Sequence record: OK076929.1
DNA length: 64,000 nucleotides
Source of the DNA: Escherichia phage vB_EcoM_C2-3
Reading direction: 5' to 3' (one strand)
Positions within the stretch are counted from its first letter, which is position 1; each line of letters opens with the position of its first letter. Both the position numbers and the translations under genes were made by a program. The notes beneath the pieces are model-generated. The model made no database searches, was not told the DNA's origin, and saw nothing but the letters and a program-made list of their open reading frames with translations. Positions 1 through 64,000 of this stretch are shown here, piece by piece.

Positions 1-147
1 GTTAAATTAGTGAAGGAAGAACGTAAATTTAATACAGTAAATTTTGATTTCTTTATTGAAACAGAAAAAGGTCCTCTTGAATATGATATTTTCAAGAATC
101 CTTTGGGTCTTGAATGCATCGTAAATATGTATTATTATAAATGGTAA
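1..147 (+). CDS. hypothetical protein, 3' end (partial, runs off window start)
   Basis: Open frame 1 from window edge to TAA at 145-147; no recognisable motif. Confidence 0.3.
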   Translation, partial: VKLVKEERKFNTVNFDFFIETEKGPLEYDIFKNPLGLECIVNMYYYKW

Positions 148-244
148 ATATGCTTTAAGAATTATTTGTTATTATTAACTCATATCGCACTGATTAATAC
201 CCTCTATCATCAAGGGTTCTTGCTTAAGAGCCTTTGTTAATAAT

Positions 245-317
245 TGGGAATTAGCCAAGTTGGTAAGGCACTGGATTTTGATTCCAGGATGCAAAGGTTC
301 GAGTCCTTTATTCCCAG
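245..317 (+). tRNA. tRNA-Gln (anticodon UUG)
   Basis: Cloverleaf by eye: acceptor tgggaat/attccca, anticodon loop ttTTGat, T-arm ggttcgagtcc. Confidence 0.8.
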
Positions 318-318
318 C

Positions 319-405
319 GCGAGAATGGCCAAATTGGTAAAGGCACAGCACTTAAAATGCTGCGGAATGATTTCCTTGTGGGTTCGAGTCCCACTTCTCG
401 CACCA
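319..405 (+). tRNA. tRNA-Leu (anticodon UAA), type II with long variable arm
   Basis: Acceptor gcgagaa/ttctcgc, anticodon loop ctTAAaa, long variable arm, T-arm ggttcgagtcc, encoded CCA. Confidence 0.8.
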
Positions 406-410
406 AATTT

Positions 411-484
<74 letters not shown>

Positions 485-494
485 ATTTAATTTA

Positions 495-568
495 CTCCGT
501 GTAGCTCAGTTTGGTAGAGCGTCTGCTTTGGGAGCAGAATGTCGTAGGTTCAAATCCTGCCACGGAGA
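495..568 (+). tRNA. tRNA-Pro (anticodon UGG)
   Basis: Acceptor ctccgtg/cacggag, anticodon loop ttTGGga, T-arm ggttcaaatcc. Confidence 0.8.
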
Positions 569-570
569 CT

Positions 571-660
571 GGAGGCGTGGCAGAGTGGTTTAATGCACCG
601 GTCTTGAAAACCGGCAGTCGCTCCGGCGACTCATAGGTTCAAATCCTATCGCCTCCGCCA
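571..660 (+). tRNA. tRNA-Ser (anticodon UGA), type II
   Basis: Acceptor ggaggcg/cgcctcc, anticodon loop ctTGAaa, long variable arm, encoded CCA. Confidence 0.8.
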
Positions 661-665
661 GTTTT

Positions 666-741
666 GCTGATTTAGCTCAGTAGGTAGAGCAACTCACTTG
701 TAATGAGAAGGTCGGCGGTTCGATTCCGTCAATCAGCACCA
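666..741 (+). tRNA. tRNA-Thr (anticodon UGU)
   Basis: Acceptor gctgatt/aatcagc, anticodon loop ctTGTaa, T-arm ggttcgattcc, encoded CCA. Confidence 0.75.
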
Positions 742-742
742 A

Positions 743-817
743 GGCCCTGTAGCTGGAAGGTTCAAGCAAGCGACTCATAATCGCCAGATGGTGGTTCAAT
801 TCCACCCAGGGCCACCA
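743..817 (+). tRNA. tRNA with CAU anticodon (Ile-lysidine type as in T4, or Met)
   Basis: Acceptor ggccctg/cagggcc, anticodon loop ctCATaa, T-arm ggttcaattcc; identity Ile vs Met not decidable by eye. Confidence 0.7.
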
Positions 818-826
818 AATTAATTT

Positions 827-913
827 GGGGAGTTATCCCGTAGAGGTAGCGGTGTGGACTGTAAATTCATTGTCATTGCGACTCGGGTGGTTCGACTCCA
901 CCACTCCCCACCA
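827..913 (+). tRNA. tRNA-Tyr candidate (anticodon GUA), type II
   Basis: Acceptor ggggagt/actcccc, putative anticodon loop ctGTAaa with G-U containing stem, long variable region, T-arm ggttcgactcc. Confidence 0.5.
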
Positions 914-917
914 ATTT

Positions 918-992
918 GGATGTGTAGCTCAATGGCAGAGCGATCGCCTGTTAAGCGATTGGTTATAGGTTCGAATCCTATCACGTCCGCCA
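918..992 (+). tRNA. tRNA-Asn (anticodon GUU)
   Basis: Acceptor ggatgtg/cacgtcc, anticodon stem atcgc/gcgat with loop ctGTTaa, T-arm ggttcgaatcc. Confidence 0.7.
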
Positions 993-1106
993 AATTTGTG
1001 ACAACTGTCACATTAATATCTACTTGACGCGATTATAGGGGTTGAACTGATCACTCTTCTCTTAATTTCGTGTGAAGACATCTTGATTGTTGGAGTAGGT
1101 ATTAAT

Positions 1107-1182
1107 GTGGCCGTAGTTCAGTTGGTAGAACTCGAGATTGTGATTCTCGTAGTCATGGGTTCGACTCCCATCGGTCACCCCA
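1107..1182 (+). tRNA. tRNA-His (anticodon GUG)
   Basis: Acceptor gtggccg/cggtcac, anticodon stem cgaga/tctcg with loop ttGTGat, T-arm ggttcgactcc. Confidence 0.7.
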
Positions 1183-1186
1183 ATTA

Positions 1187-1262
1187 CGGGGCATAGCTCA
1201 GAAGGAAGAGCAAGGACCTTCTAAGTCCTAGGTCGTAGGTTCGATCCCTACTGCCTCGACCA
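1187..1262 (+). tRNA. tRNA-Arg (anticodon UCU)
   Basis: Acceptor cggggca/tgcctcg, anticodon stem aggac/gtcct with loop ctTCTaa, T-arm ggttcgatccc. Confidence 0.75.
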
Positions 1263-1280
1263 ATTATAAGTGAGGAAAAT

Positions 1281-1631
1281 ATGAAAGGTAATGTTTATTT
1301 AGTAGTTCATGATTTAACATTCTATTTTAATCATAATGATACTGTTATTTCTGAACGTGTAATTAATTTGCTTTATCAGCATGCAGATTATGTTTATGTC
1401 GAAAACGAATATGGTCATTGGCAATTTCTCAAAAATCGTTCATTTGGTTTAGATGGTTACGAATATTTTGATCGTAAAGACCTTTTAGATACAATTCCGT
1501 TATCTACACAATATCAAAATCATAAGTCTTTACATAAATGCCGGCTAATTCGAAATGCTGAATCCGCGTATGAAGCAATTGATTTGTGGCGTAAACGCCG
1601 TGAATATATTGATTCTTTAAAAGAATATTAA
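1281..1631 (+). CDS. hypothetical protein (116 aa) immediately downstream of tRNA-Arg
   Basis: ORF track; GAGG Shine-Dalgarno 8 nt upstream of ATG. Confidence 0.55.
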   Translation: MKGNVYLVVHDLTFYFNHNDTVISERVINLLYQHADYVYVENEYGHWQFLKNRSFGLDGYEYFDRKDLLDTIPLSTQYQNHKSLHKCRLIRNAESAYEAIDLWRKRREYIDSLKEY

Positions 1632-1639
1632 GAAACCGG

Positions 1640-1937
1640 GTCGCTACCGGTAAGTCGTCGGACTGATGTTCCCTGGAGTATAGTTTCCTCCCACAGTTTT
1701 ACTGTGTTCTGGCTCTTTACTATCACAGCAGAAACGGCGCACCGAATTATCGATTCGAGGAAATATCTTTGCCGTAAGCCGAGTAGCGTTTTTGACGGAA
1801 CGTTCGGATATGGTCGAGATATGGCCTTTTAAAAATATTGAGTAGCGTCAACTACTTAATAACCGGGTTCGAATCCCGGCGTTTCGTACAAACACTTGCC
1901 TTAGCAGGTGGAACCCCGACAAGGTTGCCGCAAGGCT
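1640..1937 (+). ncRNA. candidate small stable RNA region (tRNA-like T-arm element, no credible ORF)
   Basis: About 300 nt GC-richer segment without ORF, contains ccgggttcgaatcccgg T-arm-like hairpin, ends at intrinsic terminator; T4 encodes small stable RNAs next to its tRNAs. Confidence 0.35.
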
Positions 1938-1966
1938 TAGCCCCGACCGAAAGGTTGGGGCTTTTT
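1938..1966 (+). terminator. intrinsic terminator hairpin (ccccgacc-gaaa-ggttgggg + T-run)
   Basis: 8-bp stem with GNRA loop followed by cttttt. Confidence 0.6.
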
Positions 1967-1968
1967 GG

Positions 1969-1976
1969 TATAAATA
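1969..1976 (+). promoter_or_regulatory. late promoter (TATAAATA)
   Basis: Exact TATAAATA about 40 nt upstream of ATG at 2015. Confidence 0.5.
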
Positions 1977-2014
1977 TTAGTATATTAAATCTACAAATTA
2001 AAACAGGAAATAAG

Positions 2015-2488
2015 ATGAAATCATATACTCAATTTTTAAATGAAGCGGTGTTAAATGAAGCATCTAGCACCGAAATTCAAGCTGTTGCAAAAGCTGCCAT
2101 TGCCGCGGGTAAATATTCCTATAAAGATGCTTCTGATGAATCACGATTCCAGTTTGCACGCGACATGAAAGCGGAAGGATTTACGGGAAATGCAGTTAGT
2201 ATGGCCTGGAAAAGTTTAGTTGCTACTGGCGCTGCTTTTGCAAAGGCTTCGGGTAAACCTGCTCCTAAAGCAGATCCTAAAGCGGCACAAGAAAAAAATA
2301 TCGTTAAAGGAATTATCGCTAAATATGAAGCTATCCTTAAAGAGCTTTTAGTAATCAAAACCGAAGGCCAAAAGTTAGCCCGTGCTTATAGTTTCAAAGA
2401 TAATCCACATGCTCATGACCTAGAGTATGTTGAAGACATCCAAAAAATTATTAAAGACCGCATTTGGTCTGCTAAACAAATCAAATAA
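2015..2488 (+). CDS. internal-protein-like polypeptide with capsid-targeting-sequence-like N-terminus (MKSYTQFLNEA)
   Basis: N-terminus matches T4 internal protein CTS pattern MK-S/T-Y-x-x-F-L/I-x-E; Ala/Lys-rich body; ORF track start 1838 rejected as extension. Confidence 0.55.
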   Translation: MKSYTQFLNEAVLNEASSTEIQAVAKAAIAAGKYSYKDASDESRFQFARDMKAEGFTGNAVSMAWKSLVATGAAFAKASGKPAPKADPKAAQEKNIVKGIIAKYEAILKELLVIKTEGQKLARAYSFKDNPHAHDLEYVEDIQKIIKDRIWSAKQIK

Positions 2489-2495
2489 CATTCTT

Positions 2496-2523
2496 AGCCC
2501 CGACCAAAAGGTTGGGGCTTTTT
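2496..2523 (+). terminator. intrinsic terminator hairpin (second copy of the 1938-1966 hairpin)
   Basis: ccccgacc-aaaa-ggttgggg followed by cttttt; near-identical to 1938-1966. Confidence 0.6.
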
Positions 2524-2656
2524 GGTATCTAGGCCTTTCCGGGCCTCTCTAGGCATCATTTAGTTTCTATCCTTTATAATATATTATCCTATCCTTTGAT
2601 TTCCACTCCCTGCCCTAGAATTCCCCAAAACTTTTTAAAAATTTTTTCACAAAACT

Positions 2657-2690
2657 GTTTACAAGACTGTTCTTCTATGGTACTATACAA
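2657..2690 (+). promoter_or_regulatory. T4-type early promoter (GTTTAC -35, TACTAT -10)
   Basis: gtttacaagactgttcttctatggtactatacaactatc; repeated cassette also at 19201 and 45896. Confidence 0.55.
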
Positions 2691-2717
2691 CTATCAACTA
2701 CTGATATAGAAAACAAC

Positions 2718-2993
2718 TTGGAGAATGAAATGGATAATTACGGTGAACTGTTCAACTTCTTTATGAAATGTGTTTCAGAAGATTTTGGTCGTACGGTGAA
2801 TGATATTAAAGTTATCGGTCCTGACCATCCGATGTTTGAAACTTATGCAGTAATGGGTAATGAAGACGGTCAGTGGTATACTGTAAAGGTTGTGATTAAC
2901 ATGTTCACTGCTGAAGGTTATGTTAAACTGTCTTCTAAAGTTTACTATGATAACGACGAAATCGCAGAAGAATATTTCAATAATATGAAATAA
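2718..2993 (+). CDS. hypothetical protein (91 aa)
   Basis: ORF track; GGAG SD upstream. Confidence 0.55.
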   Translation: MENEMDNYGELFNFFMKCVSEDFGRTVNDIKVIGPDHPMFETYAVMGNEDGQWYTVKVVINMFTAEGYVKLSSKVYYDNDEIAEEYFNNMK

Positions 2994-3023
2994 GTTTACA
3001 CAGGCTCATGATTGAGATATTAT
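2994..3023 (+). promoter_or_regulatory. early promoter (GTTTAC, 18 bp, TATTAT) with -10 inside inverted repeat
   Basis: gtttac 2994-2999, tattat 3018-3023; ggctcat/atgagcc inverted repeat flanks -10. Confidence 0.5.
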
Positions 3024-3049
3024 GAGCCTATAACTTTGAGGAGAACATT

Positions 3050-3382
3050 ATGAAACGTAACTTTAGTAAAGATTTTTGTAATAGAAATTATTATCCTGAA
3101 GAGCTTTTTGAATCTAAGGACTTTAAAGAGTTTAACGAACGTTCTCAAAACATGCCTGTACAATGGGTGTTAGATTATGCCAAACGTATCTTTGAAGGTG
3201 TACGTTGGTTCAGTCCTGATGATGAAGCCCCATATTTTCAAAGGGCATGGTCTATAGTCAATCAAGCTTATATTGATGCTTTAGAAAATATTAATATTAT
3301 GGATGATGATGCTTTGTTAATCATCGATGAGTCTATTAATAATAGTATCGATAAATTTATTGATGAATTGGACGAAGAATAA
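3050..3382 (+). CDS. hypothetical protein (110 aa)
   Basis: ORF track; GAGGAG SD. Confidence 0.55.
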   Translation: MKRNFSKDFCNRNYYPEELFESKDFKEFNERSQNMPVQWVLDYAKRIFEGVRWFSPDDEAPYFQRAWSIVNQAYIDALENINIMDDDALLIIDESINNSIDKFIDELDEE

Positions 3383-3412
3383 GTTTACAAACTCTTGGGA
3401 GTAGAGTATAAT
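3383..3412 (+). promoter_or_regulatory. early promoter (GTTTAC, 18 bp, TATAAT) with inverted repeat around -10
   Basis: gtttac 3383-3388, tataat 3407-3412, gggagta/tactccc repeat. Confidence 0.5.
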
Positions 3413-3456
3413 ACTCCCACGGATTATAAAACCCTTAATTAACTAAAGGAAATGTT

Positions 3457-4050
3457 ATGAACACACTGAAGAAAATTGTTGAGTTTATTCGCACTAAACT
3501 TGGTTCTGCTATGGCTAAAAATCTATCTGTTGAAGAACAGTATACTGCTGCGGCAGCAAAACTACTTGATAAGATTAAAGATCTAAAAACTGCTTCTGTT
3601 AAATCTATTAATGAAGAAAAGCGTATTCGTGAACTTATTGTCGAAAAGAATAAGCAGGCCGAATCAAAAGAGCGTGAAATTCGCAAGCTTCTTTCGGAAG
3701 GTCAAGATGTAACAATGCATGCTAAACTTGGTTTACTATATCGTCGAACAGCTGAGCAGTTGACTACTAAAGCTGATGGTTATGCTGAAATGCGAATTGA
3801 AATCGCCAAGAAAGTAGTTGAGTTAGATGATGCTCGCCAAGAACTTGCAGTTAAATTGGAATATATCCGTGAAACTCGTGCTGCGAATGCCCTTGGAATT
3901 AGTACTGCTGATGATGTAGTTGAAATTGCAGCACTGACTAAAGTTGATATTGAAGATACTCTTGCTCGAGTTGAAACCTTTAATGGCAATATTTCTGGGG
4001 TTGAAACTACCTCTGCTGATGTTCAGGAATACATTAATTCTCTGAAATAA
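3457..4050 (+). CDS. hypothetical coiled-coil protein (197 aa)
   Basis: ORF track; highly charged, heptad-like composition. Confidence 0.55.
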
Positions 4051-4056
4051 TGATAA

Positions 4057-4076
4057 AGGGGCTTCGGCCCCTATTA
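4057..4076 (+). terminator. hairpin (ggggc-ttcg-gcccc), weak T-tract
   Basis: UUCG tetraloop stem directly after stop codon; short U-tract. Confidence 0.4.
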
Positions 4077-4092
4077 CTTGGAGTAAATAGGA

Positions 4093-4701
4093 ATGAAAAT
4101 GCAAAGTGATTTCAATTCAATGTTTGAAGAATTCCAAAGACAAGTTGATGTTCCAGACCAATTATTAAATGCTCTTAAACGTATGGCAGAAGGACGTAAT
4201 TATTATTGGGGTTCTTCATATGAAACTGATGAAAGTCTTTCTGGAAGATTTTCTAGAGGTAAAAAGTCTTTAATACGTCCTGGAATACTTATTAACAGTA
4301 TTGAATCAATTCATTTATTAACATGCGATTTTGATGTTGAATTTACTGATTTTGTTTCTCCTGAATGGACAGTATGTTATTTAAACGACGATTATGATTA
4401 TCTTGGCGTTTATAGTTTAAGTGACGCATGGTTTAAACGTAATTTACAAAAGTCAAATTTATTCTATATTGATACTACGGTAAAATTTCAGGGCAAGAAA
4501 TATTTCTTTACTCTTATAGTTGATTCTGAAACGAAGCATGAAAATAAACGTATTCTTAGTAAAAAGAATATCTTAACTATTGTTGATGATCTTTTTGATA
4601 AATTCGTAGAAAATCCCAATTTTGAAAGCGATTTATTACTAGAAAAATTTGTTAAGGAATGTAGAGAATATGTCAAAACCATCACTATACCTTCCAAGTA
4701 A
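4093..4701 (+). CDS. hypothetical protein (202 aa), first member of tandem family ending in FVKECR motif
   Basis: ORF track; C-terminal KFVKECREY motif shared with next three ORFs. Confidence 0.55.
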   Translation: MKMQSDFNSMFEEFQRQVDVPDQLLNALKRMAEGRNYYWGSSYETDESLSGRFSRGKKSLIRPGILINSIESIHLLTCDFDVEFTDFVSPEWTVCYLNDDYDYLGVYSLSDAWFKRNLQKSNLFYIDTTVKFQGKKYFFTLIVDSETKHENKRILSKKNILTIVDDLFDKFVENPNFESDLLLEKFVKECREYVKTITIPSK

Positions 4702-5062
4702 ACCGTTGAAGTATGAATTAAAGCGCCAGCTAATTCCTACTGATGTATTAGTAGGTCCTGTGACAGCTGTATCATTTATAATCCTAATGATTATTGGAAT
4801 AGTTATAGATGTTACTACTGATATTGAATCAGACGCAGTATTTCTGTTAGTATTAATTCTTCCATTAGTAGTTCCATTTTTATTAGTACCTGTAAATTGG
4901 GTAGGATACTGGTATCAAGGAAGACATTATCGTAAACGCGTACGCGAATGGAAAGCTCAGTGTAAAAAGATTAAAAAGGAACATCAGCTTAAACTTGCTG
5001 CGTATGAATTTAATGAAATTATGAAATTTGTTAAGGAATCACGATGCAAAAGCCAAAACTAA
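4670..5062 (+). CDS. hypothetical membrane protein (about 130 aa), tandem family
   Basis: Start moved to ATG 4670 after AAGGA SD; hydrophobic core; C-terminal FVKESRCK. Confidence 0.5.
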   Translation: MSKPSLYLPSKPLKYELKRQLIPTDVLVGPVTAVSFIILMIIGIVIDVTTDIESDAVFLLVLILPLVVPFLLVPVNWVGYWYQGRHYRKRVREWKAQCKKIKKEHQLKLAAYEFNEIMKFVKESRCKSQN

Positions 5063-5406
5063 ATAAAGTCAAATATTCGTTTCCAGAGGCACTATTAATT
5101 CTTGCCATATCAGCATTTGCAGCTCTTGCAGGTAGTCTTATTGGATTAATGATTGACTGTCTTATTTTAAACATCGACGGCACAGTAAATATAACAGAAG
5201 TTTGGAGTGAGCTTTGTTATACTAAAATTATTTCATTGTTTTCATTCTTTGGTATCATTTTATATTTTCATTATGATAATTTTAAAATAAATTGGCAAAG
5301 AAAAAAGGATTACAAAATACAATTAAAAGAATATAATAACTACATGTCTTATATTGAAAAAGAATCAATGGAAGAGTTTGTGAGTGATTGCAGGAAAATT
5401 AAATGA
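5044..5406 (+). CDS. hypothetical membrane protein (120 aa), tandem family
   Basis: Hydrophobic segments; C-terminal EFVSDCRKIK overlapping next start. Confidence 0.5.
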   Translation: MQKPKLNKVKYSFPEALLILAISAFAALAGSLIGLMIDCLILNIDGTVNITEVWSELCYTKIISLFSFFGIILYFHYDNFKINWQRKKDYKIQLKEYNNYMSYIEKESMEEFVSDCRKIK

Positions 5407-5891
5407 TTTTAAAAACTCGCTGGTATGATTTAGATGATGGAGATGATGGCATTCCAGTTGATAGAGTTGATTGGAATGGCTGTTCCGAAGATATGAAAAA
5501 TTTGTTGATTAGGGAGTTTAGAATGGGATATCAAGCAGTTAAGCCATCTACTGTAACAGACGATAAATTCGTTTGTATTCAAAACGGTCGTGCTAAGTTA
5601 ACGAACGCTGAATGGTTTACGGATAAGAATATGCTTCTGTGGTATATCATTAGTCTTCCTGCGTCATCATTCGTATTTTACTTCTTTGGAAAAAATCCAA
5701 TGGACAGAATAGGAGATTGGGCTCTTTGTACTATATTTGTTAATATTTTTACTGCAGCAATATTATCCGGAATATGGTGTGTGTTCATTGAAATGCCATG
5801 GCGGTTACGCAGACAACAAAAGATTTTTGATGAAAAGAAATATGCTCAAAATTTAAATAACTTTATCACTGAATGCAGGAAATTAAAATGA
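5403..5891 (+). CDS. hypothetical membrane protein (162 aa), tandem family
   Basis: Hydrophobic segments; C-terminal NFITECRKLK; ATGA overlap with upstream stop. Confidence 0.5.
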   Translation: MILKTRWYDLDDGDDGIPVDRVDWNGCSEDMKNLLIREFRMGYQAVKPSTVTDDKFVCIQNGRAKLTNAEWFTDKNMLLWYIISLPASSFVFYFFGKNPMDRIGDWALCTIFVNIFTAAILSGIWCVFIEMPWRLRRQQKIFDEKKYAQNLNNFITECRKLK

Positions 5892-6328
5892 AAACACTAT
5901 CAGCTGGTATTATCTTTATGACAGAAGATAGAGATTTATTTATGGGTCGGGTTACTGGTTCTCGTAAGCCTGGAATGATGGCACATCGCTGGGATATTCC
6001 AAAGGGCCGCGTAGAAAATTCTGATTTAAGCGCACTAGATGCAGCACGAAGAGAATGCTTAGAAGAGACTGGTTTTAGCAATTATAATCCAGACCTTCTA
6101 GAAGACCTAGGTGTATTTAAATATTCTAGTAATAAAGACTTACAGTTATTTTATTATACGATTCCAGTAGAGCATGAGATGTTCAGAAATTGCTATTGTG
6201 AGTCTTATTTTGAAAATAAAGATGGCGTTATGATTCCAGAGATGGATGCTTTTGCTCTTATTCCTCGTACTCAGTGGCAATATGTGATGGGTCCTTCACT
6301 TTACCGAATAATGAACAACCTCTTTTAA
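5888..6328 (+). CDS. nudE: Nudix hydrolase NudE
   Basis: Nudix box RRECLEETG; position immediately upstream of e as in T4; start moved to MKTLSAG. Confidence 0.8.
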   Translation: MKTLSAGIIFMTEDRDLFMGRVTGSRKPGMMAHRWDIPKGRVENSDLSALDAARRECLEETGFSNYNPDLLEDLGVFKYSSNKDLQLFYYTIPVEHEMFRNCYCESYFENKDGVMIPEMDAFALIPRTQWQYVMGPSLYRIMNNLF

Positions 6329-6859
<531 letters not shown>

Positions 6860-6863
6860 AGTT

Positions 6864-6894
6864 GTTTACTTTCTCCTAGAATTGTGATAGTATA
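6864..6894 (+). promoter_or_regulatory. early promoter upstream of denV
   Basis: gtttac 6864-6869, tagtat -10 about 18 bp downstream. Confidence 0.45.
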
Positions 6895-6918
6895 TTCACA
6901 GTTACTTGGAGGGATAAA

Positions 6919-7335
6919 ATGACTCGTATTAATTTGACTTTAGTATCTGAACTTGCTGATCAACATTTAATCGCAGAATACCGTGAATTGCCGCGTGTTT
7001 TTGGTATAGTTCGTAAGCATGTGGCAAACGGTAAGCGCGTTAAAGATTTTAAAATATCTTCTAAATTTATTTTAGGTTCTGGTCATGTTACTTTCTTTTA
7101 CGATAAGTTAGAATTTTTGCGAAAGCGTCAATCGGACATTATAACGGAATGCTTAAAACGCGGGTTCAGTATAAAAGATACTGAAGTTCCTGACATCAGC
7201 GATATTCCAGTAGAATGGAAAAATGATTATAATCCATGCAAATCAGCTATTAAGTTGAGTCAACAACGACTCGATGAAAAAATTTTAATGAAGCCACACT
7301 GGTATAAGTATTACGGCAAAAATATTTACATTTAA
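6919..7335 (+). CDS. denV: endonuclease V (pyrimidine dimer DNA glycosylase)
   Basis: 138 aa, recognised as T4 endo V ([29 protein letters not shown]...). Confidence 0.9.
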
Positions 7336-7481
7336 ATAACATGGGAATAACCTGGACCTCATGATTCTGTGAGGGATTCCCGCCAACCTGTAATAAGGTC
7401 GAGCCCAAGTGCGGTAATGGGTAAATACAGAAATGGACAATTCATGCGCCATGGAATGGCCCAAACCTAGAGAGAACAAAA

Positions 7482-8021
7482 ATGAGAACATTTTTAACTG
7501 GTCCTTATCTATCCCTGATGAATGCTTTTACACACCATTCTGATGCTAGAGTAGAAGAAATTTGTAAAAACGAATATATCCCGCCATTTGAAGACTTACT
7601 TAAACAGTATTGTACACTTCGACTAGATGGTGGGCGTCAATCTGGTAAATCAACTGCAGTAACTAATTTTGCCGCTAATTGGTTGTATGACGGTGGAACA
7701 GTTATTGTTCTTTCTAATACTTCAGCTTACGCTAAAATTTCCGCAGATAATATTAAAAAGGAATTTTCGCGTTATTCTAATGATGATATACGTTTTCGTT
7801 TATTTACTGATTCTGTGCGCAGTTTTATTGGTAATAAAGGAAGCAAGTTCAGAGGTTTATCACTTTCGCGAATTTTGTATATAATTGATGAGCCTGTCAA
7901 ATCTCCTGATATGGATAAGATTTATAGTGTCCATATTGACACTGTACACTGCTGCTGTAATATTAAATGTTGCATTGGTGGTATTACTCGTCCACAGTTT
8001 TTCGTAATCGGAATGCAATGA
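7482..8021 (+). CDS. hypothetical P-loop protein (179 aa)
   Basis: Walker A-like GGRQSGKST; Cys-rich C-terminus. Confidence 0.5.
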   Translation: MRTFLTGPYLSLMNAFTHHSDARVEEICKNEYIPPFEDLLKQYCTLRLDGGRQSGKSTAVTNFAANWLYDGGTVIVLSNTSAYAKISADNIKKEFSRYSNDDIRFRLFTDSVRSFIGNKGSKFRGLSLSRILYIIDEPVKSPDMDKIYSVHIDTVHCCCNIKCCIGGITRPQFFVIGMQ

Positions 8022-8347
8022 TGACAGACACTCAGCTTTTCGAATATCTTTATTTTTCGCCAAAAACTATTAAAAATAAATTGGTGAATCATTTTGAAAT
8101 TTTGGCAAAAAATAACATTTTGAGCGAATTTTATCCCAAGCAATACAAATTACAAAAAGGCGTATTCAAAGGATGCAGAGTTTTGTGCACGGCTCCTAAT
8201 GCACGGCTAATGAATAAAATTCCATATTTTACCATGGAATTTATTGATGGGCCTTTTAAAGGACTAATCACACAGAGTTTAATGGCATATGATTCTGAGC
8301 CATTTTTAATTAAAGAACAATCTTGGATAAATTTATTTTCTAATTGA
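8018..8347 (+). CDS. hypothetical protein (about 109 aa)
   Basis: ORF track frame; start moved to ATGATG overlapping upstream stop. Confidence 0.45.
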   Translation: MMTDTQLFEYLYFSPKTIKNKLVNHFEILAKNNILSEFYPKQYKLQKGVFKGCRVLCTAPNARLMNKIPYFTMEFIDGPFKGLITQSLMAYDSEPFLIKEQSWINLFSN

Positions 8348-8353
8348 GGTTAT

Positions 8354-8716
8354 ATGAAAGCATATCAAATTCTTGAAGGCACACATAAAGGTACTATTTA
8401 TTTTGAAGATGGTATTCAAGCACGAATTATTGTCTCTAAAACCTTTAAAGAGGACTCTTTTGTAGACCCAGAAATTTTCTATGGTTTGCATGCCCGTGAA
8501 ATTGAAATTGAGCAACAGCCTACAGTTAAAATTGAAGGTGGTCAACACCTGAACGTTAACGTTCTGCGTCGTGAAACTCTGGAAGATGCAGTTAAGCATC
8601 CGGAAAAATATCCGCAGCTGACCATCCGTGTATCCGGTTATGCAGTTCGCTTTAACTCTCTGACTCCGGAACAGCAGCGCGACGTTATCGCTCGTACCTT
8701 CACCGAGAGTTTGTAA
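8354..8716 (+). CDS. autonomous glycyl-radical cofactor (GrcA/YfiD-like spare-part protein)
   Basis: C-terminal 60 aa carry glycyl-radical motif [13 protein letters not shown] and match enterobacterial GrcA/PFL C-terminus; 3' half has host-like codon usage. Confidence 0.75.
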
Positions 8717-8937
8717 TGGCAAAGATAATTATTGAAGGTTCTGAAGATGTGCTAAATGCTTTCGCCGAGTGGTTTAGTAATTCAGGCGAACAGCAATTTA
8801 ATGAAGCGTGGAATATGGGTGATATTAGTGGAATTTATCCTATGACAGAAATTTCTGTTCAGGGATATGGCATTCATGAACCTATTCGTTTAGTTGAATA
8901 CGATTTATGTACTGGTGAGGAAGTCAAATATGATTGA
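8716..8937 (+). CDS. hypothetical protein (73 aa)
   Basis: ORF track; ATG overlaps upstream stop. Confidence 0.5.
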   Translation: MAKIIIEGSEDVLNAFAEWFSNSGEQQFNEAWNMGDISGIYPMTEISVQGYGIHEPIRLVEYDLCTGEEVKYD

Positions 8938-9196
8938 AGATATTAAAGGTTATAAGCCACATACCGACGAAAAAATCGGTAAAGTAAATGCTATTAAAGA
9001 CGCTGAAGTTCGTTTAGGACTTATCTTTGATGCTTTATATGATGAATTCTGGGAAGCACTAGATAATTGCGAAGACTTTGAACTCGCGAAGAATTATGCT
9101 GAAAGCCTCGATCAGTTAGCTATTGCTAAAACGAAACTCAAAGAAGCCAGTATGTGGGCTTGTCGTGCTGTGTTCCAACCAGAGGAAAAATACTAA
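8930..9196 (+). CDS. hypothetical protein (about 88 aa)
   Basis: Start moved to ATG after GAGGAAG SD. Confidence 0.5.
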
Positions 9197-9474
9197 TGGC
9201 TCAATTAAGCGCAGGGTTTGGTTATGAGTATTATACTGCCCCTCGTCGTGTGTCTGCTGCTCCTAAGAAAATTCAAAGTCTTGATGACTTCCAGGAAGTA
9301 GTCCGTAACGCTTTCCAGGACTATGCACGGTATCTTAAAGAAGATTCACAGGACTGTCTCGAAGAAGATGAAATTGCTTACTATACGCAGCGTCTTGAAC
9401 AGCTCAAAAATCTACATGAGGTTCGTGCAGAAGTTTCAAAGTCTATGAATAAATTGATTAGATTTAAAGAATAA
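9196..9474 (+). CDS. hypothetical protein (about 92 aa)
   Basis: Start moved to ATG after GAGGAA SD. Confidence 0.5.
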
Positions 9475-9476
9475 CT

Positions 9477-9506
9477 GTTTACTTTTCCTCTTGACTGTGG
9501 TATAAT
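9477..9506 (+). promoter_or_regulatory. early promoter upstream of regB
   Basis: gtttac 9477-9482, 18 bp, tataat 9501-9506. Confidence 0.55.
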
Positions 9507-9533
9507 TTTTCTATCAGTTAAGAGGAGAACAAC

Positions 9534-9995
9534 ATGACTATCAATACAGAAGTTTTTATCCGTCGAAATAAGCTTCGTCGTCATTTTGAGTCGGAGTTTC
9601 GTCAAATTAACAATGAGATTCGTGAGGCATCAAAAGCAGCAGGAGTCTCATCGTTTCATCTAAAATATTCTCAACATCTTCTTGATCGTGCAATTCAACG
9701 GGAGATTGATGAGACATATGTTTTTGAATTATTCCATAAAATAAAAGACCATGTTTTAGAAGTTAATGAATTCCTGAGTATGCCTCCGCGTCCTGACATT
9801 GACGAGGATTTTATTGATGGGGTTGAATATCGTCCTGGACGTTTAGAAATCACAGATGGAAATCTTTGGCTTGGATTTACGGTTTGTAAGCCTAATGAGA
9901 AGTTCAAAAACCCGTCACTTCAATGCAGGATGGCAATTATCAACAGTCGTCGTTTACCAGGAAAGGCTTCTAAAGCAGTAATTAAAACTCAATGA
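9534..9995 (+). CDS. regB: RegB site-specific endoribonuclease
   Basis: 153 aa, recognised as T4 RegB; strong AGGAG SD. Confidence 0.9.
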   Translation: MTINTEVFIRRNKLRRHFESEFRQINNEIREASKAAGVSSFHLKYSQHLLDRAIQREIDETYVFELFHKIKDHVLEVNEFLSMPPRPDIDEDFIDGVEYRPGRLEITDGNLWLGFTVCKPNEKFKNPSLQCRMAIINSRRLPGKASKAVIKTQ

Positions 9996-10002
9996 GGTAA
10001 GC

Positions 10003-10548
10003 ATGAGAAAAGCACTACTCGCTGGTCTATTGGCCATTTCAATGATGGCACATAGCTCCGAGCATACTTTCAGTAATGTCCAACTCGATAACATGCGTTA
10101 CGCGTATCAATTCGGGGAACAATTTTCTAAGGATGGAAAATATAAAACACACAAAAATATCCACAAGAGCGGATTAGGTCATATAATGGCTGCTATTTTA
10201 TGGCAAGAAAGCTCTGGCGGAGTTAATTTAAAATCTAAACCAAAGCATCACGCTTATGGAATGTTCCAAAATTATTTGCCTACTATGCGAGCAAGAGTTA
10301 AGGAACTTGGTTATAATATGACCGATGCTGAAATAAAAAGAATGTTGAATAAACGATCCAATTCAGCTTCCTGGGCGTACATTGAACTTTCTTATTGGTT
10401 AAATATACATAAGGGCGATATAAGAAAAGCAATATCATCTTATAATTCGGGATGGAATGTTAAAGCAGGTTCTAAATATGCTTCTGAAGTCCTAGAAAAG
10501 GCTAATTACCTTAAAAATAATAAACTTTTGGAAATAGTAAATGACTAA
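10003..10548 (+). CDS. periplasmic lytic-transglycosylase-like protein (signal peptide)
   Basis: N-terminal signal peptide; ILWQESSGG ... GMFQ resembles SLT-domain catalytic region. Confidence 0.5.
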   Translation: MRKALLAGLLAISMMAHSSEHTFSNVQLDNMRYAYQFGEQFSKDGKYKTHKNIHKSGLGHIMAAILWQESSGGVNLKSKPKHHAYGMFQNYLPTMRARVKELGYNMTDAEIKRMLNKRSNSASWAYIELSYWLNIHKGDIRKAISSYNSGWNVKAGSKYASEVLEKANYLKNNKLLEIVND

Positions 10549-10888
10549 AATTTTGGTTTTATGTATAGGATTAATTTCATTTTCTGCTTCTGCGTCAGCA
10601 GATACATCATATACTGAAATTAGAGAATATGTAAATCGCACTGCGGCAGATTATTGTGGGAAAAATAAAGCATGCCAAGCTGAATTTGCGCAGAAATTAA
10701 TATATGCATATAAAGACGGAGAAAGAGATAAATCAAGCAGATACAAAAATGATACATTGTTAAAACGATATGCTAAAAAGTGGAATACCTTAGAATGTTC
10801 AGTTGCGGAGGAGAAAGATAAAGCCGCTTGTCATTCAATGGTTGACCGTTTGGTAGATTCTTATAATCGAGGATTGAGTACTAGATGA
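10541..10888 (+). CDS. vs: valyl-tRNA synthetase modifier Vs (secreted, 115 aa)
   Basis: 115 aa with signal peptide, position between regB and tk as in T4. Confidence 0.6.
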   Translation: MTKILVLCIGLISFSASASADTSYTEIREYVNRTAADYCGKNKACQAEFAQKLIYAYKDGERDKSSRYKNDTLLKRYAKKWNTLECSVAEEKDKAACHSMVDRLVDSYNRGLSTR

Positions 10889-11352
10889 TTGTAAAATATA
10901 TCAAGGGCGATATTGTCGCCCTTTTCGCTGAAGGTAAAAATATTGCGCATGGATGCAATTGTTTTCATACTATGGGTTCAGGCGTAGCGGGTCAATTAAC
11001 CAAAGCTTTCCCTAAAATTTTGGAAGCTGATAAATTACAGACTGAATGGGGTGATGTAACTAAACTCGGTTCTTACTCAGTCTATGAAAAATACTTTAGG
11101 ACTCATAAAGCGTATTGCTTCAACCTTTATACTCAATTTCAACCAGGGCCAAATTTTGAGTATTCCGCTTTAATGAATTGTATGTTAGAATTAAATGAGT
11201 TTGGTGAAAATAAACTGATTAAACCTACAATCTATATGCCTAGGATTGGTGCAGGCATAGGTAAAGGGAACTGGGATATTATTGAGGGGATTTTAGATAC
11301 ATATTCCTCTAAATTAGAAATTGTGATTGTTGATTGGGAACCGTTATTATGA
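10885..11352 (+). CDS. macrodomain-like protein (ADP-ribose binding/processing fold)
   Basis: N-terminal GDI...AHGCNCFHTMGSGVAG resembles macrodomain nucleotide-binding motif. Confidence 0.5.
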   Translation: MIVKYIKGDIVALFAEGKNIAHGCNCFHTMGSGVAGQLTKAFPKILEADKLQTEWGDVTKLGSYSVYEKYFRTHKAYCFNLYTQFQPGPNFEYSALMNCMLELNEFGENKLIKPTIYMPRIGAGIGKGNWDIIEGILDTYSSKLEIVIVDWEPLL

Positions 11353-11561
11353 ATATACATTATCCACATCCATATGACCCAAAGAATAAGGCAGTAATTA
11401 TTCGTCAATGGGAACGCATTTGCCGTACTAAATGTCCAATTAATAGTCCGCATGATGTAGATAAAGACTACATTGGAACATTCGTTGAATATACCTTTAT
11501 TGATAAGAAAGGTCGTAAACAGCATGTAGAAGAATACTGCTTAAAGGTTACATGGTTATGA
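11349..11561 (+). CDS. hypothetical protein (about 70 aa)
   Basis: ORF track frame; start moved to MNIHY. Confidence 0.45.
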   Translation: MNIHYPHPYDPKNKAVIIRQWERICRTKCPINSPHDVDKDYIGTFVEYTFIDKKGRKQHVEEYCLKVTWL

Positions 11562-11764
11562 GCCAAACTAGTATTCTTAAAAATGCCCATTGTGAAAAGT
11601 GTAAATGGCCAGTTGTTTTTGCTTTATGCAACGATGAAATGGCTTGTGATTTCGATTATTGGTGCTATTGTTCTAATAAAGGATGCATCAATCATAAAGG
11701 TGAAGGATTTTATTCGGGATTTTATCCTTATCCAGATTTCGTTAAAGAAGGTAAACCGAAATGA
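11552..11764 (+). CDS. hypothetical Cys-rich (zinc-binding?) protein (70 aa)
   Basis: CEKCKWP ... CDFDYWCYCSNKGC cysteine clusters. Confidence 0.5.
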   Translation: MVMSQTSILKNAHCEKCKWPVVFALCNDEMACDFDYWCYCSNKGCINHKGEGFYSGFYPYPDFVKEGKPK

Positions 11765-11934
11765 ATAGTTTTGAGTTACAGTATGAAGTGTTACGTGAGC
11801 TTGATAATTTAATTGAACTCGCTGTCAATAAAGGTTTTGCCATTGGAATCGGTCAAAAAGATACTGGTCATTTAACTATGGAAATATTTAAGCAAAAGCG
11901 AATTATTTTAAAACTCCTGGAAATTAATATATGA
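11761..11934 (+). CDS. hypothetical small protein (57 aa)
   Basis: ATGA-coupled small ORF, below ORF-track size cutoff. Confidence 0.35.
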   Translation: MNSFELQYEVLRELDNLIELAVNKGFAIGIGQKDTGHLTMEIFKQKRIILKLLEINI

Positions 11935-12116
11935 GTCTGAGTAAAGAACAAAAAGATAAATTGTTTGAGCTTATCCATGAACTTCTAGATGAGCATACAG
12001 AAGCAAACACCTTTTATGATGAATACGGCCCGCTATCTCCCGAACAGCAAGAAGAATTTGCTGATCGGTTTGATAAGAAAGAAAACGAATTAATAGCTTA
12101 TGTGAATATGCTTTAA
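11931..12116 (+). CDS. hypothetical protein (61 aa)
   Basis: ORF track; acidic small protein. Confidence 0.45.
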   Translation: MSLSKEQKDKLFELIHELLDEHTEANTFYDEYGPLSPEQQEEFADRFDKKENELIAYVNML

Positions 12117-12125
12117 GAAGGTGAT

Positions 12126-12707
12126 ATGGCGAGTTTAATTTTTACTTACGCAGCAATGAATGCTGGAAAATCTGCTTCTCTTTTGACTGCTGCACATAAT
12201 TATAAAGAACGCGGAATGGGTGTATTAGTTCTTAAGCCTGCTATTGATACTCGCGATTCTGTCTGTGAAGTCGTTTCTCGCATTGGAATTAAGCAGGAAG
12301 CGAATATTATTACGGATGATATGGATATTTTTGAGTTCTATAAATGGGCTGAAGCACAAAAAGATATTCATTGTGTATTTGTAGATGAAGCTCAGTTTTT
12401 AAAAACTGAACAGGTGCATCAATTAAGTCGAATTGTTGATACATATAATGTTCCTGTTATGGCTTATGGGCTAAGGACTGATTTCGCTGGAAAATTATTT
12501 GAAGGTTCTAAAGAACTTTTGGCGATTGCAGATAAACTTATTGAACTAAAGGCAGTTTGTCATTGTGGTAAAAAAGCTATTATGACAGCTCGATTAATGG
12601 AAGATGGAACACCAGTTAAAGAAGGTAATCAAATCTGTATTGGTGATGAAATTTATGTTTCTTTGTGTAGAAAACATTGGAATGAATTAACTAAAAAGCT
12701 CGGTTAG
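12126..12707 (+). CDS. tk: thymidine kinase
   Basis: 193 aa, P-loop MNAGKSAS, recognised as T4 Tk. Confidence 0.9.
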   Translation: MASLIFTYAAMNAGKSASLLTAAHNYKERGMGVLVLKPAIDTRDSVCEVVSRIGIKQEANIITDDMDIFEFYKWAEAQKDIHCVFVDEAQFLKTEQVHQLSRIVDTYNVPVMAYGLRTDFAGKLFEGSKELLAIADKLIELKAVCHCGKKAIMTARLMEDGTPVKEGNQICIGDEIYVSLCRKHWNELTKKLG

Positions 12708-12716
12708 TGCAAAAGT

Positions 12717-12724
12717 TATAAATA
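12717..12724 (+). promoter_or_regulatory. late promoter (TATAAATA)
   Basis: Exact TATAAATA upstream of 12750 ORF and rI. Confidence 0.45.
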
Positions 12725-12749
12725 GGTTTATCTAACTAAAGGGGTATAT

Positions 12750-12962
12750 ATGCTACAATTAACTGAAAAGCAACTTCGCAATCTTACTGTGCTTCAATTA
12801 GATGAAATTCGTAGGGAAGTTGGAAATATCATTTCAGCTTTGCGTCGAGAAGTATCACTCAACCAATCTCCGGCAGACTATACTAGATTGCGAAATTTTG
12901 AAAAATACCTTGATAAAGTTAAGGCCGTGCATCGGCATAAAGTAAATACAGGACAAAAATGA
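12750..12962 (+). CDS. hypothetical protein (70 aa)
   Basis: ORF track; GGGG SD. Confidence 0.5.
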
Positions 12963-12974
12963 TAGGAGGCCTTT

Positions 12975-13268
12975 ATGGCCTTAAAAGCAACGGCACTATT
13001 TGCCATGCTAGGATTAGCGTTTGCTTTATCTCCACCAATTGAAGCGAATGTCGATCCTCATTTTGATAAATTTATGGAATCTGGTATTAGACACGTTTAT
13101 ATGCTTTTTGAAAATAAAAGCGTAGAATCATCTGAACAGTTCTATAGTTTTATGCGAACGACTTATAAAAATGACCCGTGCTCTTCCGATTTTGAATGTA
13201 TAGAGCGAGGCGCGGAGATGGCACAATCATACGCTAGAATTATGAACATTAAATTGGAGACTGAATGA
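12975..13268 (+). CDS. rI: lysis inhibition regulator RI (antiholin)
   Basis: 97 aa with N-terminal signal-anchor, recognised as T4 RI. Confidence 0.85.
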   Translation: MALKATALFAMLGLAFALSPPIEANVDPHFDKFMESGIRHVYMLFENKSVESSEQFYSFMRTTYKNDPCSSDFECIERGAEMAQSYARIMNIKLETE

Positions 13269-13651
13269 AATTCAGCGACTTTTCACAAAGTGGAAAACCT
13301 TCAAAGGCAGATGAATACTTAGGTTTATTAATGGCTGCACAAGCTTATTTTCATTCTGCACATTTTGAAACTAAAAGTTATGCTAGACACAAAGCATACG
13401 ATTTTATTTTCTCCGAGTTGCCAGATTTGATTGATAAATTTGGTGAGCAATATTTGGGGTATTCTGGTAGAAAATACACGCCTTCAATTCCAGATGCCAG
13501 TAAACTTCCTACCGACACAATTAAAATGATTGATCGCATACTAGATCAATCTAACAGCATTTATAAAGAAATGCCTCCAGCCATTCAAAGCACGATAGAT
13601 GATATTACTGGAATGTTTTACCAGAGTAAGTATCTTCTTTCCCTCGAATAA
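13265..13651 (+). CDS. hypothetical protein (128 aa)
   Basis: ORF track; ATGA overlap with rI stop. Confidence 0.55.
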
Positions 13652-13654
13652 CAT

Positions 13655-13679
13655 TAGTCTCCTTCGGGAGACTTTTTTC
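13655..13679 (+). terminator. intrinsic terminator (agtctcc-ttcg-ggagact + TTTTTT)
   Basis: 7-bp stem, UUCG loop, T6 run. Confidence 0.65.
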
Positions 13680-13688
13680 ATTTTACCG

Positions 13689-13718
13689 GTTTACTTTCCG
13701 TTTGAGCTGTGGTACTAT
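13689..13718 (+). promoter_or_regulatory. early promoter
   Basis: gtttac 13689-13694, tggtactatacaactatc cassette. Confidence 0.5.
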
Positions 13719-13746
13719 ACAACTATCGGATAAAGAGGAGAACATC

Positions 13747-13935
13747 ATGAAAATTGAAGCACTTAATCAAGAAGGAAATATCTACGTCATCATTAATGGT
13801 GATTTTTTCGTCGACATGGATGAAGTTACTAGTGAAGAACTTGTAGAACTTCTTAAGAAACGTTATGATATGTGTGATGAAGCTGCAACTCATATGGCGT
13901 GTGCAATATTCTCTCTTTCATATGTGGTGGAATAA
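13747..13935 (+). CDS. hypothetical protein (about 63 aa)
   Basis: Start moved to ATG after AGAGGAG SD. Confidence 0.5.
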
Positions 13936-14138
13936 TGACTAGAATTGAACAAGCAGATAAAATTAAAGAATTGGTAGCTTTAATTCGCAAAGCAGATGAG
14001 GAACTTAGTGACTTTGCTTGGTTTTCGGCAGGCATTGCAAATAAAGGTATTGAAAAATTTGAAGCTAAAGTTGATAATGCTGTAGAAGCTTTAGATATGT
14101 TTCTTGATGAAATTATCGATCATAATACGAGAGTTTAA
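13935..14138 (+). CDS. hypothetical protein (about 67 aa)
   Basis: Start moved to ATG overlapping upstream stop. Confidence 0.45.
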   Translation: MTRIEQADKIKELVALIRKADEELSDFAWFSAGIANKGIEKFEAKVDNAVEALDMFLDEIIDHNTRV

Positions 14139-14140
14139 TT

Positions 14141-14335
14141 ATGCTAACACGTGAACAGTTTGAAAAAATCATTAAATTAGCACGTGATATTGAAATAGAT
14201 TCATACCAATTAGCAGTTGAGCATTGTGAAGGATATTCATACGACGGTATAGAAGCAGCTAAAAAGGATTTGGATAAATCCAAAGCTAAGTTAGTTCAAT
14301 ATCTTGAAATGATTAGGTGGAATAATGAAAACTGA
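14141..14335 (+). CDS. hypothetical protein (64 aa)
   Basis: ORF track. Confidence 0.45.
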   Translation: MLTREQFEKIIKLARDIEIDSYQLAVEHCEGYSYDGIEAAKKDLDKSKAKLVQYLEMIRWNNEN

Positions 14336-14498
14336 AAAGCAGATGTTTTTAATGAAACTAATTGAAGAATATGCTAATGCAGTTTCTGACTATGAGTATT
14401 CTGCTCGGGAAAGAGGTACAGCTTTCGCAAAGGAAGAAATGAAAATCATGGTTGATGCTCACACAAAGCTTCAGAATTTTATTGAAAACGCCATTTAA
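14325..14498 (+). CDS. hypothetical small protein (57 aa)
   Basis: Overlap-coupled small ORF below size cutoff. Confidence 0.35.
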   Translation: MKTEKQMFLMKLIEEYANAVSDYEYSARERGTAFAKEEMKIMVDAHTKLQNFIENAI

Positions 14499-14500
14499 TG

Positions 14501-14537
14501 GTTTACAAGTTGGCAAGATTATGATATAGTAATCTTG
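14501..14537 (+). promoter_or_regulatory. early promoter with -10 inside perfect 8-bp inverted repeat
   Basis: gtttac 14501-14506; caagatta (14514-14521) / taatcttg (14530-14537) flank tgatatag. Confidence 0.5.
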
Positions 14538-14665
14538 TCAACTGCCAAGGAGAAGAGAATGAAAGTTTTGTTTGTTGTGTATGTGATGATTCAATATAAT
14601 TATCCAATGTTTACTTATAATCTGGTGAACAACATTATTGATATTATTCAAAGGAGTATGTAATT

Positions 14666-15223
14666 GTGGGTGAGTCGAAGAGAATCAATATGAAACGATT
14701 AGTATTAGAAGTTAGTCCGCTTTTTGGTGAATTAGCTATAGAAAAAGTAAATAATATGTATCGTTTGACACAAGAAGACGATATGCTATATTTTACGCCT
14801 AGTGAAATCATTCATTTAACCCAAATTGAATATCCTTATACTGATAAAATAGTAAGCATCAATGATGAGCACAAAATTCATTTTTATTCTTCATGCCCAG
14901 GATTTAATATTAAAAGTGAGTCAATGTGTTTATCAGTTATCCATTGGGATAGTTTTATAGATAAGATTAAATATTTTTATTATTCTAATGAAAGAAAACA
15001 TAGTTTAAAATGGCTCAAAAATTGCAATGCTATTATTACTAACGCTTGCAATCAGAATGATGAAACTGTTTTAAACGTATCAAAATGCTATGAAGATGGT
15101 GATGTCTTAACTATTCGTCAAATTGATGATTTTCGATCGTATATTGTCACATTTACCAAAGACGAAGCTATTGCGCTAAAGACTTATCTCGATTCTGTCA
15201 TTCCAACTATGATTTCAAAGTGA
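14666..15223 (+). CDS. hypothetical protein (185 aa), paralog of next ORF
   Basis: GTG 14666 after AAGGAG, or ATG 14690; C-terminal DEAIALKTYLDSVIPTM shared with 15230 ORF. Confidence 0.5.
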   Translation: MGESKRINMKRLVLEVSPLFGELAIEKVNNMYRLTQEDDMLYFTPSEIIHLTQIEYPYTDKIVSINDEHKIHFYSSCPGFNIKSESMCLSVIHWDSFIDKIKYFYYSNERKHSLKWLKNCNAIITNACNQNDETVLNVSKCYEDGDVLTIRQIDDFRSYIVTFTKDEAIALKTYLDSVIPTMISK

Positions 15224-15229
15224 GGAAAT

Positions 15230-15751
15230 ATGTTTATTTCAAGTGGAAGTGGTTTAATTCGTGTTGAATTTAAAAATGACATCTTTCTTATTCAAGGAGA
15301 TGATATTATTAAAATGAGTTATGACGAAATCAAGAAAATTTGTCATGCTCTTGAAAGTCATGGAAAAGTGAACGCTGTTATTGATATTGGCGATTTATGG
15401 GTGACACTTTATGAAGTATCCGAAGGATTTAACATTGAAGATGAAAATAACATTTTAGCTATTGATAAAAGAAGTGATTTGTTTGATGTATTAAAAGTTT
15501 ATGAACAGTCAAATGGCGGAAGAAAAGCTGTATTGATTTATCAAAAACCGCATTCATGTGGAACTGCTTCAATCATTTCAAATATTGAAGATGAAACTGA
15601 TACTTATATGTGTGTTTTAAAAGCCGGTGGTGACCGTCATCCGGATTTTATTTCTATTCGTCAAAACAATGAAGAAATTTCATTATCAAAATCAGAAGCT
15701 GAAGCTATGATTAAGTATTTAACAACTGTTACACCTTCAATGAAAGGATAA
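15230..15751 (+). CDS. hypothetical protein (173 aa), paralog of previous ORF
   Basis: C-terminal SEAEAMIKYLTTVTPSM matches upstream ORF motif. Confidence 0.5.
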   Translation: MFISSGSGLIRVEFKNDIFLIQGDDIIKMSYDEIKKICHALESHGKVNAVIDIGDLWVTLYEVSEGFNIEDENNILAIDKRSDLFDVLKVYEQSNGGRKAVLIYQKPHSCGTASIISNIEDETDTYMCVLKAGGDRHPDFISIRQNNEEISLSKSEAEAMIKYLTTVTPSMKG

Positions 15752-15753
15752 TT

Positions 15754-16215
15754 ATGATTATTAATGAAAACTCTTGGCACTATAAATTATTCAAACTGTT
15801 TAACGACGAATGGAAACGACCTAAGACACTGTGTGCATACTTTTGGTCTATTGTTATCCCTACATTTTTCGTTTCTTTTTTCGGATGTACTATACTCGCA
15901 GGTCTAACTATTATCTGTGCAGAAATCATACAGAAATGGCTTATTTTTGGTAGTTTATGGACTCTTATTCCATCAGCATTTATACTTGCCATTTTGCTTA
16001 TTTTACTTATTATTGGTTCATTTGTTATTCCTGCACAACTGCATGAAAAATATAAAGATTATAAATGGAAAAAGGATTATGCTTTACATGTAGAAAATAT
16101 TGATAGGGCGTATAAAGGTTTACCTCCTATTCAACCCAAGAAATCTATTATCGTCGAATTTTTAAAAGCGCGTAAAGCTAAAGTATGTCCTGTTATTGAA
16201 TATAAGGCTGAATGA
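15754..16215 (+). CDS. hypothetical membrane protein (153 aa)
   Basis: Two long hydrophobic segments; ATGA overlap with downstream gene. Confidence 0.5.
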   Translation: MIINENSWHYKLFKLFNDEWKRPKTLCAYFWSIVIPTFFVSFFGCTILAGLTIICAEIIQKWLIFGSLWTLIPSAFILAILLILLIIGSFVIPAQLHEKYKDYKWKKDYALHVENIDRAYKGLPPIQPKKSIIVEFLKARKAKVCPVIEYKAE

Positions 16216-17225
16216 TGAAAACAGTAATGAAAAGCTATTTTGGTAGTCATCTTTATGGAACTTCTACCCCAGAATCTGATGTAGATTTTAAAGAAATCTT
16301 TGTTCCTCCTGCTCGTGATATTCTTATTGGAAATGTTAAAGAGCACATGAGTAAAAACACTAACAACACATCATCTAAAAACACTAAAGATGATATTGAC
16401 CATGAACTATACAGTCTTAAATATTTCTTTAAATTAGCAGCAGATGGTGAAACTGTAGCGTTAGATATGCTTCACACTCCACCTGAACTAGTGGTTAAAT
16501 CTGATTTGCCTGATGTGTGGAAGTTTATTCAAGACAACCGTTCTCGTTTTTATACGACTAACATGAAATCATATTTAGGATATGTCCGCAAGCAAGCTTC
16601 TAAATACGGCGTCAAGGGTTCTCGTTTGGCTGCATTACGTGATGTATTGAAAGTAGTTAATCAAATCCCTGAGCAATGGGTTGATTACCAAGAAGACGGT
16701 TCCATTAAGCAGCGTCGTACTAAAGTTGAAGATATTAAGCATCGTCTTCCAGAAAACGAATTCTGTGAATGGGTGTTCCATAATCATGAGAAAACAGGCC
16801 CACAAACGTTCTACACTGTGTTGGGTCGTAAATATCAGACAACGCTTTCTCTTATTGAGCTTAAGCAGTCACTGAACAAATTAGATGCTGAATACGGTGA
16901 ACGTGCTCGTAAGGCCGAAGCCAATGAAGGTATTGACTGGAAAGCTCTGAGTCATGCTTGCCGTGGTGGACTCCAACTATTGGAAATTTACAAAACTGGT
17001 GACTTAGTCTATCCACTCAAAGATGCTCCATTTATTCTCGACGTGAAGTTGGGTAAGCATCCATTTAAAACAGTTCAAGAGTTTTTGGAAGATGTGGTCG
17101 ATCAAGTAGAAGCAGCATCTACTGAAGCTTCTAAGAACGGTATGCAGCAAAAAGTGGACATGGGTTTTTGGGATGACTTCCTTGAGAAGGTCTATCTTGA
17201 AAACCACCGAAGTTATTATAAATGA
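16212..17225 (+). CDS. nucleotidyltransferase-fold protein (Pol-beta-like NTase motif)
   Basis: hG[GS]x(9-13)DhD pattern: FGSHLYGTSTPESDVDF near N-terminus; 337 aa. Confidence 0.5.
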   Translation: MMKTVMKSYFGSHLYGTSTPESDVDFKEIFVPPARDILIGNVKEHMSKNTNNTSSKNTKDDIDHELYSLKYFFKLAADGETVALDMLHTPPELVVKSDLPDVWKFIQDNRSRFYTTNMKSYLGYVRKQASKYGVKGSRLAALRDVLKVVNQIPEQWVDYQEDGSIKQRRTKVEDIKHRLPENEFCEWVFHNHEKTGPQTFYTVLGRKYQTTLSLIELKQSLNKLDAEYGERARKAEANEGIDWKALSHACRGGLQLLEIYKTGDLVYPLKDAPFILDVKLGKHPFKTVQEFLEDVVDQVEAASTEASKNGMQQKVDMGFWDDFLEKVYLENHRSYYK

Positions 17226-17226
17226 T

Positions 17227-17257
17227 AGGGAGCCTTCGGGCTCCATTTTTTTTTTTA
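17227..17257 (+). terminator. intrinsic terminator (gggagcc-ttcg-ggctcc + T10)
   Basis: UUCG-loop hairpin followed by ten T. Confidence 0.7.
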
Positions 17258-17280
17258 TTTCAAAAATTTTTCACAAAACT

Positions 17281-17310
17281 GTTTACAAACATAAAGCTTT
17301 ATGGTACTAT
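17281..17310 (+). promoter_or_regulatory. early promoter
   Basis: gtttac 17281-17286, tggtactatacaactatc cassette. Confidence 0.5.
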
Positions 17311-17346
17311 ACAACTATCAAAACAAACACTTAAACGGAAAACAAA

Positions 17347-17496
17347 ATGAAAATTACACCAATTGAAGTAAAAAAGTTGATTGATACAGAAGAAATTTCA
17401 GAGTGTTTTGAAAGTTTCTTAGAAGACGCAACTGAAGATAACGCGGTTTATCTCGCCCAGAAAATTATCGAAACTTATTTGGAGAAGAATCAATGA
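17347..17496 (+). CDS. hypothetical small acidic protein (49 aa)
   Basis: Small ORF, ATGA-coupled to downstream ORF. Confidence 0.35.
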   Translation: MKITPIEVKKLIDTEEISECFESFLEDATEDNAVYLAQKIIETYLEKNQ

Positions 17497-17756
17497 CAGT
17501 TTACGTAGATGTTTTAATGAATCATGGATGGAAACTTCGCGGTCATCCAACTAAAAATTGTCATATGTTCACTGATGGAGATATTGAAGAGCTTCACGAA
17601 ATGGCAGAAGCAATAGGAATGAAACGTTCTTGGTTTCAAGATAAACGCATTAAACATTATGACTTACACGCTCGGCGACGCCAAAAAGCTGTAGAACTTG
17701 GAGCTGTAGAAGTATCTCGTCGCGAAGCAGTAAAAATTTGGCAAACATTAAAATAA
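17493..17756 (+). CDS. hypothetical protein (87 aa)
   Basis: ORF track. Confidence 0.5.
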   Translation: MTVYVDVLMNHGWKLRGHPTKNCHMFTDGDIEELHEMAEAIGMKRSWFQDKRIKHYDLHARRRQKAVELGAVEVSRREAVKIWQTLK

Positions 17757-17759
17757 ATT

Positions 17760-17789
17760 GTTTACAGAAGGGTAGTAGTGTGATACTAT
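17760..17789 (+). promoter_or_regulatory. early promoter
   Basis: gtttac 17760-17765, tactat -10. Confidence 0.45.
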
Positions 17790-17825
17790 TACCCTATCAA
17801 AACAAATGTGAAATTGGAGAATAAA

Positions 17826-18794
17826 ATGAAAACTGTAACTATCAATAAGGGTATCTACTTCGGTAAAGAAATCTCTGGAACTTTTGAGCTCTTAGGCGAA
17901 TGGTTCCCAGATAATGCTCCGGTAGATGCACAAGGAGATGGTAAAGTTTTTGTTGAAATTGACGGTAAACGTCGCGGTGTTTGGGTTTACAAATCAGACA
18001 TTTCATATGATGGTGTAAAAGTTGAAGAAGTTAAAGAATCATATGAAGATATGAAAACCCGCATTAATAAAAGATTTAATGTTATGGGAATGATGACGAA
18101 TGGTATTATTAACGGAAACATTCGTTCATTAATTATCTCGGGAGCAGCAGGTATTGGTAAAACGTATTCTTTAGATAAAGCTTTAAATAAAGCAAATGAT
18201 ATTGGATACATTGAATATAAAAGCATTAACGGTAAAATCTCTGGTATCGGTCTTTATGAACAGCTCTGGAATAATCGTGAAGAGAATTCTGTCCTTTTGA
18301 TTGATGATGTGGATGTTTTCTCTGATATGGACATTCTTAATCTTCTGAAAGCTGCTCTGGACACTGGAGAGACCCGTAAAGTCTGCTGGAGCACTGCATC
18401 TTCTTACTTAGAAGAAAAAGGCATTGAGCGTGAGTTTGAATTTAAAGGAACGATTGTTTTTATCACAAACGTTGACATTGACCGCGAATTAGACCGTGGT
18501 ACTAAACTTGCTCCACATTTACAAGCATTAGTGTCCCGCTCGGTTTATTTGGATTTGGGTGTTCACACTAATGAAGAAATTATGGTCAGGGTTGAAGATG
18601 TTATTCTTTCAACTGACATGATGCAAAAGCGCGGTCTTTCTGATGAAGAAACTTATAAAGCATTATCATGGATGAAAGTCAATGTTAACCGTTTACGCAA
18701 TGTTTCACTGCGTACTGCACTTTATCTTGCTGACTTTATTATGACCGACAAAAACGGTTGGCAAGAAATCGCTGAGGTTACTCTTCTGAAATAA
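17826..18794 (+). CDS. P-loop ATPase (Walker A SGAAGIGKT, Walker B LLIDDVD)
   Basis: Start moved to ATG 17826 after GGAG; Walker A and B motifs in central domain. Confidence 0.55.
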   Translation: MKTVTINKGIYFGKEISGTFELLGEWFPDNAPVDAQGDGKVFVEIDGKRRGVWVYKSDISYDGVKVEEVKESYEDMKTRINKRFNVMGMMTNGIINGNIRSLIISGAAGIGKTYSLDKALNKANDIGYIEYKSINGKISGIGLYEQLWNNREENSVLLIDDVDVFSDMDILNLLKAALDTGETRKVCWSTASSYLEEKGIEREFEFKGTIVFITNVDIDRELDRGTKLAPHLQALVSRSVYLDLGVHTNEEIMVRVEDVILSTDMMQKRGLSDEETYKALSWMKVNVNRLRNVSLRTALYLADFIMTDKNGWQEIAEVTLLK

Positions 18795-18892
18795 TTCATA
18801 AGAGGACTTCTATGACAAAAAGGCAGTTCAGAAATAGATTATATGGACTGCCATTAAAAAGATGACTAGAATTAAACTGGTAAATGGAGGTA

Positions 18893-19198
18893 ATGATGTT
18901 ATACTCAAAGGCTCGTGAAATTTACGAAACTAAGATTAAAGAAGCTGTACTTCAATTCGCAACAACGATGCGATGGACAAATGATTGGGAGTATTCAAAA
19001 AATCATAAGAAGCCCATGGTGACAAGAAAGGCTCATATGTTAGTGTTAATAGACCGTGAGCAGATTAAAGCCCGAGAAGCCCTCCAGAATCATAAAAAGG
19101 CTGCCTTTGAATGGTTTATGGATAACACTGCTCCTGAAACTAAGAAAGCAGTGAGCGCATGGTTCAGTGGAAAAAATTGTGAAAGAAGTTTCTTTTAG
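18893..19198 (+). CDS. hypothetical protein (about 101 aa)
   Basis: Start moved to ATG after GGAGG SD. Confidence 0.5.
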   Translation: MMLYSKAREIYETKIKEAVLQFATTMRWTNDWEYSKNHKKPMVTRKAHMLVLIDREQIKAREALQNHKKAAFEWFMDNTAPETKKAVSAWFSGKNCERSFF

Positions 19199-19200
19199 TG

Positions 19201-19230
19201 GTTTACAAGACTGTTCCTCTGTGGTACTAT
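19201..19230 (+). promoter_or_regulatory. early promoter (repeat cassette)
   Basis: gtttacaagactgttcctctgtggtactatacaactatcaact identical to the 45896 copy. Confidence 0.55.
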
Positions 19231-19258
19231 ACAACTATCAACTACGGAGGAACACAAA

Positions 19259-19786
19259 ATGAACGCTAAAGATATTTTCAACCTGGTAAATTACAACGAT
19301 GGTAAATTTAAATCTGAAGCACAAAGCAAGTTCTTTAATGACATCTCAATCGGAGGTGAAATCACGGTTGATGGAGGACAAATTTACAAATCCCGTTGGA
19401 ATTGGATTGTTATTATCGATGAGATTGGTATTGTAGAAATTTACAAGAATACGAATAAAAATCGTACATTACACTGGTCTCGTGATACTAACGAACAGTA
19501 CAAAAAGGATAAAGCATCTAAGTTATCTCGTGTAACTCAAGAAGATATTGAGTTCATCAAGAAAGATATTTTGATGTATGATAACTTAATTGCTGAAGAG
19601 CAAGCTGTTATTGATAAATTTGATGAGATTAAAGCTTCTCGTGAAATTCCTGATTTTATGAAAGAATCAGTAAATGAACGATACTCTCTCATTTCAGAGC
19701 GTATTGAAACTTACAAAAAGCAAAGAGCTGAACGCCAGAATACTCTTCGGAAGTTTGAAGAACGGTTAAAGACGGTACTCGCATAA
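19259..19786 (+). CDS. hypothetical protein (175 aa)
   Basis: ORF track; GGAGG SD. Confidence 0.55.
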   Translation: MNAKDIFNLVNYNDGKFKSEAQSKFFNDISIGGEITVDGGQIYKSRWNWIVIIDEIGIVEIYKNTNKNRTLHWSRDTNEQYKKDKASKLSRVTQEDIEFIKKDILMYDNLIAEEQAVIDKFDEIKASREIPDFMKESVNERYSLISERIETYKKQRAERQNTLRKFEERLKTVLA

Positions 19787-19841
19787 CCGCTTTATACCAA
19801 GGATGGTATAATGGTTCTAAGCCCTTTTAATTGAGATTATT

Positions 19842-20249
19842 ATGAAACAGTTGATAATTAAAAGATTGAATTTATTGATATGTTGTTTATGTATAGCAAT
19901 TGCATATGGTTATTACGCAATTAATGATTATATGCATTATAAAGATTATGATGTTACTGTAGTTAATACCCTTACAGGAACTCAAGGAAAGGGGTCTAGT
20001 TTATCGTTTATTGCCGTATATGAACTCAAAGACGGTTATAGATTTAGTGAATATATTTCACCAGAGATGTATTCATCAATAGAAAAAGGCGATAATATTA
20101 CTGTAAGTTTACGTCCTTTCGACGTAAAACAGACATTGTTTGATAATATTGTTTGGTTCTTTGGAATGGTATTAGTTCAATCTGTGTGTGGTGCTTATAT
20201 AGTCTGTTCCATCTTATTCTGTATATTTAGTAAAATTGAAATTGAGTGA
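19842..20249 (+). CDS. hypothetical membrane protein (135 aa)
   Basis: N- and C-terminal hydrophobic helices. Confidence 0.5.
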   Translation: MKQLIIKRLNLLICCLCIAIAYGYYAINDYMHYKDYDVTVVNTLTGTQGKGSSLSFIAVYELKDGYRFSEYISPEMYSSIEKGDNITVSLRPFDVKQTLFDNIVWFFGMVLVQSVCGAYIVCSILFCIFSKIEIE

Positions 20250-20256
20250 GGAAAAT

Positions 20257-21144
20257 ATGTCAGTAGTAATTAATAATGTCAATGCAGTAATTAAATCTTT
20301 AGTTAATAAAAAATTAAATGAATGGACTGTACTTCGTCGTGGAGAGCCAGATAAATTTTTTCATAGATTTAACCCAACTTTGGATTTGAATGTTATTGAC
20401 AGAGATGTTCATGCTGAAATTTTAGATAAATTTAAAGTTGATATTGGGTTTGGGTTAGATAAACATTTGCAACGAACAAACGGATCTGGAATGGGTTTAT
20501 CTAATCGCATCATGAAAGCCCTTAATAAAATTGGAGCGTTGTCTCGTATTAATGCGAGTGAAATCCTTCGCAATTATAATAAAGGATATGACCTTTATGG
20601 TCGACTAATGCCGAAATTATCATTTGACCAAATGATTGCGGATTTGTGGGAAAATCAACGACGATTATTAGCATTAGGCGCTCGATTAGCTAAAGGTCTA
20701 GATAAACAAATGATTTTTAAGACCAATAATACAGAAGACCTTAAATGCTTTAAATTTAGTACTCGTGGAGATGATTATTACATCAGAGCTCGCTCTACAG
20801 ATTATGTTAATATGGGGCATCATCTCTGTTTAGCTTTTGAAGTTTTAAAAGAAGCCGGAACATTAGAATATGTGTCTGGTGCTAAATGTCCGATTGGTTC
20901 AAATTGCATTTTAATTTATCGCCCAGATGAATCCAGTTCAACTAAATTACCTACAAAACCTGTACCAGTTCGCAGTAATGAAAAACATTCTGAACAAATT
21001 GCTTATTTTAATAAGCAGATTGAAGAGCTAAATATTTCTATTCAGCAATATGATGATGAAATTTTCAGACTATCTGGATTGAGTAGTAAAGCTAAATCTG
21101 AGCGTGAAAAATTAATTAAAATTGTCGATTTACTTAAATCTTAA
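20257..21144 (+). CDS. hypothetical protein with C-terminal coiled coil (about 295 aa)
   Basis: Start moved to ATG after GAGGAAAA; first of four consecutive coiled-coil-tailed ORFs. Confidence 0.5.
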   Translation: MSVVINNVNAVIKSLVNKKLNEWTVLRRGEPDKFFHRFNPTLDLNVIDRDVHAEILDKFKVDIGFGLDKHLQRTNGSGMGLSNRIMKALNKIGALSRINASEILRNYNKGYDLYGRLMPKLSFDQMIADLWENQRRLLALGARLAKGLDKQMIFKTNNTEDLKCFKFSTRGDDYYIRARSTDYVNMGHHLCLAFEVLKEAGTLEYVSGAKCPIGSNCILIYRPDESSSTKLPTKPVPVRSNEKHSEQIAYFNKQIEELNISIQQYDDEIFRLSGLSSKAKSEREKLIKIVDLLKS

Positions 21145-21152
21145 GGAACACC

Positions 21153-22175
21153 ATGAAAACTCGTTCTCAAATTGAAGATATGGTTCGTAATGCCAGCTAT
21201 ACTCGTGATGTTATGACATTTTTGTGTGAAAATAATTTAGACCCTGATAAAGTTAATCGTGTTATTCATCACTTTAAGTATACGAATAGCAGCGAATGGG
21301 TGCGTAATTTTAGTAAAGCAGGGTATATTACACAAATGACTGCTCGTGAACAGCTCACCGATTTCTGTAAAACTATTGATTATAAAAATCCTTTGATTGT
21401 TCAAGGCGTTGGTCAAAGTAAGGTTGATTTATCATCTGGATTTTTCAATCCAAATCATTATCGTATTGAATGGAGATTTATTGCTCTGTTCCGTAGACAA
21501 TTAAAGCAAATTTTGTCTACTGCTAGTCGATTAAAAGGCTCTGATATTAACTTAAAGAATCTGAAATTTGATGGTTATACTCTTCAGATGGAAGTAAGAC
21601 CGTTAAAAGAAAATAATAGAACTGCACGAATTAGCTTTAAGCCTAATACTAAAAATTCTCTTTCAATTTGTGAATGTCTTAAATCACAGCTGACAGAAGC
21701 ATTTAAGTATATGGATGTTGTTGCTGCTGTTCAATCTAAGATTTTACCTCGTTTTGAGCGAAATTGGGAACATACAACAACATATGAACTTGATATGATC
21801 GTTTCATTTAAATACGATTTTTTGAGAAAGGACGAAGTCCCGCAAGAGAAAAAGCAGGAAGTGCAAGATATCTTAAATTTATCCAATTACTCATCAAACG
21901 ATCCTAAATTTTGGATGTATAGCTCAAGCAATATAGATGCATGTAAACTTAATAAAGTGAGTTTTCTTCCTACTGAAAATTCAAATTTTAAACCTGTAGA
22001 AAAATGGCACGCTGACGCGATTGAGAAGTCTCTTAAGGCAGTAGATGATGAACTCGTTAAAGCGACCAATGAAGTGCTAGAAGCTGAAAAGGCGTTAGAA
22101 CAAGCTCAGTCAAGGGTTCAAAATCTGACAAAGCAACGTTCTAAACTGAACAATGCACTAAATGCACTGAACTAG
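21153..22175 (+). CDS. hypothetical protein with C-terminal coiled coil (340 aa)
   Basis: ORF track; C-terminal heptad-rich tail. Confidence 0.55.
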   Translation: MKTRSQIEDMVRNASYTRDVMTFLCENNLDPDKVNRVIHHFKYTNSSEWVRNFSKAGYITQMTAREQLTDFCKTIDYKNPLIVQGVGQSKVDLSSGFFNPNHYRIEWRFIALFRRQLKQILSTASRLKGSDINLKNLKFDGYTLQMEVRPLKENNRTARISFKPNTKNSLSICECLKSQLTEAFKYMDVVAAVQSKILPRFERNWEHTTTYELDMIVSFKYDFLRKDEVPQEKKQEVQDILNLSNYSSNDPKFWMYSSSNIDACKLNKVSFLPTENSNFKPVEKWHADAIEKSLKAVDDELVKATNEVLEAEKALEQAQSRVQNLTKQRSKLNNALNALN

Positions 22176-22204
22176 TTTACTTTGCCACAAGGATGTGGTA
22201 TAAT
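22175..22204 (+). promoter_or_regulatory. early promoter
   Basis: gtttac 22175-22180, 18 bp, tataat 22199-22204. Confidence 0.5.
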
Positions 22205-22232
22205 GTTTTTACTTTCTACTGAGGAGATTATT

Positions 22233-23234
22233 ATGACTCGTAACGAATATATCAAATCATTCAATAGCGTTATTGATGATAAAGCTATACCGATGTTTGG
22301 CCAAAATAGCGTTCTTTCTATTATCAATCAATGGCTCAATAGTGTTGATGCAAGTATTGTTTCTTCTACTAAATTTATTCATGAAATTCGTAAAATTTCT
22401 AGCCGTGTAGATAAAGATGTTATCAAGAAAACCTTTAAAGAGTCTCGTCTTCTTTCATATTTGGTTAATCGGGATATTCTTGGTAATTTTGGGAAAGAAA
22501 TTAAACGAACCAAAGATGTAGTAGGATATAATTGGTTCGGTGATGTTAATTCTTATCATCTTAATAATAAAGAAGACCCTGAGAATATTTTTACTCGTCG
22601 TTGGATTAGTAATTTTAGACTTTTCAAAGGACAGATTCTAAAATCAGCTTCTAAATTATGTTATGGCGATTATCGTCAAATTCATCCTTTGGCTTCTGAT
22701 ATGATTATCATAAAAGAATATGAACTTGATAAAAATAAAGTATCTATTTTTGTGAATTATGGATTTTTTACACCAGAAACTAACCAAAAGAATATTAATA
22801 AATTTTTCTCAATTGCTAGCACTATAACTCGTCAATTAGAGACCGCATTACTTTGTATGGAAACAGTAGAAAATATTCATACATATCCTTTTAAGAATAT
22901 ATGCGGTTGGGAAGGATATAAACTCGTAATTAGCCTTCGTGAAGTGAAATGTGCTTATTCACCTACTGATAAAGAAATTTACCAACAAAAATGTGATGAA
23001 ATTGTGAATACTCCTAAAGAAGAAACTACCCTTGAGGAACTAATGGAATGTCTTGATGATTCACCTGAACCGATAGAAATTCGTCCAGAAGTTATTGCAC
23101 TAGAAAAAGCTTATAAAGAAGTTCTAGAAATTTCTAATAAAGCGCAGAAAGAATATGAGCAGGCTAAAAGGATTTGGGAAGAATCTGTTAATCGTCTTGA
23201 TCGTCTGGAACAAGCTTTACAGTTAATTAAGTAA
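22233..23234 (+). CDS. hypothetical protein with C-terminal coiled coil (about 333 aa)
   Basis: Start moved to ATG 22233 after GAGGAG and downstream of promoter. Confidence 0.5.
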   Translation: MTRNEYIKSFNSVIDDKAIPMFGQNSVLSIINQWLNSVDASIVSSTKFIHEIRKISSRVDKDVIKKTFKESRLLSYLVNRDILGNFGKEIKRTKDVVGYNWFGDVNSYHLNNKEDPENIFTRRWISNFRLFKGQILKSASKLCYGDYRQIHPLASDMIIIKEYELDKNKVSIFVNYGFFTPETNQKNINKFFSIASTITRQLETALLCMETVENIHTYPFKNICGWEGYKLVISLREVKCAYSPTDKEIYQQKCDEIVNTPKEETTLEELMECLDDSPEPIEIRPEVIALEKAYKEVLEISNKAQKEYEQAKRIWEESVNRLDRLEQALQLIK

Positions 23235-23286
23235 TTTAAAGCCAAGGATGGCTCGGAGTATAAATCATTAACCAAGTGAGAAGAAC

Positions 23287-24213
23287 ATGAAAACTCGTAA
23301 ACATTATATTGATTATTTTGACAGTCTTATTACTAAACATCGTAATTATCAAATCGGACACAGAGCAGTAATCAATAATATTCTTCGTGATTTTTTAGAC
23401 TATATTGGATGGGAAAACCATATTTGTAAAGATACACAAAATGCGTATTCACATTCTCTTGGTTCTTTGCTCGAGTGGTTCAAACGTTCCCGATTACTAT
23501 CTTCTGTGATAGCTGTTAATAATGTTAAAAAATTTATGTATCCAAGCTACATTAAGACTAATGTATCAAATGCTAGTGTTGTTACATTTAATATTATTAA
23601 CGACGTGAAAAGAACTTATTTAGAAGAATGGTTTTCTAAAGATAGTAAAGAAAAATTTGCTAGTGAATTTTCACACGAATTCAATAATAACGTGAATATG
23701 CTTTTTAAGCATTCTCGTAGACTGTTTTGTCATGGTGATAACCGTACTATTAATGTGAATGTAAAAGACTGGGTTACGGCTAAATTCACTCCATCGTCCC
23801 AGAATGGACAATTTGAATTGTCAATTATCGTTTGCGCTCCGCATGAGATATATAAAAATCTTCCGTATATGAAACCACGCGAAGCTAATAAACACAATGA
23901 AACTATTAGTTCTTTGGCTTATAATTTGCGCGTGTTATTATCTGATATGGATGTAGTCAAATCCTTTGATGATAATACGAATTATGGTCTTTCACTGTTT
24001 GAAACTAAATTTGTTATTAAATTAAAGGACCCTAGTGAATTTAAACCTACACCAAAATCCAATCATGGAAATGATACTATGAAAGAAGAACGCGAATATC
24101 TCAGTGCCCGTTTGATTGAAGTTGAAAAACAGATTGAAGAGCATACTAAAGTTCTTAAGGCTTTAACCGCCAAAGCAAATGGTTTACGTAATGCTATTGA
24201 GGTATTGAAATGA
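23287..24213 (+). CDS. hypothetical protein with C-terminal coiled coil (308 aa)
   Basis: ORF track; N-terminus MKTR as in 21153 ORF. Confidence 0.55.
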   Translation: MKTRKHYIDYFDSLITKHRNYQIGHRAVINNILRDFLDYIGWENHICKDTQNAYSHSLGSLLEWFKRSRLLSSVIAVNNVKKFMYPSYIKTNVSNASVVTFNIINDVKRTYLEEWFSKDSKEKFASEFSHEFNNNVNMLFKHSRRLFCHGDNRTINVNVKDWVTAKFTPSSQNGQFELSIIVCAPHEIYKNLPYMKPREANKHNETISSLAYNLRVLLSDMDVVKSFDDNTNYGLSLFETKFVIKLKDPSEFKPTPKSNHGNDTMKEEREYLSARLIEVEKQIEEHTKVLKALTAKANGLRNAIEVLK

Positions 24214-24599
24214 AAAAGCGTTTATTAGAAGACATTGCAGCTTCAAGTAATTCCAGTTTAATTAAAATTATTATGGCTGGTGAGGAAGATGATATGGAAA
24301 TGCGTGGAAAGATTCACGGCTGCGACGATTTAGATTTTAAACCTCCAGCATGGGATGCTATTATGGCTATGGTTGAACGACGTGAAAGAGCTTCTAAAAA
24401 CGTTCCTAATTGCCCTGAATGCGGTACTGAACAAGTTCAATTGATTAACTGGCGTAAACCAGAGCTTGAATATAAATGCCGTCAATGTAAACATAAATTC
24501 AGTAAGCATGCTCCGGAAATGGTTAAATTGCCTGACTCTACTGAGTTCTTTAAAGAACTTGTGAGTGTTCAACCAATGCCTAATAATATTTTGGATTAA
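24210..24599 (+). CDS. hypothetical zinc-ribbon protein (129 aa)
   Basis: CPECG ... CRQCKHKF four-cysteine motif. Confidence 0.5.
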
Positions 24600-24601
24600 A
24601 A

Positions 24602-24844
24602 ATGACCAAGCGTAAAGAATATATGGAGGCTGCTGAAAAGGCAGTCCGTGAATTAGCAATAGCTTATTATAATGAACACGGTAAATTTCCTGATAGATAC
24701 AGCGTGCTTAAATCTGCTTTAACTCGTTCATATAAAAATATGCTATCAGAAGTAAGTGATATTATATACAAACATAAAGAACAAACGGGCCAAAGTCTTG
24801 ATTACGACGAGACTTTTAAACAAGTACTAGGAATTAAGGAATAA
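24602..24844 (+). CDS. hypothetical protein (80 aa)
   Basis: ORF track. Confidence 0.5.
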
Positions 24845-24845
24845 T

Positions 24846-25109
24846 ATGTTTAAAGTATATGGTTATGATAGCAACATCCACAAATGCGTGTATTGCGATA
24901 ATGCAAAACGTCTTTTGACCGTGAAGAAACAGCCGTTTGAATTTATCAACATTATGCCGGAAAAAGGTGTTTTTGATGATGAGAAAATCGCTGAGCTTCT
25001 GACTAAACTAGGTCGTGATACTCAAATCGGCTTAACAATGCCTCAGGTATTTGCTCCTGATGGAAGTCATATTGGTGGATTTGACCAACTGCGAGAATAT
25101 TTTAAATGA
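24846..25109 (+). CDS. nrdC: thioredoxin/glutaredoxin NrdC
   Basis: 87 aa, CVYC redox motif, recognised as T4 NrdC. Confidence 0.85.
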   Translation: MFKVYGYDSNIHKCVYCDNAKRLLTVKKQPFEFINIMPEKGVFDDEKIAELLTKLGRDTQIGLTMPQVFAPDGSHIGGFDQLREYFK

Positions 25110-25321
25110 TGCTCGAAGGAACTGACTATATTCATGATTACCGCGGAAGCGCGGTATATGTAGGTGATGAAGTTGCAGTTTATTATGGGTATGGAACTTT
25201 GATGACAGCCAAGGTTATTCAAATTAAAAATAATCGTGCTAAACTCGAAGTTTATTATTCTAATGGTGAAAAGTCTATTTCTAAGTGGAAATACGGCGAT
25301 TGCATGGTCAAACTGGGGTAA
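25106..25321 (+). CDS. hypothetical protein (71 aa)
   Basis: ORF track; ATGA overlap. Confidence 0.5.
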   Translation: MMLEGTDYIHDYRGSAVYVGDEVAVYYGYGTLMTAKVIQIKNNRAKLEVYYSNGEKSISKWKYGDCMVKLG

Positions 25322-25323
25322 AT

Positions 25324-25494
25324 ATGATATACGATATTAGTGCAGCAAGAGCTCCATCAATGGTTACTATTCCTGTTGAAGAATTAGATCGTCTTCATAA
25401 AATTGAAGAACTTCTTTGGGAAATTGAATGTGACCTGCCATCAGGATTAGAATCCTGGATTGATTATGAAGAACTTAATAAGCTTCGGGGTTAA
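25324..25494 (+). CDS. hypothetical protein (about 56 aa)
   Basis: Start moved to ATG 25324. Confidence 0.4.
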   Translation: MIYDISAARAPSMVTIPVEELDRLHKIEELLWEIECDLPSGLESWIDYEELNKLRG

Positions 25495-25546
25495 ACCTTG
25501 GTGGGCGGCTAGATGGGAAACTGTAGAGCCAGAGCCGGAAGAACCG

Positions 25547-25576
25547 GTTTACACTGATGAAGAAACAGTATATAAT
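25547..25576 (+). promoter_or_regulatory. early promoter
   Basis: gtttac 25547-25552, 18 bp, tataat 25571-25576. Confidence 0.5.
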
Positions 25577-25616
25577 GAACCTACAATAAATGACTTAATT
25601 GATATGGAGATGGGAC

Positions 25617-26102
25617 ATGATTACAGTAGATAAGTGGTTTAGAATTAATCGTGTTGATACAGGGCTATGTAATTACTGGCCGGAACTTAGTGCAGGTACT
25701 GTCTTTAAAGTTCGTGAACTTGCAAAAGAATGCGAAGATGATATAGAACCTGATACTGGAATTATTGAAATTGAACTTTCCGACGGAAAGATTATTAACA
25801 TCTATGATAAGCCAATTACATACTGGTGTTTGTGGAATACTGAATCCGTTGAAAATGGCGAAATTGAAGAAGTTGTAGAGCGAACTAATCAAGTTGTTCA
25901 GAAGCCTAAAGCCGATTTTCAAGGTGAACGTATTTCATACGCATTAGCTAAATTAGCTGCACAAGAAAATAACGATGGCTATGAAGGTAACCTGATGCAA
26001 GCTGCCGCAGAGTACATTGAATGGCTTGAAACTCAAATTTCTTTTTCTGACCAAAAGATTCGGCAATATAAGCGATTGCATCAAATGTTTTATAATACTT
26101 GA
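25617..26102 (+). CDS. pin: protease inhibitor Pin-like protein (161 aa)
   Basis: 161 aa and position between nrdC and gene 49 match T4 pin; assignment by position and length only. Confidence 0.45.
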   Translation: MITVDKWFRINRVDTGLCNYWPELSAGTVFKVRELAKECEDDIEPDTGIIEIELSDGKIINIYDKPITYWCLWNTESVENGEIEEVVERTNQVVQKPKADFQGERISYALAKLAAQENNDGYEGNLMQAAAEYIEWLETQISFSDQKIRQYKRLHQMFYNT

Positions 26103-26138
26103 AAAAACTCAAAATTCTTTTTCTGACAGGACATTTTA

Positions 26139-26315
26139 ATGAAAACCGAATTGGTTTATACTGAAAAGTTAAATGGCGGTAAGGTTTGGAAACTTTTTAT
26201 TAAAGGACATTCTACGGACCCTCATATGACCACTTGCGTAGGAACCTATTCTCGTCCTACTAAAAAGATGATTCGACAGTATAAACGATTGCATCGAATG
26301 TTTTACAATACTTAA
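26139..26315 (+). CDS. hypothetical small protein (58 aa) sharing C-terminal 14 aa with upstream ORF
   Basis: C-terminus IRQYKRLHRMFYNT duplicates IRQYKRLHQMFYNT of 25617 ORF; about 44-bp direct repeat. Confidence 0.4.
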   Translation: MKTELVYTEKLNGGKVWKLFIKGHSTDPHMTTCVGTYSRPTKKMIRQYKRLHRMFYNT

Positions 26316-26326
26316 AAATAATAAAT

Positions 26327-26351
26327 ACCCTTATCTATTTAAGGTAAGGGT
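26327..26351 (+). promoter_or_regulatory. RBS-sequestering hairpin upstream of gene 49
   Basis: accctta / taagggt inverted repeat with AAGG SD in loop/arm, 7 nt before ATG 26358. Confidence 0.4.
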
Positions 26352-26357
26352 TTTATT

Positions 26358-26831
26358 ATGTTATTGACTGGCAAATTATACAAAGAAGAAAAACAAAAAT
26401 TTTATAATGCACAAAACGGTAAATGCTTAATTTGCCAACGAGAACTAAATCCTGATGTTCAAGCTAATCACCTCGACCATGACCATGAATTAAATGGACC
26501 AAAAGCAGGAAAGGTACGTGGATTGCTTTGTAATCTATGCAATGCCGCAGAAGGTCAAATGAAGCATAAATTTAATCGTTCTGGCTTAAAGGGACAAGGT
26601 GTTGATTATCTTGAATGGTTAGAAAATTTACTTACTTATTTAAAATCCGATTACACCCAAAATAATATTCACCCTAACTTTGTTGGAGATAAATCAAAGG
26701 AATTTTCTCGTTTAGGAAAAGAGGAAATGATGGCCGAGATGCTTCAAAGAGGATTTGAATATAATGAATCTGACACTAAAACACAATTAATAGCTTCATT
26801 TAAGAAGCAGCTTAGAAAGAGTTTAAAATGA
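26358..26831 (+). CDS. 49: endonuclease VII (Holliday junction resolvase)
   Basis: 157 aa, recognised as T4 gp49; Cys-rich zinc site CLICQ ... HDHE. Confidence 0.9.
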   Translation: MLLTGKLYKEEKQKFYNAQNGKCLICQRELNPDVQANHLDHDHELNGPKAGKVRGLLCNLCNAAEGQMKHKFNRSGLKGQGVDYLEWLENLLTYLKSDYTQNNIHPNFVGDKSKEFSRLGKEEMMAEMLQRGFEYNESDTKTQLIASFKKQLRKSLK

Positions 26832-28645
26832 CAATTGAAAAAGAAATTGAAGGATTGATTCATAAAACTAATAAAGACCTTTTAAACGAGAATGCTAATA
26901 AAGATTCTCGTGTTTTTCCAACTCAACGGGACCTTATGGCTGGTATTGTGTCTAAACACATTGCCAAAAATATGGTCCCGTCTTTTATTATGAAAGCGCA
27001 TGAAAGCGGAATTATTCATTTCCATGATATTGATTATTCCCCTGCTCTTCCATTTACTAATTGTTGTTTAGTAGATTTAAAAGGAATGCTTGAAAACGGA
27101 TTTAAGCTTGGTAATGCGCAGATTGAAACTCCTAAATCAATTGGCGTTGCTACTGCAATTATGGCACAAATTACTGCACAGGTTGCTTCTCACCAATACG
27201 GCGGAACGACTTTTGCTAATGTAGATAAAGTACTTTCTCCTTATGTTAAACGCACCTATGCAAAACATATTGAGGATGCAGAAAAATGGCAAATCGCCGA
27301 TGCACTGAATTATGCCCAATCTAAAACAGAAAAAGACGTATACGATGCATTCCAAGCTTATGAATATGAAGTAAATACTCTCTTTAGTTCAAACGGACAG
27401 ACTCCTTTTGTAACAATTACATTTGGTACAGGAACTGACTGGACTGAACGAATGATTCAGAAAGCAATTTTGAAAAATCGTATTAAAGGTCTTGGTCGTG
27501 ATGGGATAACTCCTATTTTCCCTAAACTTGTTATGTTCGTTGAAGAAGGTGTTAACCTTTATAAAGACGACCCGAACTATGATATTAAGCAGCTTGCTCT
27601 AGAGTGTGCAAGCAAAAGGATGTATCCTGATATTATTTCAGTTAAGAACAATAAAGCTATCACCGGTTCATCTATTCCTGTTTCTCCAATGGGTTGTCGT
27701 AGTTTCTTGAGTGTATGGAAAGATTCGACTGGTAATGAAATTCTTGATGGACGTAATAATCTTGGTGTTGTAACACTGAATCTTCCTCGTATTGCGTTGG
27801 ATTCTTATATTGGAACACAGTTCAATGAACAGAAATTTACTGAATTGTTCAATGAGCGAATGGATTTATGTTTTGAAGCTTTGATGTGTAGAATTAGTTC
27901 CTTAAAAGGAGTTAAAGCGACTGTTGCTCCTATTCTTTACCAAGAAGGTGCATTCGGGGTTCGTCTTAAACCTGATGACGATATAATTGAGTTATTTAAA
28001 AATGGTAGAAGTTCAGTGTCTTTAGGATACATTGGTATTCACGAATTGAATATTCTTGTCGGTCGTGATATTGGACGAGAAATTTTAACTAAAATGAATG
28101 CTCATCTTAAACAGTGGACTGAAAGAACTGGATTTGCTTTTAGTTTATATTCGACTCCTGCTGAAAACCTTTGTTATCGCTTCTGTAAACTTGATACAGA
28201 AAAATATGGAAGTGTAAAGGATGTTACTGATAAAGGCTGGTACACTAATAGTTTCCATGTTTCAGTAGAAGAAAATATTACTCCGTTTGAAAAGATTTCT
28301 CGTGAAGCCCCATATCATTTCATTGCGACAGGTGGTCACATTTCTTATGTTGAACTTCCTGATATGAAAAATAACCTAAAAGGTCTTGAGGCTGTCTGGG
28401 ATTATGCTGCACAACATTTAGATTATTTTGGTGTTAACATGCCAGTAGATAAATGTTTTACGTGTGGAAGTACCCATGAAATGACTCCTACTGAAAACGG
28501 ATTTGTTTGTTCTATTTGTGGAGAAACTGACCCTAAAAAGATGAACACAATAAGAAGAACATGCGGATATCTTGGAACTCCTAGCGCTGTCCCATGGAAT
28601 TTAGGTAAAATGAAAGAAATGGTAAAACGAGTAAAACATGCATAG
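26828..28645 (+). CDS. nrdD: anaerobic ribonucleoside-triphosphate reductase NrdD (uninterrupted)
   Basis: 605 aa continuous ORF; C-terminal zinc ribbon CFTCG...CSICG and glycyl radical motif RTCGYLG. Confidence 0.95.
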   Translation: MTIEKEIEGLIHKTNKDLLNENANKDSRVFPTQRDLMAGIVSKHIAKNMVPSFIMKAHESGIIHFHDIDYSPALPFTNCCLVDLKGMLENGFKLGNAQIETPKSIGVATAIMAQITAQVASHQYGGTTFANVDKVLSPYVKRTYAKHIEDAEKWQIADALNYAQSKTEKDVYDAFQAYEYEVNTLFSSNGQTPFVTITFGTGTDWTERMIQKAILKNRIKGLGRDGITPIFPKLVMFVEEGVNLYKDDPNYDIKQLALECASKRMYPDIISVKNNKAITGSSIPVSPMGCRSFLSVWKDSTGNEILDGRNNLGVVTLNLPRIALDSYIGTQFNEQKFTELFNERMDLCFEALMCRISSLKGVKATVAPILYQEGAFGVRLKPDDDIIELFKNGRSSVSLGYIGIHELNILVGRDIGREILTKMNAHLKQWTERTGFAFSLYSTPAENLCYRFCKLDTEKYGSVKDVTDKGWYTNSFHVSVEENITPFEKISREAPYHFIATGGHISYVELPDMKNNLKGLEAVWDYAAQHLDYFGVNMPVDKCFTCGSTHEMTPTENGFVCSICGETDPKKMNTIRRTCGYLGTPSAVPWNLGKMKEMVKRVKHA

Positions 28646-29468
28646 GTATTATATAATTTATAAAATAACAAATATAATTAATTCAAAGGAATATATCGGT
28701 GCGCATAGCACCGATAACATAAATGACGGTTATATGGGGTCAGGAACATTGATTCGTGCCGCTTTATTAAAATATGGTAGAAAAAATTTTAATAAAGAAA
28801 TTTTACATGTTTTTGATAATGAAAAACAAATGTATGATAAAGAAGCTGAACTCGTAACCGAAGAGTATTGTCTAAAAGAAAATACATATAATATTAAACC
28901 TGGTGGAAAAGGTGGAACTGCCTATGAACAGACACTTGAACATCGCCGCAAAAATAGTTTAGCAAATAAAGGTAAAAAGAGAACAGAAGAAACTAAAATA
29001 GCTATTTCACGTGCTTTAAAGAAATATAAACGTACGCCAGAGCATCAAGCAAATTTAAATAAAGCCGTAAGCATAGCTATGAAGCGAAAAGATGTTAGAA
29101 GTAAATTAGCTGGAGAGCGGTCTGAGAAAGATAAATTATCTATATCAAACGGTGTTAAAAAATATTACAATTCTTTGAGTGAAGAAGAACGCGAACTTCA
29201 TCGCAAGCGAATTATTGAAGGTAAAAAGAATTCTCCCATGTCATTGGAATCTAGACAAAAGCTTTCAAAAGCTTTAAAAGGACTTCAAGTTGGTTCAAAA
29301 AATCCAATGTATGGAAAAATTTCTCCAACTAGCAAAACCGTTTCAGTTGACGGTATTAAATATGATTCAATTAAAAAGTGCTCAAATGCCATAAAAGTTT
29401 CTAGACATCTTATACTAAAACGCTGTAATTCTACTGATGAAGCTTGGAAAAATTGGATATTATTATGA
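28638..29468 (+). CDS. free-standing GIY-YIG homing endonuclease (Seg-like)
   Basis: N-terminal YYIIYKITN...KEYIGAHS GIY-YIG motif, Lys/Arg-rich DNA-binding tail; overlaps nrdD stop and nrdG start. Confidence 0.7.
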   Translation: MHRYYIIYKITNIINSKEYIGAHSTDNINDGYMGSGTLIRAALLKYGRKNFNKEILHVFDNEKQMYDKEAELVTEEYCLKENTYNIKPGGKGGTAYEQTLEHRRKNSLANKGKKRTEETKIAISRALKKYKRTPEHQANLNKAVSIAMKRKDVRSKLAGERSEKDKLSISNGVKKYYNSLSEEERELHRKRIIEGKKNSPMSLESRQKLSKALKGLQVGSKNPMYGKISPTSKTVSVDGIKYDSIKKCSNAIKVSRHLILKRCNSTDEAWKNWILL

Positions 29469-29935
29469 ATTATGATAGATTTTATCCTTGCGATTTTGTG
29501 AATGGCCCTGGTTGCAGGGTCGTTCTTTTCGTTACAGGTTGTTTGCATAAATGTGAAGGGTGTTATAATAAATCAACATGGAATGCTAGAAATGGTATTC
29601 CATTCACTGGTGAAACACTAGAACAATTAATTGAATGTTTGAATAATGATTATATAGAAGGATTAACTATAACTGGAGGAGACCCTCTCTATCCTGATAA
29701 TCGAGATGTTATTCATTGCATTGTTCAAACAGTAAAAAATCTTTATCCAAATAAAAGCATTTGGTTGTGGACAGGATATAAGTTTGAAGATATTAAACAA
29801 CTAGAAATGCTTAAATATGTTGATGTTATTATTGATGGGAAGTATGAGAAAAATCTTCCGACCAAAAAGCTGTGGAGAGGATCAGATAATCAGCGGCTTT
29901 GGTCAAATACCGATGGGGTGTGGAAACATGATTAA
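29465..29935 (+). CDS. nrdG: anaerobic RNR activating enzyme NrdG (radical SAM)
   Basis: 156 aa from MNYDRFYP; CxxxCxxC radical SAM motif CLHKCEGC. Confidence 0.9.
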   Translation: MNYDRFYPCDFVNGPGCRVVLFVTGCLHKCEGCYNKSTWNARNGIPFTGETLEQLIECLNNDYIEGLTITGGDPLYPDNRDVIHCIVQTVKNLYPNKSIWLWTGYKFEDIKQLEMLKYVDVIIDGKYEKNLPTKKLWRGSDNQRLWSNTDGVWKHD

Positions 29936-30050
29936 ATTGAATTACATTATGGATACTATAAATGATATGATTTTTCATTTTGGTCCAGAATTTTATTCGC
30001 AGTATAGTTTAGTGCTTATCAATGCTTGGTTAATCAATTAAGGGTAAAAT

Positions 30051-30266
30051 ATGTATAAATTTCGTAAAGGTTTAGCTGATTTTCTTACAACTGTAACATT
30101 CTTTCTGTTTATGGCAGTTGGAGCTATTTTCCTTATTCCTTTTATTGCTATATTTTTCGTGATTAGTTTGATTTCTCCAGAAAAGGGTTTATCTTCTAGC
30201 GAGTTCAATGAGCGTCTGGATAAAATTACTAACAAGCTGAATTCTGTTCTTGATAAAAAGGCTTAA
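30051..30266 (+). CDS. hypothetical membrane protein (71 aa)
   Basis: Long hydrophobic helix. Confidence 0.5.
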   Translation: MYKFRKGLADFLTTVTFFLFMAVGAIFLIPFIAIFFVISLISPEKGLSSSEFNERLDKITNKLNSVLDKKA

Positions 30267-30268
30267 TT

Positions 30269-30580
30269 ATGATTAGTTTTGAGCGGTACGTGGTAGAGAG
30301 TTGGAAGGGTTTTGATATGTTCGGTAATGACTATTATTTTTACGAATGTAATCTAAATCCTAGTTTTTGGGCTGGACGTGAACGAGATCTCGAAGAAATT
30401 AATGCTCGTGCCGAATTGTTAGGTGAATTGCCTACGGTTTATTTTACCTTTGATGCGTCTGGATTTGTTATCCAGGTTTATTTTCCTGAAGAAAACTCTG
30501 GTGAGGATTCTGTTAATCCTCCTTATTGGGCTTACCAAGGAATTATTTCTCGTGGAACAAAACTCGAACTTAAAGAATAA
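30269..30580 (+). CDS. hypothetical protein (103 aa)
   Basis: ORF track. Confidence 0.5.
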   Translation: MISFERYVVESWKGFDMFGNDYYFYECNLNPSFWAGRERDLEEINARAELLGELPTVYFTFDASGFVIQVYFPEENSGEDSVNPPYWAYQGIISRGTKLELKE

Positions 30581-30581
30581 G

Positions 30582-30875
30582 ATTGAAGTCTATGGAATTC
30601 CAGATGAAGTAGGTCGTTGTCCTGGATGTCAATCAGTTACAAAACTTCTAAAGGAGCTCAATGCTCCTTTTACTTTCTATAAAGTTCTTACAAATAACGG
30701 TAAGATTGAGTATGATCGTCCTCTGATTGTATCTCTTGCTAAACGCGCTGGATTCACATCTCTTAACATTCGTTATCCAGTCATTTTCATTAATGATTCT
30801 AGACAAAAGAACATTAAACACTTCAAAGAAACTCTCATTTCACTTGGATATGATAGAGATATCATAGAAGATTAA
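30582..30875 (+). CDS. nrdH: glutaredoxin-like NrdH (start codon uncertain, no in-frame ATG)
   Basis: CPGC redox motif and thioredoxin-fold-like sequence; frame opens with ATT after upstream TAA; ORF-track extension 30423 rejected. Confidence 0.5.
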   Translation: MEVYGIPDEVGRCPGCQSVTKLLKELNAPFTFYKVLTNNGKIEYDRPLIVSLAKRAGFTSLNIRYPVIFINDSRQKNIKHFKETLISLGYDRDIIED

Positions 30876-30878
30876 GAC

Positions 30879-30899
30879 GGGCCCTCTGGGCCTTTCTTT
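30879..30899 (+). terminator. intrinsic terminator hairpin (gggcc-ctctg-ggcct + T-rich)
   Basis: GC stem followed by tttctttct. Confidence 0.5.
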
Positions 30900-30973
30900 C
30901 TCACATTCTGTATATTACCATTCTAAGCTATCGTTCCTTTCTTATCATTCCCTAAAATATTTTTCACAAAGTT

Positions 30974-31003
30974 GTTTACAACAAGTTCAAACCGTGGTAT
31001 TAT
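30974..31003 (+). promoter_or_regulatory. early promoter
   Basis: gtttac 30974-30979, 18 bp, tattat 30998-31003. Confidence 0.5.
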
Positions 31004-31033
31004 TAACATATGAATTACCTTTGAGGAATTGAT

Positions 31034-31216
31034 ATGGTTGTGGTTGATAAAGAAATTAAAAAGGGACAATATTATTTTATTAATGGTAATATTGTTCGTG
31101 TTACTTATGTAAACGGTTTTGAAGTTTATTATCTTATACTCAAGTTACATAAACAGATGATTTGTGACCGCGCTGTATTTAGTTCAGTTGCTAAGGAAAT
31201 TAAACTCCATGGGTAA
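31034..31216 (+). CDS. hypothetical protein (60 aa)
   Basis: ORF track. Confidence 0.45.
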   Translation: MVVVDKEIKKGQYYFINGNIVRVTYVNGFEVYYLILKLHKQMICDRAVFSSVAKEIKLHG

Positions 31217-31502
31217 AACGTATCGTCGTAAAGACTTGAAAGTTCGTGATTATGACTATTTTGGAAAGCGTAAAGCTCCAGACGGTGTAAGTCATAAAGA
31301 TATGGTTGAAAACATTTTTCGCTCAGATAAATGGCGTAGAATGAAAGGCATTGATTCAGAAGTTAAAGATGAGTTAAATCGTCAATTACGCGGTGAAGTA
31401 AGAAAGTTGAAAAAATCAGTTTACATTGACGATGATTTTGATTATAATACTTCTCAACGAGTTGCTAAACGTAAATCAAACGAGTGTTATCGTTACAGCT
31501 GA
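31209..31502 (+). CDS. hypothetical basic protein (about 97 aa)
   Basis: Start moved to ATG 31209; Lys/Arg-rich. Confidence 0.45.
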   Translation: MGKTYRRKDLKVRDYDYFGKRKAPDGVSHKDMVENIFRSDKWRRMKGIDSEVKDELNRQLRGEVRKLKKSVYIDDDFDYNTSQRVAKRKSNECYRYS

Positions 31503-31509
31503 GGAAATT

Positions 31510-31641
31510 ATGAATATCAAACGAATGCTTTTTAAGCAGGGGTTATACACTTTAAATGTTACTCCAAAAGGTGATACAACTAAGTGGTCAGTAAATGACT
31601 GGATTAAATTTATTGATGAAAATGGTAACTGGAAAATTTAA
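31510..31641 (+). CDS. hypothetical small protein (43 aa)
   Basis: ATG after GAGGAAA SD. Confidence 0.35.
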   Translation: MNIKRMLFKQGLYTLNVTPKGDTTKWSVNDWIKFIDENGNWKI

Positions 31642-31842
31642 ATGAATCCTGAATCTAAATTATCGCAGCGAATTGCCGAAGCTCGTCGTCAGTTCTTTGA
31701 AAATATGATAGCCCAAGGTATTGATGATGAAGTTTTTCTAAACTGGTTTTGGAATCACAAATATTCAAGTTGCTCAGGAGCAATATTAATATCAGCCGCA
31801 ATGATGTATGAAGGCTGGAAGGGTGCCAAAAAGTTTAGCTAA
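31642..31842 (+). CDS. hypothetical protein (66 aa)
   Basis: ORF track; ATGA overlap. Confidence 0.5.
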   Translation: MNPESKLSQRIAEARRQFFENMIAQGIDDEVFLNWFWNHKYSSCSGAILISAAMMYEGWKGAKKFS

Positions 31843-31860
31843 GGGCTTCGGCCCTTTTTG
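31842..31860 (+). terminator. intrinsic terminator (agggc-ttcg-gccct + TTTTT)
   Basis: UUCG-loop hairpin with T-run. Confidence 0.6.
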
Positions 31861-31894
31861 GATAATAAAATTTTAACGTAATTGAGGATAATGT

Positions 31895-32221
31895 ATGACT
31901 ATTCAAATTAAAAACGTCATTAATTCTTACGCATATGATAAAGTAGTTTCTTTGCTAGAAAAAGGCGATATTGTAACTCCTCAAATTTTGGATAAATGGG
32001 AAAAAGAGCTTCATCAGACGATGAAACAGAATGATCAGAAGATTGGACGCAATACTGTCCGTGAATTGTTGGTTCAATATATCTTGTCAGAATTTGATGT
32101 TAAAGCTTTTGGTGTAGAATCTAAAGCTTATCAAAAGCATGAAATTTCCGATAAAACTATTCGTCGCATGAAAAATCAACGCAAGAAAAAATTTGCAGAC
32201 CTGAAAATTACTAAGGTATAA
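31895..32221 (+). CDS. hypothetical protein (108 aa)
   Basis: ORF track; GAGG SD. Confidence 0.55.
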   Translation: MTIQIKNVINSYAYDKVVSLLEKGDIVTPQILDKWEKELHQTMKQNDQKIGRNTVRELLVQYILSEFDVKAFGVESKAYQKHEISDKTIRRMKNQRKKKFADLKITKV

Positions 32222-32223
32222 TT

Positions 32224-32439
32224 ATGAACGAAGCTCTTATTAACGATTTACGTCTTGCTGGGTATGAAGTAAATACAAATGGCATTGGTTTAACTCAAAT
32301 TGAAGGAAACGGATTCATCCTTGAGTATGAATTTAGCCAATGGTGGTTATATGCCAATTACGGCGAATTGATTGAATATGTTGATCAATTTGATTCACTA
32401 GATGCAGCTCTTGAAGCGGCTAAGTTGATGAATGTATGA
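32224..32439 (+). CDS. hypothetical protein (71 aa)
   Basis: ORF track. Confidence 0.5.
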   Translation: MNEALINDLRLAGYEVNTNGIGLTQIEGNGFILEYEFSQWWLYANYGELIEYVDQFDSLDAALEAAKLMNV

Positions 32440-32705
32440 AATTTATTAATATTTCTATTACTATTGAAAATTATGGCATTTTCTATGTTGACCAATACAT
32501 GAAAATTTCATTTTTCCCAAATAAGACTGGTGTTGGATATTGGGAAAGCCATGTTTCTGAATTAAATGAAAGTGAATATGTTAGTACACATGAAAAGTTT
32601 TTAGACTTTTTATATCATGCTGATCTAACTAGTCATTATATAGATATTCATGAATTTAAAAAGATGATGGAGAAAGTATTCCAAGCATACTGTTTACTTA
32701 GATAA
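32436..32705 (+). CDS. hypothetical protein (89 aa)
   Basis: ORF track. Confidence 0.5.
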   Translation: MKFINISITIENYGIFYVDQYMKISFFPNKTGVGYWESHVSELNESEYVSTHEKFLDFLYHADLTSHYIDIHEFKKMMEKVFQAYCLLR

Positions 32706-32716
32706 CTGATATCCTC

Positions 32717-32755
32717 TATGCTTTAAGATAGATCTTCAAATATTATGATATAATA
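32717..32755 (+). promoter_or_regulatory. candidate MotA-dependent middle promoter upstream of gene 55
   Basis: MotA-box-like taTGCTTTA at 32717-32725; downstream TATTAT/TATAAT; spacing not canonical. Confidence 0.3.
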
Positions 32756-32783
32756 GATCTATGAATTGAGCTAAGAGGTGAAA

Positions 32784-33341
32784 ATGTCAGAAACTAAGCC
32801 TAAATATAATTACGTAAACAATAAAGAGCTTTTACAAGCTATTATTGATTGGAAAACAGAATTAGCAAATAATAAAGACCCAAATAAAGTAGTTCGTCAG
32901 AATGATACTATCGGATTAGCCATTATGCTTATTGCAGAAGGCTTATCTAAACGTTTCAACTTTTCAGGATACACCCAGTCTTGGAAACAAGAAATGATTG
33001 CAGATGGTATAGAAGCTTCTATTAAGGGGCTTCATAATTTTGATGAAACGAAATATAAAAACCCACATGCATATATAACTCAAGCTTGTTTTAATGCATT
33101 CGTCCAGCGTATTAAAAAAGAACGTAAGGAAGTTGCAAAGAAATATAGTTACTTCGTTCACAATGTCTATGACAGTCGTGACGACGATATGGTTGCGTTA
33201 GTAGATGAAACTTTTATTCAAGACATCTACGATAAAATGACGCATTACGAAGAATCAACCTATAGAACACCGGGGGCTGAAAAGAAAAGTGTTGTAGACG
33301 ATTCTCCTAGTTTGGATTTTTTATATGAGGCTAACGATTAA
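32784..33341 (+). CDS. 55: late-transcription sigma factor gp55
   Basis: 185 aa from [10 protein letters not shown], recognised as T4 gp55. Confidence 0.9.
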
Positions 33342-33543
33342 CCTCTCCGGATTCTTGGAAGAAATACCTGAAGTTGAAGCTATTCCCTATTTACTTAAAA
33401 TGTATCTCAGGGAAGTTTTAGCTCTTGACATTGATATTGATCCAGAAAATCCGTATGATACCGCTTTTAAATCTAATGGTGTAGAATTAAATTACAGGTA
33501 TCATTTAACAGATGATGATTTTTATTTTATATTAGAGAAATAA
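33325..33543 (+). CDS. hypothetical protein (72 aa)
   Basis: ORF track. Confidence 0.45.
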
Positions 33544-33544
33544 T

Positions 33545-33862
33545 ATGACTGATAAACCCGAAATTAATGATGAAGTGGAAAAGCTTATTTCTTCTATTGA
33601 AGAAAAGAACCGTCTTGAAGCAGAAAGAAAAGCAAATAAGTTATTGTCTAAAAACAAACGCGAACTGAATCGTCTTTATAAGCACGCTCAGATTGCAGCT
33701 GAAAACAATAATTTTGCTCAATACGAATATGCTATCAAGAAAAGTCGGGATATTCTAAAACAGCCATATAACGATGAACTCATCAGTATTCTTTGGAAGA
33801 CTACTAGATCGCAAATTGAGGATATGATTGATGCTTACACACGTAAAATTCAAGCGTCTTAA
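33545..33862 (+). CDS. hypothetical protein (105 aa)
   Basis: ORF track. Confidence 0.5.
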   Translation: MTDKPEINDEVEKLISSIEEKNRLEAERKANKLLSKNKRELNRLYKHAQIAAENNNFAQYEYAIKKSRDILKQPYNDELISILWKTTRSQIEDMIDAYTRKIQAS

Positions 33863-34034
33863 AATTAATGCAGGATTTACTGAATCTTTGAATGGTCATC
33901 TTTGTGTGAAAATTTCTGAAAAAGAATACCATGATAGTTCAATTAAAGAAGTTAATCCTCCTATTGTAAGAGCAGACCCTAATATGAAAGTGTGGGTTGA
34001 TTCTTATCAAGTCAAAAAATGGTGGCAGTTATGA
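33828..34034 (+). CDS. hypothetical protein (68 aa)
   Basis: ORF track. Confidence 0.45.
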   Translation: MMLTHVKFKRLKINAGFTESLNGHLCVKISEKEYHDSSIKEVNPPIVRADPNMKVWVDSYQVKKWWQL

Positions 34035-34037
34035 AAG

Positions 34038-34211
34038 ATGAACATCCAGACTTCTGAAATAGATTATAATAAAATTCGTTCCTCTAAAGTAGAAATGATG
34101 AGACGCTTTAAAGAGTCTCATGATAAAGCTAAAGCAGAAGGAACTATAAAATATAAGCGCATAAAATTTAAAAGTTCTAACGAGCCTCTGTATGGCGTAT
34201 TATGTGGATAG
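34038..34211 (+). CDS. hypothetical small protein (57 aa)
   Basis: Small ORF below size cutoff ending at hairpin. Confidence 0.35.
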   Translation: MNIQTSEIDYNKIRSSKVEMMRRFKESHDKAKAEGTIKYKRIKFKSSNEPLYGVLCG

Positions 34212-34225
34212 GAGCTTCGGCTCCT
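34211..34225 (+). terminator. hairpin (ggagc-ttcg-gctcc), weak terminator
   Basis: UUCG-loop stem; poor T-run. Confidence 0.35.
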
Positions 34226-34277
34226 ATATTGCTTTATAAATTTTTGGTAAAATAAACCAAAACAAAGAGGATATTAA

Positions 34278-35480
34278 ATGAAAGTATGTATTTTTATGGC
34301 TCGAGGTCTTGAAGGTTGCGGTGTAACTAAATTTTCTCTTGAGCAGCGTGATTGGTTTATTAAAAATGGTCATGAAGTAACTTTGGTTTATGCTAAAGAT
34401 AAATCATTTACTCGTAATTGTGCGCATGATTATAAATCATTTTCAATTCCGGTTTTATTGGCAAAAGAATACGATAAAACACTTAAGCTGGTAAATGATT
34501 GTGATATTCTAATTATCAATTCAGTTCCTGCTACTTCAGTTGAAGAAGACACTATTAATAACTATAAAAAAATTATTGATAACATTAAACCTTCGGTTCG
34601 TGTTGTAGTTTATCAACATGACCATTCTTCTCTTTCTTTGCGCCGAAATTTGGGATTAGAAGAAACTGTTCGTCGAGCTGATGTTATTTTTAGTCATTCT
34701 GATAATGGCGATTTTAATAAAGTTCTGATGAAAGAATGGTATCCTGAAACAGTTTCTCTGTTTGATGATATTGAAGAAGCACCGACAGTATATAACTTTC
34801 AGCCTCCTATGGATATTGCGAAGGTTCGGTCAACCTACTGGAAAGATGTTTCTGAAATTAACATGAATATCAACCGTTGGATTGGTCGTACGACTACATG
34901 GAAAGGTTTTTATCAGATGTTTGATTTTCATGAAAAACATCTTAAACCTGCAGGACTAAGTACTATTATGGAAGGTCTGGAACGTTCTCCAGCGTTCATT
35001 CCTATTAAAGAAAAAGGAATTCCATACGAGTATTATCGTCTTCATCAAGTAGACCAAATTAAAATTGCTCCTAATTTGCCAACGCAAATTCTTGACCGTT
35101 ATGTAAATAGCGAAATGCTTGAACGCATGAGTAAATCCGGATTTGGTTATCAGCTGAGTAAGTTGGACAAAAAATATCTACAACGTTCTTTAGAATATAC
35201 TCATCTCGAGCTTGGTGCATGTGGAACAATTCCGGTATTTTGGAAATCTACTGGCGAAAATTTAAAATTCCGTGTTGATAATACTCCTTTGACCTCGCAT
35301 GATAGCGGTATCATTTGGTTTGATGAAAATGACATGGAATCAACATTTGAACGTATTAAAGAACTGTCATCTGACCGAACTCTTTATGACCGTGAACGCG
35401 AAAAAGCTTATGAATTTTTGTATCAGCATCAAGATTCAAGCTTCTGCTTTAAAGAACAGTTTGACATTATTACAAAATAA
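34278..35480 (+). CDS. a-gt: DNA alpha-glucosyltransferase
   Basis: 400 aa, recognised as T4 alpha-gt. Confidence 0.9.
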   Translation: MKVCIFMARGLEGCGVTKFSLEQRDWFIKNGHEVTLVYAKDKSFTRNCAHDYKSFSIPVLLAKEYDKTLKLVNDCDILIINSVPATSVEEDTINNYKKIIDNIKPSVRVVVYQHDHSSLSLRRNLGLEETVRRADVIFSHSDNGDFNKVLMKEWYPETVSLFDDIEEAPTVYNFQPPMDIAKVRSTYWKDVSEINMNINRWIGRTTTWKGFYQMFDFHEKHLKPAGLSTIMEGLERSPAFIPIKEKGIPYEYYRLHQVDQIKIAPNLPTQILDRYVNSEMLERMSKSGFGYQLSKLDKKYLQRSLEYTHLELGACGTIPVFWKSTGENLKFRVDNTPLTSHDSGIIWFDENDMESTFERIKELSSDRTLYDREREKAYEFLYQHQDSSFCFKEQFDIITK

Positions 35481-35497
35481 AGGGCTTCGGCCCTTTA
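35481..35497 (+). terminator. hairpin (agggc-ttcg-gccct)
   Basis: UUCG-loop stem directly after a-gt stop. Confidence 0.5.
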
Positions 35498-35519
35498 GCT
35501 TTATACGGAGTTTGATATA

Positions 35520-35660
35520 ATGATATTTCTTGGATATGTGATACTTTTTCTTGCATTTTATCTATTCACTAGAGCATGTTGGATTGGGTTCTTTAGCACA
35601 CCAGATGGGTTTATTTCAATAATTTTATTTTGCATTTCAATGACGGTTCTTGATATATGA
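35520..35660 (+). CDS. hypothetical small membrane peptide (46 aa)
   Basis: Hydrophobic small ORF, ATGA-coupled to gene 47. Confidence 0.35.
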   Translation: MIFLGYVILFLAFYLFTRACWIGFFSTPDGFISIILFCISMTVLDI

Positions 35661-36676
35661 AAATTTTAAATTTAGGTGATTGGCATTTAGGCGTTAAAGC
35701 CGATGATGAGTGGGTTCAATCCATTCAGTTGGATGGAATTAAACAAGCAATAGAATATTCTAAGAAAAATGGAATTACTACATGGATTCAATACGGCGAT
35801 ATTTTTGATGTGCGAAAAGCAATCACGCATAAAACTATGGAGTTCGCTCGTGAAATAGTTCAAATGCTTGATGATGCTGGTATTACCCTACATACTGTTG
35901 TAGGAAACCATGATATGCACTTTAAAAATACTTTAACTCCAAATGCCTCTACTGAGCTTTTGGCTAAATATCCTAATGTTAAAGTGTATGATAAGCCTAC
36001 TACAGTAGATTTTGACGGATGTTTAATTGATTTAATTCCTTGGATGTGTGAAGAAAATACTGGTGAAATTCTTGAGCACATCAAAACTTCATCTGCTTCT
36101 TTTTGCGTCGGTCACTGGGAACTGAATGGATTTTATTTTTATAAAGGAATGAAATCTCACGGTCTTGAACCTGATTTCCTTAAGACTTATAAAGAGGTGT
36201 GGTCTGGTCACTTCCATACTATCTCTGAGGCTGCTAACGTCAGATATATTGGGACACCATGGACACTAACTGCAGGTGACGAGAATGACCCTCGTGGGTT
36301 CTGGATGTTTGATACAGAAACAGAACGAATGGAATTTATTCCAAACAACACTACCTGGCATCGTAGAATTCATTATCCATTTAAAGGAAAAATTGACTAT
36401 AAAGATTTTACAAATCTATCAGTACGTGTTATAGTAACTGAAGTAGACAAAAATCTAACGAAGTTCGAATCTGAACTAGAAAAAGTTGTGCATTCATTAC
36501 GAGTTGTGTCAAAGATTGATAACTCTGTCGAGTCAGATGACAGTGAAGAAGTTGAAGTTCAATCTCTTCAGACGTTGATGGAAGAATACATTAATGCAAT
36601 TCCAGACATCACTGATTCTGACCGTGAAGCACTTATTCAATATGCAAACCAGCTATATGTAGAGGCAACACAATGA
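35657..36676 (+). CDS. 47: recombination nuclease subunit gp47 (Mre11-like)
   Basis: 339 aa; phosphoesterase motifs LGDWHLG, GNHD. Confidence 0.9.
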   Translation: MKILNLGDWHLGVKADDEWVQSIQLDGIKQAIEYSKKNGITTWIQYGDIFDVRKAITHKTMEFAREIVQMLDDAGITLHTVVGNHDMHFKNTLTPNASTELLAKYPNVKVYDKPTTVDFDGCLIDLIPWMCEENTGEILEHIKTSSASFCVGHWELNGFYFYKGMKSHGLEPDFLKTYKEVWSGHFHTISEAANVRYIGTPWTLTAGDENDPRGFWMFDTETERMEFIPNNTTWHRRIHYPFKGKIDYKDFTNLSVRVIVTEVDKNLTKFESELEKVVHSLRVVSKIDNSVESDDSEEVEVQSLQTLMEEYINAIPDITDSDREALIQYANQLYVEATQ

Positions 36677-36936
36677 CTTTTGATGAATTTAAAAATGTTA
36701 TGATGAGTCAGCATTTTGAATGCGAAGTAAAAGATGATATTGGGCATAAAGAAATTATTGAATATTGGTTTGAACCGTTAGAGGTTGAAGATAATTGTAT
36801 TAAAAAGGTTACAGTCTGCACTGACTGGGCTGTATCTTTTAACTTCAACATTTTAGATAATGACACACCTAAATCATTACAAGATATGGCTGTATCTTGT
36901 ATTAAGGATGCATACTGTGAAGTTTTCGACATTTGA
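36673..36936 (+). CDS. hypothetical protein (87 aa)
   Basis: ORF track; ATGA overlap with gene 47. Confidence 0.5.
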   Translation: MTFDEFKNVMMSQHFECEVKDDIGHKEIIEYWFEPLEVEDNCIKKVTVCTDWAVSFNFNILDNDTPKSLQDMAVSCIKDAYCEVFDI

Positions 36937-37123
36937 CATTAATGATGAATTCATAGCAAATATTGATTATACCGAAGAAGATTCTAGATATGTTGGAATA
37001 ATTTATATCACATCAAAAGCAGCACAAGGTGTTGTTTGCATGGCTGAATTTGATGAATACTTTTTAGATTATGATGATATGATAGAATGGTCTAAAAGAT
37101 ACATTAAAAGGAATCTTTTGTGA
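36908..37123 (+). CDS. hypothetical protein (about 71 aa) whose N-terminus is duplicated in downstream HNH gene
   Basis: N-terminus FSTFDINDEFI; 19-bp ttgacattaatgatgaatt repeated at 36933 and 37136. Confidence 0.4.
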   Translation: MHTVKFSTFDINDEFIANIDYTEEDSRYVGIIYITSKAAQGVVCMAEFDEYFLDYDDMIEWSKRYIKRNLL

Positions 37124-37974
37124 AGAATTTTAAACTTGACATTAATGATGAATTTTTAATAAAGGAATTAGTTGAAAAATTAGCGTTGAGTGAAGAAGAC
37201 GCCAAGTCTTACATTAATTTTATTTCTATGAATTCAACTGTTAAAACTCCAGGTAAAACGGAAGCACATCACGTGCTTCCTAAATCAATATTTCCTGAAT
37301 ATTTAAAATCTACATGGAATTTAGTTAATTTAAGTCATTTTAATCATTTTAAAGCACATTTCTTATTAGCAAAAGGTAAAAATGGAAAAATGCTAAATGC
37401 TTTAAATAGAATGATGTCAGGAAAAACATATAAAAATTTATCTTTAGCCGAAGTTGATTTAATAGCTGCTGAATATAGTTTTATAAAACAAGATGTAAGT
37501 GACACAATATCAAAAAGGCTTCAACAATATTATTCAAATCCGCAAAATAGAAATGCTGCTAGAGAAAGGGCATTAAAATATTTTTCAGTAGCAAAAAATA
37601 GGAAAGATAACAAAGAAAGATTAAATAGTTTTAAAACAAAACAAAAAATTTCAATGGCTTCAAGGGAATGGTTTAATAACGAAGAAAATAAAATTAAACA
37701 CCAAAAGGCTGTTCGTGCTGCTTTATCAAAACCTGAATATAAAATAGCTATATCAAATTCAGTAGCTGCTAGTTGGAAAAATCCGGAGATTAGAAAAGCT
37801 CATATAGCATCTCGACGAAAAGGCTATCATTGGGATAATAAAGATAAATTGTATGAATTGTGGATATCATATAATCGTCCTAAACATGTGATGTTTAGGA
37901 AAATGTTAGTTAAGAACGGATATCCAATAGAGGCTTCATTACAGGCTTTAGTTAAAGAATTTTCTTCATTGTGA
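37120..37974 (+). CDS. free-standing HNH homing endonuclease
   Basis: HNH-like motif HHVLPKS...NLVNLSHFNHFKAH; GTG start overlapping upstream stop; between 47 and 46. Confidence 0.65.
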   Translation: MKNFKLDINDEFLIKELVEKLALSEEDAKSYINFISMNSTVKTPGKTEAHHVLPKSIFPEYLKSTWNLVNLSHFNHFKAHFLLAKGKNGKMLNALNRMMSGKTYKNLSLAEVDLIAAEYSFIKQDVSDTISKRLQQYYSNPQNRNAARERALKYFSVAKNRKDNKERLNSFKTKQKISMASREWFNNEENKIKHQKAVRAALSKPEYKIAISNSVAASWKNPEIRKAHIASRRKGYHWDNKDKLYELWISYNRPKHVMFRKMLVKNGYPIEASLQALVKEFSSL

Positions 37975-37989
37975 ACAATTGGATACAAA

Positions 37990-39672
37990 ATGAAATCATT
38001 TAAACTTAATAGAGTAAAATATAAAAATATAATGTCAGTTGGTCAAAATGGAGTTGACATTCAATTAGATAAGGTTCAAAAAACTCTTATTACTGGCCGA
38101 AATGGCGGTGGTAAGTCTACTATGTTAGAAGCCATCACATTTGGGCTTTTTGGCAAACCATTTCGTGATGTAAAGAAAGGTCAATTAATAAACAGCACAA
38201 ATAAGAAAGAACTTTTAGTTGAACTGTGGATGGAATATGATGAGAAAAAGTACTATATCAAAAGAGGACAAAAACCAAACGTTTTCGAAATCACCGTTAA
38301 CGGTACACGTCTTAATGAATCTGCCAGCAGTAAAGATTTCCAAGCAGAATTTGAACAGCTTATCGGAATGTCATATGCCAGTTTCAAGCAGATTGTTGTC
38401 CTTGGTACAGCAGGGTATACCCCTTTCATGGGTTTGTCGACCCCTGCGCGAAGAAAGCTTGTGGAAGACCTGCTTGAGGTAGGAACATTAGCTGAAATGG
38501 ATAAGCTTAATAAAGCACTAATACGTGAATTAAATTCACAAAACCAAGTGCTTGATGTTAAAAAAGATAGTATTATCCAACAAATTAAAATATATAATGA
38601 TAACGTTGAACGCCAGAAAAAATTAACGGGTGACAACCTTACTCGTCTACAAAATATGTATGATGATTTGGCAAAAGAAGCTAGAACGCTAAAATCGGAA
38701 ATAGAAGAAGCTAATGAAAGATTAGTTAATATTGTTTTAGATGAAGACCCGACTGATGCATTTAATAAAATCGGTCAAGAAGCAGTTTTAATTAAATCAA
38801 AAATTGACTCGTATAATAAAGTCATTAATATGTATCACGAAGGTGGATTATGTCCAACCTGCTTGTCACAATTAAGTTCCGGTGATAAAGTTGTTTCTAA
38901 AATTAAAGATAAAGTTTCTGAATGTACACATTCGTTTGAACAGCTTTCAACACACCGTGATAATTTAAAAGTTCTTGTTGATGAATACCGAGATAATATT
39001 AAAACCCAACAGTCGTTGGCAAATGATATTCGCAATAAAAAGCAATCTCTAATCACGACGGTAGATAAAGCTAAAAAAGTTAAAGCGGCTATAGAAAAAG
39101 CATCTTCTGAGTTTATTGACCATGCTGATGAAATAGCACTGCTTCAAGAAGAACTTGATAAAATTGTTAAGACAAAAACTAATTTAGTAATGGAAAAATA
39201 CCACCGAGGAATTTTGACTGATATGCTCAAAGATTCTGGTATTAAAGGTGCTATTATTAAAAAGTACATTCCATTATTTAATAAGCAGATTAACCATTAT
39301 CTTAAAATAATGGAAGCGGATTATGTGTTTACATTAGATGAAGAATTTAATGAGACAATTAAATCCCGTGGTCGTGAAGATTTTAGTTATGCTTCATTTA
39401 GTGAAGGTGAAAAGGCACGAATTGATATTGCTCTTTTATTTACTTGGCGTGATATTGCTTCTATCGTATCTGGTGTTAGTATTAGTACATTAATTCTTGA
39501 TGAAGTGTTTGATGGGTCATTTGATGCCGAAGGTATTAAAGGTGTAGCTAATATTATAAATTCAATGAAAAACACTAATGTTTTTATAATTTCGCATAAA
39601 GACCATGACCCGCAAGAATATGGTCAGCATCTTCAAATGAAGAAAGTTGGTCGATTTACTGTAATGGTTTAA
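37990..39672 (+). CDS. 46: recombination ATPase gp46 (Rad50-like)
   Basis: 560 aa; Walker A GRNGGGKST, coiled-coil middle, zinc hook CPTC. Confidence 0.9.
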   Translation: MKSFKLNRVKYKNIMSVGQNGVDIQLDKVQKTLITGRNGGGKSTMLEAITFGLFGKPFRDVKKGQLINSTNKKELLVELWMEYDEKKYYIKRGQKPNVFEITVNGTRLNESASSKDFQAEFEQLIGMSYASFKQIVVLGTAGYTPFMGLSTPARRKLVEDLLEVGTLAEMDKLNKALIRELNSQNQVLDVKKDSIIQQIKIYNDNVERQKKLTGDNLTRLQNMYDDLAKEARTLKSEIEEANERLVNIVLDEDPTDAFNKIGQEAVLIKSKIDSYNKVINMYHEGGLCPTCLSQLSSGDKVVSKIKDKVSECTHSFEQLSTHRDNLKVLVDEYRDNIKTQQSLANDIRNKKQSLITTVDKAKKVKAAIEKASSEFIDHADEIALLQEELDKIVKTKTNLVMEKYHRGILTDMLKDSGIKGAIIKKYIPLFNKQINHYLKIMEADYVFTLDEEFNETIKSRGREDFSYASFSEGEKARIDIALLFTWRDIASIVSGVSISTLILDEVFDGSFDAEGIKGVANIINSMKNTNVFIISHKDHDPQEYGQHLQMKKVGRFTVMV

Positions 39673-39684
39673 TTTATAAGAGAT

Positions 39685-39710
39685 TATGCTTTAATTTATT
39701 AGAGTATAAT
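39685..39710 (+). promoter_or_regulatory. MotA-dependent middle promoter candidate
   Basis: MotA box TGCTTTA at 39687-39693, 11 bp, TATAAT at 39705-39710. Confidence 0.5.
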
Positions 39711-39727
39711 CTCTATGGAGGAAAAAC

Positions 39728-39916
39728 ATGGAATATTCAACTGGACAGCATTTATTAACTTTTCCTGAAATAAAACGATATATTCTGAGAAATAATTTTT
39801 CTAATGAAGAGCATATAGTTACTGAATCTATGCTTAGGAATGCATTTAAAGCAGAATATACAAAAATAATGTCCAATAGAAATGAAGCTTGGACTGTTAC
39901 TGATTATTATGACTAA
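39728..39916 (+). CDS. hypothetical protein (62 aa; T4 45.2 position)
   Basis: ORF track; GGAGG SD. Confidence 0.55.
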   Translation: MEYSTGQHLLTFPEIKRYILRNNFSNEEHIVTESMLRNAFKAEYTKIMSNRNEAWTVTDYYD

Positions 39917-39925
39917 AGGTGTATT

Positions 39926-40315
39926 ATGACTAAAATTACTGTGAATTATACTGTTGATGTAAAAGATATTCAGCCAAAACACGTGCGTTCTGAATCAAAT
40001 CCACAAAACCAAAATAAAATTCGTCGAGCATGGGTTTTGTCTCTTTCTGATAACGCAATGGAAGTTATTCAGAGCAAAATTAAATCTGCACCTGCTCGCC
40101 ATGCGTATTATGAAGCCATCGATCGTGAAGTAAGTAATAAATGGATTGAACTAATGCGCAAACATACTACAGAATCTCTAAACGCCGGTGCTAAATTTAT
40201 TATGACTTCATGTGGTGAACGCCTTGAAGATGAATATTGTGGCAATGCAGATGAACGTCTGATTGTTGCCGCTCAAATTGTTGCGGAAACAATTGCGGCT
40301 GATTTTAATCGTTAA
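39926..40315 (+). CDS. rpbA: RNA polymerase binding protein RpbA
   Basis: 129 aa immediately upstream of gene 45 as in T4. Confidence 0.7.
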
Positions 40316-40370
40316 TTGCTTTATTAAATTAGTTATAAAATTAAATCTCATTTGAATTGAAGGAAATTAT

Positions 40371-41057
40371 ATGAAACTGTCTAAAGATACTACTGCTCTG
40401 CTTAAAAATTTCGCTACTATTAACTCTGGCATTATGCTTAAATCCGGTCAATTTATTATGACTCGCGCAGTTAATGGTACAACTTACGCGGAAGCAAATA
40501 TTTCTGACGTTATTGATTTTGATGTAGCAATTTACGATTTGAACGGTTTTCTCGGTATTCTGTCGCTAGTTAATGATGATGCAGAAATTTCCCAGTCAGA
40601 AGATGGAAATATTAAAATTGCTGATGCTCGTTCAACAATTTTTTGGCCAGCAGCCGATCCGAGTACAGTAGTTGCTCCTAATAAACCAATTCCATTTCCG
40701 GTAGCATCTGTTGTTACTGAAATTAAAGCTGAAGACCTTCAACAACTGTTGCGTGTATCTCGTGGTCTGCAAATTGATACAATTGCTATCACGGTAAAAG
40801 AAGGTAAAATCGTAATTAACGGTTTTAATAAAGTAGAAGATTCTGCTTTGACACGTGTTAAATATTCTTTGACTCTTGGTGATTATGATGGTGAAAATAC
40901 ATTTAATTTCATTATAAATATGGCAAATATGAAAATGCAACCAGGAAATTATAAACTTCTGCTCTGGGCAAAAGGTAAACAAGGCGCTGCTAAATTTGAA
41001 GGTGAACACGCGAATTATGTAGTAGCTCTTGAAGCTGATTCTACCCACGATTTTTAA
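40371..41057 (+). CDS. 45: sliding clamp gp45
   Basis: 228 aa, recognised as T4 gp45. Confidence 0.95.
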   Translation: MKLSKDTTALLKNFATINSGIMLKSGQFIMTRAVNGTTYAEANISDVIDFDVAIYDLNGFLGILSLVNDDAEISQSEDGNIKIADARSTIFWPAADPSTVVAPNKPIPFPVASVVTEIKAEDLQQLLRVSRGLQIDTIAITVKEGKIVINGFNKVEDSALTRVKYSLTLGDYDGENTFNFIINMANMKMQPGNYKLLLWAKGKQGAAKFEGEHANYVVALEADSTHDF

Positions 41058-41060
41058 TAG

Positions 41061-41077
41061 AGGGCTTCGGCCCTTTA
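41061..41077 (+). terminator. hairpin (agggc-ttcg-gccct)
   Basis: UUCG-loop stem after gene 45 stop; modest T-run. Confidence 0.45.
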
Positions 41078-41108
41078 TAATTTACACTAAAACTTGAATG
41101 AGGAAATT

Positions 41109-42068
41109 ATGATTACTGTAAATGAAAAAGAACACATTCTTGAACAGAAATATCGTCCATCTACTATCGATGAATGTATTCTTCCCGCCTTTGATAAAGA
41201 AACCTTTAAATCTATTACAAGTAAAGGTAAGATTCCACATATTATTCTTCATTCTCCTTCTCCGGGAACAGGTAAAACAACCGTAGCAAAAGCATTGTGC
41301 CATGATGTAAATGCTGATATGATGTTTGTGAATGGATCAGATTGTAAAATTGATTTCGTTCGCGGTCCTTTGACTAATTTTGCCAGCGCCGCTTCATTTG
41401 ATGGTCGTCAAAAAGTAATCGTTATTGATGAATTTGACCGCTCAGGATTAGCAGAGTCTCAGCGACATCTTCGTTCCTTTATGGAAGCTTATAGTTCAAA
41501 CTGTAGTATTATTATTACTGCTAATAATATTGATGGTATTATTAAACCACTTCAGTCACGCTGCCGAGTTATTACGTTCGGTCAACCGACCGATGAAGAT
41601 AAAATTGAAATGATGAAGCAGATGATTCGTCGATTGACTGAAATCTGCAAGCATGAAGGAATTGCTATAGCTGATATGAAAGTTGTAGCAGCTTTGGTTA
41701 AAAAGAATTTTCCTGATTTTCGTAAAACTATTGGTGAGCTCGATAGTTATTCATCTAAAGGTGTTTTGGATGCTGGTATTTTATCACTGGTTACTAACGA
41801 TCGTGGTGCTATTGATGATGTTCTTGAGTCTCTCAAAAATAAAGATGTTAAACAGCTCAGAGCTTTAGCACCAAAATATGCAGCTGATTATTCGTGGTTC
41901 GTAGGTAAACTTGCTGAAGAAATCTATACACGCGTAACTCCGCAAAGTATTATTCGTATGTATGAAATTGTTGGTGAAAATAACCAGTATCATGGAATTG
42001 CGGCTAATACTGAATTACATTTAGCATATCTTTTCATTCAATTGGCATGCGAAATGCAGTGGAAGTGA
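41109..42068 (+). CDS. 44: clamp loader large subunit gp44
   Basis: 319 aa from MITVNEKEH; Walker [10 protein letters not shown]; ORF-track start 41094 trimmed. Confidence 0.95.
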
Positions 42069-42069
42069 T

Positions 42070-42633
42070 ATGAGCTTATTTGAAGATGATATTCAATTAA
42101 ACGAGCATCAAGTTGCTTGGTATTCAAAAGATTGGACAGCTGTCCAATCTGCTGCTGATTCTTTCAAGGAAAAAGCTGAAAATGAATTTTTTGAAATAAT
42201 TGGAGCTATTAATAATAAAACTAAATGCTCTATTGCTCAAAAAGATTATTCAAAATACATGGTTGAGAACGCATTATCACAATTTCCTGAATGCATGCCA
42301 GCTGTATATGCTATGAATTTAATTGGATCAGGTTTAAGCGATGAAGCCCATTTTAATTATCTAATGGCTGCTGTTCCTCGGGGTAAAAGATATGGTAAAT
42401 GGGCAAAACTGGTCGAAGATTCTACTGAAGTATTGATTATTAAGTTACTTGCTAAGCGGTATCAAGTTAATACAAATGATGCAATTAACTATAAATCAAT
42501 TCTTACTAAAAACGGAAAACTACCTTTAGTATTAAAAGAACTAAAAGGTTTAGTCACGGATGATTTTTTGAAAGAAGTGACTAAGAACGTAAAAGAACAG
42601 AAACAACTCAAAAAACTAGCATTGGAATGGTAA
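42070..42633 (+). CDS. 62: clamp loader small subunit gp62
   Basis: 187 aa, position and sequence as T4 gp62. Confidence 0.9.
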
Positions 42634-42634
42634 A

Positions 42635-43003
42635 ATGATTGAAATTACTCTTAAAAAACCTGAAGATTTTCTGAAAGTAAAAGAAACTTTGACTCGTATG
42701 GGAATTGCTAATAATAAAGATAAAGTTCTGTATCAGTCCTGTCATATTCTTCAGAAAAAAGGACTATACTATATCGTTCATTTTAAAGAAATGCTTCGTA
42801 TGGATGGTCGCCAAGTTGAAATGACAGAAGAAGATGAAGTTCGTCGTGATTCGATTGCATGGCTGTTAGAAGATTGGGGACTGATTGAAATCGTTCCTGG
42901 TCAAAGAACTTTTATGAAAGATTTAACTAATAACTTCCGAGTTATTTCTTTTAAACAAAAACATGAATGGAAACTCGTTCCTAAATATACGATTGGTAAT
43001 TAA
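42635..43003 (+). CDS. regA: translational repressor RegA
   Basis: 122 aa, recognised as T4 RegA. Confidence 0.95.
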   Translation: MIEITLKKPEDFLKVKETLTRMGIANNKDKVLYQSCHILQKKGLYYIVHFKEMLRMDGRQVEMTEEDEVRRDSIAWLLEDWGLIEIVPGQRTFMKDLTNNFRVISFKQKHEWKLVPKYTIGN

Positions 43004-43005
43004 GC

Positions 43006-43023
43006 AAGGGGCTTCGGCCCCTT
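43006..43023 (+). terminator. hairpin (aagggg-cttcg-gcccctt)
   Basis: UUCG-loop stem after regA. Confidence 0.45.
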
Positions 43024-43081
43024 AATTGGAGTATAATATATCAAGAGCCTAATAACTCGGGCTATAAACTAAGGAATATCT

Positions 43082-45778
43082 ATGAAAGAATTTTATATCT
43101 CTATCGAAACAGTCGGAAATAACATTGTTGAACGTTATATTGATGAAAATGGAAAGGAACGTACTCGCGAAGTAGAATATCTTCCGACTATGTTTAGGCA
43201 TTGTAAGGAAGAGTCAAAGTACAAAGACATCTATGGTAAAAATTGCGCTCCTCAAAAATTTCCATCAATGAAAGATGCTCGAGATTGGATGAAGCGAATG
43301 GAAGACATCGGTCTCGAAGCTCTTGGTATGAACGATTTTAAACTCGCTTATATCAGTGATACGTATGGTTCAGAAATTGTTTATGACCGAAAATTTGTTC
43401 GTGTAGCTAACTGTGACATTGAGGTTACTGGTGATAAATTTCCTGATCCAATGAAAGCTGAATATGAAATTGATGCTATCACTCATTATGATTCAATTGA
43501 TGATCGTTTTTATGTTTTCGACCTTTTGAATTCAATGTACGGTTCAGTATCAAAATGGGATGCAAAGTTAGCTGCTAAGCTTGACTGTGAAGGTGGTGAT
43601 GAAGTTCCTCAAGAAATTCTTGACCGAGTAATTTATATGCCATTTGATAATGAGCGTGATATGCTCATGGAATATATTAATCTCTGGGAACAGAAACGAC
43701 CTGCTATTTTTACCGGTTGGAATATTGAGGGATTTGACGTTCCGTATATCATGAATCGTGTTAAAATGGTTCTCGGTGAACGTAGTATGAAACGCTTCTC
43801 TCCAATCGGTCGAGTAAAATCTAAACTAATTCAAAATGTGTACGGTAGCAAAGAAATTTATTCTATTGATGGCGTATCTATTCTTGATTATTTAGATTTG
43901 TATAAGAAATTCGCATTTACTAATTTGCCGTCATTCTCTTTGGAATCAGTTGCTCAGCATGAAACCAAAAAAGGTAAATTACCGTACGATGGTCCTATTA
44001 ATAAACTTCGTGAGACTAATCATCAGCGATACATTAGTTATAACATCATTGACGTAGAATCAGTTCAAGCAATTGATAAAATTCGCGGGTTTATCGATCT
44101 AGTTTTAAGTATGTCTTATTACGCTAAAATGCCTTTTTCTGGTGTAATGAGTCCTATTAAAACTTGGGATGCTATTATTTTTAACTCATTGAAAGGTGAA
44201 CATAAGGTTATTCCTCAACAAGGTTCGCATGTTAAACAGAGTTTTCCGGGTGCATTTGTGTTTGAACCTAAACCAATTGCTCGTCGATATATTATGAGTT
44301 TTGACTTGACGTCTCTGTATCCGAGCATTATTCGTCAGGTTAACATTAGTCCTGAGACTATTCGTGGACAATTTAAAGTTCATCCAATTCATGAATATAT
44401 CGCAGGAACAGCTCCTAAGCCAAGTGAAGAATATTCTTGTTCTCCGAATGGATGGATGTATGATAAGCATCAAGAAGGTATCATTCCAAAGGAAATCGCT
44501 AAAGTATTTTTCCAGCGTAAAGACTGGAAAAAGAAAATGTTCGCTGAAGAAATGAATGCCGAAGCTATTAAAAAGATTATTATGAAAGGCGCAGGGTCTT
44601 GTTCAACTAAACCTGAAGTTGAACGATATGTTAAGTTCAGTGATGATTTCTTAAATGAACTATCGAATTATACTGAATCTGTTCTCAATAGTCTGATTGA
44701 AGAATGTGAAAAAGCTGCTACACTTGCTAATACAAATCAGCTGAACCGTAAAATTCTCATTAACAGTCTTTATGGCGCTCTTGGTAATATTCATTTCCGT
44801 TACTATGATTTGCGAAATGCTACTGCTATCACAATTTTCGGCCAAGTTGGTATTCAGTGGATTGCTCGTAAAATTAATGAATATCTGAATAAAGTATGCG
44901 GAACTAATGGTGAAGATTTCATCGCAGCAGGTGATACTGATTCGGTATATGTTTGTGTAGATAAAGTTATTGAAAAAGTTGGTCTTGACCGATTCAAAGA
45001 GCAGAACGATTTAGTTGAATTCATGAATCAGTTCGGTAAGAAAAAGATGGAACCTATGATTGATGTTGCATATCGTGAGTTATGTGATTATATGAATAAC
45101 CGCGAGCATCTGATGCATATGGACCGTGAAGCTATTTCTTGCCCTCCACTTGGTTCAAAGGGTGTTGGTGGATTTTGGAAAGCGAAAAAGCGTTATGCTC
45201 TGAACGTTTATGATATGGAAGATAAACGATTTGCTGAACCGCATCTAAAAATCATGGGTATGGAAACTCAGCAGAGTTCAACACCAAAAGCAGTGCAAGA
45301 AGCTCTCGAAGAAAGTATTCGTCGTATTCTTCAAGAAGGTGAAGAGTCTGTCCAAGAATACTACAAGAACTTCGAGAAAGAATATCGTCAACTTGACTAT
45401 AAAGTTATTGCTGAAGTAAAAACCGCGAACGATATAGCGAAATATGATGATAAAGGTTGGCCAGGGTTTAAATGCCCGTTCCATATTCGCGGTGTGCTAA
45501 CTTATCGTCGAGCTGTTAGTGGTCTGGGTGTAGCTCCAATTTTGGATGGAAATAAGGTAATGGTTCTTCCATTACGTGAAGGAAATCCATTTGGTGACAA
45601 GTGTATTGCTTGGCCGTCGGGCACAGAACTTCCAAAAGAAATTCGTTCTGACGTACTGTCTTGGATTGACTACTCAACTTTGTTCCAAAAATCGTTTGTT
45701 AAACCGCTTGCGGGTATGTGTGAATCGGCTGGTATGGACTATGAAGAAAAAGCTTCGTTAGACTTCCTGTTTGGCTGA
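43082..45778 (+). CDS. 43: DNA polymerase gp43 (family B)
   Basis: 898 aa; exonuclease and polymerase motifs (DTDS), recognised as T4 gp43. Confidence 0.97.
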   Translation: MKEFYISIETVGNNIVERYIDENGKERTREVEYLPTMFRHCKEESKYKDIYGKNCAPQKFPSMKDARDWMKRMEDIGLEALGMNDFKLAYISDTYGSEIVYDRKFVRVANCDIEVTGDKFPDPMKAEYEIDAITHYDSIDDRFYVFDLLNSMYGSVSKWDAKLAAKLDCEGGDEVPQEILDRVIYMPFDNERDMLMEYINLWEQKRPAIFTGWNIEGFDVPYIMNRVKMVLGERSMKRFSPIGRVKSKLIQNVYGSKEIYSIDGVSILDYLDLYKKFAFTNLPSFSLESVAQHETKKGKLPYDGPINKLRETNHQRYISYNIIDVESVQAIDKIRGFIDLVLSMSYYAKMPFSGVMSPIKTWDAIIFNSLKGEHKVIPQQGSHVKQSFPGAFVFEPKPIARRYIMSFDLTSLYPSIIRQVNISPETIRGQFKVHPIHEYIAGTAPKPSEEYSCSPNGWMYDKHQEGIIPKEIAKVFFQRKDWKKKMFAEEMNAEAIKKIIMKGAGSCSTKPEVERYVKFSDDFLNELSNYTESVLNSLIEECEKAATLANTNQLNRKILINSLYGALGNIHFRYYDLRNATAITIFGQVGIQWIARKINEYLNKVCGTNGEDFIAAGDTDSVYVCVDKVIEKVGLDRFKEQNDLVEFMNQFGKKKMEPMIDVAYRELCDYMNNREHLMHMDREAISCPPLGSKGVGGFWKAKKRYALNVYDMEDKRFAEPHLKIMGMETQQSSTPKAVQEALEESIRRILQEGEESVQEYYKNFEKEYRQLDYKVIAEVKTANDIAKYDDKGWPGFKCPFHIRGVLTYRRAVSGLGVAPILDGNKVMVLPLREGNPFGDKCIAWPSGTELPKEIRSDVLSWIDYSTLFQKSFVKPLAGMCESAGMDYEEKASLDFLFG

Positions 45779-45790
45779 TAGAATAAATCT

Positions 45791-45812
45791 AGGGACCTCC
45801 GGGTCCCTTTTT
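45791..45812 (+). terminator. intrinsic terminator (agggacc-tccg-ggtccct + TTTTT)
   Basis: 7-bp stem, T-run. Confidence 0.65.
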
Positions 45813-45895
45813 CATACAAGTAATATAAATCTATACTTATGAAAAACAGATGATTCTGGACCTTTAGAATTCCCTAAAAAATTTTTCACAAAACT

Positions 45896-45925
45896 GTTTA
45901 CAAGACTGTTCCTCTGTGGTACTAT
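45896..45925 (+). promoter_or_regulatory. early promoter (repeat cassette)
   Basis: ttttcacaaaactgtttacaagactgttcctctgtggtactatacaactatcaacta; near-identical to 2644-2700 and 19201-19245. Confidence 0.55.
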
Positions 45926-45959
45926 ACAACTATCAACTAATACGGATTTGGAGAATAAA

Positions 45960-46196
45960 ATGAAAATTGTTATGGGATGCTTAGCAGTTTGTTTAGTTGC
46001 ATTAGTAGCAGTTCCATTTGTTAGTGTTGAAAATGATACTCAACCTGTGATTAAATCTAGCACCGTTATTCACACTAATGGTAAAATATCAGTTAAAATT
46101 GATGATAATCTTCATGTGAATACAAATGGATCTTTAGGTGTGCAAATGGGTAATACCTGCATAAGCACTACTGGAGTAATTACTACTTGCATTTGA
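45960..46196 (+). CDS. hypothetical secreted/membrane protein (about 78 aa)
   Basis: Start moved to MKIVMG after GGAG; N-terminal hydrophobic signal-like segment. Confidence 0.5.
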   Translation: MKIVMGCLAVCLVALVAVPFVSVENDTQPVIKSSTVIHTNGKISVKIDDNLHVNTNGSLGVQMGNTCISTTGVITTCI

Positions 46197-46206
46197 GGAA
46201 ATTATT

Positions 46207-46587
46207 ATGAAAATCGCTATTTTGGTTATTGCATTAGGTCTTACTGGTTGTGTAGCTCAAGGACCGGTAGTAAATCAGTCTGATGTAGGAAAAATTGTAA
46301 ACTGTTCAAGCAAGTTTTATAATCCTAATGTCAAGTGTTATAAAGAAGCTCCAAAACAGACAGTAGAACAAATGCAGGCGAATTTTGACGAGGCTATTCG
46401 TCCAGATGAATCTGCTCAAGCATATCGTAATTCTGATGTAATTACACGCGAAGAAAAAATTGAAAACTACTGCGCCGAGCTTTGGGCAAATTGGGCTAAT
46501 AATTACCAATGGCGTACCGGTAAAAATGCTCCGATGGAGTATGTAGTGAATTCTTATAATTCATGTGTAAAAAATTTGACTAAGTGA
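46207..46587 (+). CDS. putative lipoprotein (126 aa)
   Basis: Signal peptide with lipobox LTGC; several Cys in mature part. Confidence 0.55.
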   Translation: MKIAILVIALGLTGCVAQGPVVNQSDVGKIVNCSSKFYNPNVKCYKEAPKQTVEQMQANFDEAIRPDESAQAYRNSDVITREEKIENYCAELWANWANNYQWRTGKNAPMEYVVNSYNSCVKNLTK

Positions 46588-46594
46588 GGAAAAC

Positions 46595-46846
46595 ATGGAA
46601 ACTTTAGTAGCAGGTTCAATTTTTATGGTTTTAGTTTCAGGTGTGTTGGCTATTATTATATACATGCTTCCATGGTTTATCGCCTTGATGCGTGGGTCAA
46701 AATCGACAGTAGGAATCTTTTTCACATCTTTACTGTTTAACTGGTCAATTATTGGTTGGTTTATTACATTTATTTGGTCAATTGCGGGTGAAACTAAAAA
46801 GTCTGCACAACCAAACCAGGTAATTATCATCAGAGAGAAGGAATGA
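46595..46846 (+). CDS. imm: superinfection immunity protein Imm
   Basis: 83 aa two-helix membrane protein, recognised as T4 Imm. Confidence 0.85.
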   Translation: METLVAGSIFMVLVSGVLAIIIYMLPWFIALMRGSKSTVGIFFTSLLFNWSIIGWFITFIWSIAGETKKSAQPNQVIIIREKE

Positions 46847-46992
46847 AAAGCAAAATTATAACAGTGTTGCTTTTAATCTTGATGATTATAATAAGTATAT
46901 ACTATAGTGTAACGGTTCCTCTTATGATTCCAACTATTATTTTAGGTTGGGGTTTATTACTGTTACAAGTTAAATATGAATGTATCAATTGA
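46843..46992 (+). CDS. hypothetical small membrane protein (49 aa)
   Basis: Hydrophobic small ORF, ATGA-coupled to imm. Confidence 0.35.
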   Translation: MKSKIITVLLLILMIIISIYYSVTVPLMIPTIILGWGLLLLQVKYECIN

Positions 46993-46999
46993 GGTTTAA

Positions 47000-47740
47000 A
47001 TGATTAGTGACTCTATGACAGTTGAAGAAATCCGTCTTCATTTGGGGCTTGCATTAAAAGAAAAAGATTTCGTAGTTGATAAAACTGGTGTTAAAACTAT
47101 TGAAATTATTGGCGCATCATTTGTAGCAGATGAACCGTTTATTTTTGGCGCTCTTAATGATGAATACATTCAGCGTGAACTTGAATGGTATAAATCTAAG
47201 AGCTTGTTTGTTAAAGATATTCCAGGTGAAACACCAAAGATTTGGCAGCAGGTAGCATCTTCTAAAGGCGAAATTAACTCGAATTATGGTTGGGCTATTT
47301 GGTCAGAAGATAACTATGCCCAGTATGATATGTGTTTAGCTGAACTTAGTCAAAATCCTGATTCTCGACGTGGTATCATGATTTATACTCGTCCATCCAT
47401 GCAATTTGACTACAATAAAGATGGTATGTCAGATTTCATGTGTACTAATACAGTACAGTACCTGATTCGTGATAAGAAAGTCAATGCGGTTGTTAGCATG
47501 AGAAGCAATGATTGCTGGGCAGGCTATCGTAATGATTATGCTTGGCAAAAATACGTACTAGATAAATTAGTATCTGATTTGAATGCAGGCGACCCATCGC
47601 GGCAATATAAAGCAGGTTCTATTATATGGAACGTTGGAAGTCTTCATGTGTACGAAAATCAGTTTTATTTAGTTGACCATTGGTGGAACACCGGTGAGAC
47701 TCATATTGCTAAAAAGGATTATACTGGAAAATGGAAGTAA
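47000..47740 (+). CDS. 42: dCMP hydroxymethylase gp42
   Basis: 246 aa, recognised as T4 gp42. Confidence 0.95.
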   Translation: MISDSMTVEEIRLHLGLALKEKDFVVDKTGVKTIEIIGASFVADEPFIFGALNDEYIQRELEWYKSKSLFVKDIPGETPKIWQQVASSKGEINSNYGWAIWSEDNYAQYDMCLAELSQNPDSRRGIMIYTRPSMQFDYNKDGMSDFMCTNTVQYLIRDKKVNAVVSMRSNDCWAGYRNDYAWQKYVLDKLVSDLNAGDPSRQYKAGSIIWNVGSLHVYENQFYLVDHWWNTGETHIAKKDYTGKWK

Positions 47741-48372
47741 ATGTGCCACATGTTTATAAGTATAAACATCCTAAAACTAAAAAGTGGTATATAGGAAGTC
47801 ATGATGGTCACAACCCGAATTATGATGGTTCGGGTGTAGTTTGGCAACATGCTAAAAAGAAATATGGAATAAAATCCTTTAATAAAGAAATATTATATGA
47901 AGGACCAATGTTTAGACAGGTTGAAGAAATTATTTTAACTTGTTTAGATGCTGCTAATTGTCCGGATTCATATAATTTAAAGAATGAAGCATGGGGAGGA
48001 AGTTTTCCAGGCAAATTAAATGGAATGTACGGTAAAAAACTATCTCCAGAAGAAAGATATAAGTGCGGAAATGCCTTTCGTGGAATCAAGCGTCCTGATC
48101 ATTCTAAAAGAATGAAAGGCGAAGGTAATCCAATGTATGGTAAAAATGAGCAGGCATATGGAATTATAAATCGAGCCAAGGAAAATTCTGGTAAAACTTA
48201 TGAAGAAATTTTTGGCGTAGAAAAAGCTAAAATAATTAAAGAAACGATGTCTAAAAATCGTAAAGGAAAACCTCATAATTTGATAGAAAAAATATGTCCG
48301 CATTGCGGACTAAAAGGACGTGGGCCAAATATGACAAGATACCATTTTGACAAATGTAAGGCACTTAAATGA
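47731..48372 (+). CDS. free-standing GIY-YIG homing endonuclease (Seg-like)
   Basis: HVYKYKH...KKWYIGSHDG GIY-YIG-like motif, Lys-rich tail, C-terminal CPHCG zinc motif; overlaps gene 42 stop. Confidence 0.6.
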   Translation: MEVNVPHVYKYKHPKTKKWYIGSHDGHNPNYDGSGVVWQHAKKKYGIKSFNKEILYEGPMFRQVEEIILTCLDAANCPDSYNLKNEAWGGSFPGKLNGMYGKKLSPEERYKCGNAFRGIKRPDHSKRMKGEGNPMYGKNEQAYGIINRAKENSGKTYEEIFGVEKAKIIKETMSKNRKGKPHNLIEKICPHCGLKGRGPNMTRYHFDKCKALK

Positions 48373-49211
48373 TTCAATTCGTAATTCCAAGTTATCAGCG
48401 TGTAGGGGCAGTTTCTGCCCTTAATATGTTTCCGACTGATTATGAACCCCATATTGTAGTGCGTGAACACGAAGAAAAAGCTTATTATGATGCTTATGGG
48501 TCTAGAGCTAAAATTGTAACTATTCCTGATGATGTTAATGGAATTGCCGGTACTCGTAAAGCAATTACTGATATGTATGCAGGTCAACGAATCTGGATGA
48601 TTGATGATGATACTACTATTCGTATGAGTTCAATACGAAAGAGAGACGATAAACGGCGTGTAGATAAAATTAATCAATTAACTCGTGAACAGTTCTATGA
48701 ATTGATTCAATATGTTGAAGATGCCATGGATTGCGGGTATTATCACGGTCATGCTCGTCTACCAATTTTTAAAATTACTTCATCTTGGGGTAATTATCGT
48801 GAAAATTCATATGGATTCACGAATACATGGTATGACCTCGGAAAACTTACGACAGAACAAATTGGGTATGGAAAAATTGATTTATGCGAAGATATGTATG
48901 CATTTCTCAATTTAATTAATCAAGGTTATCCGCATTTGGCCTTGTTCAAATATCTAGTTGTATCTGGAAAATCACACGCTCCCGGTGGGTGTAGTTCAAT
49001 TCGTAGTAATTCTAAACATAATAGAGCGCTTGAGCAAATCAATAGAGAGTTTCCAGAGCAAGCTCGTTGGAAAACATCGAATATTGAAAAACGAAAATCG
49101 TTGGGTGAAGAAGACGAGCCATTAAAGGTTCTTCGCATGTGTGTTTCGCGTAAAGAAAAATCAGAAGCATTTCATAAGTTTAATGCTATTCATCCAATAG
49201 CAGTTGATTAA
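48369..49211 (+). CDS. glycosyltransferase, GT-A-like, at the locus occupied by beta-gt in T4
   Basis: VIPSYQR and DDD (DxD-like) motifs suggest GT-A fold; not recognisable as T4 beta-gt. Confidence 0.5.
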   Translation: MIQFVIPSYQRVGAVSALNMFPTDYEPHIVVREHEEKAYYDAYGSRAKIVTIPDDVNGIAGTRKAITDMYAGQRIWMIDDDTTIRMSSIRKRDDKRRVDKINQLTREQFYELIQYVEDAMDCGYYHGHARLPIFKITSSWGNYRENSYGFTNTWYDLGKLTTEQIGYGKIDLCEDMYAFLNLINQGYPHLALFKYLVVSGKSHAPGGCSSIRSNSKHNRALEQINREFPEQARWKTSNIEKRKSLGEEDEPLKVLRMCVSRKEKSEAFHKFNAIHPIAVD

Positions 49212-49288
49212 TGCCTAAATTTATTGTGTTATAATTACTCTATCTTTAACCAGTGAGGAAAATATAATGATGCCTATGGAAAAAATGA

Positions 49289-50470
49289 ATGTCTATTGCA
49301 GATTTAAAATCCCGTTTGATTAAAGCTTCCACTTCTAAAATGACTGCTGAACTGACTACATCTAAATTCTTTAATGAAAAGGATGTAATCCGTACAAAAA
49401 TTCCAATGCTGAATATTGCTATTTCTGGTGCGATTGATGGCGGTATGCAGTCTGGTTTAACTATTTTCGCAGGGCCTTCTAAACACTTTAAATCAAATAT
49501 GTCTTTGACTATGGTTGCGGCATATTTGAACAAATATCCTGACGCGGTTTGTCTATTCTATGATAGCGAATTTGGTATTACTCCAGCTTATTTGCGATCC
49601 ATGGGAGTTGACCCGGAACGTGTAATTCATACGCCAATTCAATCAGTTGAACAGCTGAAAATTGATATGGTGAATCAGCTTGAAGCTATTGAGCGTGGTG
49701 AAAAGGTTATTGTATTCATCGACTCAATCGGTAATATGGCTTCTAAGAAAGAAACGGAAGATGCCTTGAATGAAAAATCTGTGGCAGATATGACTCGTGC
49801 TAAATCACTGAAGTCATTATTCCGTATTGTTACTCCTTACTTTAGCATTAAAAATATTCCGTGTGTTGCGGTTAACCATACAATTGAAACAATTGAAATG
49901 TTTAGTAAAACCGTGATGACAGGTGGTACAGGCGTAATGTATTCGGCTGATACCGTATTCATTATCGGTAAGCGTCAGATTAAAGATGGTTCTGATCTTC
50001 AGGGGTATCAATTTGTTCTAAATGTAGAAAAATCTCGTACCGTTAAAGAAAAAAGTAAATTCTTTATTGATGTTAAATTTGACGGTGGTATCGATCCTTA
50101 TTCTGGATTGTTAGATATGGCTCTAGAATTAGGATTTGTAGTAAAACCTAAGAATGGTTGGTATGCTCGTGAATTTCTTGACGAAGAAACCGGCGAGATG
50201 ATTCGCGAAGAAAAATCTTGGCGTGCAAAAGATACTAACTGCACTACATTCTGGGGTCCTTTATTTAAGCATCAACCATTCCGAGATGCTATTAAACGTG
50301 CTTATCAGTTAGGTGCTATTGATAGTAATGAAATTGTTGAAGCTGAAGTTGATGAATTGATTAACTCAAAGGTTGAAAAATTTAAATCTCCAGAAAGTAA
50401 AAGTAAATCAGCTGCTGATTTAGAAACTGACCTCGAACAGTTAAGTGATATGGAAGAATTTAATGAATAA
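49289..50470 (+). CDS. uvsX: recombinase UvsX (RecA-like)
   Basis: 393 aa, recognised as T4 UvsX. Confidence 0.95.
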   Translation: MSIADLKSRLIKASTSKMTAELTTSKFFNEKDVIRTKIPMLNIAISGAIDGGMQSGLTIFAGPSKHFKSNMSLTMVAAYLNKYPDAVCLFYDSEFGITPAYLRSMGVDPERVIHTPIQSVEQLKIDMVNQLEAIERGEKVIVFIDSIGNMASKKETEDALNEKSVADMTRAKSLKSLFRIVTPYFSIKNIPCVAVNHTIETIEMFSKTVMTGGTGVMYSADTVFIIGKRQIKDGSDLQGYQFVLNVEKSRTVKEKSKFFIDVKFDGGIDPYSGLLDMALELGFVVKPKNGWYAREFLDEETGEMIREEKSWRAKDTNCTTFWGPLFKHQPFRDAIKRAYQLGAIDSNEIVEAEVDELINSKVEKFKSPESKSKSAADLETDLEQLSDMEEFNE

Positions 50471-50807
50471 AGATGATTTAGATTTAGATCTAGAAATTAT
50501 CGATGAATCCCCCTCTTCGGAGGGGGAAGAAGAAAGAAAAGAACGTCTTTTTAACGAGTCTCTTAAGATAATTAAATCTGCCATGGAAAATGTTATCCAG
50601 GAGATTGTCATTAAACTAGAAGATGGTTCTACACACATTGTGTATGTGACAAAATTAGATTGGGTTGATGGAAAGGTTGTAATGGACTTTGCTGTTCTTG
50701 ACCAAGAAAGAAAAGCTGAGTTAGCTCCTCATGTAGAAAAATGTATTACAATGCAACTGCAAGATGCATTTAATAAAAGGTCAAAGAAAAAATTTAAATT
50801 CTTTTAA
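50463..50807 (+). CDS. 40: head vertex assembly chaperone gp40
   Basis: Position between uvsX and 41; start moved to ATG 50463. Confidence 0.7.
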   Translation: MNKDDLDLDLEIIDESPSSEGEEERKERLFNESLKIIKSAMENVIQEIVIKLEDGSTHIVYVTKLDWVDGKVVMDFAVLDQERKAELAPHVEKCITMQLQDAFNKRSKKKFKFF

Positions 50808-50816
50808 GGAGTAAGT

Positions 50817-52244
50817 GTGGTAGAAATTATTCTTTCTCATCTCATATTTGATCAAGCTTATTTTTCAAAAGTTTGGCCATATATGGATTCAGAATATTTT
50901 GAAAGTGGTCCAGCTAAAAATACATTCAAATTAATTAAATCCCATGTTAATGAGTATCATAGCGTTCCATCTATTAATGCGTTAAATGTTGCATTAGAAA
51001 ATAGTTCATTTACTGAAACAGAATATTCTGGTGTAAAAACACTTATTTCAAAACTGGCTGATTCTCCAGAAGACCACAGCTGGTTAGTAAAAGAAACAGA
51101 AAAATATGTTCAGCAAAGGGCGATGTTTAATGCTACGTCTAAAATAATCGAAATTCAAACTAATGCTGAGCTTCCTCCGGAAAAACGAAATAAGAAAATG
51201 CCAGATGTAGGTGCTATTCCTGACATCATGCGCCAAGCATTATCAATTTCATTTGATAGCTACGTTGGTCATGATTGGATGGATGACTATGAAGCGCGTT
51301 GGCTATCTTATATGAATAAAGCTCGTAAGGTTCCATTTAAACTCAGAATTCTAAACAAAATTACTAAAGGCGGAGCTGAGACTGGAACACTGAACGTTTT
51401 AATGGCTGGCGTTAACGTTGGTAAATCATTAGGATTGTGTTCATTAGCGGCAGATTATTTACAGCTCGGACATAATGTTCTTTACATTTCCATGGAAATG
51501 GCAGAAGAAGTCTGTGCTAAACGTATTGACGCTAATATGCTTGATGTTTCTCTTGATGACATTGATGATGGGCATATTTCTTACGCTGAATATAAAGGAA
51601 AAATGGAAAAATGGCGTGAGAAATCTACCCTTGGTCGTTTAATCGTTAAACAGTATCCTACTGGTGGAGCAGACGCTAACACATTCAGGTCTCTCTTGAA
51701 TGAATTGAAGCTCAAGAAGAATTTTGTTCCAACAATCATTATTGTCGACTATCTAGGTATTTGTAAATCTTGCCGCATTAGAGTTTATTCAGAAAATAGT
51801 TACACAACTGTTAAAGCTATCGCAGAGGAATTGCGTGCTCTGGCTGTTGAAACCGAAACTGTTCTTTGGACTGCAGCTCAGGTTGGTAAACAGGCTTGGG
51901 ATTCTTCCGATGTTAACATGAGCGATATTGCAGAATCTGCTGGTCTTCCAGCAACAGCTGATTTTATGCTTGCGGTCATTGAAACCGAGGAGCTAGCAGC
52001 TGCTGAACAACAACTTATTAAGCAAATCAAATCACGATATGGTGATAAGAATAAGTGGAATAAGTTTTTGATGGGTGTTCAAAAAGGAAATCAAAAATGG
52101 GTAGAAATTGAACAAGATTCTACTCCAACTGAAGTGAGTGAAGTAGCAGGTTCACAACAGATTCAGGCTGAGCAGAATCGCTATCAAAGAAATGAATCCA
52201 CTCGAGCTCAGTTAGATGCTTTGGCAAATGAATTAAAATTTTAG
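50817..52244 (+). CDS. 41: replicative DNA helicase gp41
   Basis: 475 aa, Walker A GVNVGKS, recognised as T4 gp41; GTG start. Confidence 0.95.
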   Translation: MVEIILSHLIFDQAYFSKVWPYMDSEYFESGPAKNTFKLIKSHVNEYHSVPSINALNVALENSSFTETEYSGVKTLISKLADSPEDHSWLVKETEKYVQQRAMFNATSKIIEIQTNAELPPEKRNKKMPDVGAIPDIMRQALSISFDSYVGHDWMDDYEARWLSYMNKARKVPFKLRILNKITKGGAETGTLNVLMAGVNVGKSLGLCSLAADYLQLGHNVLYISMEMAEEVCAKRIDANMLDVSLDDIDDGHISYAEYKGKMEKWREKSTLGRLIVKQYPTGGADANTFRSLLNELKLKKNFVPTIIIVDYLGICKSCRIRVYSENSYTTVKAIAEELRALAVETETVLWTAAQVGKQAWDSSDVNMSDIAESAGLPATADFMLAVIETEELAAAEQQLIKQIKSRYGDKNKWNKFLMGVQKGNQKWVEIEQDSTPTEVSEVAGSQQIQAEQNRYQRNESTRAQLDALANELKF

Positions 52245-52280
52245 TTTACAAGCTGACAAGACTATGGTATAGTAGTCTTG
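52244..52280 (+). promoter_or_regulatory. early promoter with -10 inside perfect 8-bp inverted repeat
   Basis: gtttac 52244-52249; caagacta (52257-52264) / tagtcttg (52273-52280) flank tggtatag. Confidence 0.5.
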
Positions 52281-52302
52281 TTGGTTAAATGAGGAGATTG
52301 TT

Positions 52303-52485
52303 ATGGAATTAGTAAAGGTAGTTTTTATGGGGTGGTTTAAGAATGAAAGCATGTTTACTAAAGAAACCACAATGATGAAAGATGACGTTCAATGGGCTAC
52401 TACTCAATATGCTGAAGTTAATAAAGCATTAGTTAAAGCTTTCATTGATGACAAGAAAGTATGTGAAGTAGATTGCCGAGGATAA
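52303..52485 (+). CDS. dmd: Dmd (discriminator of mRNA degradation; antitoxin against RnlA/LsoA)
   Basis: 60 aa, recognised as T4 Dmd. Confidence 0.85.
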   Translation: MELVKVVFMGWFKNESMFTKETTMMKDDVQWATTQYAEVNKALVKAFIDDKKVCEVDCRG

Positions 52486-52486
52486 T

Positions 52487-52744
52487 ATGCATATTGTTTT
52501 ATTTAAACCTACTCCGTATAACGTCAGGAAAAATACTCAATTCAAAGCACTTATTGCCGATACGTGGGAATTGGTGCTAGATATTCCAGCAGAAGAAAGT
52601 CCTCCATTTGGTCGAGTGGAATTTATTAAGTTTGCTGTGCGCCCTACTAAGCGACAGATTCGTCAATGTAAAAGATACTTTCGTAAAATCGTCAAGCTAG
52701 AGAAACAGTTTGTAACATGTGATTACGCAGAAGTTTTAAAATAA
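52487..52744 (+). CDS. hypothetical protein (85 aa; T4 61.4 position)
   Basis: ORF track. Confidence 0.55.
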   Translation: MHIVLFKPTPYNVRKNTQFKALIADTWELVLDIPAEESPPFGRVEFIKFAVRPTKRQIRQCKRYFRKIVKLEKQFVTCDYAEVLK

Positions 52745-52746
52745 CT

Positions 52747-52776
52747 GTTTACTTTTGTTGAAAATTGAGATACTAT
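52747..52776 (+). promoter_or_regulatory. early promoter
   Basis: gtttac 52747-52752, 18 bp, tactat. Confidence 0.45.
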
Positions 52777-52804
52777 ATAAACATAAACTACTGAGGAGAT
52801 TATC

Positions 52805-53098
52805 ATGAAAAAATTTATCTTTGCTACAATTTTTGCTTTAGCTTCTTGTGCTGCTCAGCCTGCTATGGCAGGTTATGATAAAGATTTGTGTGAATGGTCT
52901 ATGACTGCGGATCAGACTGAAGTTGAAACTCAAATTGAAGCAGATATTATGAATATCGTTGAGCGCGATCGTCCTGAAATGAAAGCTGAAGTGCAAAAAC
53001 AGCTTAAGTCTGGTGGTGTAATGCAGTATAATTATGTTCTGTATTGCGATAAAAACTTTAATAACAAAAATATCATCGCTGAAGTGGTAGGTGAGTAA
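52805..53098 (+). CDS. sp: Spackle periplasmic protein Sp
   Basis: 97 aa with signal peptide, recognised as T4 Sp. Confidence 0.8.
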   Translation: MKKFIFATIFALASCAAQPAMAGYDKDLCEWSMTADQTEVETQIEADIMNIVERDRPEMKAEVQKQLKSGGVMQYNYVLYCDKNFNNKNIIAEVVGE

Positions 53099-53110
53099 TT
53101 AGAGGTTAGT

Positions 53111-53467
53111 ATGCATAGTTCTGAATTTTCATATTTAAAAATGGAAAAAATTTCATACGATTTTATAGATGAAAAGGTTTATTACAGTTTCCATGAACCA
53201 CGTTTTAATAGTGAGGTTGGGTTTATTGTAGTAAAAGACAATTTCATTTTAAAGATATATTCGGCATTAAAGGATTTTCACTACGAAAATATTAACCTAA
53301 AATTTGATAAAGAAAACGTTCGTAATTGTGCAGTAACAATTACAGGAAATAAAGGCACATGTGTTATGCTATCTGATGAAATTAATGATTTGCTAAATGA
53401 TGCCGAAAAGGTTGCTATTCCATCTATTGATGACCAAATTTTTAATGCTTTTATGAATAGAGGTTAA
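53111..53467 (+). CDS. hypothetical protein (118 aa; T4 61.2 position)
   Basis: ORF track. Confidence 0.55.
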   Translation: MHSSEFSYLKMEKISYDFIDEKVYYSFHEPRFNSEVGFIVVKDNFILKIYSALKDFHYENINLKFDKENVRNCAVTITGNKGTCVMLSDEINDLLNDAEKVAIPSIDDQIFNAFMNRG

Positions 53468-53468
53468 T

Positions 53469-53633
53469 ATGAAAACATATAAAGAATTTATCAAAGAAGA
53501 TATGGTTGCTGGAGATTCAGGTGGTAATCCTGAAAATATCTCTACTGGAACAACATCAGGTGCTGTAGTAAATAAAGGTCCTGAACAGATTCCTAAAAAG
53601 AAAAAAGAGGAATCTAAAGAAAAAGAAGAGTAA
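53469..53633 (+). CDS. hypothetical small protein (54 aa) with CTS-like N-terminus MKTYKEFIKE
   Basis: Below ORF-track cutoff; N-terminus matches internal-protein capsid targeting pattern. Confidence 0.4.
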   Translation: MKTYKEFIKEDMVAGDSGGNPENISTGTTSGAVVNKGPEQIPKKKKEESKEKEE

Positions 53634-53636
53634 AGA

Positions 53637-54665
53637 ATGTCATCAATACCTTGGATTGATAATGAGTTTGCATATCGTGCATTAGCTCATTTACCTAAAT
53701 TCACACAAGTAAATAATAGTTCAACTTTTAAATTACGGTTTAGATGCCCAGTTTGTGGAGATTCAAAAACCGACCAAAATAAAGCCCGTGGATGGTATTA
53801 TGGTGATAATAATGAAGGAAATATTCATTGTTATAACTGTAACTATCATGCGCCAATCGGAATATATTTAAAGGAGTTTGAACCTGATTTATATCGTGAG
53901 TATATCTTTGAAATAAGAAAAGAAAAAGGTAAAAGTCGTCCAGTAGAAAAACCTAAAGAACTTCCTAAACATCCTGAGAAGAAAATAATTAAATCTCTTC
54001 CGTCATGTGTTAGATTAGATAAACTGACGGAAGACCATCCAATTATAAAATATGTAAAAGCTCGTTGTATTCCAAAGGATAAATGGAAATATCTTTGGTT
54101 TACAACCGAATGGCCTAAATTGGTTAATAGCATAGCACCGGGAACATATAAAAAGGAAATACCTGAGCCTCGTCTTGTTATTCCAATTTATAATGCTAAT
54201 GGAAAAGCTGAGTCTTTTCAAGGACGTGCATTAAAGAAAGATGCTCCTCAAAAATATATCACCATCAAAGCTTATCCTGAGGCAACAAAAATATATGGAG
54301 TCGAACGAGTTAAAGATGGTGATGTATATGTTCTAGAAGGACCTATAGATTCACTTTTTATTGAAAATGGTATAGCTATTACGGGTGGTCAATTAGACCT
54401 AGAAGTTGTTCCATTTAAAGATAGACGTGTGTGGGTTTTAGATAATGAACCTCGTCATCCTGACACTATTAAGCGAATGACTAAATTAGTTGATGCAGGA
54501 GAAAGGGTTATGTTTTGGGATAAATCTCCCTGGAAATCAAAAGATGTTAATGATATGATTAGAAAGGAAGGTGCAACCACTGAACAAATTATGGAATATA
54601 TGAAAAATAATATTGCCCAGGGGTTGATGGCTAAAATGCGGCTATCTAAATATGCTAAGATTTAA
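53637..54665 (+). CDS. 61: DNA primase gp61
   Basis: 342 aa; zinc finger CPVCGDSK...CYNC; recognised as T4 gp61. Confidence 0.95.
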   Translation: MSSIPWIDNEFAYRALAHLPKFTQVNNSSTFKLRFRCPVCGDSKTDQNKARGWYYGDNNEGNIHCYNCNYHAPIGIYLKEFEPDLYREYIFEIRKEKGKSRPVEKPKELPKHPEKKIIKSLPSCVRLDKLTEDHPIIKYVKARCIPKDKWKYLWFTTEWPKLVNSIAPGTYKKEIPEPRLVIPIYNANGKAESFQGRALKKDAPQKYITIKAYPEATKIYGVERVKDGDVYVLEGPIDSLFIENGIAITGGQLDLEVVPFKDRRVWVLDNEPRHPDTIKRMTKLVDAGERVMFWDKSPWKSKDVNDMIRKEGATTEQIMEYMKNNIAQGLMAKMRLSKYAKI

Positions 54666-54862
54666 ATTAACCCAACTAAAGCAAATGCTAAATCTACGAA
54701 TGTATCAAGAGTAATTACTGGAATATTAACACCATGAGCAATAGCAATTGGTGATAAAACAAAATTCCAGAGTAAAATTCCTACCGTAGCAGAAATAGTA
54801 AAAGCTATACGTTTTTTATTACCTTTTATGGCATTAACAAGTGCCATTAATTTTTGTACCAT
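54662..54862 (-). CDS. hypothetical small membrane protein (66 aa), antisense to the early-gene cluster
   Basis: Only credible minus-strand ORF outside + genes; fills 61-56 gap; GGAGGA SD 4 nt before ATG; two hydrophobic segments. Confidence 0.45.
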   Translation of the reverse strand: MVQKLMALVNAIKGNKKRIAFTISATVGILLWNFVLSPIAIAHGVNIPVITLDTFVDLAFALVGLI

Positions 54863-54933
54863 ATGTCCTCCTTATTGCTTTATATATTTATTGTATAATT
54901 AATCTACTAACCCATGAATTGAAAGGAAAAATA

Positions 54934-55452
54934 ATGGCATACTTTAATGAATGTTCACAACTGATTGAAGGCGCTGATAAAGCTCAAAATGAATACTGGG
55001 ATATTCTCGGTGATGAAAAAGACCCGCTGCAAGTTATGCTTGATATGCAGAAATCTCTTCAGGTTCGTTTAGCTAAAGATAAACCTGAATATAACCGTCA
55101 TCCTGATGATTTGGCTACCGCAGGCGAAGTTGTTGATTGGTTGCGTAATCAGAAAGATTATATTGATGATGAATTCCGCGAACTATTGACTTCTCTTGGT
55201 GGTATGAGCAATGGTGAAAAAGATGCATCTGCTGTATGGAAGCCTTGGAAAGCTCAACATGGTGAACGACGTGAAACTCTGATTACTGATTTGTCTCCAC
55301 AAGACCAGTTGGAAATTAAATTCGAAATGATTGATATTCTTCATTTCGTTCTGAACATGTTCCAAGGTCTCGGTCTTACGGCTGAAGAAATCTTTAAACT
55401 TTATTATTTGAAAAATGCTGAAAACTTCGCTCGTCAAGACCGAGGTTATTAA
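54934..55452 (+). CDS. 56: dCTPase/dUTPase gp56
   Basis: Start moved to MAYFNE; recognised as T4 gp56. Confidence 0.9.
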   Translation: MAYFNECSQLIEGADKAQNEYWDILGDEKDPLQVMLDMQKSLQVRLAKDKPEYNRHPDDLATAGEVVDWLRNQKDYIDDEFRELLTSLGGMSNGEKDASAVWKPWKAQHGERRETLITDLSPQDQLEIKFEMIDILHFVLNMFQGLGLTAEEIFKLYYLKNAENFARQDRGY

Positions 55453-55676
55453 TGGCTCGTTTAAATAAACGCCAGCTTAAGAAAGCCCGCAAGAAACGTA
55501 TTGACCAGCTATTTAAAAATTATGACAAAGAGCTCACATACGAGCTCTTATCTAATCAGCTTCGTGCAGTTGATTGGGGTTTAGAAGAAGGTCTTGATGA
55601 AATTTTTGTCAGTAAAGAAGCCTTAAAATTAATTATAGAGCATTCAAATGAAAATATCCAAAGAAGAATTTATTAG
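55452..55676 (+). CDS. hypothetical protein (74 aa)
   Basis: ORF track; ATGA-type overlap with gene 56 stop. Confidence 0.5.
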   Translation: MARLNKRQLKKARKKRIDQLFKNYDKELTYELLSNQLRAVDWGLEEGLDEIFVSKEALKLIIEHSNENIQRRIY

Positions 55677-55821
55677 ACGACAAAAAGCTTTAATTAATTT
55701 ACACGAGTGGTATGCCTATCAACTTAAAGTAGATAGCTCTAATATAAATGCTGTAATGGCTTTATATAAACAAATTCAAGATGAACACGAATTCCTGGCA
55801 CAAGTTTTCATTGAAGACTGA
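55648..55821 (+). CDS. hypothetical small protein (57 aa)
   Basis: Small ORF overlapping upstream gene in another frame. Confidence 0.3.
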   Translation: MKISKEEFIRRQKALINLHEWYAYQLKVDSSNINAVMALYKQIQDEHEFLAQVFIED

Positions 55822-55829
55822 TATAAATA
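55822..55829 (+). promoter_or_regulatory. late promoter (TATAAATA) upstream of soc
   Basis: Exact TATAAATA about 30 nt before soc ATG. Confidence 0.55.
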
Positions 55830-55860
55830 CACCTGTAATTAAACAATAAAGGAGTTTATT

Positions 55861-56097
55861 ATGGGTGGTTTCGTTAACATCAAGACCTTTACTCATCCAG
55901 CAGGTGAAGGCAAAGAAGTTAAAGGTATGGAAGTTTCTGTAGCATTTGATGTATATTCAAATGAACACCGTATTGCAGATTCTCATTATCAAATCTTTCC
56001 GTCAGAAAAAGCAGCTTATTCTGATGTAGTTTCCGATGCAGCAACTTGGAAAACTAAGAATGCTGCAATGTTTACACCTACAGAAATAGGTGGTTAA
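55861..56097 (+). CDS. soc: small outer capsid protein Soc
   Basis: 78 aa, clear similarity to T4 Soc (GYVNIKTF...SVAF...HYQ.FPSEKAAYS). Confidence 0.85.
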   Translation: MGGFVNIKTFTHPAGEGKEVKGMEVSVAFDVYSNEHRIADSHYQIFPSEKAAYSDVVSDAATWKTKNAAMFTPTEIGG

Positions 56098-56105
56098 TAA
56101 TTCAA

Positions 56106-56129
56106 GGACTCCTTCGGGAGTCCTTTTTT
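56106..56129 (+). terminator. intrinsic terminator (ggactcc-ttcg-ggagtcc + TTTTTT)
   Basis: 7-bp stem, UUCG loop, T6. Confidence 0.7.
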
Positions 56130-56138
56130 CATTTTACC

Positions 56139-56169
56139 GGTTTACTTTCCAAAATGAGTATGGTATAAT
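56139..56169 (+). promoter_or_regulatory. early promoter
   Basis: gtttac 56139-56144, tataat 56164-56169. Confidence 0.5.
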
Positions 56170-56195
56170 AAAATTATCTTATAGAGGAGAGCACT

Positions 56196-56402
56196 ATGTT
56201 AAATCGTTGGATTAAACCAAATGAAGATTTAGATATTATCATTTCACGGCATGTAATGAAGAAATATGAATTGCAACCATGGTCTACAGAAGTTGTTGTG
56301 CATTCATTTATGATGTACGCAGATGGTTCTGTTGAATTTAACGCAGAGATTCGATATGATTATGGCGATAAGCAAGTCGAATTCAAAAGAGGCTTTTTGT
56401 AA
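56196..56402 (+). CDS. hypothetical protein (68 aa)
   Basis: ORF track; GAGGAG SD. Confidence 0.5.
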   Translation: MLNRWIKPNEDLDIIISRHVMKKYELQPWSTEVVVHSFMMYADGSVEFNAEIRYDYGDKQVEFKRGFL

Positions 56403-56743
56403 TGTTTATCTTTAATTGGTTTAAAAGTTTCTTTAAAGATTTTTTCTCTACGACTCCTGGAGAAGGTGTAGTTCCTATTTCAAATGACTATCTTCCTTTA
56501 ACTGTAGTTGAATATGTTTATATGGGAGATGGAACAGTAGAAGCAGTTACTATGACTTATGAAGAAGCCCAAGAATATTATAAAAATCCTTGGCGCTGGT
56601 CAACACCTACTACATCATCTAATACGCAGAATACACAGTCTAGTTCTGATTCATATGACACTAATGTTCCTGTTCATGTATGGACGGGCGATTCATGTGG
56701 AAATTCTTGTGATTCTAGTTGTTCATCTACATCTTGTGATTGA
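56402..56743 (+). CDS. hypothetical protein (113 aa), Ser/Cys-rich C-terminus
   Basis: ORF track. Confidence 0.5.
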
Positions 56744-56751
56744 GGAAAATT

Positions 56752-57237
56752 ATGGAAGCGATTTTGTTTGAAATGTATATTAGCAGTAATAGTATGTCGT
56801 TTGCTAAAGACGTTCCAATTACCGTAGCAGTAATGATTGATAAGGGTTATTGTGACCCAATGTATCTCGTAGAAAATTTTGTTTCAATGCCAGTTCCAGA
56901 AGATGCTGAAATAAAACTTAAAAAGATCGGAATTATTGAAACTGTACCAAATATTCCGTTTAGAGCAATTGAAGCATTTACTAAATCCGAATACATCAAT
57001 GTTAGCGCAGAACAATATAATGATAAACCTTTATCTTTCTATTCGTATGATTCAGTATATAGCTGGAAAATAGATAAAGGAAATAAATTTATAATTGTGA
57101 GTGAAGATGCTTTATCATACTTTATTTCTTCTGTATGGAATAGTTTACATCCAAATTTGCTAAAAATTCATGAATTTGATGATGCTCCTACTGTTGTTTT
57201 AGGTAAAACAAATGAAAGTTCTGAAAAAAATGCTTGA
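56752..57237 (+). CDS. mrh: hypothetical protein (161 aa; Mrh-like by position and length)
   Basis: Start moved to MEAILF after GAGG; 161 aa equals T4 Mrh length; positional assignment only. Confidence 0.35.
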
Positions 57238-57415
57238 ATGGTTCAGTAGACCAAACTCAATGTACATTGATGATGGTTGGGTTGAACAAGCAAATAAAGA
57301 AATGCAGAACGAATCAGAAGAATGGATGAAATCAATGATTAGTGCTGAGAAAGAAAAGAAATTAGAACGCTCAGCGCTTAAATTGATGAGAGACATCTAT
57401 GGGGATAAATCGTGA
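57212..57415 (+). CDS. hypothetical protein (67 aa)
   Basis: ORF track. Confidence 0.45.
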
Positions 57416-57568
57416 ACAGAGATATGACGCTAGAAGAGGCCAAGGCTAAAGCAAATGAAGCATTGGATTTGCTTCTTAAAATTGGCAGTAAAATGATGGA
57501 AGAAAATGAGAAATATATCCAGGAAAACAAAATTCCTGACGGCCCATTAGTAGGCAAGAGGAAATCAC

Positions 57569-58039
57569 ATGATTGAAGTAGCAAAACATTATTCAATAGA
57601 ATTTATGTCTAAAGAAGGTAAATCAGTAAATACACTTGACAAAAAGTGCTCATTAATTATTCCTTTAGCAGAAAATCCGGATATTTTAATTAAAGATATA
57701 AAAGAAAGAAAATACCCAGAAAATGTTATTCTAATTATAAAGCATACTGAAGATATTTTGCAGAATACTGATTCACCGTTTTCTTCTTCTGAAGCTTTAA
57801 CTATTAAAGGCTATAAAAGAGCTCATGAATATGGTCTTTTTGACCTGTTTGAAGACGATAAAGTTAAATTAGCGAGTCAACCTTCTAAAAGTAAAACATT
57901 CATTATTGAAGATATTAAAGATATAAATGCATTCGTTAAGATGGTCTGGGCTCATTTTGATGTTGGACTACGCTGGAGAATGTCCGAAGAAGAAAGAAAG
58001 ATTATTGAAGCTAATCGTCAATTTGGTTTTTATCGCTAG
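57569..58039 (+). CDS. hypothetical protein (156 aa)
   Basis: ORF track. Confidence 0.5.
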
Positions 58040-58047
58040 GAATTAAT

Positions 58048-58230
58048 ATGGATTTATTTGAGATGTTAGAAGATAATCATTCTACGAATATCCAGAATGA
58101 TTCTAGTGATTATAAGAAAGAGTACCGTATAGTATTACAGAATTATGGAATTGAAGCCCCAGATGCTCTTCTAGAAGAACTAGCTTCATACCATCTTGAC
58201 CCTCCGCCCTGGGCTCCCTGGGCAAAATAA
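58048..58230 (+). CDS. hypothetical protein (60 aa)
   Basis: ORF track. Confidence 0.45.
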   Translation: MDLFEMLEDNHSTNIQNDSSDYKKEYRIVLQNYGIEAPDALLEELASYHLDPPPWAPWAK

Positions 58231-58241
58231 TTCAAAAAGTT

Positions 58242-58271
58242 GTTTACTTTCCTTTCTAACGATGATATGAT
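58242..58271 (+). promoter_or_regulatory. early promoter
   Basis: gtttac 58242-58247, tatgat -10. Confidence 0.45.
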
Positions 58272-58297
58272 AGCTTCTGAAGTATACGGAGGCTATC

Positions 58298-58921
58298 ATG
58301 ATTATTAATCTTGCAGATGTTGAACAGTTATCTATAAAAGCTGAAAGCGTCGATTTTCAATATGATATGTATAAAAAGGTCTGTGAAAAATTTACTGACT
58401 TTGAGCAGTCTGTTCTTTGGCAATGTATGGAAGCTAAAAAGAATGAAGAGCTTCATCGGCAATTGAATAAAATCATTAAAAAGCATTTAACTAAATCACC
58501 TTATCAATTATATCGTGGTATATCAAAATCGACAAAAGAACTCATTAAAGATTTACAAGTTGGAGAAGTGTTTTCAACGAACAGGGTAGATTCATTTACT
58601 ACTAGTTTGCACACAGCATGTGGGTTTTCTTATGTTGAGTATTTCACTGAAATAATATTTCGCTTAAAAACTGATAAAGCTTTTAATTATTCTGACCATA
58701 TCAGCGATATTATACTTTCTTCTCCTAATACTGAATTTAAGTATACATATGAAGATACTGATGGATTAGATTCAGAGCGTACTGATAACTTAATGATGAT
58801 TGTGCGTGAACAAGAATGGATGATTCCAATTGGAAAGTATAGAATAACTTCTATTTCAAAAGAAAAATTACACGATTCATTTGGAACATTTAAAGTTTAT
58901 GATATTGAGGTAGTTGAATGA
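58298..58921 (+). CDS. modB: ADP-ribosyltransferase ModB
   Basis: 207 aa; R-S-E ADP-ribosyltransferase signature (YRG, STxS region, EQEWMIP). Confidence 0.75.
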   Translation: MIINLADVEQLSIKAESVDFQYDMYKKVCEKFTDFEQSVLWQCMEAKKNEELHRQLNKIIKKHLTKSPYQLYRGISKSTKELIKDLQVGEVFSTNRVDSFTTSLHTACGFSYVEYFTEIIFRLKTDKAFNYSDHISDIILSSPNTEFKYTYEDTDGLDSERTDNLMMIVREQEWMIPIGKYRITSISKEKLHDSFGTFKVYDIEVVE

Positions 58922-59520
58922 AATACTCAGTAATGCAACTAAAAGATTTTAAAATAAAATCAATGGATGCATCGGTGCGTGCTTCTATTCGTGAAGAATT
59001 ACTTTCTGAAGGATTTAATTTATCTGAAATTGAACTTTTAATTCATTGTATTACTAATAAACCAGACGATCATTCTTGGTTAAATGAAATAGTCAAATCT
59101 CGTTTGGTTCCAAACGATAAACCTCTTTGGAGAGGTGTTCCAGTTGAGACTAAACAGATGTTAAATCAAGGAATTGATATTATTACATTTGATAAAGTAG
59201 TATCAGCTTCATGTGATAAAAATATAGCTCTACATTTTGCTTCTGGATTAGAATACAACACACAAGTTATTTTTGAATTCAAAGCTCCTATGGTGTTTAA
59301 TTTCCAGGAGTATGCTATAAAAGCTTTACGTTGTAAAGAATATAGTCCGAGTTTTAAGTTTCCGGATAGCCATCGCTATCGTAATATGGAATTAGTTTCA
59401 GATGAACAAGAAGTAATGATACCAGCTGGAAGTGTATTTAGAATTGCAGATAGATATGAGTACAAAAAGTATTCAACATATACTATCTATACTCTTGATT
59501 TTGAAGGATTTAATCTATAA
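58918..59520 (+). CDS. modA: ADP-ribosyltransferase ModA
   Basis: 200 aa paralog of ModB (WRG, SAS, EQEVMIP). Confidence 0.75.
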   Translation: MKYSVMQLKDFKIKSMDASVRASIREELLSEGFNLSEIELLIHCITNKPDDHSWLNEIVKSRLVPNDKPLWRGVPVETKQMLNQGIDIITFDKVVSASCDKNIALHFASGLEYNTQVIFEFKAPMVFNFQEYAIKALRCKEYSPSFKFPDSHRYRNMELVSDEQEVMIPAGSVFRIADRYEYKKYSTYTIYTLDFEGFNL

Positions 59521-59576
59521 TGGAAGGACTTAGATTCATTATACCATGAAAGTTTTAAAGCATTTTTCATAAAGTT

Positions 59577-59606
59577 GTTTACAAGCTGAAGTAAAAATGT
59601 TATAGT
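59577..59606 (+). promoter_or_regulatory. early promoter
   Basis: gtttac 59577-59582, 18 bp, tatagt. Confidence 0.45.
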
Positions 59607-59636
59607 ATAAGTAGTTAACCCGTCCGTGAGAAAAAT

Positions 59637-60383
59637 ATGAAACTGTCTAAAAATCAAATTCGTAAAATTACACGTCGTCTAGAGCATACCCAGGCATCTG
59701 CTAAAAGACGTTCTAAAGATTTTAACTTAGACTTCAATTACATTAAGAACATTTTAGATCAGAAAGTTTGCGCTTACTCAGGAGAACCTTTTGATAATCG
59801 TATTGAAGGAGAGAAATTATCATTAGAACGTTTTGATAATAACGTTGGATACATTAAAGGGAATGTTATTGCAGTAAAGAAAAAGTACAATACATTTCGT
59901 TCTGATTATACTTTAGAAGAGCTGATTGAAAAGCGTGATTTATTTGCTTTGCGAATTGGTCGTTCATCTGCGAAAAAAGTTCATAAACTAAATTTAGATG
60001 AAAAGAAATGGGCTAAAATCAAAAAGACTTATAATCAAATTAAAGCTATACAGAAAAAACGCGAAAACCGAATTGAACACATTTCTCGGCTTTCTAAATC
60101 AAAACAAACCTCTGACGTTAAGCTAACGATTGTAGCACTCAAAGCTCGTATTGATGGTTCTCGTATAGCAGAAGGCGCTGAAGCTGTTAAATTGAACGTT
60201 CTTCTTAAAGGCTCGGATTGGAAAATTGTGAAAAAGCTGTCAGAAGCAGAAATGCAATATGATATGTGTGATAAAATTATTCAAGGTGTAGAGCGGTATC
60301 AAAATTTGTCTTTTATTGATAAACTTAAACTGAAAAGAGGATACCCGCTAAATTGTTCAATTTTTAAACTTATCCGAGGATAA
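59637..60383 (+). CDS. hypothetical basic protein (248 aa; occupies T4 srd position)
   Basis: ORF track; between modA and dda; identity not verifiable by eye. Confidence 0.5.
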   Translation: MKLSKNQIRKITRRLEHTQASAKRRSKDFNLDFNYIKNILDQKVCAYSGEPFDNRIEGEKLSLERFDNNVGYIKGNVIAVKKKYNTFRSDYTLEELIEKRDLFALRIGRSSAKKVHKLNLDEKKWAKIKKTYNQIKAIQKKRENRIEHISRLSKSKQTSDVKLTIVALKARIDGSRIAEGAEAVKLNVLLKGSDWKIVKKLSEAEMQYDMCDKIIQGVERYQNLSFIDKLKLKRGYPLNCSIFKLIRG

Positions 60384-60384
60384 T

Positions 60385-60696
60385 ATGGTTTATGTATATG
60401 CGATAGTTTACCGAGACAAAGACGGATTTACGGCGCCAGTTCCACTTGATGAACATCGTCCTGCTGTATTTTTTGAAAGGGAGATTGCTGATAAAGTATT
60501 TACTACTCTTAAAGAGCAGTATCGACTAGCTTTAGGTAAAGGAATTCCAAGATTAGTTGAGACTCCACGTAAATTTTGGTTTAATAAAATAGAAGTTAAA
60601 CATGTTAAGCCTGATGTAGATACACAAAGATTATATCAACGAATTCTAGATACTGGGCGTATTGTTAGTATTCCAATTGCAGGGACTTTCCGATGA
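60385..60696 (+). CDS. hypothetical protein (103 aa)
   Basis: ORF track. Confidence 0.5.
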   Translation: MVYVYAIVYRDKDGFTAPVPLDEHRPAVFFEREIADKVFTTLKEQYRLALGKGIPRLVETPRKFWFNKIEVKHVKPDVDTQRLYQRILDTGRIVSIPIAGTFR

Positions 60697-62012
60697 CATT
60701 TGATGATTTGACAGAAGGCCAGAAAAATGCCTTTAACATCGTTATGAGGGCTATTAAAGAAAAGAAACATCATGTAACTATTAATGGACCTGCTGGTACC
60801 GGTAAGACTACTCTTACTAAGTTCATCATTGAAGCTTTAATATCTACGGGTGAAACTGGTATTATTTTAGCAGCTCCTACTCATGCAGCTAAAAAGATTC
60901 TTTCAAAACTATCAGGGAAAGAAGCAAGTACTATTCATAGCATTCTTAAAATTAACCCAGTAACATATGAAGAAAACGTTCTTTTTGAACAAAAAGAAGT
61001 ACCGGATTTAGCTAAATGCAGAGTATTAATCTGCGACGAAGTGTCAATGTATGATAGAAAGCTATTTAAAATTCTGCTTTCAACTATCCCGCCGTGGTGT
61101 ACTATAATTGGAATAGGTGATAATAAGCAGATTAGACCTGTTGACCCAGGAGAAAACACTGCTTATATCAGTCCATTCTTTACACACAAAGATTTTTATC
61201 AGTGTGAACTCACTGAAGTTAAACGCAGTAATGCTCCTATTATTGATGTAGCTACTGACGTTCGTAACGGTAAGTGGATTTATGATAAAATTGTTGACGG
61301 GCATGGAGTACGTGGATTTACAGGTGATACCGCTTTACGCGATTTTATGGTAAATTATTTTTCAATCGTCAAATCTTTAGATGATTTGTTTGAAAATCGC
61401 GTAATGGCATTTACGAATAAATCTGTTGACAAGTTAAATAGCATTATTCGTAAAAAGATTTTTGAAACTGATAAAGATTTTATTGTCGGTGAAATTATTG
61501 TAATGCAGGAACCATTAATTAAAACATATAAAATTGATGGAAAGCCTGTGTCAGAAATTATTTTTAATAACGGACAATTAGTTCGTATTATAGAAGCAGA
61601 GTATACATCGACGTTTGTTAAAGCTCGTGGTGTTCCTGGAGAATACTTAATTCGTCATTGGGATTTAACAGTAGAAACTTACGGCGATGATGAATATTAT
61701 CGTGAAAAGATTAAAATAATTTCATCTGATGAAGAGTTATATAAGTTTAACCTATTTTTAGGTAAAACGGCAGAAACTTATAAAAATTGGAACAAAGGCG
61801 GAAAAGCTCCATGGAGTGATTTTTGGGATGCTAAATCACAGTTTAGTAAAGTGAAAGCACTTCCTGCATCAACATTCCATAAAGCTCAGGGTATGTCTGT
61901 AGACCGTGCTTTCATTTATACGCCTTGTATTCATTATGCAGATGCTGAATTGGCCCAACAACTTCTTTATGTTGGTGTTACCCGTGGTCGTTATGATGTG
62001 TTTTATGTGTGA
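60693..62012 (+). CDS. dda: DNA helicase Dda (SF1)
   Basis: 439 aa; Walker A GPAGTGKT; recognised as T4 Dda. Confidence 0.95.
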   Translation: MTFDDLTEGQKNAFNIVMRAIKEKKHHVTINGPAGTGKTTLTKFIIEALISTGETGIILAAPTHAAKKILSKLSGKEASTIHSILKINPVTYEENVLFEQKEVPDLAKCRVLICDEVSMYDRKLFKILLSTIPPWCTIIGIGDNKQIRPVDPGENTAYISPFFTHKDFYQCELTEVKRSNAPIIDVATDVRNGKWIYDKIVDGHGVRGFTGDTALRDFMVNYFSIVKSLDDLFENRVMAFTNKSVDKLNSIIRKKIFETDKDFIVGEIIVMQEPLIKTYKIDGKPVSEIIFNNGQLVRIIEAEYTSTFVKARGVPGEYLIRHWDLTVETYGDDEYYREKIKIISSDEELYKFNLFLGKTAETYKNWNKGGKAPWSDFWDAKSQFSKVKALPASTFHKAQGMSVDRAFIYTPCIHYADAELAQQLLYVGVTRGRYDVFYV

Positions 62013-62018
62013 GGCTAT

Positions 62019-62279
62019 ATGATTAACATCAATTCAAAATATTTAAATCGTCTAATAGATGGTATAAGGAAGCATACTAATAAGCAAGATAATCTTAATG
62101 TTATGGTAACAGGAGCTGAGCTCCTTCATAAGCTTTATCTTATAAGTGATACTATATTAGCAATTAAACGAATTGAAAAACAATCATATCACAGTAATAC
62201 AGATACGGTAATTACACTAGATGAAAGTGTCTGTAAATTACTAATTAAATTTGAGGAAGCTATTCGTGGAAATAACTAA
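62019..62279 (+). CDS. hypothetical protein (86 aa)
   Basis: ORF track. Confidence 0.5.
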   Translation: MININSKYLNRLIDGIRKHTNKQDNLNVMVTGAELLHKLYLISDTILAIKRIEKQSYHSNTDTVITLDESVCKLLIKFEEAIRGNN

Positions 62280-62511
62280 AGATCAGTTTTATCTTCTTCA
62301 GGATAAAGTTAGCGAAATTTATGAAATAGCTTATAGTAAAAATCGCAAAAACGTGAAAATTGAATCAGGCAAGTTAATGCTTCAATTGGAAGAAATTGAA
62401 CGAGATTTGATTGCGTTAGAATTCTTTTGTGGTGAAGTAAAAACTGTTACAATCAGTGATTACATTTTAGGTGAAATTAGCCATCTTTATAAGGCGGTTA
62501 TTAATGATTGA
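62266..62511 (+). CDS. hypothetical protein (about 81 aa; GTG start)
   Basis: Frame of ORF 62251; GTG 62266 after GAGGA. Confidence 0.4.
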   Translation: MEITKDQFYLLQDKVSEIYEIAYSKNRKNVKIESGKLMLQLEEIERDLIALEFFCGEVKTVTISDYILGEISHLYKAVIND

Positions 62512-62746
62512 ATTAAGTTGGTGTCAGTTTAAATCTCTTATGACAAATGTTAAAGCTGTCATTGAGAAAAATTCTGGTCCTGAAAATATTACTATTCGCG
62601 AAAAAGCTTTAAAGATAATATACAGTCTTGAAGAGATGCAAAAAGATATTGAATCTATGGCAAAATTTATTGATGAACCTATTAATAAAGTTTATATTCA
62701 AGATTATACTGTAGGTCAAATTCGCGATTTAGCAAGGAAAATTTAA
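62504..62746 (+). CDS. hypothetical protein (about 80 aa)
   Basis: Frame of ORF 62471; ATG 62504. Confidence 0.45.
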   Translation: MIELSWCQFKSLMTNVKAVIEKNSGPENITIREKALKIIYSLEEMQKDIESMAKFIDEPINKVYIQDYTVGQIRDLARKI

Positions 62747-63429
62747 TGTTTGATTTTATTATAGATTTTGAAACAATGGGAAGTGGTGAAAAAGCAGCTG
62801 TTATTGATTTAGCTGTAATTGCTTTTGACCCTAACCCAGAAGTAGTTGAAACATTTGATGAATTAGTTTCACGCGGCATTAAAATCAAATTTGATTTAAA
62901 AAGCCAAAAAGGACATCGTCTTTTTACTAAAAGCACTATCGAATGGTGGAAAAATCAGTCTCCTGAAGCTCGAAAAAATATTGCACCATCAGATGAAGAT
63001 GTAAGCACCATCGATGGTATTGCAAAATTTAATGATTACATCAATGCACATAATATCGATCCTTGGAAATCTCAAGGCTGGTGCCGTGGAATGTCGTTTG
63101 ATTTTCCAATTTTAGTCGATCTCATTCGTGATATTCAACGTCTTAATGGTGTTTCTGAGAATGAGCTTGACACATTTAAGTTAGAACCATGTAAATTCTG
63201 GAATCAGCGTGATATTCGTACCAGAATTGAAGCACTTCTGCTTGTTCGTGATATGACCACGTGTCCTCTTCCAAAAGGAACTTTAGATGGATTCGTTGCG
63301 CATGATTCTATTCATGACTGTGCGAAAGATATTCTGATGATGAAGTATGCTTTGCGATATGCTATGGGTCTTGAAGATGCTCCGTCAGAGGAAGATTGCG
63401 ATCCTCTATCTCTTCCAACAAAACGATAA
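62746..63429 (+). CDS. dexA: exonuclease A DexA
   Basis: 227 aa, DEDD-type exonuclease motif FDFETMG, recognised as T4 DexA. Confidence 0.9.
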   Translation: MFDFIIDFETMGSGEKAAVIDLAVIAFDPNPEVVETFDELVSRGIKIKFDLKSQKGHRLFTKSTIEWWKNQSPEARKNIAPSDEDVSTIDGIAKFNDYINAHNIDPWKSQGWCRGMSFDFPILVDLIRDIQRLNGVSENELDTFKLEPCKFWNQRDIRTRIEALLLVRDMTTCPLPKGTLDGFVAHDSIHDCAKDILMMKYALRYAMGLEDAPSEEDCDPLSLPTKR

Positions 63430-63434
63430 AAAGT

Positions 63435-63465
63435 TGTTTACTTCCTCGGTTAGTTGTGGTATTAT
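63435..63465 (+). promoter_or_regulatory. early promoter
   Basis: gtttac 63435-63440, tattat 63460-63465. Confidence 0.45.
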
Positions 63466-63492
63466 AACACCATAGCTACTGAGGATAATAAA

Positions 63493-63993
63493 ATGAAAAT
63501 TTATCGTGTTGAATCATCGTTTAGTATTCTTGATTATGAAGATGCTATAACAATACGTCGAAATCTTTGTGTTCAAATAACGCCGTACAGGAGTATAATA
63601 GATTCATGGAGCGAAGAGTGGCTATTACACGTAGGTTATGACAGACCTAATTTTATGCATCATAGCGATAATAATAAAAGAATTCCTTTACCACACGAAG
63701 ATAAACTATTAGTTAAAAACGCTAATATAGTAATTAATACTAAGTTCAAGAAAGATTATGTTGGAGTAGAATATCATATTCCAGGATGGTTTATAGGTCT
63801 TTATCATTTTGCTTTCGCTAGTGAATATGATATGATGAGATGGTTCACACGAGAAGAGCGGGAAGAATTATCTTCTAAAGGATTTTATCTCGCTGTATAC
63901 GAAGTTCCTGAAGATGAAGTTATCATTGGTGGGCACCAAGTAATGTTCCGCAAATCGCATGCTGAACTCGTAGATTTTATTGAAATGAGATAA
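63493..63993 (+). CDS. hypothetical protein (about 166 aa)
   Basis: Start moved to ATG after GAGGA downstream of promoter. Confidence 0.5.
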   Translation: MKIYRVESSFSILDYEDAITIRRNLCVQITPYRSIIDSWSEEWLLHVGYDRPNFMHHSDNNKRIPLPHEDKLLVKNANIVINTKFKKDYVGVEYHIPGWFIGLYHFAFASEYDMMRWFTREEREELSSKGFYLAVYEVPEDEVIIGGHQVMFRKSHAELVDFIEMR

Positions 63994-64000
63994 TTATGAA

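Follow-up and report, generated by a model that had tools for sequence, protein, structure and literature searches.

In T4-related phages, recombination, both illegitimate and homologous, adds, removes and reshuffles small dispensable open reading frames lying between the conserved core genes. To our knowledge, T4 PinA is the only characterised member of protease-inhibitor family I24. PinA (UniProt P07068) inhibits Lon-dependent degradation, and its 161-residue form (pin161) was used in the PinA/Lon degradation assays (PMC8835725). Domain mapping of PinA is not described in that paper, and no publication was found that traces the C-terminus of PinA to an adjacent gene. Similarly, no literature was found on the protein family DUF7279 or on RB69ORF087c, its member in RB69. 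Comparison of the locus described here with its relatives indicates that the C-terminal 15 residues of T4 PinA lie outside the PinA family and are a captured piece of a neighbouring gene since lost by T4. This is relevant to mapping the Lon-binding surface of PinA and to annotating pin genes of 148 or 161 residues.

The 64,000-nt stretch of DNA analysed (the window) was assigned to Tequatrovirus (T4-like). An 841-bp query covering 25560-26400 matched 722 phage records, the best at 98.9% identity. Downstream of nrdC (24846-25109) come two small ORFs, then 49.1 and then pin (25617-26102), which encodes the 161-aa fused form of a protein of the PinA Lon protease inhibitor family and aligns with T4 pin. 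A spacer (26103-26138) separates pin from ORF58 (26139-26315), an intact DUF7279/phrog_3272 gene and the counterpart of RB69ORF087c. The gene 49 leader (26318-26358), gene 49 (endonuclease VII; 26358-26831), which is given for context only, and nrdD (from 26828) follow. All features from pin to gene 49 lie on the plus strand. T4 carries the same pin gene at the same position, in the same 161-aa fused form and with the same 15-residue tail, and the two gene bodies differ at 18/402 nt. T4 differs in having neither the small gene nor the stub of pin sequence that precedes it in the window, and its gene 49 hairpin stands directly after pin. The junction codons differ as well, reading DRMIQ in T4 and DQKIR in the window.

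Two direct repeats span the end of pin and the interval that follows it. Repeat B (26057-26102) recurs as B' (26270-26315) with 40 of 46 nt identical, stop codon included, at a start-to-start spacing of 213. Repeat A (26029-26051) recurs as A' (26105-26127) over 23 nt with one mismatch, at a spacing of 76. The order along the DNA is A, B (with stop), A', the 131-nt ORF58 body and B' (with stop). The first-pass annotation, made from the sequence alone, had reported that the last approximately 44 bp of pin recur at 26270-26313 with about 85% identity. That repeat is real, with 39/44 positions (88.6%) identical over those 44 nt. The annotation had also read both proteins as ending IRQYKRLH(Q/R)MFYNT, which the protein ends bear out (pin, ...SDQKIRQYKRLHQMFYNT; ORF58, ...KKMIRQYKRLHRMFYNT; shared tail, MIRQYKRLHRMFYNT). 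A second duplicated piece of 17 bp was correctly located, at or near the positions given, but its length is 23 nt with one mismatch.

To assess the significance of the repeats, the region 25500-26500 was shuffled 300 times with dinucleotide composition preserved. In the shuffles, the closest-matching 46-mers shared a mean of 27.0 identities (sd 1.1, maximum 31), against 40 for B/B', and the closest-matching 23-mers a mean of 16.9 (sd 0.7, maximum 19). The annotation had allowed that its reading would fall if self-alignment found the repeats not significant; both lie above all 300 shuffles. B and B' differ at five positions within the 14 shared codons, four of them synonymous, and the codon before these also differs (K in pin, M in ORF58). 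No evidence of any function was found for the repeats themselves. A sigma-70 promoter scan placed no promoter-like site in either repeat, the number of sites being that expected from shuffles. A candidate MotA box or -10 element inside B was rejected by eye, the spacing being too short.

The window pin belongs to the PinA family. It scored 162.2 bits with Pfam PF10465 (Inhibitor_I24, PinA; cut-off 27), the match spanning residues 4-141, and residues 1-146 aligned to phrog_2167 (E 3e-66). Identity to the 161-aa cluster representatives was 92-98%. Residues 147-161 match positions 44-58 of phrog_3272, the family of the small gene. The protein thus comprises an Inhibitor_I24 body (residues 1-146) and a tail captured from DUF7279 (residues 147-161). 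Pins of other lineages end in ...SFSDRAF, ...FSSKSF, ...FSDRGF or ...ERRLS, and neither these nor the 13 representatives of 148-aa pin clusters (pin148) nor the pins of other genera carry the tail.

ORF58 is a full-length DUF7279 protein (PF23945). The match scored 62.7 bits, against a cut-off of 24.5, and ran over profile positions 1-53 of 53 and ORF58 residues 7-56; phrog_3272 was matched over residues 1-58 (E 3.4e-34). Homologues were detected by tblastn in 357 phage records, and named family members include RB69ORF087c, VR7 ORF082c and S16 gp48.1. ORF58 is a real gene under coding constraint, with dN/dS of 0.06-0.25 against six homologues. Where the loci were read, homologues lie directly upstream of gene 49, as ORF58 does, in Mosigvirus (RB69ORF087c, UGJNEcP2), Dhakavirus (LHE83) and Gaprivervirus (ECML-359). 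Gelderlandvirus S16 has a more distant DUF7279 copy in which the tail is present. When 11 homologues drawn from four genera were aligned, conservation was highest in RPTKKMIRQ(Y/F)KR(L/F)HR.F, and 9 of the 15 tail positions (M44, I45, R46, Q47, K49, R50, H52, R53 and F55) were invariant. The AlphaFold2 model of ORF58 comprises three strands followed by a sole helix at residues 42-56, which is the tail and the most confident block (best model pLDDT 81; other four models 55-61).

Since the PinA profiles end at residue 141 or 146, other pins are tail-less and the tail is conserved in DUF7279, the shared tail is native to DUF7279 and foreign to pin. For repeat B, the original is thus B', comprising the native codons of the DUF7279 C-terminal helix and the TAA stop. 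B is the copy, made of the last 14-15 codons and stop of a DUF7279 gene and now serving as the pin C-terminal tail. For repeat A the polarity is the reverse. A consists of native pin codons, (E)TQISFSD, directly before the fusion point, and the same sequence closes the pin body in all the alleles described below; A', in the spacer before ORF58, is a dead copy.

A profile search of 1.84 billion protein representatives returned only three to four true DUF7279 clusters at 50% identity, together with apparently spurious repetitive proteins. The same search found no deeper homology and no tail-bearing protein other than pin. Fold searches with the ORF58 model gave no match below E 0.15 in the PDB and none at E <=0.001 in BFVD, where the best matches were uncharacterised proteins of the T4-like phages S16 (1.1e-3) and Merlin (8.8e-3). 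Weaker BFVD matches were to assorted unrelated phages and viruses, and neither database gave a functional lead. A scan of IMG/VR with the DUF7279 alignment yielded 11 loci, which are too few for population analysis.

Four alleles of the interval were distinguished in Tequatrovirus, with lengths measured from a shared pin anchor (ATGCAAGC...) to the gene 49 start. Thirteen loci were read base by base and the remainder were classified by BLAST counts. Type I (157 nt; T4, T2, RB14) has pin161 only. These are the related phages with the unduplicated arrangement for which the first-pass annotation had proposed a search, and in all three pin stands directly before gene 49. Type II (371 nt; the window, RB32, RB33, OES_C-3, ZN18, SHFML-26, EC.W15-4) comprises pin161, TGAAAA, the A' segment of 34 nt and an intact ORF58. 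Type III (294 nt; GRNsp7, IME340, JLBYU24) has a pin148 ending ...SFSDRAF-stop, a TAATG stop/start overlap, ORF58 and the gene 49 hairpin. Type IV (126 nt; JoYop, ime09) has pin148 only, ORF58 having been removed between TTTTAAT and TTTTACAAT. The repeats of type II could support deletions, B/B' yielding a type I-like layout and A/A' a type III-like one.

Junction BLAST counts were made in a 50,697-record phage collection and agreed with an even sample of 60 records. The type II junction was found in 113 records, type IV in 69 and type III in at least 45. The fused A-B sequence was found in 362 records, which with the type II count leaves approximately 249 of type I. The genes and the type II allele are already public, and the locus is an ordinary structural polymorphism present in more than 100 sequenced phages. 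No structural difference separates the window from other type II carriers (RB32, RB33, vB_EcoM-fFiEco06, YUEEL01, ZN18), of which it is one more; in RB32 and RB33 the B-A'-ORF58 junction is 100% identical over 81 nt. Public type II records annotate pin and a hypothetical protein.

The spacer of the window consists of an A-run join (26101-26107) and the A' remnant (26105-26138). The remnant is non-coding and corresponds to the last 34 nt of an unfused pin148; aligned with type III ...AAACTCAAATTTCTTTTTCTGACCGAGCATTTTAATG, it would read TQNSFSDRTF-stop. Within it lie a Shine-Dalgarno-like AGGA (26128-26131), placed 7 nt ahead of the ORF58 start codon, and a relic of the TAATG stop/start overlap (26137-26141). 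The start of the small gene therefore differs between the alleles. In type III its translation is coupled to that of pin by the TAATG at the pin stop, with only a weak GAG upstream, whereas in the window it follows a dead pin stub with an AGGA site of its own. Type II sequences have AGGACA or AAGGCA where type III sequences have CGAGCA or CGAGCG, and the Shine-Dalgarno-like motif lies 7-8 nt before the ATG. The presence of AGGA or AAGG in the type II stub would fit selection for independent initiation of ORF58.

The interval between pin and gene 49 has probably undergone two successive rearrangements. The first was a deletion-fusion, and in the second the small gene was most likely re-acquired. 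Since the layout is split in the outgroups, type III is ancestral and pin161 is the product of a deletion-fusion. The starting point was a type III locus, in which pin148 ended ...SFSDRAF-stop, the stop overlapped the DUF7279 start (TAATG), and the DUF7279 C-terminal helix (...RPTKKMIRQYKRLHRMFYNT) was followed by the gene 49 hairpin. A 137-bp deletion then removed the pin stop and the DUF7279 body and created pin161, in which the final 15 codons of DUF7279 continue in frame from codon 146 of pin. The T4 sequence ...TCTGACCGA/ATGATTC... is exactly the GRNsp7 pin sequence ...TCTGACCGA followed by ATGATTC... of GRNsp7 ORF58, and pin161 is accordingly an in-frame fusion. The T4 junction, GAC CGA/ATG ATT, is the unmutated concatenation of its parents (pin148 ...GACCGA and DUF7279 ATGATT).

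In the second rearrangement, illegitimate recombination would have brought together a type I genome and a type III-like genome from a different lineage. One side of the join would lie just past the pin161 stop (...ACTTGAAAA) and the other side 34 nt before the end of the second genome's pin148 (AACTCAAA...). The product would be the type II locus, in which pin161 (A-B) is followed by the dead remnant of a pin 3' end (A'), by the complete DUF7279 gene with B' at its end, and by gene 49. Thereafter A' would have been non-coding, and would now supply the AGGA or AAGG ribosome-binding site of the uncoupled small gene.

The mechanism and order of this regain are what we infer, the order from parsimony and from junction and diversity patterns rather than from a tree. 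The order from type I to type II is favoured by the mutated type II junctions, the near-invariance of type II ORF58, the lineages of B and B', and the pin148 endings considered below. At the fusion junction (codons Q146-K147; 26052-26057), the window reads CAA AAG and was compared with T4, SHFML-26, RB14 and GRNsp7. All sampled type II junctions were mutated, to CAA ATG or CAA AAG, and that of the window has two further point changes relative to T4. With a CGA-junction probe, the best full-length type II match was 97.9%. Among five type II phages, ORF58 differed at 0-1/177 nt, the pin bodies at 6-35/402 and gene 49 at 2-11/340, and ORF58 was present at >=99% amino-acid identity in 110 records. 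Type III ORF58 genes are 4-8/177 nt apart from one another. The type II small-gene module thus looks young and of single origin. The window B is 2 nt from T4 B, 2 nt from GRNsp7 B' and 6 nt from its own B', and type II and type III ORF58 are separated by a dS of 0.22-0.26, so B and B' derive from different lineages. A simple tandem duplication, with two complete adjacent copies, does not describe the locus, because the first unit has no body and B and B' are of different lineages.

Two observations stand against the second rearrangement as proposed. The join would need an illegitimate event with only an A-run or CTTGA as microhomology, and the junction has three A's more than a simple CTTGAAA crossover would leave. 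Among the loci compared, no type III donor was identified whose ORF58 has precisely the type II haplotype (HSTDPH, TAA stop).

The order of events may instead be reversed, although this is considered unlikely. Type II would then be the older form, derived from type III by a partial tandem duplication running from A to the end of the small gene and a subsequent in-frame deletion in the first copy that gave pin161. T4-type loci would have arisen later by deletion between B and B' (or between the A-runs that follow them), and type III-like loci by deletion between A and A'. Types I and III-like are indeed each a single repeat-mediated deletion away from type II, and the repeat spacings of 213 and 76 match the length differences between alleles. 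A join within the AAAA that follows B and B' would give the T4 sequence ACTTGAAAATAATAAATA exactly, and types I and II share both the position of the fusion codon and a derived R-to-Q change. However, three events are needed rather than two, and no intermediate with two copies of ORF58 was seen. No pin148 representative ends in DRTF or DKAF, as would be expected after A/A' deletion of type II. The near-invariance of type II ORF58 amid diverged flanks, the lack of any type II allele with the pristine T4 junction, and a divergence between B and B' that exceeds that of B from the B' of other lineages also argue against it. Fusion before regain is retained as the favoured order.

Loss and fusion of the small gene have recurred outside these alleles. 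In a Mosigvirus-like contig (L030), pin ends ...EYLERR/FHRDFYNVY, and comparison with RB69 shows that the DNA separating two ACGTTT motifs has been deleted. This is a second, independent in-frame fusion of pin to a DUF7279 C-terminus. PhAPEC2 shows a clean loss of the small gene, and in O157 typing phage 3 the gene is split into two small ORFs. By these comparisons the small gene has been lost at least three times, differently in T4, in JoYop and ime09, and in PhAPEC2 and L030. Mosigvirus also has a second DUF7279 paralogue immediately upstream of pin. The events at the locus are of kinds well known in T4-like phages, namely indel mosaicism and the fusion of genes through deletion. They are unusually legible here, however: a characterised protein has captured the C-terminus of its neighbour in frame, and the two halves of the scar stand next to each other. 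The locus offers a clean, datable record of how a gene in a plastic T4-like region was lost, captured in part in frame, and probably regained.

Whether the tail does anything on pin is a separate matter from this structural history. At positions invariant in DUF7279, pin tails vary (M to K; R to Q in T4; H to N in RB14; and R to Q in all). They have three variable non-synonymous sites and the fixed R-to-Q change, against one synonymous site, while ORF58 tails within the genus have no non-synonymous and three synonymous changes (p ~0.07 by hand calculation, on small numbers). The case that these counts make for relaxed constraint on the pin tail is thin. In a structure model of pin161, confidence was low, with a pLDDT of 60 overall and below 50 for the tail, which was not confidently placed. 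Taken together, the substitutions at DUF7279-invariant positions and the low model confidence at residues 140-161 suggest that the tail is a tolerated passenger.

The tail may alternatively be a portable functional peptide, for example a basic and aromatic helix that binds Lon or another host target, and may be selected on both proteins. This reading concerns function and is compatible with the history proposed above, and it is judged quite unlikely. On pin, the 15 codons of the tail are open and intact in approximately 360 records, fusion of pin to a DUF7279 C-terminus arose twice independently, and DUF7279 paralogues flank pin on both sides in Mosigvirus. The predominance of synonymous differences between B and B' (4/5 in the 14 shared codons) points the same way. 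Against this, pin tails are substituted at four DUF7279-invariant positions, and the tail-less pin148 is common (types III and IV, >110 records); pins without a tail are likewise common in other genera. The helix is integral to the small DUF7279 fold but is predicted at pLDDT <50 on pin, and no experiment or structure was found that addresses the tail. The stronger form of the proposal, in which the DUF7279 helix is a host-targeting peptide (for example, Lon-binding) captured adaptively by pin at least twice, is regarded as a long shot. Were it true, the DUF7279 genes found beside pin in several genera would act as partners in the inhibition of Lon or would modulate it, and the T4 PinA of the textbooks would be a chimera of two parts, with the tail contributing to its activity. 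The passenger reading is preferred.

The first-pass annotation had interpreted the locus as a recombination scar left where a small gene inserted into a duplicated pin end. The scar stands, but its polarity does not, as the tail is native to the small gene. Insertion of a small foreign gene into the end of pin, with duplication of the target and with a tail that was originally pin sequence, is very improbable. The repeats do flank the small ORF, and T4 shows a seemingly empty site. That site nevertheless holds a piece of the small gene and so is not the ancestral vacancy that a foreign insert would require. The outgroup comparison contradicts the insertion model, as in Mosigvirus, Dhakavirus and Gaprivervirus the small gene, tail included, is conserved at the syntenic position ahead of gene 49. 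LHE83 has the small gene with no pin annotated, or evident in the 1.5 kb read upstream, and the PinA profiles and the pins of other lineages are without the tail. A simple duplication on either side of an insert would not give the order A-B-A'-body-B', and the interval shows no simple target-site duplication. Nor does the segment resemble a mobile element or homing cassette. Its 213 bp contain only ORF58, with no match to a nuclease or transposase family, and there is no endonuclease, transposase or integrase in the interval. Chance similarity or an assembly artefact, in whose favour there is the AT-rich composition and nothing further, can be dismissed, as A/A' and B/B' both exceed all 300 shuffles and the B-A' junction (26070-26150) occurs at >=80% coverage in 113 independent phage records, including RB32 and RB33.

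The gene 49 leader contains a late-promoter-like AATAAATA (26320-26327), a terminator-like match (26327-26351) and a hairpin. An Rfam search of 25000-27000 returned nothing significant and one sub-threshold match (ohsC, E 0.28), which falls on this hairpin. In this hairpin, an established element of translational control, the AUG and the ribosome-binding region of gene 49 are base-paired. The predicted RNA fold has a dG of -19.7 kcal/mol (z -4.2). The leader forms the right-hand boundary common to all four alleles, and it is kept across alleles and genera.

A strong hairpin was predicted by RNA folding in the gene 49 leader (window 26318-26358; dG -19.7 kcal/mol, z -4.2), with the gene 49 ribosome-binding region and AUG paired within it. 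The 5' arm contains the late-promoter-like sequence AATAAATA. This element was kept in all alleles and genera read, and it formed the fixed right-hand limit of all deletions in the interval between pin and gene 49.

Within the same interval, the dead pin stub ahead of the 58-aa DUF7279 ORF has gained a purine-rich AGGA at window 26128-26131, where type III alleles carry CGAGC as coding sequence, and AAGG was found at the equivalent stub positions in SHFML-26 and EC.W15-4 (loci L022 and L023). These motifs look like a Shine-Dalgarno site evolving once translational coupling was lost.

A second DUF7279/phrog_3272 paralogue (MQVKLLYR...VRPTKRQLRKAKRSHRNFYREY) was located directly upstream of pin in Mosigviruses (L005, a Mosigvirus locus, 1044-1214; L030, a Mosigvirus-like contig from Logan SRR20302901, 1329-1499), so two members of the family bracket pin. 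One database protein (P0037, 191 aa) comprised a read-through from the upstream paralogue into pin. At L030:1860-1930, a Mosigvirus-type pin is fused in frame with the final 9 codons of the DUF7279 gene that follows it, and the join lies at a microhomology of sequence ACGTTT. This fusion is an independent event and was seen in one contig only. In E. coli O157 typing phage 3 (L021:1463-1641), the annotation divides the DUF7279 gene that lies upstream of gene 49 into two small ORFs (29 and 30 aa), and this gene is probably a frameshifted pseudogene.

Directly adjoining the scar between pin and gene 49, the segment between nrdC and 49.1 is a second mosaic replacement. In T4 this gap is occupied by 49.3 and 49.2, whereas the window (25106-25494) contains a 71-aa phrog_2112 ORF and a 56-aa phrog_3402 ORF labelled "antitoxin from a toxin-antitoxin system", the latter also present in SHFML-26 and JoYop. 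A terminator-like hairpin, comprising a 7-bp stem followed by T-rich sequence, falls within the phrog_3402 ORF (25441-25458), shortly upstream of the 49.1 start.

The nrdD gene (window 26828-28645) is a single unbroken ORF of 605 aa, whereas T4 nrdD consists of two pieces joined around a group I intron encoding I-TevII; the intron is therefore absent from the window phage.

Follow-up and report, generated by a model that had tools for sequence, protein, structure and literature searches.

The leader of gene 49, the gene for recombination endonuclease VII, contains in the phage DNA studied here a hairpin that buries the ribosome-binding site (RBS) and that very probably (we put the probability at roughly 0.85) serves as a temporal translational gate for this gene, orthologous to the one in phage T4. 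The stretch analyzed, hereafter the window, comprises 64,000 nt of Escherichia phage vB_EcoM_C2-3 (OK076929.1). A hairpin that hides the RBS of gene 49 is already known from T4, and the one described here is an ortholog. Current understanding is unchanged by it, in that the window has, with essentially no alteration, a textbook T4 device for silencing a DNA-cutting enzyme until late in infection. The added value is comparative: covariation among relatives backs a structure that in T4 was based chiefly on prediction and on the mapping of transcripts, the promoter motif shifts with the late consensus of the lineage, and most relatives lack the T4 internal GUG start.

We infer where late transcription starts, that transcripts read through from upstream, and how translation is affected, and propose that these elements fit together in the following way. 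Gene 49 closes a run of early genes on the same strand (from nrdC to pin and an ORF of family DUF7279), and transcripts started upstream would read into it. Such read-through transcripts would carry both arms of the hairpin, and an interrupted helix of 18 bp would bury the Shine-Dalgarno sequence (SD) AAGGG together with the first two AUG bases, and 30S subunits would consequently bind poorly. Late in infection, gp55-RNA polymerase would recognize AATAAATA and start at about position 26333, producing an RNA from which the lower part of the helix is missing along with 6 nt of the 10-nt 5′ arm. With most of that arm missing, the helix could not form, the leader would be essentially unstructured, and full-length endonuclease VII would be translated.

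The identity of the locus is clear from several matches. A 1.3-kb segment around the hairpin matches many Tequatrovirus (T4-like) genomes at 99% identity, in which pin, a hypothetical protein, endonuclease VII, and nrdD are annotated, and judged by this similarity the source of the window is a T4-like phage (Tequatrovirus). The ORF at 26358..26831 (+ strand, 157 aa) was assigned to gene 49 because its product matches Pfam Endonuclease_7 (8e-22) and the dimerization domain of T4 endonuclease VII (Endonuc-dimeris, 1.5e-33); further, the gene 49 DNA, at 99% identity, carries an endonuclease VII annotation in many Tequatrovirus records. As in T4, the gene is preceded by tightly packed ORFs on the same strand (nrdC, several small ORFs, pin, and DUF7279). 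Immediately upstream of gene 49, however, the two phages differ: the window has a 58-aa DUF7279 ORF (26139..26315, +; Pfam 3e-17) between pin (25599..26102, +) and gene 49, whereas T4 is without this ORF and has pin in that position.

The original prediction, made from the letters of the sequence, had described an inverted repeat, accctta/taagggt, and its two arms lie exactly as claimed, at 26327-26333 and 26345-26351. The repeat is part of a longer helix, composed of a 10-bp stem and an 8-bp lower extension. In the computed fold, the 5′ arm of the stem (ACCCUUAUCU, 26327-26336, +), for which there is also covariation, and the 3′ arm (AGGUAAGGGU, 26342-26351, +) enclose a 5-nt loop, AUUUA (26337-26341, +). 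The lower extension, found in folds of 81 and 141 nt, pairs AUAAUAAA (26318-26325, +), which is present only on transcripts started upstream, with UUUAUUAU (26352-26359, +), a U-rich tail that gives the hairpin its likeness to a terminator and that reaches into the start codon (A and U); in these longer RNAs U26326 is bulged between the stem and the extension. The SD had been described as an AAGG enclosed by the repeat, 7 nt before the start codon. It is indeed within the hairpin but sits inside the 3′ arm rather than enclosed in the loop, and AAGG (26346-26349) is 8 nt before the ATG, so the spacing of 7 nt holds only if the SD is taken as AAGGG (26346-26350, +). A second AAGG (26341-26344) straddles loop and stem.

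An unstable structure would have counted against the prediction, and the structure proved to be stable: the 40-nt segment has a minimum free energy of -13.8 kcal/mol, compared with -5.6 ± 2.2 kcal/mol for dinucleotide shuffles (z = -3.78; 0 of 200 as stable). Among the 121 ATG-ORF starts in the window, the gene 49 leader from -32 to +3 is the third most stable (-12.9 kcal/mol, vs. a mean of -2.3 and sd of 2.8). Both figures argue against a chance hairpin without function, a reading that could appeal to the shortness and A+T-richness of this intergenic region and to a motif that is one mismatch away from TATAAATA. In a search of Rfam no family reached its gathering score, the best match being ohsC_RNA (26.5 bits vs. 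50).

The late-promoter motif AATAAATA (26320-26327, +) is identical in T4. It deviates at one position only, an A at -13, from the T4 late consensus TATAAATA, which spans -13 to -6 (PMC1524935), and A for T at -13 is the commonest variant, found in 9 of 50 listed T4 late promoters (PMC2988020). This aataaata had been noted as lying just upstream of the hairpin; it is present, and with its final A, the first base to be paired, it already takes part in the stem. With the motif at -13 to -6 and position 26327 as -6, the predicted late transcription start is an A at 26333 (+ strand, ± 2 nt), the T4 equivalent of which is coordinate 46879 on the minus strand. This predicted start falls inside the 5′ arm, so that of the 10-nt arm only AUCU (4 nt) would remain in a late RNA, and the lower helix would be absent altogether. 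The GenBank and RefSeq records of T4 have no promoter or regulatory features annotated at the gene 49 leader, and a search of one supplementary file of a dRNA-seq preprint (10.1101/2024.04.04.588121) gave no match for a T4 start near 46879 or for gene 49.

Comparing the folding of early and late transcript 5′ ends, the check that the original prediction had named, gave the expected difference. On long RNAs, with 5′ ends set 60 or 150 nt ahead of the ATG, the SD is fully paired (P(unpaired) 0.00) and the AUG has a P(unpaired) of ∼0.2, whereas on RNAs starting at 26331-26335, which fold at -2.5 to -3.5 kcal/mol, the corresponding values are 0.53-0.65 for the SD, or ∼60% unpaired on the late-type RNA, and 0.43-0.48 for the AUG. 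The late-type leader 26333-26400 (-2.5 kcal/mol) has less structure than its shuffled versions (z = +1.6), 193 of 200 of which fold equally well or better. These modeled values, which speak to thermodynamic accessibility only, agree with the proposed gate, in which translation would be off early and on late.

Comparative evidence on the proposed gate comes from related phages. Searching IMG/VR with gp49 yielded 44 loci, with protein identities ranging from 100% to 50%, that include Aeromonas phages Aeh1 and PX29, Citrobacter phages CF1 and Moon, Enterobacter phage PG7, Morganella phage MP1, Proteus phage phiP4-3, and Serratia phage PS2; with T4 and the window added, 46 leaders were available. 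In every one of the 46, N[A/T/C]TAAATA, with TAAATA invariant and in fixed register, abuts a hairpin of -8.8 to -15.1 kcal/mol, and late-type RNAs, with their start placed 6 nt past the motif, reach no more than -0.6 to -5.3 kcal/mol. The hairpin ends 0-7 nt before the start codon across the leaders of relatives. In each distinct leader the predicted SD is 43-100% paired and the late RNA keeps 2-6 nt of a 5′ arm of 9-13 nt; further, the SD is always in the 3′ arm, which ties the hairpin to translation. Aeh1, whose gp49 is 50% identical, and the PX29-type loci have [A/G]CTAAATA in place of [A/T]ATAAATA, and a late-promoter consensus of the CTAAATA type has been reported specifically for Aeh1 (PMC1524935, PMC2988020). 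Thus, the motif tracks the late-promoter specificity of each lineage, and this speaks strongly for its being a promoter.

The stem itself differs in sequence from lineage to lineage while its complementarity is kept: the first three positions and their partners read CCC/GGG, GGU/ACC, AGU/ACU, CGU/ACG, CAC/GUG, CUC/GAG, or GAG/CUC. When spacer and ATG were part of a MAFFT alignment, the variable length of the spacer threw the T4-group 3′ arms out of register, and covariation was instead evaluated on an alignment that stops at the pairing partner of the final A in the motif and is fitted to the structure. In this alignment, which leans towards the structure because it is trimmed at the predicted 3′ end of the stem, standard pairs occupy 96.2% of the cells of 27 distinct sequences, the covariation score was reached by 0 of 500 shuffles, and pairing falls to 42-51% when the partner is slid by 1-3 columns. 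Changes on both sides are seen in 7 of the 10 pairs and amount to 62 cells, a count that overstates the number of independent events because many of the 27 sequences are related. RNAalifold independently recovers 8 pairs, with a covariation term of -2.69. Compensatory changes of this extent, among phages with 50-100% gp49 identity, together with the published work on T4, make a chance hairpin in A+T-rich DNA extremely improbable, and it is the covariation that excludes it.

The same sequences help to decide whether the hairpin acts as RNA and on which strand. An element that works at the level of DNA (a cruciform, or a protein-binding palindrome such as an endonuclease VII substrate or operator) would be in keeping with the overlap of the inverted repeat and the promoter motif and with the ability of endonuclease VII to cleave branched and cruciform DNA, and an antisense RNA would be in keeping with the folding of the opposite strand (-10.3 kcal/mol, z = -2.9). 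However, one pair is a U-G wobble in 19 of the 27 sequences, and these U-G pairs, along with those in further cells, would turn into A-C mismatches if the other strand were folded; together with the weaker fold of the antisense strand, this points to the sense-strand RNA as the folded species. Arms of 10 bp are also short for cruciform extrusion. Further, the sequences of the arms are unconserved and only their complementarity is kept, which argues against a site for a sequence-specific protein. The cruciform, operator, and antisense readings were rejected on the basis of the wobbles, the unconserved arm sequences, and the weaker antisense fold, and we regard a role of any of these kinds as very improbable.

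Termination of transcription is another function to which a hairpin at this position can be assigned, and a consensus scan for rho-independent terminators does flag 26327-26351 with the tail TTTATTATGT (10 pairs, 4 of them G-C, and a loop of 5) as one of 4 such sites in the region, where 1.3 would be expected. In addition, the orthologous hairpin of phage JB75 (MH355584.1, 122420-122442; 1029-1051 of our locus L047) is annotated as “rho-independent terminator; discovered using MFOLD,” although this annotation is computational only. On such grounds the hairpin could be mainly the terminator of the upstream early unit (pin and DUF7279), with occlusion of the RBS being incidental. We consider this unlikely. 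Rho-independent terminators are alike in having a stem-loop and a U-rich tract, but here the U tract is unconserved: only 2-4 T are found in the 8 nt past the stem in PS2, phiP4-3, MP1, locus L040, and the Aeh1-type leaders, and the T-rich tails that occur outside the T4 group are simply the codons ATG TTA TTG. The features that relatives do share are an SD within the 3′ arm and a promoter motif at the 5′ arm, and the stem is G+C-poor, with no more than those 4 G-C pairs (-12.9 kcal/mol). Moreover, the coupled downstream gene needs read-through. The ATG of nrdD (26828..28645, +, 605 aa) overlaps the stop codon of gene 49 (ATGA, 26828-26831), and sigma-70-like matches inside gene 49 are only weak (9/12), with no convincing nrdD promoter among them, so efficient termination at the hairpin would cut off nrdD.

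Part of the effect of the hairpin could still be transcriptional, because the hairpin with its UUUAUUAU tail fits a simple terminator pattern and one record annotates a terminator, and a partial or additional role as a terminator or 3′ stabilizer is possible in the T4 group. The label in JB75 is probably a mis-annotation, or denotes a secondary role at best, and for annotation purposes the gene 49 hairpin should not be labeled simply as a terminator.

The counterpart of the proposed translational gate in T4 is nearly identical. From AATAAATA to the ATG, the window has the sequence of T4 (NC_000866, minus strand) except for one extra T, and the leader is for this reason taken to be the ortholog of the T4 element. 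Stem, loop, SD, and downstream genes (49, then nrdD) are the same in both phages. The extra T lies between stem and ATG, where it makes the SD spacing 7 nt rather than the 6 nt of T4 and results in a longer lower helix (long-RNA fold of -20.4 kcal/mol, vs. -18.6 kcal/mol in T4). The likeness to the T4 gene 49 switch, which the original prediction had put forward as a comparable arrangement, is supported by this near-identical leader, by the folding, by the covariation, and by reviews of T4.

One component of the T4 system is probably missing from the window. In the work of Barth, Powell, Trupin and Mosig (1988, Genetics 120:329), long early transcripts of T4 reportedly hide the first RBS and give rise to a 12-kDa peptide from an internal start, and an 18-kDa protein is said to come from short late transcripts. 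The internal GUG start of T4 (codon V53, annotated as 49′ in AF158101) is GUA in the window (26514-26516), and because of this codon the nested 12-kDa product is probably not made there. Across the 44 related loci, codon 53 is GTT in 28, GTC in 6, GTA in 4, GTG in 4, and ATT in 2. Going by codon 53, early transcripts would be expected to give no gp49-derived product in the window, making the gate all-or-none, and nested gp49′ seems to be specific to T4 and a few strains.

For the T4 family as a whole, we are evenly divided about a broader reading, according to which a promoter-in-hairpin module is ancient in the family (from T4 to Aeh1), its stem having been rewritten many times and its motif tracking late sigma specificity. 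As part of that reading, the gate would be all-or-none in most lineages (the internal GUG is absent in 40 of 44), the nested early protein would be peculiar to certain strains and no part of the conserved design, and the hairpin may in the T4 group be a partial terminator as well.

Leaders built on the same principle are found at other genes, both in the literature and in the window. In T4, inhibitory structures that hold the SD and/or the AUG in a helix are described for genes e, soc, 49, and I-TevI, and late-promoter transcripts of gene e, which are without the 5′ strand, are well translated (PMC3014915); Barth et al. 1988, on gene 49, is cited among the cases of RBS sequestration (PMC2988022). 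In T4 e and soc, the 5′ strand of the helix over SD and AUG either contains TATAAATA or borders on it, and this strand is missing from late transcripts (PMC3014915); compared with gene 49, however, these are different genes with unrelated stem sequences, and gene e has two late promoters. When all TAAATA-type motifs in the window were scanned for a following hairpin, the top matches included genes 49, e, and soc. Gene e (lysozyme, 6365..6859; leader 6331-6367) has two TATAAATA motifs and a hairpin of -10.9 to -13.3 kcal/mol over the SD and AUG, and soc (55861..56097; leader 55822-55863) has TATAAATA and a hairpin of -12.3 kcal/mol that buries AAGGAG and the AUG. The Soc protein encoded in the window is 78 aa long and starts with MGGFVNIK. 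The leaders of I-TevI, I-TevII, I-TevIII, segB, and mobE of Aeh1 are similar in that the RBS is hidden on early/middle read-through transcripts and freed on those from a late promoter at the hairpin (PMC2988022). The I-TevI-type genes are mobile endonucleases located in or beside host genes, whereas gene 49 is a core gene of recombination and packaging.

Not every stable hairpin in the window belongs with this group. The most stable leader hairpin (58240-58300; -17.7 kcal/mol, 14 bp) buries GGAGG and the AUG of an ORF at 58298..58921 (207 aa, no Pfam hit) and has, in place of a late motif, a sigma-70-like early promoter (GTTTAC...GATATGAT) ahead of it; going by these elements, it is a different kind of RBS occlusion from the late-promoter gate. 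G+C-rich hairpins at ∼43000-43020 (+) and ∼37265-37285 (-), each of -13.4 kcal/mol (e.g., GGGGCUUCGGCCCC), lie downstream of TAAATA-like motifs and look like ordinary terminators rather than RBS gates.

The surroundings of gene 49 show further differences from T4. Upstream, the last ∼45 nt of the DUF7279 ORF (C terminus ...IRQYKRLHRMFYNT) repeat the 3′ end of pin at 26030-26102 (...IRQYKRLHQMFYNT), and aaactcaaa(a)ttctttttctgac, just upstream of the DUF7279 ORF, also repeats pin sequence. The T4 arrangement looks like the outcome of a deletion between these direct repeats, or else that of the window like an insertion or duplication. Downstream, nrdD is uninterrupted in the window, whereas T4 nrdD has an intron with I-TevII, both of which are absent here. 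It is followed, with an overlap of 8 nt, by a 276-aa ORF (28638..29468) with a NUMOD3 motif and a weak match to the I-TevI DNA-binding domain, which looks like a free-standing homing endonuclease at the place where T4 has mobC.

Follow-up and report, generated by a model that had tools for sequence, protein, structure and literature searches.

Gene content of the nrdD-nrdG locus

The analyzed DNA, a stretch of 64,000 nt referred to below as the window, is that of a T-even phage (Tequatrovirus). No exact database match over 24 kb was found, the best matches having 96–98% identity and 93–97% coverage. The locus contains nrdD, segH, and nrdG in this order, with gene 49 as a neighbor (Table 1). 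The NrdD protein matches the PF13597 profile in one stretch over its entire length (profile positions 1–562 of 562) and, in addition, the Gly_radical profile. The 8-nt overlap between nrdD and segH (28638–28645) runs across the nrdD stop, and the 4-nt overlap between segH and nrdG is formed by ATGA. Mechanical ORF listing placed the nrdG start at TTG 29444; we adopted the in-frame ATG at 29465 (MNYDR...), which is the annotated nrdG start in T6, RB3, LZ2, T2, and T4. These coordinates agree with the sequence-only reading, which had described an uninterrupted nrdD of 605 aa, present here as a single ORF, and a 276-aa ORF sharing 8 nt with the end of nrdD and 4 nt with the beginning of nrdG.

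Table 1. Genes and sequence features at the nrdD-nrdG locus (positions in the window).
Feature	Position	Strand	Basis or remark
Gene 49, endonuclease VII	26358-26831		Pfam match; neighbor gene
nrdD, anaerobic ribonucleotide reductase large subunit, 605 aa, ATG start, intron-less	26828..28645	+	Single ORF
Empty nrdD intron insertion site	27345..27390	+	T4 1033-nt intron would fall between 27365 and 27366
segH-linked variant nrdD 3' tail, codons 584-605	28577..28645	+	TPSAVPWNLGKMKEMVKRVKHA in place of NPNERGFNLGKNKEIMHRVKHQ
884-nt tract without difference from RB3	28592..29475	+	Mismatch list against AY262138.2
segH, free-standing GIY-YIG endonuclease gene (very probably homing), 276 aa, ATG start	28638..29468	+	Identity to RB3 SegH
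Predicted GIY-YIG catalytic domain of SegH, aa 1-95	28638..28922	+	PF19835, SegB identity, structure model
Predicted SegH DNA-binding region: NUMOD3 (aa 200-228) and I-TevI-like C-terminal helix-turn-helix (aa 226-273)	29235..29456	+	
nrdG, activase of the anaerobic reductase	29465..29935	+	Pfam Fer4_12 and Radical_SAM matches

The protein encoded by the middle ORF is identical to SegH of phage RB3 (ABI48949.1); compared with SegH of T6, 5 of its 276 residues are different. At the nucleotide level, positions 28646–29464 are 100% identical to RB3, 99.9% identical to LZ2, and 98.8–98.9% identical to the T6 segH records; the protein also matches PHROG 314, "homing endonuclease" (2.4e-60). GenBank carries segH annotations for T6 (AY262137), RB3 (AY262138), and LZ2 (AY262139). 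The three-gene layout of these phages equals that of the window in lengths and overlaps, with segH at the same site, of the same length (831 nt), and with the same 8- and 4-nt overlaps, so that the difference lies in the flanks only. Since the nrdD-segH-nrdG arrangement is annotated alike in T6, RB3, and LZ2, it does not reflect a chance ORF.

The gene is said to have been named segH, from T6, RB3, and LZ2, by Sandegren, Nord and Sjöberg in Nucleic Acids Res in 2005 (33:6203). SegH reportedly cleaves in a site-specific manner close to its own locus and is also reported to cut segH-containing DNA. Papers after 2005 present segH as the GIY-YIG gene found between nrdD and nrdG in the place of mobC; this replacement is already published, and the copy in the window is a known and ordinary one. 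Taken together with the evidence given below, the 276-aa ORF is very probably segH, a free-standing homing endonuclease gene that spreads by intronless homing.

Intron insertion site and 3' tail of nrdD

NrdD of the window is colinear with spliced T4 NrdD, 591 of the 606 aligned positions being identical (stop counted). The two proteins differ by 15 amino acids, 11 of which are located within the final 22 residues. Alignment with the T4 nrdD exons, which had been proposed as a check, mapped the insertion site and found it empty: the best exon split against the window has its junction after nrdD nt 538 (position 27365). The flanks of this site show no difference from T2, T6, and RB3, whose nrdD alleles lack the intron, and clustered silent differences from the T4 exons are found just 3' of it. 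No group I intron was detected by Rfam, either at the gathering score or at E<=1. The possibility of a cryptic intron inside nrdD, raised as a counter-case to the original proposal, is ruled out by the colinear ORF and the negative Rfam scan. The nrdD gene of the window is the common intron-less allele, and its intron site matches that of other intron-less phages.

The 3' end of the gene carries the segH-linked variant tail. Over the final ~118 nt of nrdD, 36 mismatches to T2 were counted, vs. 0–7 to segH-containing phages. An 80-nt tail query is present in 80 records, 72 of which also match the interior of segH. The variant tail is likewise present together with segH in the Moonvirus KM16.

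Domain architecture of SegH

The N-terminal 101 aa of SegH, scanned alone, match PF19835 (SegE_GIY-YIG) above its cutoff (30.9 bits, cutoff 25). In scans of the full-length protein, the generic GIY-YIG profile PF01541 (16.5, cutoff 22.6) and TIGR01453 (50.2, cutoff 56.05; E 3e-13) remained below their cutoffs. Further downstream, the NUMOD3 profile PF07460 scored above its cutoff (33.8 bits, cutoff 20.4) and PF20987 (I-TevI_DNA-bd) below it (21.1 bits, cutoff 27). The N-terminal domain (~90 aa) is 54% identical to T4 SegB (E 7e-32), which is listed among the active endonucleases. No HNH-family match was found in the ORF of the window; T4 MobC matches PF01844 in the same scan.

The GIY and YIG motifs are located at the N-terminus, ~10 residues apart, as YIIY (ending at residue 8) and EYIG (YIG at residues 19–21). 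In an alignment of 40 homologous sequences, Y8, Y19, G21, E69, and N85 are invariant. Compared by eye with the I-TevI sequence, E69 and N85 occupy the positions expected for I-TevI E75 and N90, and the same 40-sequence alignment has no invariant Arg where the catalytic R27 of I-TevI would be expected.

The structure model of SegH has a mean pLDDT of 82, with values of 93–98 for residues 1–90, which are modeled in the order beta-beta-alpha-beta-alpha. In a Foldseek search with this model, the I-TevI catalytic domain structures 1mk0 and 1ln0 were the top matches (probability 1.00), and 1i3j, the I-TevI DNA-binding domain, was matched with a probability of 0.94; I-TevI accounts for each of the four best PDB matches, which cover both domains. 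The structure model was needed to establish this link, because a single-sequence phmmer search of PDB sequences with SegH returned noise only. In the model, SegH has a two-part, I-TevI-like organization, with a long helical linker between the N-terminal GIY-YIG nuclease domain and the DNA-binding modules, NUMOD3 and the helix-turn-helix. The profiles, the identity to SegB, and the structure model support an intact GIY-YIG enzyme. The initial assignment of the 276-aa ORF to the free-standing GIY-YIG endonucleases, and of a GIY-YIG domain recognizable by profile, was thus upheld by the PF19835 match above the cutoff and by the fold match to I-TevI.

Among known enzymes, I-TevI, the endonuclease of the td intron, resembles SegH in the GIY-YIG domain, the linker, the C-terminal helix-turn-helix, and the shared fold. 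[quoted passage not shown] I-TevI cuts within ~25 bp of its insertion site. T4 SegB and the other T4 Seg proteins share the SegE-type GIY-YIG domain, PF19835 being common to SegB and SegH. The C-terminal DNA-binding parts of SegB and SegH, in contrast, are unrelated, their insertion sites and targets differ, and segB, unlike segH, is located in a tRNA cluster.

Expression of segH

The T4 late-promoter consensus TATAAATA was not found within several kb of segH, and no sigma-70-like site was found at the 5' end of the gene; sigma-70-like sites are rarer than in shuffled sequence. A promoter of its own was rejected for segH, given that neither the late consensus nor a sigma-70-like site occurs at its 5' end. 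The gene probably shares a transcript with nrdD and nrdG, and its translation is probably weak and achieved at the nrdD stop by coupling or by re-initiation. A terminator-like hairpin at 29500–29525 was considered as a part of the element and rejected, since it falls within the coding sequence of nrdG and is conserved in T2, which lacks segH.

Occupants of the nrdD-nrdG slot

In the majority of the ~840 nrdD-nrdG records the slot is empty. In the same collection of phages, segH was found in 72 records, T4-type mobC in 32, and another mob-like gene in 32. An internally deleted segH remnant is present in PD112. Several database phages seem to hold both the intron and segH, their record spans being ~1047 nt longer.

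In T4, the two exons of nrdD are separated by a 1033-nt intron that contains I-TevII, and the slot before nrdG is occupied by mobC (HNH, 210 aa), in agreement with the arrangement given in the sequence-only reading. Its further claim, that the same slot is held in the window by a different endonuclease family, also stands (GIY-YIG segH vs. HNH mobC of T4). MobC resembles SegH in being encoded by a free-standing endonuclease gene that occupies this slot and overlaps both neighbors, and differs as an HNH protein of 210 aa (PF01844) with a sequence unrelated to SegH. The two genes also meet their neighbors differently: the T4 mobC ORF opens with a copy of the first nrdG codons (MNYDRIY...), whereas segH is associated instead with a replaced nrdD tail. 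The T4 group I intron with I-TevII is likewise a mobile element targeting nrdD, but is absent from the window.

Footprints of mobility and the proposed homing cycle

The comparison with RB3 (AY262138.2) revealed 57 mismatches in 1451 nt upstream, none in the 884-nt tract, and 15 in 384 nt downstream. The flanks of the tract are thus 3.9% different from RB3, and at this rate a mismatch-free stretch of 884 nt would arise with a probability of ~4e-16. Between the window and the Moonvirus KM16, segH is 91.8% identical, nrdD 76%, and nrdG 73%, with the identity climbing to 86–89% in the final 300 nt of nrdD. The segH dN/dS ratio is 0.17, which indicates that the SegH protein is under purifying selection. 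The identical RB3 tract in diverged flanks, the cross-genus contrast in identity, and the patchy presence of the gene may be read, at the sequence level, as signs of homing.

The beginning of nrdG has a different affinity. Its first 50 nt in the window have 0 mismatches to T2, vs. 10–11 to RB3 and T6, and the first ~35 nt are of the type found in T2 (empty-site) and LZ2, not of the RB3/T6 type. A T2-type nrdG start downstream of segH was considered as a peculiarity of the window and rejected, being common to LZ2. On the nrdG side of the segH cassette, a short conversion tract is seen.

Under the homing interpretation, co-infection with a segH-less relative would allow SegH to cut the DNA of the relative close to the nrdD-nrdG junction, and the break would be mended by recombination with the segH-carrying genome as the donor. 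Along with segH, the recipient would acquire the variant nrdD tail (the last 22 codons) and a flank of variable length ("intronless homing"). For the enzyme of the window, the cleavage and homing step is suggested by its protein identity with RB3 SegH together with published work.

Alternatively, segH might be a stranded, immobile endonuclease gene, kept since it is interlocked with essential signals in such a way that a clean deletion would be harmful. The overlaps of its start with the nrdD stop and of its stop with the nrdG start fit this scenario, as does the arrival of the last nrdD codons along with segH; furthermore, according to a review, embedded host signals favor the retention of such genes, and the PD112 remnant demonstrates that decay occurs at this site. 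We nevertheless consider it very improbable, since the dN/dS of 0.17 applies to the whole of SegH, nuclease domain included, both the 884-nt RB3-identical tract in diverged flanks and the cross-genus contrast (92% vs. 73–76%) indicate recent transfer, and nrdD and nrdG are functional in the empty-site phages, which lack segH. Still less credible is the retention of SegH mainly for a benefit to the phage (marker exclusion directed at the nrdD-nrdG region of competing phages, local recombination or amplification), with the spread of the gene being secondary: localized marker exclusion is a known effect of free-standing endonucleases, and a 2026 paper (PMC13096335) reports SegB-driven amplification of anti-defense loci in T6, but the window bears no sign of amplification or of defense-related cargo beside segH, the neighbors of segH are housekeeping nucleotide-metabolism genes, and homing explains the data fully.

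Possible endonuclease turnover at the nrdD-nrdG junction

Beyond the homing of segH itself, the junction sequences could conceivably preserve traces of successive replacements among the endonuclease genes of this slot, a reading that we offer tentatively and regard as rather doubtful. The first nucleotides of segH, ATGCATAGG (28638–28646), are the 9-mer of codons 599–601 (Met-His-Arg) in segH-less nrdD, so that, judged from this match, the codon at which SegH starts may have been left behind by the former nrdD tail. If the start codon is such a leftover, the present NrdD tail (codons 584–605) may have arrived with the segH cassette. In BCPShso_001, SHFML-11, and ELT1, the segH-type tail is joined at exactly ATGCATAGG to the remainder of the old tail and a T4-type mobC; this junction looks like a direct swap of one endonuclease gene for another. 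More distant SegH relatives are always found directly after nrdD, a placement that would point to the nrdD end coding for the glycyl radical as the anchor of the family.

The presence of segH in the window raises no new question: the window is one more natural isolate with this gene, with a bearing mainly on correct annotation. The turnover at the junction, if described neither in the 2005 paper nor later, would add a minor new point to the picture of this homing hot spot, and the chimeric alleles, the decayed remnant, and the cross-genus transfer could serve as a teaching or benchmark set for the detection of endonuclease turnover. With its RB3-identical cassette in diverged flanks, the window illustrates intronless homing in a clean form, at a slot between nrdD and nrdG for which unrelated selfish nucleases, namely the GIY-YIG enzyme SegH, the HNH enzyme MobC, and the product of a second mob-like gene, compete.

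Gene order and the uninterrupted nrdD gene

Many Tequatrovirus genomes, including PP01, T6, SHFML-26, and CM8, are 96-98% identical to the window over 24 kb, with no exact match among those compared over this length, and the window therefore comes from a T-even phage, in the orientation opposite to the T4 map. Within the nrdD-nrdG region, segH overlaps the nrdD stop by 8 nt and the nrdG start by 4 nt (ATGA), as described in the sequence-only reading. The start of nrdG was taken as the ATG at 29465, which is used in all annotated relatives; the mechanical ORF list runs to the TTG at 29444.

Features of the window considered in this analysis
Feature	Coordinates	Strand	Remarks
tRNA cluster	245-1259	+	ten tRNA genes
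mobD slot	15249-16210		y05I-like ORF and membrane-like ORF
nrdC thioredoxin	24846-25109	+	ORF list and Pfam
pin	25599-26102	+	
Insert between pin and gene 49	26106-26267		162 nt; not in T4 or T6
DUF7279 protein ORF	26139-26315	+	58 aa
gene 49, endonuclease VII	26358-26831	+	Pfam
nrdD	26828-28645	+	605 aa
segH	28638-29468	+	276 aa
nrdG	29465-29935	+	
Second endonuclease-like ORF	37120-37974	+	284 aa, GTG start
gene 56	54894-55415		

The T4 annotation (NC_000866) agrees with the layout given in that reading: nrdD has two exons, the intron that separates them carries I-TevII, and the nrdD-nrdG gap contains mobC, which is of the HNH type and encodes 210 aa. The nrdD gene of the window is, as proposed, a single ORF, the product of which is colinear with spliced T4 NrdD and differs from it at 15 residues, 11 of them within the last 22. 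When T4 nrdD was split against the window, the 1033-nt intron mapped after nt 538 of nrdD, between 27365 and 27366, a site that is empty in the window. The surroundings of this site are exactly those of the intron-less T2, T6, and RB3 alleles, from which T4 departs at clustered silent positions just downstream. The search for a cryptic intron, by the exon split and against Rfam, found none in nrdD: no Rfam match was obtained for 26300-30000 even at E<=1, and at the gathering score the whole window yields the ten tRNAs and nothing else.

Other differences from T4

No counterparts were found in the window for segB, mobD, I-TevII, mobC, mobB, segA, and segF, which constitute all endonuclease genes of the compared T4 region (5000-76000), and the ipII/ipIII and dam segments of this region are also lacking. 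The mobD slot is occupied by two other ORFs instead, and the tRNA cluster has no segB counterpart, the T4 cluster comprising eight tRNAs and segB. Most aligned segments are 92-98% identical to T4, with lower values for gene 56 (76.6%) and for nrdG, downstream of segH (85.6%). Compared with T4, a second free-standing endonuclease-like ORF is inserted (861 nt) between gene 46 and a 46.2-like ORF. Its HNH-like motif (GKTEAHHVLPKS...NLVNLSHFNHFKAH) resembles the ZJUN4 mob-like gene. No Pfam family matches this ORF, which is present in 71 of the 518 phage records matched and is annotated in several of them as a homing endonuclease. The insert between pin and gene 49 is bordered by a duplicated stretch of ~51 nt from the 3' end of pin, and the C-terminus of the DUF7279 protein (IRQYKRLHRMFYNT) copies that of Pin.

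Identity and domain architecture of SegH

The ORF proposed to be a GIY-YIG endonuclease gene in the slot of T4 mobC is, by sequence identity, segH, a previously known and annotated gene. Over 28646-29464, nucleotide identity is 100% with RB3, 99.9% with LZ2, and 98.8-98.9% with T6; the corresponding short GenBank records (AY262138, AY262139, and AY262137, respectively) contain "segH: SegH, homing endonuclease" flanked by partial nrdD and nrdG. The translated ORF is identical to RB3 SegH (ABI48949.1) and differs by five residues from SegH of T6, where gene lengths and overlaps are the same as in the window.

The predicted GIY-YIG domain was recovered by profile analysis. In a scan of the whole protein, NUMOD3 alone passes its cutoff, and TIGR01453 ("group I intron endonuclease") scores 50.2 bits (cutoff 56.05, E 3e-13). 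The N-terminal 101 residues scanned alone match PF19835 (SegE_GIY-YIG) with 30.9 bits (cutoff 25), and SegH matches PHROG 314 ("homing endonuclease") at 2.4e-60. The catalytic domain of T4 SegB, a protein tabulated in a review as an active GIY-YIG endonuclease, shares 54% identity with residues 4-93 of SegH, and Y8, Y19, G21, E69, and N85 show no variation in a 40-homologue alignment. The AlphaFold model built from this alignment has a mean pLDDT of 82 (93-98 over residues 1-90), and its four top PDB matches are the catalytic domain (1mk0 and two 1ln0 chains) and the DNA-binding domain (1i3j) of I-TevI. In a comparison by eye, Arg27 of I-TevI has no clear counterpart in the Seg-type domain of SegH.

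Neither a T4 late-promoter consensus near segH nor a sigma-70-like site at its 5' end was detected. According to the review, free-standing endonuclease genes of T4 have no nearby late promoter or sigma-70 site and overlap their neighbors, which is thought to hold translation low.

Footprints of mobility

Because the ORF is identical to RB3 SegH, we propose that SegH would cleave, close to the junction of nrdD and nrdG, the genome of a co-infecting phage without segH, and that recombinational repair would then use the segH-carrying genome to copy in segH together with adjoining sequence. The 2005 SegH study reportedly found segH in three of 18 phages screened, cleavage by SegH near its own gene, of both segH-containing and segH-less DNA, and homing in mixed infections. 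The co-conversion tracts from that study are compatible with double-strand-break repair, according to the review.

The sequence bears the footprints expected under homing. The window shows 0 differences from RB3 over 884 nt (28592-29475), versus 57/1451 upstream and 15/384 downstream; the chance of zero differences at the flank rate is ~4e-16, and the tract indicates recent transfer. The last 22 nrdD codons (584-605) of segH-carrying phages are TPSAVPWNLGKMKEMVKRVKHA, replacing NPNERGFNLGKNKEIMHRVKHQ, and silent substitutions are also spread across the glycyl-radical codons. On the other side, the first ~35 nt of the window nrdG are T2-type, shared with LZ2, and not RB3/T6-type, and the conversion tract is short here. 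The segH gene of Salmonella phage KM16 (Moonvirus; comparison locus L017, 2193-3023) is 91.8% identical to that of the window, versus 76% for nrdD, 73% for nrdG, and 75% for gene 49, a contrast that indicates cross-genus transfer; the final 300 nt of nrdD are more similar, at 86-89%. The dN/dS ratio of segH (0.17) indicates purifying selection.

Occupants and possible turnover of the nrdD-nrdG slot

Matches to the nrdD/nrdG flanks were obtained in about 840 phage records. The slot contains segH in 72 records, T4-type mobC in 32, and a 279-aa mob-like gene (e.g., in ZJUN4) in another 32, and most records are empty and T2-like, with the stop of nrdD overlapping the start of nrdG as ATGA, all counts containing duplicate GenBank/RefSeq entries. 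For FL23, FL44, EC128, SYGD1, and SP21535, the gene 49-nrdG query aligned as two segments, the record span being ~1047 nt longer, and the annotation lists two fragments of the reductase along with two homing endonucleases; these phages apparently carry the nrdD intron and segH together.

The third occupant, the ZJUN4 gene (L005, 1941-2780), belongs with MobC to PHROG 655, and both genes start with a duplicate of the first nrdG codons. In ZJUN4, the first 13 codons duplicate the T2-type nrdG start, and the genuine nrdG downstream is RB3/T6-type. Records with the segH-type nrdD tail number 80, exceeding the 72 with segH. In BCPShso_001 (L013, 1795-1935), SHFML-11 (L014), and ELT1 (L015), this tail is followed by T4-type mobC, the join lying exactly at the 9-mer ATGCATAGG, which forms the start of segH (Met-His-Arg) and also makes up codons 599-601 in segH-less nrdD. 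From there the sequence leads into what is left of the old nrdD tail and into mobC, with 208-209 of 211 aligned positions (stop counted) identical to T4 MobC; these chimeric alleles suggest that one endonuclease gene replaced another. The PD112 locus (L006, 1946-2256), which keeps the segH-type nrdD tail and both ends of segH with ~590 nt of the interior deleted, is, as judged from this structure, a decayed segH copy in the same slot.

In distant T4-like metagenomic contigs (L007, 4001-4828; L008; L009; L010, 417-1268), SegH relatives with 47-48% identity are located directly downstream of nrdD. Here nrdD encodes a 705-aa form with an ATP-cone, a ~52-nt spacer with a GC-rich inverted repeat (by eye) precedes the SegH relative, and nrdG lies ~2 kb farther on. 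Taken together, the PD112 remnant, the chimeras, the duplicated nrdG starts, and the distant relatives suggest that the 3' end of nrdD may be the anchor point of the SegH family and that endonuclease genes would displace one another at this slot.

Follow-up and report, generated by a model that had tools for sequence, protein, structure and literature searches.

A predicted Mob-family homing endonuclease gene with a mosaic 5' end in front of gene 46 of a T6-like Tequatrovirus

MobE of phage T4 is a free-standing homing endonuclease of the Mob/HNH type, encoded between nrdA and nrdB (PMC2790892). It nicks the 5' region of the gene located downstream of its own, and a polymorphic patch in that region has been proposed to provide self-immunity (PMC2790892). 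The nearest named paralogues of the gene considered here are ORFs annotated as MobC or MobD, for example in PST, RB3 and RB5, which display the same HH...WN...H...H motif. They are found at other loci, and therefore presumably have different targets; as far as examined, they have no N-terminal codons in common with neighbouring genes. The literature contains tallies of mob-like homing endonuclease genes (HEGs) in T2, T6 and RB51, and no description of the present HEG or of its junction was found.

The DNA analysed here (the window) is a stretch of 64,000 nucleotides of record OK076929.1, from Escherichia phage vB_EcoM_C2-3, a T6-like Tequatrovirus. The gene order of the operon is 47-46.2-46.1-46, and the HEG ORF is located inside it, in front of gene 46:

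36673-36936, + strand: resident gene 46.2 (Pfam T4_Y03C, E 1e-43; annotated as 46.2 in PST, RB5 and RB51).
36917-37123, + strand: resident small gene 46.1 (Pfam DUF5487, E 1e-48), with a GTG start at 36917.
37120-37974, + strand: intact ORF of 284 aa, predicted Mob-family homing endonuclease (PHROG 655, PHROG 12434, mobC/mobD homology).
37990-39672, + strand: gene 46, recombination nuclease subunit of the Rad50/SbcC-like type (Pfam AAA_23, SMC_N, Rad50_zn_hook).

The stop of gene 46.2 overlaps with the start of gene 46.1. The latter was set at GTG 36917 from the Pfam model, which begins at residue 4 of the ATG version, and from the annotations of PST, T6, RB5 and wV7; ATG 36908 is an in-frame alternative located upstream. 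The small ORF that had been delimited at 36908-37123 in an earlier note on this DNA is thus a resident gene with a later start.

Judged from its sequence, the ORF at 37120-37974 is a free-standing HEG of the Mob family, predicted to be of the HNH type. It matched PHROG 655 ('homing endonuclease') with an E value of 2.4e-45 over residues 1-282 and PHROG 12434 ('HNH endonuclease') with 3e-15. Using tblastn, ORFs annotated as mobC or mobD were found to be 30-36% identical over 73-83% of the protein (E 1e-11 to 1e-22). A 90% cluster with 85 members is matched by the protein at 99% identity, and a profile search gave a family of 15,531 representatives, 3,565 of them at E <= 1e-10. The catalytic motif was predicted in the N-terminal domain:

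37267-37359, + strand: predicted HNH catalytic motif H50 H51 ... W66 N67 ... H76 ... H80, on a predicted beta-beta-alpha unit.
37260-37280, + strand: 8-bp G+C-rich hairpin GGAAGCAC-AUCAC-GUGCUUCC, inside the HEG over the EAHHVLP codons.

Residues H51, N67, H76 and H80 are shared without exception by 104 family representatives and by nine close homologues. The AF2 model of the N-domain (pLDDT 84) shows strands at 48-51 and 68-71 and a helix at 73-83, the beta-beta-alpha unit (residues 48-83) being predicted with a pLDDT of about 87-91; residues 10-21, including E11 and F12, form a confidently predicted first helix. The C-terminal half is predicted as all-helical with low confidence. The Pfam HNH model PF01844 was reached by 3 of the 104 relatives and HNH_5 by one; NUMOD3 was detected in 48 of them and an I-HmuI NUMOD-like domain in four, and NUMOD1 or I-HmuI NUMOD-like domains in four of the nine close homologues. 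The NUMOD models gave no match to the window protein itself, and neither the protein nor a nine-sequence profile gave a relevant match in a PDB sequence search. The protein has no direct match among the Pfam and NCBIfam HNH models either, and its HNH assignment is based on family-level evidence. The mobile HNH endonuclease proposed earlier is retained in this form, as a mobile HEG inside the operon. The HEG is frameshifted in T2, RB51 and RB68. The hairpin has a minimum free energy of -15.2 kcal/mol (z -5.4, with 0 of 200 shuffles equally stable), and an identical stretch of 23 nt is present in a paralogue of 35% identity located in the nrdD-nrdG slot.

Of 518 related phage records, about 71 carry the HEG; in about 430 the site is empty and exactly 870 bp shorter. 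The flanks of filled and empty alleles are 95-99% identical. The alignment with relatives that had been suggested in the earlier note thus revealed the empty site, and it refutes the view of the small ORF and the HEG as ancient conserved neighbours without empty alleles. Gene 46.1 is unchanged in the empty alleles. In empty T4, PST and wV7, the GTG at window position 37120 is the own start of gene 46, located over the 46.1 stop. The same arrangement was found in Gaprivervirus, Mosigvirus, Tegunavirus and an unclassified relative, and is therefore ancestral. Junctions were read directly by comparing the empty alleles of T4, PST, RB5, wV7 and UAB_60 with the filled ones of the window, T6, T2 and RB51:

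37138-38007, + strand: insert of 870 bp, absent from empty alleles (1501 bp filled, 631 bp empty with the same query).
37120-37137, + strand: former gene 46 start, a GTG over the 46.1 stop followed by codons 2-6 (MKNFKL); left member of the repeat bracketing the insert.
37975-38007, + strand: 3' end of the insert, consisting of a 15-nt spacer ACAATTGGATACAAA with a weak GGA ribosome-binding site and a rebuilt start ATGAAATCATTTAAACTT (MKSFKL); right member of the bracketing repeat.

The sequence at 37120-37137 is identical to the gene 46 start in all five empty alleles. GTG 37120 is preceded by the AAGGA ribosome-binding site of gene 46 and now starts the HEG ORF, which therefore opens with the ribosome-binding site and codons 1-6 of gene 46. 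As this GTG overlaps with the 46.1 stop, the HEG is taken to be translationally coupled. The repeat that truly brackets the insert is GTGAAGAATTTTAAACTT (37120-37137) and ATGAAATCATTTAAACTT (37990-38007), matching at 13 of 18 positions. Its final 9 positions are exact, and the register of the insert is ambiguous inside this 9-bp repeat TTTAAACTT (37129-37137 and 37999-38007). The HEG ORF ends in a stop codon of its own, 15 nt ahead of the ATG of gene 46. The 3' end of the insert, seen in every filled allele read (T6, T2, RB51, Ac3 and SYGD1), brings the spacer, the ATG and rewritten codons 1-3, of which 5 of 9 nt differ from the empty-allele start; gene 46 therefore stays intact. Its product in the filled window has 560 aa, with N3S compared to T4, and is expected to begin MKSFKLNR..., and the HEG protein is expected to begin MKNFKLDINDEF.... 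The 47-46 operon, previously described as interrupted, does contain the HEG, but gene 46 itself is not interrupted: it is restarted by a ribosome-binding site, an ATG and three rewritten codons, all supplied by the insert. For annotation, this means that in HEG-bearing phages the former GTG of gene 46 is the start codon of the HEG, gene 46 itself being read from its new ATG.

The HEG is the only ORF within the insert, which has the lowest GC content of the operon (28%; GC3 17%). A group I intron, or an HEG borne by an intron or intein, was ruled out, as no Rfam intron family was detected at E <= 1 in 35500-39800, no match rising above noise, and as the HEG has its own stop. A transposon with target-site duplication was also ruled out, since there is no transposase, no terminal inverted repeats were found at the insert ends and the duplication is imperfect (13/18). 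The new gene 46 start ATGAAATCATTTAAA occurs as the same 15 nt in Mosigvirus RPN187. As proof of a Mosigvirus donor this was rejected and kept as a hint only, 15 nt of constrained coding sequence being weak evidence.

Directly downstream of the insertion point, the alleles differ strongly over a short distance:

38007-38053, + strand: codons 6-22 (nt 17-63) of gene 46, forming a hyper-divergent patch immediately 3' of the insertion point.

With the majority (RB5-type) empty allele, the patch shows 14 mismatches in 47 nt, against a background of about 2% and zero mismatches in the 66-90 nt upstream of it. The empty alleles are split into about 356 of the RB5 type and about 73 of the T4 type. 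All of the about 71 filled alleles are T4-like in the patch, where T4-type empties are only 2 nt apart from them (nt 62-63). Because of its position directly downstream of the insertion point and by analogy with MobE, the patch is likely a candidate region for recognition, nicking and self-immunity of the HEG. Both patch haplotypes are also present, in mixed forms, in HEG-free genera, and the patch may therefore be an old polymorphism or linkage instead of an immunity determinant. Near the candidate target, carriers and recipients differ in gene 46 codons 1-3 (5/9 nt) and in the patch (14/47 nt).

Taken together, we consider it quite probable that a free-standing HEG of the Mob type, with a predicted HNH nuclease, has spread to the junction between 46.1 and 46 in some Tequatroviruses through intronless homing. 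The enzyme would nick or cut HEG-less alleles within the 5' end of gene 46, and repair off an HEG-bearing genome would copy the cassette into the recipient. The rewritten start codons, the patch at 38007-38053 or both may shield the carrier genome.

The history could also have run the other way, with the HEG ancestral at this site and lost from most Tequatroviruses by precise deletion between the 9-bp TTTAAACTT repeats. Such a deletion would recreate exactly the T4-type empty allele; moreover, T4-type empties carry the HEG-linked patch at a distance of 2 nt from filled alleles, and decaying HEG copies exist. However, in all of the other genera examined the site is normally empty, the different patch of the RB5-type majority cannot be produced by deletion, and the low GC and GC3 of the insert also argue against an ancestral HEG. 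In a weaker form, only the T4-type empties would be revertants, but these still differ from filled alleles at nt 62-63. Loss is thus regarded as unlikely.

The 5' end of the HEG contains a second repeat, which had been singled out in the earlier note:

36933-36951, + strand: copy 1 of the 19-mer, the probable source copy, spanning the end of 46.2 (I, stop) and codons 6-12 of 46.1 (F DINDEF).
37136-37154, + strand: copy 2 of the 19-mer, made of TT from gene 46 codon 6 and of the 17 nt GACATTAATGATGAATT (DINDEF) which open the insert.

The sequence TTGACATTAATGATGAATT is exact at both positions on the + strand. These are its only two copies in the window, a third being absent even with 2 mismatches allowed. 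None of 100 dinucleotide shuffles contained at least two matches, so that the exact repeat reported earlier is confirmed and is not a product of chance. It is the sole exact direct repeat of at least 19 nt in coding sequence in the window; the remaining 14 pairs belong to T4 early-promoter or terminator families. The 19-mer encodes (F/L)DINDEF, and the earlier observation that DINDEF lies near the start of both the small ORF and the endonuclease was correct, the codons being 6-12 of 46.1 and of the 284-aa ORF. It can be extended to an imperfect 45-nt repeat (36916-36960 and 37119-37163, 78% identical). Copy 1 contains the 46.2 stop (TGA 36934-36936), is invariant across filled and empty alleles and sits 203 bp upstream of copy 2 and of the insertion point. 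Copy 2 lies at the 5' end of the HEG ORF, so both copies are at or before the HEG 5' end and enclose the body of 46.1. Copy 2 has drifted to 18/19 in T2 (GATATT) and to 16/19 in SYGD1 (TTGATATTAATAATGAATT). As read from the sequence, the HEG ORF is therefore a three-part mosaic of gene 46 codons 1-6, a copy of 46.1 codons 7-12 (17-19 nt) and a Mob body. The idea that a resident start had been copied onto the endonuclease is valid for 46.1 codons 7-12, but the N-terminus is mainly that of gene 46.

Copying appears to have run from 46.1 to the HEG, because no empty allele lacks copy 1, because this copy overlaps with the 46.2 stop, and because a (D/H)(D/E)F motif is kept at this place in 46.1 of five genera, with diverged codons in P479 (NLDDEF). 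Across the family, HEG-profile matches mostly begin at profile positions 10-28, and the first residues of the HEG are therefore not family-native. The reverse direction, in which DINDEF and the 19-mer would be native to the HEG and would have been acquired by Tequatrovirus 46.1 from an HEG formerly located at its start, is quite improbable. The Mob paralogue of DK-13 (Gaprivervirus) begins MDINF, which leaves some room for a HEG-native DIN, and E11 and F12 belong to the confident first helix (residues 10-21). Genera without the HEG nevertheless keep the motif in 46.1, the conserved 46.2 end with its stop is also encoded by copy 1, and GACATTAATGATGAATT-like 5' ends are absent from Mob HEGs elsewhere, according to tblastn matches and the homologue alignment. 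The closest paralogue, presented below, also lacks DINDEF and has a local Mosigvirus 46.1 start instead.

This closest relative is the HEG of Mosigvirus AV113 and phiEC1, located in the 46.2-46 interval and 45% identical over residues 24-281. It lies in the same operon slot, but substitutes for 46.1. Its left junction falls after about 9 codons of Mosigvirus 46.1 (MTKTDYETQ, compared to MTKTDYEIQ in RPN187) and its right junction at gene 46 codon 3/4 (TTTAAA), with codons 1-3 rewritten and an own GAGGA ribosome-binding site. The AV113 HEG thus resembles the window HEG in its slot, its right junction, the rewritten codons 1-3, the new ribosome-binding site and an N-terminus taken from the local 46.1. 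It differs in beginning with 46.1 codons 1-9, without gene 46 codons and without DINDEF, and in its 3' end, which overlaps the gene 46 start by 14 nt where the window HEG has a 15-nt spacer.

Transfer from 46.1 to the HEG may be pictured as follows. The most likely starting point would be an ancestor carrying the HEG body in place of 46.1 and joined to the start of that gene, as in AV113 today. The start of 46.1 (GTGAAGTTTTCGACATTT) resembles that of gene 46 (GTGAAGAATTTTAAACTT), with 12 of 18 positions in common, and the two would then have paired in an in-register exchange guided by homeology, either an unequal crossover or strand invasion during homing. As a result, the full 46.1 would have been restored and gene 46 codons 1-6 set before the DINDEF-HEG. 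Neither a metagenome scan nor IMG/VR yielded a Tequatrovirus intermediate of the type 46.1'::HEG lacking 46.1, and no fusion junction in a single piece was present in 50,697 phage records. Scanned with exact patterns of the left and the right junction, IMG/VR also gave zero matches; this collection seems to be without these phages. The 19-mer would accordingly be a recombination scar from the assembly of the 5' end and not a functional site.

A function in cis, with the 19-mer held identical by selection as autorepression operator, translational-control RNA or promoter, is very unlikely. T4 intron endonucleases do bind operators resembling their homing sites (PMC2988022), and the 19-mer opens with TTGACA, the sigma-70 -35 hexamer, but the copies drift independently (T2, SYGD1). 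A promoter or terminator role was ruled out, as promoter-like sites showed no overall excess and none was called at the repeat. The RNA folds at the two copies were no more stable than shuffles (z -0.1 and -1.7), with no Rfam match above noise, and the fold of the new gene 46 start region gave z +0.45, ruling out an RNA-structure role for either copy or for the new start. That the 19-mer pair flanks the endonuclease as a footprint resembling a target-site duplication, left by an insertion that copied the small ORF start, is hardly credible. In its favour, the repeat is exact and non-random and copy 2 starts precisely at the left junction. Against it, both copies are found towards the 5' end of the HEG, around the 46.1 body; copy 1 also exists in empty alleles, at a distance of 203 bp from the point of insertion; the HEG owes its start codon and its opening six codons to gene 46 and not to 46.1; and the repeat that truly brackets the insert, formed by the duplicated start of gene 46 (37120-37137 and 37990-38007), had been missed.

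A broader proposal, which we regard as tentative and rather doubtful, is that this Mob subfamily is a 'start-codon-hijacking' homing cassette specialised for the gene 46 5' end, gene 46 encoding the Rad50-like subunit of the gp46/47 nuclease. In two genera the unit would arrive as HEG body, ribosome-binding site and rewritten gene 46 codons 1-3. The HEG would gain its start by fusing to an upstream resident start, namely 46.1 in Mosigvirus and gene 46 with a 46.1 patch in Tequatrovirus. The divergent patch would determine nicking and immunity; T4-type phages would be former carriers that are now immune, and RB5-type ones (roughly 70%) would be susceptible. If true, this would amount to a new homing system, open to direct testing, which would also cause localized marker exclusion when T-even phages are crossed.

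Compared with known systems, the insert resembles a transposon target-site duplication in that a short direct repeat (9 bp exact) brackets it. Unlike the latter, the duplication is an 18-bp coding segment recoded at 5 positions in its right copy, and therefore fits donor-derived sequence fixed by recombination, not staggered-cut repair. The HEG family appears to share with I-HmuI-type HNH and NUMOD proteins a two-domain plan, in which extended helical DNA-binding modules come after a small HNH nuclease; I-HmuI is intron-encoded, whereas the window HEG has neither an intron nor a NUMOD match. With MobE, the window HEG shares membership of the Mob family, with a predicted N-terminal HNH-type domain and a variable C-terminal domain, the promoterless position embedded in an operon of essential or conserved genes, and a start overlapping the upstream gene's stop, which implies translational coupling. 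A target in the 5' region of the downstream gene beside a polymorphic patch, and spread by recombination-dependent homing with co-conversion, are probable further likenesses. From the sequence comparison, the first ~65 nt of gene 46 can be named as candidate target of the T2/T6 Mob enzyme, testable by T-even crosses. In contrast, mobE has its own ATG and leaves the nrdB start untouched, whereas the window HEG displays the start and six codons of the downstream gene, a patch of the upstream gene and a replacement start for gene 46. The element belongs to a known type of phage HEG and reveals no new kind of element. It offers a base-pair-resolved example of a free-standing HEG settling harmlessly in an essential operon, where it captures the translation signals of the downstream gene and returns a substitute, and it suggests that such HEGs assemble their 5' ends out of pieces of neighbouring genes.

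The window belongs to a Tequatrovirus, with FJ1, F26, KIT03 and T6 as best matches (98.7-99.3% over 36600-38100). Its 47-46 interval is composed as follows:

35657-36676, gene 47, Metallophos
36673-36936, gene 46.2, Pfam T4_Y03C
36917-37123, gene 46.1, Pfam DUF5487 (E 1e-48), GTG start annotated in relatives
37120-37974, 284-aa ORF, putative Mob-family homing endonuclease gene (HEG)
37990-39672, gene 46, Rad50/SbcC-like, 560 aa

No direct match to the product of the 284-aa ORF was obtained in Pfam models, NCBIfam models or PDB sequences. It matched PHROG 655 'homing endonuclease' (E 2e-45) and PHROG 12434 'HNH endonuclease', showed 30-36% identity to mobC- and mobD-annotated ORFs of T-even phages, and was filed as a putative Mob-family homing endonuclease. 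With a profile, 15,531 relatives were retrieved from 1.84 billion representatives at E <= 0.001. Residues Y31, H51, N67, H76 and H80 were invariant in an alignment of 104 relatives, 48 of which contain NUMOD3 while three reach Pfam HNH PF01844. In the AlphaFold2 model the N-terminal domain is predicted with confidence (pLDDT 84), and the family-invariant residues lie on two strands (48-51 and 68-71) and a helix (73-83). Fold searches gave sub-threshold matches only, among which HNH-bearing chains were enriched. An HNH catalytic fold is predicted as probable.

Inside the ORF, an 8-bp G+C-rich hairpin, GGAAGCAC-AUCAC-GUGCUUCC (37260-37280, + strand; MFE -15.2 kcal/mol, z -5.4), spans the codons for the predicted catalytic EAHHVLP. 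Its 23 nt recur in a paralogue of phage AndreasVesalius, located in the nrdD-nrdG slot and of only 35% protein identity, and are absent from the HEG of Mosigvirus AV113. An internal terminator that limits the MobE transcript is known (PMC2790892); the hairpin of the HEG is devoid of a U-tract on the + strand.

The mobile element proposed in the earlier note is genuine. The whole query was covered by 71 of 518 related phage records (filled allele), the remaining ones giving a two-piece match with a span 870 bp shorter (631 vs 1501 bp; empty allele). The empty form, in which the stop of 46.1 overlaps the start of gene 46, is likewise the standard one in Gaprivervirus P479, Mosigvirus RPN187, Tegunavirus fHe-Yen9-01 and phage fDHCT2. 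The insert is therefore a gain in a subset of Tequatroviruses. The HEG is frameshifted in T2 (2021-2873 of L013, a stretch of that record; annotated as two CDS, one being 'mob-like homing endonuclease') and in RB51 (about 2021-2875 of the corresponding stretch L014, without annotation), and the product annotated in RB68 is truncated to 208 aa. Decay of this kind typically belongs to the life cycle of HEGs.

The junctions were defined by comparison with the empty alleles of T4, PST, RB5, wV7 and UAB_60, which read ...AAAAGGAATCTTTTGTGAAGAATTTTAAACT(T/A)AA..., corresponding to the end of 46.1 and then the start of gene 46. In empty alleles this start is a GTG overlapping the TGA of 46.1 and encodes MKNFKLNR... 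In the window, GTGAAGAATTTTAAACTT (37120-37137) is followed by GACATTAATGATGAATTT... of the endonuclease ORF, and gene 46 resumes 870 bp further on as ACAATTGGATACAAA-ATGAAATCATTTAAACTT-AATAGAGTA... The insertion point of the element therefore lies within the opening codons of gene 46. The ribosome-binding site, the coupled GTG and codons 1-6 of gene 46 now serve the HEG ORF, and gene 46 receives from the 3' end of the element a spacer and an ATG, together with a rewritten version of codons 1-3 (MKSFKL). With this substitute start for gene 46, the operon is undisrupted and not interrupted by the insert as had been suggested.

The 19-mer TTGACATTAATGATGAATT, which had drawn attention to the locus, occurs exactly twice in the window (36933-36951 and 37136-37154, + strand, both exact). 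A third match was absent from the window at a tolerance of up to two mismatches, and two matches did not occur in any of 100 dinucleotide-preserving shuffles, so that the repetition is non-random. It does not flank the endonuclease gene, however; the true flanking repeat of the insert is 37120-37137 / 37990-38007 (13 of 18 positions, the last 9 exact). The first copy lies in the 46.2/46.1 overlap and includes the 46.2 stop codon and codons 6-12 of 46.1. The second represents codons 6-12 of the 284-aa ORF, its first two bases (TT) belonging to codon 6 of gene 46 and the next 17 nt opening the insert. Both are part of a longer imperfect repeat of 45 nt (36916-36960 / 37119-37163, 78% identical). 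Neither significant RNA structure, promoter nor Rfam match was detected at either copy. The copies are not kept identical, as the second one reads GATATT in T2; in SYGD1, one change in the first and two in the second leave 16/19 identity and DINNEF. We take the repeat for a scar of past recombination.

Among the 15 exact direct-repeat pairs of at least 19 nt in the window, the 19-mer is the sole one inside coding sequence, all 14 others being T4-type early promoters or terminator hairpins. The promoters are families of near-identical repeats of 40-60 nt, GTTTAC(A/T)...TGGTACTATAC (or TGGTATAAT), 5' of ribosome-binding sites. The hairpin is a repeated GC-rich terminator, GCCCCGACC.AAAGGTTGGGGCTTTTT. 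Together, these promoter and terminator repeats were noted at about 2643-2700, 13672-13740, 17262-17330, 19201-19245, 45877-45945 and 56110-56170, and also at 1940-1975 / 2497-2530.

Several lines of evidence identify 46.1 as the source of the 19-mer. The first copy is unchanged in filled and in empty alleles and coincides in part with the conserved end of 46.2; at the same position of 46.1, all genera examined have a (D/H)(D/E)F motif, and 46.1 of P479 has a homologous NLDDEF written in different codons. Moreover, HEG-profile matches across the family start mostly at profile positions 10-28, indicating that the extreme N-terminus of the HEG is not family-native, which also argues for 46.1. 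The proposal that a resident N-terminus was copied onto the HEG thus holds in part: DINDEF comes from 46.1, but it is chiefly the N-terminus of gene 46 that was taken over.

The closest HEG paralogue was found in Mosigvirus AV113 and phiEC1 (45% identity over residues 24-281). In AV113 it occupies the same slot. Compared with the empty Mosigvirus RPN187, its left junction follows about nine codons of 46.1 (HEG start MTKTDYETQ vs 46.1 start MTKTDYEIQRHEF), and its right junction falls at codon 3/4 of gene 46 (TTTAAA), as in the window. Codons 1-3 of gene 46 are rewritten (GTGAAAACA vs ATGAAATCA), and a GAGGA ribosome-binding site lies within the HEG 3' end. Both cassettes bring a HEG body and a new start for gene 46, and both HEGs gained their own start by fusion to the 5' end of a resident gene. 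As a parallel, AV113 lends support to the model proposed for the window. As the HEG takes the place of 46.1 in AV113 (1200-2320 of L005, a stretch of its record), 46.1 (DUF5487) is apparently dispensable, at least in this phage.

We infer that the simplest path to the window allele had two steps. It would start from an AV113-like ancestor carrying 46.1 codons 1-12::HEG and continue with an in-register exchange. The partners would be the start of 46.1 (GTGAAGTTTTCGACATTT) and that of gene 46 (GTGAAGAATTTTAAACTT), which look alike (12 of 18 positions identical). Unequal crossing-over with a wild-type phage may account for the exchange; an equal possibility is homeologous invasion, started from the left end of a break near codon 6-7 of gene 46. 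Neither the phage collection nor IMG/VR nor the metagenome scan yielded the 46.1::HEG intermediate.

Two observations were made on related records. Over 30500-37248, Ac3 (OK040907.1; stretches L003 and L018) is base-for-base identical to RB51 (L019) except for a 3.26-kb tract (31966-35226) with 836 mismatches (about 25%) and a GC content of 47% vs 33%. The changes look synonymous and directed toward E. coli-preferred codons, and the limits of the tract are exactly the starts of a mobB-like HEG and of the Mob-like HEG, with gene 46 in between; the GTG of the Mob-like HEG became GTT. Such a pattern suggests a codon-optimised synthetic segment or an assembly chimera rather than natural divergence. 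The mobB-like HEG is a second one, located in both RB51 and Ac3 on the opposite strand between gene 46 and 45.2 (record coordinates 31961-32674 in L019 and L018), so that gene 46 is bracketed by two HEGs; no ORF was found at the corresponding place of the window (39672-39728).

In gene 46 nt 17-63 (38007-38053), the window differs from the RB5-type empty allele, the majority form, by 14 mismatches, against a background divergence of about 2%; upstream of the junction, the 66-90 nt compared are free of mismatches. As estimated from identity bands of two diagnostic 96-nt queries, approximately 356 records are RB5-type empty, 73 T4-type empty and 71 filled; every filled record has a T4-like patch that differs by 2 nt. 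An analogous pair of patch haplotypes is seen between AV113 (filled) and RPN187 (empty). A deletion across the 9-bp repeat would give back exactly the T4-type empty allele, and some T4-type phages may therefore be ex-carriers.

The nicking site of MobE lies in the 5' region of nrdB, its downstream neighbour, where a polymorphic patch was proposed to spare the MobE carrier (PMC2790892). The gene 46 patch resembles this case in being a divergent patch in the 5' region of the downstream gene and, by analogy, is the likely target of the HEG in the window. It might also confer immunity on the carrier; mixed patch versions are present in HEG-free genera as well, and immunity is for this reason a hypothesis and not a finding. 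The element itself is already annotated in the T6 and T2 records ('homing endonuclease' or 'mob-like') and included in published HEG tallies (PMC2993671). It belongs to the known Mob family and is itself uncharacterised; its mosaic 5' end and start-codon takeover are a neat and apparently undescribed detail rather than a new type of system.
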